From an uncultured archaeon (GTDB lineage Archaea; Asgardarchaeota; Thorarchaeia; Thorarchaeales; Thorarchaeaceae), in contig CAYYQL010000030.1 of the NCBI GenBank assembly GCA_964473825.1, forward strand, positions 12,638 through 32,995: a stretch of DNA of 20,358 nucleotides. The letters are read 5' to 3'. Positions within the stretch are counted from its first letter, which is position 1, and every line of letters begins with the position of its first letter. Below are positions 1 through 20,358 of this stretch, in pieces. A model generated the notes under the pieces. It saw only the letters and a list, made by a program, of their open reading frames with translations, searched no databases and was not told the DNA's origin. The position numbers were made by a program, and so were the translations under genes.

Positions 1-308
1 GTCGCCTTGCACTTGGTGCATCTATAGAATTCAGTAGCCCCTTCATCGGCTCGACGGGTCTGTGATGTCCAGTAGTATGCTTCATTGTTTCCACATTCGG
101 GACATGTTGCCTTTGTAACGGGCATAGGAATCGAGTCATCCTCTACCACCACAATCTTGTCTTTAGGGGTCTTCTCTATCTTGTGAGTGACTCTTAACTC
201 GCCACTGAGGCTCTGTGTATGGCCGCAACTCCTGCACTTCAGAACCCTCTCACCCTCTTCGTTTCTCACCGGTGCCATCATTGCGCCGCATTTTTCACAG
301 AACTGCAT
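1..308 (-). CDS. tfs: Transcription factor S (TFS / RpoM family), 3'-truncated by the window edge
   Basis: Not in the ORF track. Manual translation from ATG at 308 gives MQFCEKCGAMMAP... (N-terminal Zn ribbon) and ...CPECGN...AYYWTSQTRRADEGATEFYRCTKCKA. This is the C-terminal Zn ribbon with the TFIIS acidic hairpin QTRxADE. Confidence 0.93.
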   Translation of the reverse strand, partial: MQFCEKCGAMMAPVRNEEGERVLKCRSCGHTQSLSGELRVTHKIEKTPKDKIVVVEDDSIPMPVTKATCPECGNNEAYYWTSQTRRADEGATEFYRCTKCKA

Positions 309-385
309 CTTTGCACGACCCGTTGTTTCTCTTCGAGGAGTTGGAGTCAGTCAATTAAGCATTACTACATCGTAGATGGTTGGTT

Positions 386-799
386 CTACTCCTCAGGAAG
401 ATATTCGTTGACCCCATCCAAGAGATGAATGAAGGCGAGCGTTGCCAATTCTGCCTCCAGCCTTCGACTCATACCCGGTTCAATTTCCAGCTTCTCCTTC
501 AGAATCTGGACTAGGTCTTGGTGCCGCACCCTGCCTGTGAGCCAGATATATGCCATGAGTGCTTCGTATGCATCTGCTGCCTCTCCGGCATCTGTCCTTC
601 TCCCAATGTGTTCATACACTCTGTGTTCCCGAATCGCCTTTGCAAGAACCGAGTCTCGTACCTTCTCTCCCGTCGCCTCTCCTAACACAAGTGATTTGGC
701 AAGTGAGTAGCAAAGATTCACAAGCCCATCCCCTAGCTTTGCTAGGCCTTTGTCATTCATTATACCTCTAAGAGTATGATGACGTACCAAAGACTGCAC
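386..799 (-). CDS. Archaeal ribonuclease III-like (mini-III-type) protein
   Basis: DKGLAKLGDGLVNL.YSLA and ADAYEAL motifs resemble the RNase III-like family found beside rpoL/tfs in archaea. The start may instead be ATG at 760. Confidence 0.8.
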   Translation of the reverse strand: MQSLVRHHTLRGIMNDKGLAKLGDGLVNLCYSLAKSLVLGEATGEKVRDSVLAKAIREHRVYEHIGRRTDAGEAADAYEALMAYIWLTGRVRHQDLVQILKEKLEIEPGMSRRLEAELATLAFIHLLDGVNEYLPEE

Positions 800-828
800 A
801 GAATGCCACCATCACGGTTACCGACTGA

Positions 829-1119
829 TTAGTCAACATCGAAATCAGATACGGCCTGTTTGAACCTCTTCCTGAATTCTTCTGTTCTTGCCAACATCTT
901 CTCAAGGGCATCTCTCAAAACAGTATGCGCGTGCCTTCGCTCTGTTCTCAATGCGAATACTGGATTTGTAAGAAGTGGATGGTCGATATTATACCCCGCA
1001 AAGTCGACAGAATCCTCTTCTAACAGGGTTCTCCTGAGCAGATTGCAGAACGAATGTCCCTCTCCCACAATCTCAAACTTGATCTCAAATGTACTATGTT
1101 CGATTATTCTTGGTTCCAT
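829..1119 (-). CDS. rpoL: DNA-directed RNA polymerase subunit L (Rpo11)
   Basis: GEGHSFCNLLR...V.FAGY.IDHPL matches the Rpo11/RPB11 signature. GGAG SD upstream. Confidence 0.95.
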   Translation of the reverse strand: MEPRIIEHSTFEIKFEIVGEGHSFCNLLRRTLLEEDSVDFAGYNIDHPLLTNPVFALRTERRHAHTVLRDALEKMLARTEEFRKRFKQAVSDFDVD

Positions 1120-1121
1120 CC

Positions 1122-1814
1122 CTATCTCCTCCGAGAACGTCTGTCACGGCTACCTCTCCTGGATCCACGGTCGCGCCTGTCATACGGTTTTCTTTGTGGT
1201 GCAAGCTCCGGCCTCTTTTGAAGCCCAAACTTCTCACCATAATCCTCGGCCACTTCGCGTGTTTCTCTATTCTCACACCGCAGACAGATCATGTTGTTTC
1301 GAGTCGTCAACGTCAGAGGATACCCACATTTGACACATCGCGAGAATAATACTCCGAACTCTTTACCGACAAGGCTGAGTTCAACTGGTATCTCGTGGGT
1401 ATTCAAGGCATGTGCTTGCACGACATCTCCTTGGCTGACAACATTGCGCATGGACTTGACATATCTGCGCGTTACGTTGCTGATATGAATCTCGCCAACC
1501 AAGGGACTATGCACGTTCTCTCCATTTATCTTGATTATACTGATCTCTGCTCTCTGGTCATATACATTCGTAGCTTCCCCCACAATCTCATCCTCTCTCT
1601 GGGGGAGCGCAATTCTCATTCGTCCCTCTTTATCGACAACTCTGATTGTTCTCTTCTTGAGGTCCATCTCTACGCTACCTGCTGTTGCTGCGTAGACTAC
1701 ACCATCCAGTTCATAGGTGCCCATACTTGGAAACAGCTCTTCAATCACGCATAACTGCTCCCCTGGCACCACAACATCTCCGCTCTTGACGTCCGCCAAA
1801 TCATTCACCATCAT
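1122..1814 (-). CDS. csl4: Exosome RNA-binding cap subunit Csl4, with Arg-rich C-terminal tail
   Basis: VVPGEQL...G.GTYE N-terminal domain, S1 domain (GEIHISNV), Zn ribbon CVKC...CLRC. Located upstream of rpoL as in other archaea. Confidence 0.93.
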   Translation of the reverse strand: MMVNDLADVKSGDVVVPGEQLCVIEELFPSMGTYELDGVVYAATAGSVEMDLKKRTIRVVDKEGRMRIALPQREDEIVGEATNVYDQRAEISIIKINGENVHSPLVGEIHISNVTRRYVKSMRNVVSQGDVVQAHALNTHEIPVELSLVGKEFGVLFSRCVKCGYPLTLTTRNNMICLRCENRETREVAEDYGEKFGLQKRPELAPQRKPYDRRDRGSRRGSRDRRSRRR

Positions 1815-2430
1815 TCATACATATGCGATACAGGTCCACGTTCACGATATGCTTTTCCTTCCTGTGAAACTCGTACAGGTGAGGTATCGGAAACGCAAAG
1901 GTCTCTATCTGTGTAACAGTTCCTCCTAGGTCCTCAATAGCTTTCTGGAGGAATGCTCTGTTCTTCTTACCGGCCAAGTGTATACTGTAAGTTGTTTTTG
2001 CTATGGACAGAGATTTTCTCAGGAAACTCAAGTCAGCACCTCGTTTCTTCACGCCGAAGGGAGGGTTGCTGACCACAGTATCCACGTTCCGTTTCATCTC
2101 AAGAGAAGAAACATCTCCAAGGACCCAGTCAGTGTTGAATTCTGTCCCTAGTAGTTTCGCGTTTCTTTGAGAGACCTTTAAGGCTTTGGATTGAACATCT
2201 ACGCCGATAACGCGTTCGGCACCAAGCAGAGCTGCTCCAAGGGCGAAGATCCCGTCGCCACAACCCAAATCACAGACGAATCTGCCCACGATGTCTCCGT
2301 GTTCCATTTCTGCTGCAAACACGATGGTTGCCACAATATTGGCGGGGGTCGGATAGTACTCTAGGGACACATCAAGCCCATCGACCCGTTCAATTGTCTG
2401 TAATATCATCTCTAGGTCTCTCAGACGCAA
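1801..2430 (-). CDS. METTL5-like (COG2263) N6-adenine RNA methyltransferase
   Basis: LEYYPTP, DLGCGDG (SAM-binding motif), NPPFG (N6-adenine MTase motif), YSIH and FHRK. Overlaps the csl4 start. Confidence 0.9.
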   Translation of the reverse strand: MRLRDLEMILQTIERVDGLDVSLEYYPTPANIVATIVFAAEMEHGDIVGRFVCDLGCGDGIFALGAALLGAERVIGVDVQSKALKVSQRNAKLLGTEFNTDWVLGDVSSLEMKRNVDTVVSNPPFGVKKRGADLSFLRKSLSIAKTTYSIHLAGKKNRAFLQKAIEDLGGTVTQIETFAFPIPHLYEFHRKEKHIVNVDLYRICMNDGE

Positions 2431-2480
2431 TCCTGATTCACTGCCTATCTCTATTGATACCTCATCAATCGAATATCTCT

Positions 2481-2598
2481 GCCTTTTGTCTTCCTATTGT
2501 AAAAGAGCCGTCAAATGTAATACGTACCCTTATGTGTTCCAAACGCTCCAATGGTTCCAGTGGAAATGCAGTGGAACCGACCCCCATTTCCTATGGAG
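2481..2598. promoter_or_regulatory. ORB-like Orc1/Cdc6 binding boxes upstream of cdc6 (candidate oriC or autoregulatory site)
   Basis: GTTCCAGTGGAAATG at 2554-2568 (+). CTCCATAGGAAATGGGGG at 2598-2581 (-), with G-string. A weaker ACAATAGGAAGACAAAAGGC at 2500-2481 (-). All lie directly upstream of cdc6. Confidence 0.72.
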
Positions 2599-2607
2599 TG
2601 ATATACC

Positions 2608-3855
2608 TTGGAGAAGCCGCTGGATAAACTATTCGATAAGTTCCTTCAGGGACAGGCAATTTTCAGGAATCGGAACGCCCTGCGTCCCACATTTGTCCCT
2701 GACAATCTTCCTTTTAGAGACGAACAGATGAGCAGAATTGCGTCCATTCTTGGGCCTGCACTCAAGGGGGCACCACCCTCAAACATTCTCTGCTATGGTA
2801 AGACTGGTACTGGGAAGACGGTGGTGGCTAGGTATGTCCTGAAGCTGCTTGTGCAGAAGGCTACCCAGAGTGCAGTGCGAGCTCCATTCACAGCTTATGT
2901 GAACTGTCGAATTGTTGGGACCAACTACCGCGTGTTGAAACGATTGTGCGATCAGGTTGATGCCACAATGCCTGATGGGTCGGAAGTACCGTTCACAGGA
3001 CTCCCTACAGACGAGATACGCGACATACTCAAGAAAGAACTGGATAAGGATGCCAATATCCTGACAGTTGTGTTGGACGAGGTCGATAGCCTTCTGAAGA
3101 GAGATATCAGCCAAGGCAATGATATCCTCTATGGTCTTACACGCATGAATAGCGAACTGGAACGCAGTAGAATAAGCATAATTGGCATCAGCAACGACCT
3201 AAAATTCAAGGAGATGCTTGACCCCAGGGTCCTGAGTACGCTCGGTGAAGAAGAAGTCATCTTTCCGCCCTATAATGCTGTCGAGCTGAAAGGAATCCTC
3301 GAACAGCGAGTCGCGATGGCTTTCTCTGAGAATGCAATATCTGATGAGGGAGTCATCAATCTTGTTGGAGCTCTAGCCGCACAGGAGCACGGTGATGCCC
3401 GCCGGGCCCTCGACTTGCTTCGTACTGCAGGAGAATTATCCGAGCGGCGTGGTGATGACACGGTCACTCAAGAACATGTACGAGAGGCGCAAAAGGTCCT
3501 CGAACGCGACAGTGTCACTGAAGCAATCAAAACACTTCCCATGCAGTCCAAGGCGGTCTTGTTTGCTGTCTACGCTCTTGCAAAGCAGGGTCAGAAAGAT
3601 ATCTTCACAGGGGAATGTTTCAATGCCTACACAGAAGTGGCCAGAGCGCTGTCTCTTGATACTCTGACACAGAGGCGTGTATCTGATCTGATATCGGAGC
3701 TGGACATGCTCGGTCTAATCAACACTACAGTCATTTCAAAGGGGCGCTATGGTCGTACAAAGAAGATCCGACTTGCTGTTGGCAAGAGCCAGCTCGGCAG
3801 TATTCTCGATAGCGATAATAGGCTCAGCAAGATTGCGAAGGAAGTCTTGGATTGA
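2608..3855 (+). CDS. cdc6: Orc1/Cdc6 replication initiator
   Basis: Walker A GKTGTGKT, YVNC, Walker B VLDEVD, GDARRALDLLR, C-terminal winged helix with SKGRYGRT. TTG start with GGAGTGA SD at 2595-2601. Confidence 0.97.
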   Translation: MEKPLDKLFDKFLQGQAIFRNRNALRPTFVPDNLPFRDEQMSRIASILGPALKGAPPSNILCYGKTGTGKTVVARYVLKLLVQKATQSAVRAPFTAYVNCRIVGTNYRVLKRLCDQVDATMPDGSEVPFTGLPTDEIRDILKKELDKDANILTVVLDEVDSLLKRDISQGNDILYGLTRMNSELERSRISIIGISNDLKFKEMLDPRVLSTLGEEEVIFPPYNAVELKGILEQRVAMAFSENAISDEGVINLVGALAAQEHGDARRALDLLRTAGELSERRGDDTVTQEHVREAQKVLERDSVTEAIKTLPMQSKAVLFAVYALAKQGQKDIFTGECFNAYTEVARALSLDTLTQRRVSDLISELDMLGLINTTVISKGRYGRTKKIRLAVGKSQLGSILDSDNRLSKIAKEVLD

Positions 3856-3881
3856 GGCAGAGCTGATCGGAGGCCGCACAA

Positions 3882-4508
3882 GTGCCCGATTGGGACTCCA
3901 TCTTCAGAGCTAAGGGGCACGTTTTCAAGGATCCTCATTCGGACATGATGGACTTGGTCGAGCTCTTTGAGCAACACAATGTAAACAGAGTGCTAGATGT
4001 TGGGTGCGGTACTGGAAGACACATAGTCTATTTGGCAGAACGAGGCTTCGATGCATTTGGTTTTGACTCCTCTCGTCATGCTGTCAATATGGCACGAACC
4101 TGGTTGAAAGCCAGTGGATTTCGTCCCCGGGTGAAGGTCCATAGGATGGAACAACCGTTCCCTTATGATGATGATTTCTTTGATGCTGTCATTTCCATTC
4201 AGGTCATACATCACAATCTTACAGATGCCATCCGACTCACCGTGAAGGAGATAGCTCGAGTACTGAGAGACGAAGGGATACTCTTCGTCACCTTCCCTAT
4301 ACTTGGTCCCAAACCAGAGAATGGCGGCTGGGAACTTGAAGAGATAGAATCAGGGACATATATTCCGCATAAAGGAATGGAAGCCGGGATACCCCACCAC
4401 TACTTCACGATGAAAGAGATTCCCGAGGTCTTCCATGAGTTCAAGATCATGGAGCAATACATAGATGACACAGGTCATAGATGCATTCTAGCCAGAAGAG
4501 AGTCTTAG
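3882..4508 (+). CDS. Class I SAM-dependent methyltransferase
   Basis: VLDVGCGTGRH, FDAVIS, E..RVL...G motifs. GTG start preceded by GGAGG. Confidence 0.88.
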   Translation: MPDWDSIFRAKGHVFKDPHSDMMDLVELFEQHNVNRVLDVGCGTGRHIVYLAERGFDAFGFDSSRHAVNMARTWLKASGFRPRVKVHRMEQPFPYDDDFFDAVISIQVIHHNLTDAIRLTVKEIARVLRDEGILFVTFPILGPKPENGGWELEEIESGTYIPHKGMEAGIPHHYFTMKEIPEVFHEFKIMEQYIDDTGHRCILARRES

Positions 4509-4517
4509 TAGTACGAA

Positions 4518-5699
4518 TCATAGTCCGAAGTATGGAAAGACCAGGTCCTTGACCTTTTCAATGGATTCATCGACGGCGCGTTTTATGTTGGGTTCGTGCT
4601 GGCAGTCCATCCTCTGCGGTCTGTCTGTCCAACCCCCCCTCCTGACCTCTAGTCCATGTTTCCGACAGAGCTCAATCCATTCAGCTGGTAGGGTGGGTGG
4701 AAGTGCAATATCTGCTATGTCTGCTAGCACCATTGTCCATATCTTCGCTGTTACCACAGGATTATAGCCTCCCCCACCGACACACACAAGATTTGCATTC
4801 CTGAGGTGAACGAGCTGTCGCACGGTCCTAGAGAGTCGCTGATAAGTATCCATATTGAGCATAAGGTCGGCGAGCGGGTCCTCCATGTGGGCATCTCCAC
4901 CTAAATCCCAGAACACAAGGTCGGGCGTATACGAGAGCCAGATTGGGACAACAACTTCTTCAAACGCTTTCCAGAACTCGATGTCGTCGGTCAAGGGCGG
5001 AAGCGGTATGTTGACCGAATATCCCTTTCCATCCCCGACACCCAGATTCTCTGGCCTGCCGGTTCCAGGAAAGAAGCCCATGCTCAGTTCATGCATTGAA
5101 ATTGTCAGAACATTGGGATCACTATAGAATGCAGCCTGAGTGCCATCCCCGTGGTGTACATCGGTGTCCAAATACAAGACTTTCCTGTCCGGGTATGCTT
5201 CACGATATTTCTTCAACGCTATCACGCAGTCGTTGTAATAGCAGAAGCCTGCTGCTTTGCTCTCTGTTGCATGATGCAGACCACCATAGAATGACATGGC
5301 GTCCTCGAAATCACCGTTTGCTACTCCCATGACTGCGTCAATACTGGCCCCGACGGGATAGCTTGCGTATTTGTCCATCTGTGGAAAGACAGGGCACTCA
5401 TCCGAGTCGAGTCCGAAACGGGACGCGAAGGCCGTTCCCATATTACCAAAGAGCTCCATGGTCTCGATATAGGATGGGTCATGATACATGCCCAGCTCAT
5501 CTCGTTTTGCCAACCTCATGTCTTGGACTGAAACCCTGGGGTTCTCTGTGATCCCACACATGACAGGGAGACTCCAAGTGATCTCGAGTCTGGTCCTGTT
5601 CCAGAATGGATTTGGTGTGGGCCTCATTCTCTGGAGCTCATCGATGCCATAGAGCTCAAGCATTCTCTCCGGACTGTACAGTGCAGTAAGTTCAGACAT
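4518..5699 (-). CDS. Histone deacetylase superfamily protein (AcuC/class I HDAC-like)
   Basis: GGLHHA, GFCYYND, LDTDVHHGDG, FFPGTG, DAH..DPL and GGGGY motifs. Zn ligands and the catalytic His pair/Tyr are intact. Confidence 0.93.
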   Translation of the reverse strand: MSELTALYSPERMLELYGIDELQRMRPTPNPFWNRTRLEITWSLPVMCGITENPRVSVQDMRLAKRDELGMYHDPSYIETMELFGNMGTAFASRFGLDSDECPVFPQMDKYASYPVGASIDAVMGVANGDFEDAMSFYGGLHHATESKAAGFCYYNDCVIALKKYREAYPDRKVLYLDTDVHHGDGTQAAFYSDPNVLTISMHELSMGFFPGTGRPENLGVGDGKGYSVNIPLPPLTDDIEFWKAFEEVVVPIWLSYTPDLVFWDLGGDAHMEDPLADLMLNMDTYQRLSRTVRQLVHLRNANLVCVGGGGYNPVVTAKIWTMVLADIADIALPPTLPAEWIELCRKHGLEVRRGGWTDRPQRMDCQHEPNIKRAVDESIEKVKDLVFPYFGL

Positions 5700-5835
5700 A
5701 TCGCGTTCTCCATTCTGGGGTTTGTTTCACTCGAGAGATACCGAACCATTCCGCGTTCACCTCATAAACAATTCCAATTGTGAATTACAGGCGCTTCGAA
5801 AGCCTCATTATGAATCCCCTCGTCTATGAGTTATT

Positions 5836-6864
5836 ATGTCTAATTTCGAGCTCATCAAAGAGACCCTGATCGGCAATTTGGGGGAGAGAGTACCCATATC
5901 CATTTGGAAGCACCATCCTGAGCTGGATAGAACTCCTGAAGGTCTAGCAGAAGAAGAGATTGCTTTCCATCGGAAGTATGATCATGACTTGCTGAAGATA
6001 TCCTTCCATGGAAGATATCCTGTGGTTGACTGGGGTTGCGTTGCGATATACGATGGCTCTCCATCGGGGTCTACTACCTGTAAGAGTTGTGCGGTGCAGA
6101 AGGCCAGTGATTGGGAAACCCTTGAGCCGCTTGATGTTAATGCGGGAGAGTTCGGTCGTCAGGTTCATGCAGTCAAGCTGATCCGCGACTACGCCCAAGA
6201 AACTGTTCCTACCATGTCAACAGTCTTTGACCCTGCCATGGTTGCAGAGAAGCTTTGTGAAAAGAAGTTTATCCACTACATAGAGAACAACCCGGAGACT
6301 ATGAAGGGTGTACTTGAGATGATTACCGATGTCATGGCCGATTTCGGTAGAGCCACTCTTGATGCCGGAGCCAATGGCATATTCTTGGCTTCCCAACACT
6401 CCACCGAATCCGCCGTTACCGACAGCCAGTACGATGAGTTTGTGCTTCCTTATCAGAAGAGGCTACTCTCAAGGCTTCGTGGAAAAGCAGACTTTGTCGT
6501 TTTGCACCTCCATGCTCGTGACGAGGGTGAGCAAATCCGTTTCAATCCCATATCCAAGACTCCGGGAACTATCGGCATAAACTGGGAAGACCAAACATCA
6601 GCAACCAGTTTGAAGGAGGGAAAGAAATTGACACGAAAGACAGTCCTTGGTGGAATAGACCACAGAGGTTGGTTCAAGACAGGTACCGCAGAGGAGGTCA
6701 CGGAGGAGATCATTGAGACCCTGCAATCGGCAGGCCTTCGTCGTCTGATTGTTGCGCCCGGATGCGTTGTTCAAGTTGATACCCCAGAAGAGAACATAGA
6801 AGCAGTTGTTGACGCTGTCAAAGCAATCAATCCTTGGTCTAGAGGCTGGGAGGACTACACATGA
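5836..6864 (+). CDS. Uroporphyrinogen decarboxylase (UroD/MtaA-CmuA) superfamily protein, not canonical HemE
   Basis: TIM-barrel family motifs: LDAGANGIF, Y.EFVLPY, LHLH, LGGID, IVAPGC...TPEENIEA. Lacks the HemE RQAGR motif and has WKHH instead. Confidence 0.8.
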   Translation: MSNFELIKETLIGNLGERVPISIWKHHPELDRTPEGLAEEEIAFHRKYDHDLLKISFHGRYPVVDWGCVAIYDGSPSGSTTCKSCAVQKASDWETLEPLDVNAGEFGRQVHAVKLIRDYAQETVPTMSTVFDPAMVAEKLCEKKFIHYIENNPETMKGVLEMITDVMADFGRATLDAGANGIFLASQHSTESAVTDSQYDEFVLPYQKRLLSRLRGKADFVVLHLHARDEGEQIRFNPISKTPGTIGINWEDQTSATSLKEGKKLTRKTVLGGIDHRGWFKTGTAEEVTEEIIETLQSAGLRRLIVAPGCVVQVDTPEENIEAVVDAVKAINPWSRGWEDYT

Positions 6865-8573
6865 AGAACAAGGTCATTGCACAAATTCTGGCTGAGATCA
6901 GCATTCTAGTTGAGGTTGCCGGAGCGGAGCCGTATAAGGCAAGGGCTTACAGTAGAGCAGCACGCTCCATTCGCAATCTAGGCGAAGACATTGAGGCGAT
7001 AGCAGATCGAGGAGAACTCACAGAGATTCCCGGAATTGGGAAAGGTATTGCTGAGAAGATCAAATCTTATCTTGAAACGGGTTCCATCGATGAGCTTGAT
7101 CGACTCCACAAGAGGGTGCCCATCAATGTCCGGGAACTAGAGGCAATTCCGGGAGTGGGACCCAAGACAATCAAATTGCTCTACGACGAGCTCAAGATTG
7201 TTAATCTGGACTCGCTGGAGAAGGCAGCACGGGCTGGAGAGATAGCTGGCTTGAAAGGTATGGGTGAGAAGACCGTGAGCCAGATTCTGGAGGGCATCGA
7301 ACTGGTCCGGTCAGGGCTGAAGAGAACGCTGCTGTCTGACGCGTTAGCGGCTGCAGAACGGATGAGCACTCATCTGGACTCTCATGCTGACATTAATCAA
7401 CTCACAATAGCAGGGTCCATTCGGAGGAGAAAAGAAACAATCGGCGATGTTGACATTCTTGTTGATGCAGATGACTGGGAGTCTGCGGTAGAGGCCTTCA
7501 TCAGTCTGGATGATGTTGATGACGTAATCGTGAGTGGGACTACAAAGACCTCTATTCGTCTGAGCAGTGGTCTGCAGATGGACCTTCGATTGCTTCCTTC
7601 GGAGAGCTACGGTGCTGGTCTTCAATATTTCACAGGAAACGTTGACCATAATGTCAGACTGAGGTCGATCGCCCGCAAGAAAGGGCTAAAACTCAATGAA
7701 TACGGCCTCTTCAAGGGCGAGAAACGCATTGCTGGGGAGATTGAGGAGGCCCTCTACCGGAAACTTGATCTCGATTTCATCTTGCCCGAGCTTCGTGAGA
7801 ATACAGGAGAGATTGAGGCCGCTCAGTCAGGTCAACTCCCGGAGGTCATCGACCTTGATGATATACGTGGAGACCTTCATGGGCATACTGATCAATCGGA
7901 TGGCGCGAATAGCATCGAGGAGATGCTCAATGCTGCATGCGCTTTGAACTACGAATACTACTGTGTATCAGATCATACCCAGAGCCTTACAATCGCGAAT
8001 GGGATGGACGAAGATGAGGTCTTGGCGCGCATTGAAGAGATTGATGCACTGAATGCCTCTGGTCATTGGAATATGCGCATCTTGAAAGGTGCTGAGGTTG
8101 ATATACTTGAGAATGGCGAGCTCGACTTGGATGATGCCGTTCTTGATGCTCTCGACATAGTCACGGCCTCGATTCATAGCAGAATGAAAGACAGCAAAGA
8201 GAAGATTACCGAAAGAGTCTGTACGGCACTTGAACACCCGAATGTCCACGTTCTTGGGCATCCCACAGGACGTCTTCTCCTCAAGAGATCCGAGTATGAG
8301 ATTGACCTTGATGCCGTCTTCGAAGTCGCGAAAAGAAACAATGTTATCATGGAGCTCAATGCCCATCCCATGCGACTTGACCTGAGTGCTGGAAATCTGA
8401 GAAAGGCAACAGGCTTGGGTCTGAAGATTGTCATCAATACTGACGCTCACAGAACCGATGAGCTTCAGAACATGAGATACGGTATCTTTCAGGCTCGCCG
8501 CGGCTGGGTCACCAAGGATGATGTGGTCAATACCTATCCGCTAGAAGAATTGATGAGCATTCTACGGAAGTAG
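6861..8573 (+). CDS. polX: DNA polymerase X with C-terminal PHP nuclease domain
   Basis: HhH motifs (IPGIGKGIA, IPGVGPKT), GSIRR.KETIGDVD plus MDLR catalytic Asp triad, YFTG, LNEYGL. PHP motifs DLHGHT, SDH, GAEVD, GHPTGR, NTDAH. Confidence 0.96.
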   Translation: MKNKVIAQILAEISILVEVAGAEPYKARAYSRAARSIRNLGEDIEAIADRGELTEIPGIGKGIAEKIKSYLETGSIDELDRLHKRVPINVRELEAIPGVGPKTIKLLYDELKIVNLDSLEKAARAGEIAGLKGMGEKTVSQILEGIELVRSGLKRTLLSDALAAAERMSTHLDSHADINQLTIAGSIRRRKETIGDVDILVDADDWESAVEAFISLDDVDDVIVSGTTKTSIRLSSGLQMDLRLLPSESYGAGLQYFTGNVDHNVRLRSIARKKGLKLNEYGLFKGEKRIAGEIEEALYRKLDLDFILPELRENTGEIEAAQSGQLPEVIDLDDIRGDLHGHTDQSDGANSIEEMLNAACALNYEYYCVSDHTQSLTIANGMDEDEVLARIEEIDALNASGHWNMRILKGAEVDILENGELDLDDAVLDALDIVTASIHSRMKDSKEKITERVCTALEHPNVHVLGHPTGRLLLKRSEYEIDLDAVFEVAKRNNVIMELNAHPMRLDLSAGNLRKATGLGLKIVINTDAHRTDELQNMRYGIFQARRGWVTKDDVVNTYPLEELMSILRK

Positions 8574-8625
8574 CGTTTCTCAACCATTTTAGTTGTTCAT
8601 CCTTTCTTATCCTCTCTCTTGGGCT

Positions 8626-8710
8626 AGTCACAAATTGTGACTTCATTGCGTGACCCTCCATTGTGGCTTCGCATTATATACTCATTCTGAGCAGTATTTC
8701 TTGTGAAATA
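8626..8710 (+). promoter_or_regulatory. Promoter of the micro-peptide unit: palindrome, TATA box and second inverted repeat
   Basis: Perfect inverted repeat AGTCACAA-A-TTGTGACT (8626-8642), TTATATA (8674-8680), and TATTTC-ttgt-GAAATA (8695-8710) at the expected start site just before ATG 8713. Confidence 0.6.
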
Positions 8711-8712
8711 TC

Positions 8713-8817
8713 ATGGCTCTAACAATCAACAACCGGACTGACTCCGAGAAGAAGAACATCGCAAAGCCCCAGAGCACCAAGGCTCTGGCCCATGCATACT
8801 GCTACTCCCTAAGGTGA
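8713..8817 (+). CDS. Small peptide A, 34 aa: MALTINNRTDSEKKNIAKPQSTKALAHAYCYSLR
   Basis: ATG 32 nt after a TATA box; ends TGA followed by TAA. Its C-terminal motif is shared with the next ORF through synonymous codons. Confidence 0.68.
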   Translation: MALTINNRTDSEKKNIAKPQSTKALAHAYCYSLR

Positions 8818-8823
8818 TAACCA

Positions 8824-8907
8824 ATGCGAATCGTACGAAAGGTCAACGAGACTTCAAAGGCTGATGTGTCAACCAAGGCCCTTGCCTACGCTTACTTCAG
8901 GAGATAG
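8824..8907 (+). CDS. Small peptide B, 27 aa: MRIVRKVNETSKADVSTKALAYAYFRR
   Basis: AGGTGA archaeal SD at 8812-8817, 6 nt before the ATG. Shares STKALAxAY with peptide A. Confidence 0.68.
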   Translation: MRIVRKVNETSKADVSTKALAYAYFRR

Positions 8908-8948
8908 GCTATTTGTGGTCATACACCACTGCTGACTCTTCTAGCTTG

Positions 8949-9024
8949 TCGTCACAGTCCCGCAAGGACTATGATGAATCTACGGAAGACACCAATCCCA
9001 GGTAGTCTTCCATTCTTTCTGTTT
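8949..9024 (+). terminator. Double stem-loop plus T-rich tract 3' of the peptide genes
   Basis: TCGTCACAGTCC-cgcaa-GGACTATGATGA (8949-8977); GGAAGACACC-aatccca-GGT(A)GTCTTCC (8984-9011); then ATTCTTTCTGTTT. Confidence 0.5.
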
Positions 9025-9096
9025 CAAGCCCTCTTTCTTCGGTGATACTAGTCTTTTCTGCTAATATCTCAAACCAGGGCTAATCAGAATTGGAGA

Positions 9097-9210
9097 TGGT
9101 GCCGAGAGGGAGATTCGAACTCCCGAACTCCTGCGAGAACGGATGTCTCATCAGGCCTGAGCCAACAGATCTTGAGTCCGTCGCCGTTGGCCGGGCTTGG
9201 CTATCTCGGC
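9097..9210 (-). tRNA. tRNA-Leu(CAA) with 26-nt intron at position 37/38; CCA encoded
   Basis: Acceptor stem GCCGAGA/TCTCGGC-A-CCA, anticodon stem ACGGA/TCCGT, loop CTCAAG^A, long variable arm, TTCGAAT T-loop. Intron at 9145-9170 with bulge-helix-bulge (CTCA/TGAG helix, AGA and ACA bulges). Confidence 0.96.
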
Positions 9211-9358
9211 TGTAGTGCAGATTGTTTCATGATTCACTTTTAGCAGTTTCCTTCGTAAGACACTAGAAACAGAATGAGCTTCGGAGTAGAAAGAAGAAGA
9301 GAGTGCCGGCAAATTCATTACAGGCCGACAATGTTTTCCATCCAGCTGGTTGGGGTAG

Positions 9359-9658
9359 CTATTCTTCTGGTAACTCGATCAGATGGGGTTTGATATCTTC
9401 ATAGAAATCGGTGAGTATCTTGCTTTTTGACTCCTCAGGCTCGAGGATGAACAACCTGATTTGCTGCCCGACCCGAATCTCCTTTACCAGACCCATATCC
9501 ACCAAGGGCTGCACCACTCTGTGAATGGTCGAATGTGCAAGGCCGGTCTCCTTGGCAATACGACTCAGATTGAAGAACTCCTTGGGTTTGTCAAGGAAGT
9601 GTTCGACAACCCTTGTCTGCGCTCGTGAGGCAAAGACTCTCTCAAGTAGTTTGTTCAA
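9359..9658 (-). CDS. Winged helix-turn-helix transcriptional regulator
   Basis: NLSRIAKETGLAHSTIHRVVQPLVDMGLV followed by a beta-wing (EIRVGQQIRLF). GGAGG SD. Directly downstream of pyrH. Confidence 0.85.
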   Translation of the reverse strand: MNKLLERVFASRAQTRVVEHFLDKPKEFFNLSRIAKETGLAHSTIHRVVQPLVDMGLVKEIRVGQQIRLFILEPEESKSKILTDFYEDIKPHLIELPEE

Positions 9659-9672
9659 TTCCTCCAGTCCTC

Positions 9673-10374
9673 CTATTGCTCATCCATGTGGTTATGATAT
9701 ATGGCCGTACCGAGGCGCTCACCTTTGAATAGTAGCACCAAGTTATCTGGCTCATTACCGTTGAAAATCACGGTCTTTATGTGTGACCTGGCCACCACCC
9801 GAATAGCCACCGGGTCGAAGAGCCTGTACTCACCAGCTCTTGTTCCACCAGAAGCTAGTACCTGTTCAAGTTGCTCTATTGAAACTCTATCCAGCATTTT
9901 CGCACCTGGCTGCGAAGGATCTCTATCATAGACGCCATCCACGTTCGTTGCATTGAAGAATGCATCAGCTCTCAGTACTTCGGCAGCGAGAGCAGCCACT
10001 GCATTTGTAGACTGGCCTGGTGTGAGCCCCCCCATCACTACAATCTTGTTCAGACACAGCACGCTATCAAGTTCTTCAAGACTCTCCACCACCTTCGGAT
10101 ATGCGTGGTCCCCGAGAGCGATGGCCAACAACTCAGCGTTATGACGTGCCAGTCTCAGCCCAAACCAGTCACAGCGTGACTCATCAGCTCCAAGGTCACG
10201 TGCCGCAGTGATAAACATGCGGGCCGATTTCCCTCCGCCAACCACAACGACGAGCTGATGCCCTTCGTTCGCAAGTGCTGCAATATGCTTGGCGTAAGCC
10301 TCTATCTTTGTCGTGAGTATGCTCCCATCGTTGCTGTAGAGTAACGAACCTCCTAGTTTCAGAACTGCGCGCAT
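9673..10374 (-). CDS. pyrH: UMP kinase
   Basis: VLKLGGS, VVVGGG..AR, GG..PGQSTNAVAA, ATNVDGVYDRDP, AG.Y..FDPVA: archaeal PyrH signatures. Confidence 0.95.
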   Translation of the reverse strand: MRAVLKLGGSLLYSNDGSILTTKIEAYAKHIAALANEGHQLVVVVGGGKSARMFITAARDLGADESRCDWFGLRLARHNAELLAIALGDHAYPKVVESLEELDSVLCLNKIVVMGGLTPGQSTNAVAALAAEVLRADAFFNATNVDGVYDRDPSQPGAKMLDRVSIEQLEQVLASGGTRAGEYRLFDPVAIRVVARSHIKTVIFNGNEPDNLVLLFKGERLGTAIYHNHMDEQ

Positions 10375-10616
10375 GGGGATACCTCTCGCATAAGATGTTG
10401 ATAATGAGGAATCTCTGGGTCACCTAAAGAAGTTTTCTTGAATAGACCACTCTCTCGAAATATCGACGCCTACTTGACACGTCATCAAAACCCGTACGTT
10501 GACTACTGCCCTTTGAGGACATGGTCAAACTGTCTTGTCCATAATCCTTTTAGGACGACTGCCTCTGTCGAGAGAGAAAGCGGAGCGCTTCCGCCCCCTT
10601 GTTGACATCAAGGAGA

Positions 10617-13097
10617 ATGGATGTTTTGCCAAAGAGATTCACACCGAAAATCAAATCGAAGAGATGGAAACCCACAGCGGAAGAGGAGGTACTGGATTCC
10701 TGGGCTGATGAAACGACCTATGAGTTCGATCCCGACAGCGGGAAGACCATCTATTCTGTGGACACACCTCCACCATACCTGTCGGGACATGTCCATGTTG
10801 GTCAACTCCTGCACTATACGCAGATTGACATCATCGCCAGATACAGACGAATGAAGGGTCTAGAGGTCAATTTTCCGCTCGGTATAGATAGAAACGGTCT
10901 TCCTGTGGAGCTACGCGTTGAGAAGGAGTTCGGGATGGACATGCATACCACTCCCCGAGCCGAATTCGTGAGCAAGTGCAGGGAGCAGTTGGATCTCTAT
11001 GAAGACGAAGTAATTGACAGTTTCAAGCGTCTCGGCATTGCATTCAATACCTACGACGATGAAGGGAGTTATCGGACCGACAGCCCTGAATACCGAGCTG
11101 TGACCCAGACAACTTTCATAGACTTATGGCACAGAGGCCTCATCTATAGCGACTACCGTCCGAACAACTGGTGCTTCGAATGCAGGACTACCATTGCAGA
11201 TGCAGAGGTTGAATATGAAGAGCGTCCCACCACACTCAACTACCTCTATTTCGAAGTAGAAGGCATGGAGCGTCTGAAGATTGCCACAACGCGACCTGAG
11301 CTTCTCTGTGCATGTGGTGCTGTATTCATCCATCCTGATGACGAACGTTATGATGGATATCCGGGCAAGACAGCGAGAGTGCCTCTGTTTGACCTAGAGG
11401 TTCCGATCATCGAGAGTCCCACAGCACAGATGGACTTCGGCACTGGTGCTCTGATGGTATGTAGCTACGGTGATATGGCGGATGTGATGGCATTCCGCGA
11501 CTATGCACTTGAGCCTATCGCTGCCATCTCTCCCGAAGGCACAATGACGGAGGCGGCCGGAGAGTATGCAGGCATGCCAGTGGAGGAGGCCAAGAAGGCA
11601 ATTGTGCATGACCTTGAGGAGAGGGGGCTCCTCTATGATCGAGAGCATACCGTTCAACGTGCACCACTATGTTGGCGCAGCAAGACGCCCATCGAATTCA
11701 TTGCCATGGACGAATACTATCTCAAACAGGTCGAATTCCTCGATGAGCTCACAAAGATTGCCAAGGAAACCCCCTTCTATCCAGATTATCACAGACAGAT
11801 TCTGCTAGACTGGATCAATAGGGTTTCGGTTGACTGGCCCATAAGTAGGAGACGCTACTATGGGACCGAGATTCCTCTCTGGTACTGCAACTCCTGCAAT
11901 GAGCCTGTTGTCCCAGAGACTGGGGAGCTGCGATATTATCAACCTTGGAGAGAGGATCCGCCTTTCCGGGAGTGCCCGAAATGCGGCGCAGAGGAGGGGT
12001 TCAGAGGGGAAGAGAGAACCTTTGATACGTGGATGGACTCTTCCATCAGCGGGCTTCAGATTATCGGTTACCTAAGGGATGAGGAGCTCTTTGAGAAGGC
12101 CTTTGGGAATGTTATCCGACCTCAGGGGAAGGAGATTGTTCGGACTTGGCTCTACTACTCACTACTTCGCACCTACCAGCTCACAAAGAGACCCGCCTTC
12201 AAGGAGGTCTGGGTATCGGGACATGTTGTGGACGAGAATGGGGAAAAGATGAGCAAGTCAAAGGGCAATTCGCCACCACCTGCGCCCATCATCCAAAAAT
12301 ATGGTGCCGATGCAATGCGACTCTTCGGAGTTCTTGAGGCAGGTCTGGGGAGCGATGTGCGGTTCTCAGAAGACAGAATGGCCGGTGTTGCCAAGTTCAT
12401 GACAAAACTCTGGAATGTATCCCGTTTCATCTCGATGTTTCCTGACCCCGGCGATAGAGGGGATATCGAGCTGACGGCCGTTGATCAATGGATACTAAGC
12501 GCGACTAACAAGACAATCGAGTCCATTCTCCCTGAATGCGAGTACCTCGACTTCCACAAGCCCGCCATTGAGCTGAGGAGTTTCACCTGGAGCTTCTTTG
12601 CCGACCACATTCTTGAGATGCTGAAAGGCCGATGTTTCAACGGAGATGAGGAGTTCACCGAAGCGGAACAACGTTCCGGCTGGTATACTCTCCATCGAGT
12701 GCTAGACACTATACTAAGAGCTCTGGCACCAATCACGCCGTTCATCACAGACCGGATATACCGAGAGCTCTACGCCCCTGACGGGATTCATCGCGAATCA
12801 TATCCTGTGCCAAGAACGGACTGGACGTCCGATCTCAGTAAACATACCAAACTTCTCCTTCAGACCAATGCTGGGTTCTGGAAGTTCAAAAGAGAGCACG
12901 GAATCTCGCTACGGCAGGGCGTCCCCGAGGCCTATGTGGCGACAGAGCTAGAACCGTGGAAGTCCGATTTGCGTGCAATGCATGGGGTGGAGACCCTCCA
13001 TTTCGGAGAACCTCCGGCTGACTCGTTTGTGGAGGTCTCTCTTCCCGAATATGATGGGTCTATCTACATCCTCCCTCCGGATGATGAGAAGGAATAG
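10617..13097 (+). CDS. valS: Valine--tRNA ligase (archaeal type)
   Basis: SVDTPPPY.SG..HVGQ (HIGH variant), ATTRPELL.AC, DW.ISRRRYYG, FDTWMDSS, RPQG.EI.RTW, KMSKS. Start uncertain (10599, 10617 or 10626). Confidence 0.96.
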   Translation: MDVLPKRFTPKIKSKRWKPTAEEEVLDSWADETTYEFDPDSGKTIYSVDTPPPYLSGHVHVGQLLHYTQIDIIARYRRMKGLEVNFPLGIDRNGLPVELRVEKEFGMDMHTTPRAEFVSKCREQLDLYEDEVIDSFKRLGIAFNTYDDEGSYRTDSPEYRAVTQTTFIDLWHRGLIYSDYRPNNWCFECRTTIADAEVEYEERPTTLNYLYFEVEGMERLKIATTRPELLCACGAVFIHPDDERYDGYPGKTARVPLFDLEVPIIESPTAQMDFGTGALMVCSYGDMADVMAFRDYALEPIAAISPEGTMTEAAGEYAGMPVEEAKKAIVHDLEERGLLYDREHTVQRAPLCWRSKTPIEFIAMDEYYLKQVEFLDELTKIAKETPFYPDYHRQILLDWINRVSVDWPISRRRYYGTEIPLWYCNSCNEPVVPETGELRYYQPWREDPPFRECPKCGAEEGFRGEERTFDTWMDSSISGLQIIGYLRDEELFEKAFGNVIRPQGKEIVRTWLYYSLLRTYQLTKRPAFKEVWVSGHVVDENGEKMSKSKGNSPPPAPIIQKYGADAMRLFGVLEAGLGSDVRFSEDRMAGVAKFMTKLWNVSRFISMFPDPGDRGDIELTAVDQWILSATNKTIESILPECEYLDFHKPAIELRSFTWSFFADHILEMLKGRCFNGDEEFTEAEQRSGWYTLHRVLDTILRALAPITPFITDRIYRELYAPDGIHRESYPVPRTDWTSDLSKHTKLLLQTNAGFWKFKREHGISLRQGVPEAYVATELEPWKSDLRAMHGVETLHFGEPPADSFVEVSLPEYDGSIYILPPDDEKE

Positions 13098-13124
13098 GTT
13101 GCCCTTCTCAGGTTTCTTGGGATA

Positions 13125-13571
13125 TCACTTTGCTTCCACGGCATTCTCGTGGTCAACTTGGCATTTCATGCTATTCGCAACCAGACAGTACTTACCTGCT
13201 AGTTCCAGAGCTCTCTCTGCCTTTGAAATCAGGTCCTCTGATTCCACAGTGACCTTTGACTTCAGCAGGATATGTGTGAATTCGAATCCCTTCTCGACTC
13301 TCTCCAGTGTTCCAACCCCCTTGCACGAATATGATTCGAACTCAAATCGCATCTTCTTTGAGAATGTGACAAAGGTGGTCATCATGCATGTGGCTGCAGA
13401 TGCAACAAAGAGGTCTTCCGGAGATATGATCCCTGGGACACCCCCTTCAAACTCTGGTGGTGTGGCTATCTGAACAGTGGGCTTGTCCTCAATAATCAGA
13501 TTTCCAATTCTGTCATGGGTCCAGTCCACTTTGACTTCGTAGGTATGGCTCTCATCACTCATTTCTATCAT
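13125..13571 (-). CDS. OsmC/Ohr-family protein
   Basis: PPEFEGG...SPEDLFVASAATC and GKYCLVANS, the two-Cys OsmC pattern. Confidence 0.9.
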   Translation of the reverse strand: MIEMSDESHTYEVKVDWTHDRIGNLIIEDKPTVQIATPPEFEGGVPGIISPEDLFVASAATCMMTTFVTFSKKMRFEFESYSCKGVGTLERVEKGFEFTHILLKSKVTVESEDLISKAERALELAGKYCLVANSMKCQVDHENAVEAK

Positions 13572-13599
13572 CTCGTTTCATGAAGTGGTCAGGCAAAAA

Positions 13600-14043
13600 T
13601 CATTCGGCTTGGTCTTCCATGACTATGATATGGTGGTCATAGGTGGTCGTTGCCTTCAGGCTATTAGCAACATAGCAATATTTCGCTCCGAGCTCCAGAG
13701 CACGTTCGAACCGGTGTTTCAAATCTCCAGAGGGAATCTCAACCCTGGTCTCCATGTTCAGTTTCGTTATCTCGAAGCTTCTTCCCACCTTTTCTAGGAT
13801 CCCTGTCGCTTCCACCTGAAACGCCTCAAACTGGATGCGCATCTTCTTTGTGAACTCAACAAAGGAGTTCATAAGGCAGGTGCCTGCGGCAGCCACAAGG
13901 AGATGCTCTGGTGTGTGGTATATCTGTTCTTCGTCAGGGGGTCTGCCGGTTCTTATCTTGGGCATTCCCTCTACTACTGCCTCGCCGGACTTTCCTCCGG
14001 TCCAGACTATTGTGACATCATATGGTTCTGTTTCCTCGCTCAT
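13600..14043 (-). CDS. OsmC/Ohr-family protein (tandem paralog)
   Basis: TPEHLLVAAAGTC and AKYCYVANSL. Clearly alignable to the neighbour (F.KKMR..FE, G.LE.V...FE.T, ERALEL). Confidence 0.9.
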   Translation of the reverse strand: MSEETEPYDVTIVWTGGKSGEAVVEGMPKIRTGRPPDEEQIYHTPEHLLVAAAGTCLMNSFVEFTKKMRIQFEAFQVEATGILEKVGRSFEITKLNMETRVEIPSGDLKHRFERALELGAKYCYVANSLKATTTYDHHIIVMEDQAE

Positions 14044-14081
14044 GTCTGTCCTCTCTCAGTAGTCATATTTCCTAATCATGA

Positions 14082-14852
14082 TTAATCTGCCCTGACGGCC
14101 CTGAATACTATGAAGAACGGGATTCTTCGCTCACGGTCGAAAAATTGATCCTGCTCTATGGGAACTGGCTCCTCAAGATTTGTGATCTCGAATCCTGCAC
14201 TAATCAGGAAGTCAACATATGAAGAGATAGTACGATGAAAGAATGTAATCGGTTCCGGGAATCTCTCTCCTTCACGCAAACGCCAGTAGCGCTCATAGGT
14301 CCGTTCATCGAAGTAGTTGTCCATCTTGAAGTAGAGGCCCTCCCTTCTGCCAGTTTCTTGATTTTTCTTACCCATTTCCCACTCACCAGGCCCATAGAAG
14401 TCGAATGCAGGATGCACGATTGACATCACCAGCACGCCTCCACGGTCCAATAGACGATAGAACTCACTGATTGCCTCCTGGGCACAGGGGACATTCAGAA
14501 TGACGAGATTACAGAGAACGGCATCAAAGGACCGCTCTTGGAAATCAGAGAGCTCACATATATTCGCAACTCGATAGTCTACAGACATATCCGATGTGAG
14601 CCTCTCTGCGTTTCGTATGAGTCTTTCAGAGAAATCCACTCCTGTGACTCTTGCACCCCGCTCTGTGTAGCATCTAGAGAGATATCCCTCTCCACAGCCA
14701 GCATCAAGGAGCCTCTTTCCGGAGAGGTCTCCTAAGAGCGCGTCTATACAGGGATTCAGTATCTTTCGATGGTGGGGAGTCCCTCTGTTCGCAATCAGAG
14801 CTGCGAAGAATTCAGCGTTCTCTTCCCACTGGCTCCTTAGAGTGTCCTGCAC
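14082..14852 (-). CDS. Class I SAM-dependent methyltransferase
   Basis: LLDAGCGEG, GVDFS, FDAV, HP.F, FHRTISSY motifs. Confidence 0.88.
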   Translation of the reverse strand: MQDTLRSQWEENAEFFAALIANRGTPHHRKILNPCIDALLGDLSGKRLLDAGCGEGYLSRCYTERGARVTGVDFSERLIRNAERLTSDMSVDYRVANICELSDFQERSFDAVLCNLVILNVPCAQEAISEFYRLLDRGGVLVMSIVHPAFDFYGPGEWEMGKKNQETGRREGLYFKMDNYFDERTYERYWRLREGERFPEPITFFHRTISSYVDFLISAGFEITNLEEPVPIEQDQFFDRERRIPFFIVFRAVRAD

Positions 14853-14888
14853 GTGACCAGCATCTCCACTTAATCAGATGACGCGCTT

Positions 14889-15284
14889 CTAGATGTCGTC
14901 CCAGACCTTGTGTATATGCTTGCCGGTCTCTTTGATAACCGGTTCCATCTCATCTTTTGGTGCGAGTCCCGTCTCAGCAGAAACGCGCATGATTGAGGTG
15001 TGGGCCACTATCGTCTTTCCTTCATCCTCATAGACCACAAAGCTACAGGGGAATAATGTACCTGCGTCCTTGGACACATCCAATGCCATCTTTGCGAGTG
15101 CTGGATTACATGCGAGCACCATAGTATAGCGGGGATACTTTTCCAAGTGCAGTGTCTTCTTGAAGATCTGATCAAGATGTTTGGTCGCGAGGACACTGAA
15201 TCCTCTCCGTGAGCAGATATCCTCTACTCTCTTCACAGCTTCGTCAAAGTCATAATCGACTTCTTTACGCAATACTTCAACCAT
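14889..15284 (-). CDS. DUF302 family protein
   Basis: FDEAV..V.......GF.V, ACNP.LA, G..FPCSFVVYE pattern. Confidence 0.85.
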   Translation of the reverse strand: MVEVLRKEVDYDFDEAVKRVEDICSRRGFSVLATKHLDQIFKKTLHLEKYPRYTMVLACNPALAKMALDVSKDAGTLFPCSFVVYEDEGKTIVAHTSIMRVSAETGLAPKDEMEPVIKETGKHIHKVWDDI

Positions 15285-15365
15285 ACCCCTGAGAATACGC
15301 GAGTTGATTTAGTCTTTCCTCCAAGGGCAGACGCCGTGGAAACAACTATTTCATAGAATACGAGA

Positions 15366-15442
15366 TGGTGGACCGGGCGAGATTTGAACTCGCGGCCTCT
15401 TGGATGCGAACCAAGCGATCTACCGGGCTAATCTACCGGCCC
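15366..15442 (-). tRNA. tRNA-Ala(CGC); CCA encoded
   Basis: GGGCCGG/CCGGTCC-A-CCA with the G3:U70 Ala determinant. Anticodon arm CTTGG-TTCGCAT-CCAAG. TTCAAAT T-loop. Confidence 0.96.
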
Positions 15443-15490
15443 ATAGGTGAGTAGTGATTCCCCTGACTGACTCTTAAAACCTTGTCTACA

Positions 15491-15787
15491 TCATATCTCG
15501 ATGCCAAAGGCTTCTGAGAACCTCTCTACCTTGGTGAACTCTTGGAGGAAGTCCCTTCCCTTGCTAGTCAGATAGTATACTCTTGACTCGCCTTCCACTT
15601 CGGTCTCAGAGATCAACTCTTTCTCAATCAATTCTTCCAGATACTGGGTCAGCCTGTCGTAGGAGAGATTTGCACTATACAGAATTTTCGTCGGACCTGC
15701 TCCGTACTCTCCCTCCCCCTTGATAGCGCGCATCATATCAACTAGAATACGCACCTTAGAGCGATACGGCCGCCTCGGACTCATCAT
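15491..15787 (-). CDS. Winged helix-turn-helix regulator (HTH_45-like)
   Basis: RSK..I..D, PTKILYSANLSY..L..YL..L, YYLTSKGRDFL pattern. 4-nt ATGA overlap with the upstream membrane-protein gene. Confidence 0.88.
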   Translation of the reverse strand: MMSPRRPYRSKVRILVDMMRAIKGEGEYGAGPTKILYSANLSYDRLTQYLEELIEKELISETEVEGESRVYYLTSKGRDFLQEFTKVERFSEAFGIEI

Positions 15788-16404
15788 TCCTTTCCTGCCT
15801 TGACAAGCATGACCAAGAAGAAGATGAAGCCTAGAAACTGGAACACCTGACTCAGGGTGTAACCCCTGAGTTCCGTCTGGGCCGGAATTGCAACCACATG
15901 GCTGAGTAGGAGAAGTGCGAATCCGATTAGCACATATGCCGCATACTTGCTCCTTGTCGACATGTAGTTCATCAGGGCCTGTATCACCACAACTATCAAC
16001 ACTATTATCGCAATAAAGTCGAGATTGGGATCAACAAGGACGGGCAGGGCCATCAACACGACACTGGACTTGAGCGTCGGTGACTTCGTTGCGCGTGTAG
16101 AGATGGCGAACAGGACATAGGCCATGATCTTCATCGCACCATAGGCTATTGTTATCACCGCCATCATCAAATTGGCACCACCCATCCCCTCTCCAATTAA
16201 TACAAAGAAGTAGATGGTTCCAATCACCCTGCTAAACATCGCCGCAGAGAGGACAATGAAGCCCGACGAGAGATCCGAGAGCCGCTTCTGTTCTGTCAGG
16301 TGATACGCCTTGTTCGCATAGTGACTGATTACGAGGGCTATCAGACCAGCAACCGATTCCAAAAGCAAGTCCAACCGAATCAGGGAGGCCAGCCAGCTCT
16401 GCAT
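15784..16404 (-). CDS. Polytopic membrane protein (about 6-7 TM), possible sensor
   Basis: Successive 20-aa hydrophobic segments with short basic loops. Coupled to the wHTH gene. Confidence 0.8.
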   Translation of the reverse strand: MQSWLASLIRLDLLLESVAGLIALVISHYANKAYHLTEQKRLSDLSSGFIVLSAAMFSRVIGTIYFFVLIGEGMGGANLMMAVITIAYGAMKIMAYVLFAISTRATKSPTLKSSVVLMALPVLVDPNLDFIAIIVLIVVVIQALMNYMSTRSKYAAYVLIGFALLLLSHVVAIPAQTELRGYTLSQVFQFLGFIFFLVMLVKAGKE

Positions 16405-16746
16405 GATGCATTCCTATCCTAGACTTGATACTCTTCGTCTATATTGTAGATGGATGATTCATTCATCCTAATGGGTGCTGTGGTGATGAATTCATTCCCT
16501 TATGGAGTACCATGTCGGGAAAAAGGCGAAGATGTTTACTATGTATGATTCGTCTATCTCAATCGTTCATCTCGCCTTTATATCCCCTCGTCATAGAATA
16601 ACCATGCCAAAATTGATGCACGCCGATGGTTACTTCCACTACAGGTGCGTTTCCTTGGCCCATGTGCATCTATATTTCGGCCTTCAAGATGGAAGAGAAC
16701 GGATGACTGCAGGGTAACTTGGATGATTACTCCAAGCCCCAAGGAT

Positions 16747-16765
16747 GGCGGGGCACATCCCCGCC
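16747..16765 (-). terminator. GC-rich hairpin 3' of the aminopeptidase gene
   Basis: GGCGGGG-cacat-CCCCGCC, 27 nt past the stop codon. A second inverted repeat CTTGGA-N7-TCCAAG lies at 16718-16736. Confidence 0.45.
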
Positions 16766-16792
16766 CTTCCATCACCTTCTGGTTTCAATTTA

Positions 16793-19426
16793 CTATGCAC
16801 CTGACTCTGACTTGTCCTCTAGCATTGCTTCTATCTTGCCAACCTTGTCTCTGAGGTCTCGGTTCTCCTTCTCCAGTTCTTCGATACTCTTCTTGACGGA
16901 CTCGATTTCCGTGTTCTTCTTCTTCGATGAGAGCTTCCGTATCGCCTCTCTGGAGTATCGTACAACGGACGAATCAGCAGAACTCTCCGCGAGCCTTCTC
17001 AATAGAGGAATCAACGTAGCGTTCTCGTACTCCTTCGTTGCCAAGATAGCGGCAATCTGTACGCGGTAGGACCTGTCACTGAGAAGGGTCTCTAGATGGT
17101 CCTTGACCTCGGGATGCTCCTTCTTGTATCGTTTCCCGATTCGGGCCAATCCCTTGGGGACAATGCGTCTGAGATAGTCATTCACTCCCGTTTTCATATA
17201 CGTATAGAGGACATCGATGACCTCACTCTTCTCAGTCTCAATGAGTCCGTTGAGATAGCCCTGTCTCACAATCTCATGCCAGCTCTCTTTCACGTTATCA
17301 ACTCCCTCTTGGAGAATATCAAATGACCTCTCATGCTGAAGCTTGCCAATGGAGGCTGCAGCAGACGATGGTACGAAGTAGCTCTCTTTGTCCGTTAGTA
17401 GCCCTTCAAGTGCTGCCAATGCCCGATCATTCTGGTAGAAGTCACCGAGAGCACGTGATACTGCCGTTCTTGCCTTTGTGTTCTGAATACCCGTTCCTCT
17501 GAGAAGCTGATCAAGCGCTGACTCTGTCTTCATCGAGCCAAGCACCTTTGCAATCTCTGACTGAACTCCCCAGAACTCCTCTGCAACTAGCGCGTCTCCC
17601 AGAGCCTCCACTGCCTTTGGCGTGTTCTTCTTACCAAGAGCCTGAGCGGCCTTGATGCGTTGAATCACGTTGACACCATGATGCAACTGCTCAATCCACA
17701 TCTGTTCAGGTTTCTCAATCTTCCAGTCCATGAGCACCGCATAGTCCGGATCCACAATGGTCTGTCGGGGGCGTACGGATAATGGATAGTAGAAGCTGTT
17801 GACCCGCTTGTTGACCTGGACAGTATAACGATTCCGTTCACCATCACCGCTGACAAACTCGACGGTCAGGGGGAACCTGAAGACCTCGGGCGTCATATTG
17901 TCTTCATGTTCCTGAGTCTGCTCTATCCGAACCATTGCGTGTCCCAATTCATCGTCATAGGAGCATTTGATTTTACACTGGGGGTATCCTGCCTTGTACA
18001 ACCACTGCTCAAAGAACCAACCGTAGTCCTCCCCGGTCATCTCAGTGAACAGGGCCTCTAAATCGTGTGTGTAGACTGATTGATGGGCATACCTGGTCAA
18101 CCACTCACCTAGAATCTCCCACCATTGCTCTTCTCCAACCAAGTGCTTCAGCATGTAGTATCGCCAAGCGGCCCCGGGATAGAGGTGCCTATCGAAGACA
18201 TCGGAACCCCGTTCCCACTCATTCTGCACGATAGGCCGGCGATACTTCTTCACGTCTTCCTCAAAGTAGGACTTCTGCTTCCCATACTGCTCATAGAGAT
18301 ACTCGTCAAATCCCTTGTCGTGACGCTTCCACTCGTTCTGCATCTGAGTGCCCCAACCCTCGTTGAGCCAGCCATGTGACCATGTCCTGCAGGTGACCAA
18401 GTCCCCGCCCCACATGTGCGCGAGTTCGTGGGCGACTAACCCGTCCGAATCGAAGTCCTTGTGAGCTTTCTCATCGTGGAGTGTTGCATCTGTCTGTGTG
18501 GTCGCACTGACATTCTCCATGCCTCCAATGACAAAGTTGGCTGCGGTGACCTGAGCATATTTCGCCCAAGGGTACTTGACCCCCAGGCTTTTTTCGAAGA
18601 ACCGAATCATCTCGGGGGTCTTTCCAAAGGACCGGTAGACGGTATCTCTTTCCCACTTCTTGTGAGCGTAGTAACTGACCTCCAGCCCATCAAGGGTTTC
18701 CTTGTATGCAACATATTCCGATGTGGCCACGGTCATCAGATAGGCAGGAATCGGCAACTCTTGGACCCAATGGAACGTTTCAGTCCCATTATCATTCTTC
18801 TCTCTGCTCTTGAGCGTCCCATTACTCATGGCAAAGTAACCATCAGGCACGGTGATGATGGCCTCGAAGGGGAACTTGTGACTGGGATTATCATACACCG
18901 GTACGACGAAGCGAGCCATATCATCCTGCATCTGTGTCCATGCACTGCACTCGATATCGGGAAACTCTGGACACGGATTCGTGAAGTAGAGCCCCGCTCG
19001 CGGATGGTCGATGACGTAGACGAAGGTGACCTCCTCCTCTTCACCCTCCCCAAGGTCGCTATCGAGATAGACAAGCAGCTCTTGTTCATCAGACTTTATA
19101 TCCCACTCAAGCTCCCTCCCCTCCGAGTCCTGTACGGACTGGATATCCAGTTCGGCAGCATGCAGTCGCAGTCTCCTAAGGTCTGGGCTTCGAGACCGTA
19201 TTCGAAGTGTAGAGATCGCATCAACCCGTTCTTTCTCGATATTCATCTCCCAGTCAATCTTAAGGTGGGCTATGTCATAATGCCGCGCTGGCGCCCATTG
19301 TGGTTTGGCTGTTGGGAAGACAAACGACTCCCTCTCGTCAGCACGCAGCTTGGCCACTTCATGGTGGTTCCCACGCATCAGGGACTCTAAGTAGTCATGA
19401 AAATCAGTCATTGTATCGTACTCCAT
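16793..19426 (-). CDS. pepN: M1 family aminopeptidase with C-terminal HEAT repeats and coiled coil
   Basis: GGMEN exopeptidase motif, HELAH-x18-E (WLNEG) Zn site, HEAT-like repeats (AAQALG, IAKVLG, VSRALG, AAASIG), terminal heptad region. Confidence 0.93.
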   Translation of the reverse strand: MEYDTMTDFHDYLESLMRGNHHEVAKLRADERESFVFPTAKPQWAPARHYDIAHLKIDWEMNIEKERVDAISTLRIRSRSPDLRRLRLHAAELDIQSVQDSEGRELEWDIKSDEQELLVYLDSDLGEGEEEEVTFVYVIDHPRAGLYFTNPCPEFPDIECSAWTQMQDDMARFVVPVYDNPSHKFPFEAIITVPDGYFAMSNGTLKSREKNDNGTETFHWVQELPIPAYLMTVATSEYVAYKETLDGLEVSYYAHKKWERDTVYRSFGKTPEMIRFFEKSLGVKYPWAKYAQVTAANFVIGGMENVSATTQTDATLHDEKAHKDFDSDGLVAHELAHMWGGDLVTCRTWSHGWLNEGWGTQMQNEWKRHDKGFDEYLYEQYGKQKSYFEEDVKKYRRPIVQNEWERGSDVFDRHLYPGAAWRYYMLKHLVGEEQWWEILGEWLTRYAHQSVYTHDLEALFTEMTGEDYGWFFEQWLYKAGYPQCKIKCSYDDELGHAMVRIEQTQEHEDNMTPEVFRFPLTVEFVSGDGERNRYTVQVNKRVNSFYYPLSVRPRQTIVDPDYAVLMDWKIEKPEQMWIEQLHHGVNVIQRIKAAQALGKKNTPKAVEALGDALVAEEFWGVQSEIAKVLGSMKTESALDQLLRGTGIQNTKARTAVSRALGDFYQNDRALAALEGLLTDKESYFVPSSAAASIGKLQHERSFDILQEGVDNVKESWHEIVRQGYLNGLIETEKSEVIDVLYTYMKTGVNDYLRRIVPKGLARIGKRYKKEHPEVKDHLETLLSDRSYRVQIAAILATKEYENATLIPLLRRLAESSADSSVVRYSREAIRKLSSKKKNTEIESVKKSIEELEKENRDLRDKVGKIEAMLEDKSESGA

Positions 19427-19451
19427 TCTTGCAGTATCTCAGTGGAAAAAC

Positions 19452-19686
19452 CGAAACGGTTTATCACTCTGTGGGTTTCTCAGCGGATTACGCACCTTGC
19501 CACCTGGACGATCCCCCTCTGGTCAGTTCACCCATGCAAGCCTTCATTAGGGCAGAGACCATACTCATATTTGCTGCGGTGAAACCGTTCCGGGGGACAC
19601 ACGGTGTCCTACCAGCTCTTATATCACCCATTAGCCCAAATGGTGAATTGGTTGGTTATGAGCCACTTGGAAAGGTTTTTATTCAC
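19452..19686 (+). promoter_or_regulatory. Candidate tandem BRE/TATA promoters upstream of 16S rRNA
   Basis: CGAAACGGTTTATCAC (19452-19467), CAGCTCTTATATCAC (about 19613-19627) and GGAAAGGTTTTTATTCAC (19669-19686). All point toward the rRNA and end in TCAC. Confidence 0.5.
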
Positions 19687-19966
19687 AACAACCGCGGTAC
19701 GATTACTTCGCGTCAATCGGTTTCAGGTCAGATGCCGTCGGCGAGAGCCAAGCGATGACGACCTTGAGTTCCAGACGCGAACACAAGATGCGGACGTGAG
19801 ATAGACCGGTGCGACAGTGCCGGAATCCCCTCAGGTCTAAGATAGGCTCGACAGGGTGCAGGAAAAGGGTAAGAACATTCCCTGCTGACCACGTCAACCT
19901 GTACTTCATTATATTCAAGTGTGCGTCAAACCTGTACTAACTTCCTTGCCAGGAAGTACGAGATCA

Positions 19967-20358
19967 ACTCTAGTTGATCCTGCTAGAGGACACTGCTATT
20001 GGCTTGGGGATAAGACATGCAAGTGTTACGGACTCACATCCGAGTCCGTCGCAAACGGCTCAGTAGTGTCGCTAACCTACCCTGTGGAGGTGGACACCGC
20101 CGGGAAACTGGCGTTAATCCACCGTAGGAGCATTGTTCTGGAAATGATATTGCTCTCATATGGGTGCCCTAGGTATGTTGGGCACTCCGCCACAGGACGG
20201 GGCGGCACTGGATCATACTTGTAAGTGGGGTAATTGCCCACTTAGGTTATGACCCAAACGGGCGATGTAAGTCGTGGCCCGGAGAAGGGCACTGAGACAA
20301 GGGCCCTAGCCCCACGGGGCGCAGCAGTTACGAAACCTCACCAATGCGCGAAAGCGTG
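19967..20358 (+). rRNA. rrs: 16S rRNA, 5' part (continues beyond the window)
   Basis: ACTCTAGTTGATCCTGCTAGAGG 5' end, CATGCAAGT, GGCTCAGTA, GGGAAACTG, CACTGAGACAAGGG, ACGGGGCGCAGCAG, CAATGCGCGAAAGCG landmarks in the archaeal SSU order. Confidence 0.96.

Follow-up and report, generated by a model that had tools for sequence, protein, structure and literature searches.

The two tandem micro-peptide genes examined here belong to a multicopy family of basic micro-proteins in Thorarchaeota (Asgard archaea) that we could not assign to any described family, and they lie behind an operator that also precedes efflux-type transporters, peptidases and a bactofilin-like gene in several archaeal lineages. 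They therefore look like outputs of an old stress circuit rather than precursors of a modified antibiotic, although their expression and function are inferred from sequence alone. In what follows, genomes (G), contigs (C), retrieved loci (L) and taxonomic families (f) are numbered; G000 is the genome under study and f1 the Thorarchaeota family.

The micro-peptide operon

The window, a stretch of 20,358 nucleotides, is contig C30 of a 3.27 Mb, 95.7%-complete genome of a Thorarchaeon whose PyrH is 88% identical to that of a Candidatus Thorarchaeota MAG. ORF A (8713-8817, + strand, 34 aa, pI 9.7, GRAVY -0.70) and ORF B (8824-8907, + strand, 27 aa, pI 10.5, GRAVY -0.48, ending YFRR) are separated by 6 nt and lie between polX (6861-8573) and a convergent tRNA-Leu(CAA) (9100-9210, - strand) that is not part of the unit. 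This tRNA, the only Rfam match, has an intron of about 38 nt that ARAGORN missed and Rfam found, and the cassette lies beside it in several genera.

The preliminary description had reported two short ORFs sharing a ten-residue block, of which eight residues are identical and four of those eight use different codons, together with a TATA box, an overlapping Shine-Dalgarno sequence and following hairpins. All of this was confirmed. The TATA box, TTATATAC (8674-8681, + strand), lies 32 nt before the ATG, which implies a start site near 8705 and, by inference, a nearly leaderless mRNA. The Shine-Dalgarno AGGTGA of ORF B (8812-8817, + strand) is formed by the last codon and stop of A, and the last codons of B form AGGAGA for the next ORF. 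Hairpins follow (z = -3.2 for 8900-9080). The core is also 80% identical over 25 nt, so the pair is an old duplication kept by protein-level selection. Of 3391 adjacent short-ORF pairs in the genome, only 6 reach 8/10 identity, and the other five look like DNA repeats, N-runs or low-complexity sequence.

Conservation of the frames in relatives had been named beforehand as a test of the genes, and orthologous loci in two congeneric genomes keep both. ORFs A and B show 16 synonymous and 6 non-synonymous changes relative to the orthologues in G002 (pN/pS 0.11; 0.12-0.23 in the other pairs), indicating purifying selection. Across 147 distinct family genes, the motif S-T-x-A-[ILV]-x-[YH]-A-[YF] varies almost only at third codon positions for Thr and Ala (codon-position entropies of 0.18/0.06/1.61 and 0.10/0.00/1.71 bits, respectively), and Ser uses both codon families. 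However, the terminal Arg is nearly always AGG or AGA within the ribosome-binding site of the next ORF, so it may be kept partly for that reason and we do not count it as a purely protein-level feature. The His and Cys of peptide A are not conserved: Tyr (78), His (23), Arg (12) and Phe (10) are found among the 147 genes at the His position, and Cys is Arg in both orthologues.

The preliminary description missed a third ORF, C-prime (8913-9005, + strand, 30 aa), which is acidic (pI 4.2), starts with TTG here but with ATG in both congeners, and is under weak selection (pN/pS 0.35-0.65). Its stop codon lies in or at the 3' arm of a hairpin (8984-9011) that is followed by a T-rich tract, and this region (8984-9025, + strand), kept in both congeners with paired changes, is the probable 3' end of the transcript. 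C-prime is the positional equivalent of the acidic peptide C that occupies the third position of the usual cassette. Peptide C ends in EVLALEAT or a close variant, a tail coded by a hairpin that shows paired changes (GTA with TAC, CTT with AAG) as well as synonymous changes, so both RNA and peptide are constrained. C-prime has lost this tail but keeps a hairpin over its stop, in the same layout as the canonical C hairpin.

The multicopy nature of the cassette had also been missed. The promoter plus start of A occurs at four loci of this genome and in 81 of 86 family genomes at 1-9 copies. A peptide profile finds a fifth locus (C6:11394-11930, - strand) with three A/B genes plus C and a weak sixth (C14:4073-4365, - strand), giving 5 clear loci and 11 clear A/B genes. 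The profile hits 43 of 43 Thorarchaeota genomes, with 1-12 hits each, and gives only three weak hits (E 0.004-0.05) in 157 other Asgard genomes. The A-B gap varies from 5 to 8 nt, so read-through is not required. Of five apparent B-C fusions, the one examined was traced to gene-calling with TAG read as Gln.

No known family matched the peptides. Pfam scans of A and B, an NCBIfam scan of 58 members and a PDB search returned no hit, and the ESM Atlas gave no usable hit for A. A search of 1.84 billion representatives returned 52 hits, of which 50 are family members and two are repeat-protein artefacts. We found no paper describing the family, albeit in an incomplete literature collection. A gene family with up to a dozen copies per genome is missing from the annotation of an entire Asgard family.

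The operator and its regulon

A perfect 17-bp palindrome, AGTCAC-N5-GTGACT (8626-8642), lies upstream of ORF A. It is followed on the + strand (8650-8667) by two further half-sites, GTGAC (8650-8654) and GTGGC (8663-8667), at a 13-nt period, the last of which lies 6 nt before the TATA box, where a purine-rich BRE would be expected. The general pattern is GTCAC-N5-GTGAC followed by half-sites every 13 nt, ending 6 nt before the TATA box, and the ATG sits at operator+86 in most copies. In this genome, a matrix built from 133 sites finds the operator only at four peptide loci and before a bactofilin-domain gene (PF04519) on C9. The unit on C9 (31714-33386; L058:1170-2842) comprises an HTH_45 gene, the operator and a 414-aa bactofilin-like Gly-Gly repeat solenoid, the most constant member of the regulon, and a divergent 248-aa gene without Pfam hit is conserved beside it in Thorarchaeota. 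The unit is conserved from Thorarchaeota to Bathyarchaeia.

In other Thorarchaeota the operator also precedes an unknown membrane protein, two MFS families and, in some genomes, an S41 peptidase, a protein with a weak PD40 propeller hit (probably a peptidase), a GNAT, a nitroreductase and an LLM oxidoreductase. The membrane protein (L186:1148-2257, L097:7894-9628) has 305-385 aa, an acidic N-terminus and no Pfam or NCBIfam family. Its only Atlas match is a hypothetical Thorarchaeota cluster, and in G083 it is followed by PadR and a BtrH_N/DUF4872 gene. MFS1, closest to the DHA3 H+-antiporter / Mef(A) models but below their cut-offs, takes the third position in place of peptide C in 27 retrieved loci (some retrieved twice), mostly 5-6 nt after peptide B. 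MFS2 follows at 200-300 nt in others. In G044 (L096:4297-8079) an operator-peptide-S41 peptidase-operator-peptide-MFS2 arrangement apparently arose from a local duplication.

The exact operator pattern occurs in 39 of 43 f1, 8 of 21 f5, 11 of 19 f12 and 1 of 3 f27 genomes (12/12 with one mismatch in f27), in 0 of 40 f9 genomes and in 0 of 10 f22 genomes, with reversed-pattern controls near zero. Viral contigs gave no operator match. f5 contains Ca. Heimdallarchaeota AB_125, and f27 is in the same class. In these two families the operator precedes unrelated-looking 28-34 aa Lys-rich peptides with a hydrophobic end and a conserved Gly, often in tandem pairs and, in several f27 loci, directly before the bactofilin-like gene. 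f12 has a third type of peptide. These unannotated basic peptides (28-40 aa over all loci: L214, L253, L258 and L264 in f27, with tandem pairs; L152, L157 and L158 in f5; L166 and L170 in f12) differ in sequence from A/B. Profile-profile comparison of the Thorarchaeota peptides with those of f5/f27 found no homology (probability 0.1%, score 5.5 against a shuffled mean of 5.1), and we treat them as analogues by position and composition only. In Bathyarchaeia and similar metagenome contigs the operator precedes the bactofilin-like gene and an MFS gene, and we saw no clear peptide family there. A small ORF between HTH_45/operator and the bactofilin-like gene in a non-Asgard contig (L271:4769-4984) ends in an aromatic, Arg-rich tail loosely like A/B, and ORFs of 48-49 aa between the operator and an MFS gene in L286 and L298 (family of a Bathyarchaeota genome) are not clearly conserved with each other.

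The candidate regulator is a 104-aa HTH_45 protein encoded directly before the operator-bactofilin unit in Thorarchaeota. Its orthologues occur in 41/43 f1, 18/21 f5, 17/19 f12, 3/3 f27, 0/40 f9 and 0/10 f22 genomes, matching the operator, but also in f2, f15 and f25, where the exact operator pattern was not found. Relatives lie next to the bactofilin-like gene in three non-Asgard loci, one named Bathyarchaeota, and one protein (P0289) fuses the two. The structural model of the HTH_45 protein matches Sso10a-2 best (TM 0.68). Its assignment as regulator is an inference from co-occurrence, adjacency and this one fusion. The HTH_45 gene within the window (15491-15787) is a distant paralogue (31 versus 185 bits) and not the candidate regulator; a 206-aa membrane protein without Pfam hit overlaps it (15491-16404, - strand), a layout recalling pf1089/TFB-RF1.

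Some peptide copies and MFS2 use two other promoter types. A GTTTG-N5-CAAAC palindrome lies against the TATA box at the C6 cassette, divergent from a winged-helix gene, and the same palindrome precedes MFS2 at C12:2684. A third conserved element consists of three TGGTCAC-like repeats and a closing GTGACCA (C14:4073-4365, - strand; L068:1658-1732, L078:1421-1494, L096:5993-6067) and precedes second peptides, MFS genes and one diverged peptide after the pyruvate phosphate dikinase-like gene. It gave no common RNA fold and reads better as a protein-binding array. The peptides and MFS2 therefore share more than one control input.

Possible functions of the peptides

We tentatively propose that the operon (basic A, basic B, acidic C) is self-contained and a main output of a conserved archaeal regulon whose peptides act unmodified. 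Protein-level selection on the genes, and the sharing of the operator with the genes above, are established by our analysis; the remainder is inferred. We hypothesize that the HTH_45 / Sso10a-fold winged-helix protein binds the operator and activates the weak-BRE promoter in the manner of TFB-RF1, and that the regulon answers to toxic-compound or envelope stress, as its content (exporters, peptidases, an acetyltransferase, a nitroreductase, a solenoid scaffold and a membrane protein) resembles such responses (compare PMC11237479). The peptides would be made in quantity from near-leaderless mRNA, with the Lys-rich N-terminal part as a flexible tail and the C-terminal motif as a short docking element. 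They are hydrophilic overall, with a net charge of +3 to +9 across the family and selection on a short uncharged motif, which fits a docking motif better than a membrane-spanning or strongly lytic peptide.

The most likely partner is the co-regulated MFS transporter, which the peptides may modulate or which may carry them. This is suggested by the direct coupling to MFS1, by promoters shared with MFS2, and by the correlation of peptide count with MFS2 count across 33 genomes (rho 0.69) and 16 genus means (rho 0.72), whereas peptide count and genome size do not correlate (rho 0.26); these values are not corrected for phylogeny. However, most copies, including this one, have no transporter beside them. 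MFS1 was not found in this genome or in 24 other of 46 genomes, G006 and G017 have a peptide hit but neither MFS, and MFS2 sits under the operator without peptides in f12. Shared promoters and correlated copy numbers can arise from promoter capture and shared ancestry alone, and known small transporter regulators such as AcrZ are transmembrane, whereas these peptides are hydrophilic. A bolder and doubtful possibility is that an old archaeal stress circuit of HTH_45 activator, operator, bactofilin-like solenoid and MFS transporters, shared by several Asgard lineages and Bathyarchaeia, uses arrays of about 30-aa basic peptides as diffusible effectors, each Asgard lineage carrying its own peptide sequence family, and that the product in the third position (acidic peptide, exporter, peptidase or solenoid) binds, exports or removes them. 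If so, this would be a peptide-based defence or communication system not described in the closest prokaryotic relatives of eukaryotes.

Other explanations appear less likely still. A and B could be leaderless multi-peptide antimicrobials, with the gene in third position (acidic peptide C, MFS exporter, S41 peptidase or, in f27, the acidic beta-solenoid) providing interchangeable self-protection. Tandem cationic paralogues of 27-37 aa without a leader, the alternation of C and MFS1, the peptide-S41 coupling in G044 and the peptide directly before the bactofilin-like gene (pI 4.9 in this genome) in f27 are consistent with this. Yet their negative GRAVY contrasts with +0.37 to +0.71 for the listed bacteriocins (PMC6131525), no sequence matches a described member, and presence in every Thorarchaeota genome tested, at fixed chromosomal sites and with no operator in viral contigs, is unlike the patchy distribution usual for bacteriocins. 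A similarly unlikely role is that of abundant protective proteins that bind nucleic acid or ribosomes under stress (SASP-like or hibernation-factor-like), the transporter link being only co-regulation. High, homogenised copy number (five near-identical cassettes in G010), Lys/Arg richness and a near-leaderless mRNA would fit, but selection falls on the uncharged motif rather than the basic stretch, no solved structure matches, and the translational coupling to MFS1 is left unexplained. About as unlikely is an auto-inducing loop of the Rgg/SHP kind, with peptides exported by MFS, trimmed by S41-type peptidases and feeding back on their regulator. The basic N-terminus with a hydrophobic conserved C-terminus, the transporter and peptidases in the regulon and the lineage-specific peptides under one operator point this way, whereas the inferred regulator is a bare winged helix without a TPR or other ligand domain, up to 12 genes per genome with near-identical copies suggests a need for dosage rather than signal specificity, and some copies have other promoters.

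The preliminary interpretation is only partly supported: an undescribed paralogous peptide family under protein-level selection is right and understated, and short linear-motif ligands (which we rank highest) or signalling peptides remain possible, but its suggestion of RiPP precursors resembling biarylitides or cittilin is not supported. Y-x-Y spacing is common, and one RRE-radical-SAM-SPASM gene (C12:60797-62218; L192:1393-2814) could act in trans. It is 70-80% identical across Thorarchaeota, has orthologues in 33/43 family genomes and reaches no NCBIfam cut-off. However, it has its own neighbourhood (a divergent ~132-aa gene and a large membrane/secreted protein), lacks the operator, and was not found in several peptide-bearing genomes of 88-98% completeness (G014, 97% complete with 5 peptide hits, G012, G008, G020 and G023). 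No P450 (PF00067) or YcaO was found in this genome, and no modifying enzyme is co-transcribed at any of the roughly 100 loci read, although the family searches did not extend to lanthipeptide, ATP-grasp or MNIO enzymes. The first aromatic is often replaced by Arg, Glu or Gln, and the analogous f27 peptides mostly lack aromatic pairs. We consider this reading very unlikely. A lasso peptide (Thr at -2, then Ala) was rejected because the putative core has no Asp/Glu. That the frames are mere by-products of a multicopy DNA element or non-coding RNA is already largely refuted. The 88-nt promoter is indeed more conserved between copies (74-92%) than most of the coding part, and the terminal Arg and the tail of C overlap RNA signals, but third-position-biased variation, Ser coded by both TCN and AGY, low pN/pS, SD-coupled starts and frames kept despite length changes argue otherwise, and the 5' region does not fold better than shuffles (z -0.95).

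Comparison with known systems

What is new is a family that matches no described family or system by the features tested, although its mechanism may still turn out to be of a known kind (small-protein transporter regulator, antimicrobial or signal). The operator gives a predicted transcription-factor regulon that can be traced across Asgard lineages and into Bathyarchaeia, with a named candidate regulator that can be tested in vitro without culturing the organism, and provides a regulatory context for an uncharacterised archaeal bactofilin-like protein.

The TFB-RF1 (PF1088) regulon of Pyrococcus furiosus (PMC5937170) has an activator binding a palindrome with a 5-nt spacer just upstream of a weak BRE and TATA box, a layout found here by sequence position only, and holds a drug-exporter-like transporter and an unknown membrane protein. 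Its motif (TCTG-N5-CAGA) differs, its transporter is ABC rather than MFS, and no micro-peptides or bactofilin are reported for it. The Thermococcales glycolytic motif of TrmBL1/Tgr, TATCAC-N5-GTGATA (PMC4158304), shares the TCAC-N5-GTGA core, and its upstream position likewise means activation, but the candidate regulator here lacks a sugar-binding domain, there are extra half-sites at a 13-nt period, and the targets are not sugar genes. PSP/Lia-type envelope-stress neighbourhoods with Toastrack beta-helix proteins (PMC11237479) also combine a beta-helix protein, a membrane protein, a winged-helix regulator and a transporter in one circuit. In our case, however, the beta-solenoid scores as bactofilin rather than Toastrack, no PspA or PspC was seen under the operator, and no peptide arrays are described in those neighbourhoods. 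Biarylitides and cittilins share the aromatic-x-aromatic spacing near the C-terminus, but biarylitide precursors are 5 aa and need a P450 (PMC13417212), while the peptides here are 27-37 aa with aromatic positions that are not fixed, no P450 and no clustered maturase. Multi-peptide leaderless bacteriocins (aureocin A70, garvicin KS, cereucins; 30-31 aa and +3 to +5 in PMC6131525) are likewise tandem short cationic paralogues of about 30 aa without a leader, near a transporter, as is psm-alpha. The Thorarchaeota peptides differ in being hydrophilic, in sharing a fixed motif, in being chromosomal, multicopy and present throughout a family, and in their association with an MFS rather than an ABC transporter.
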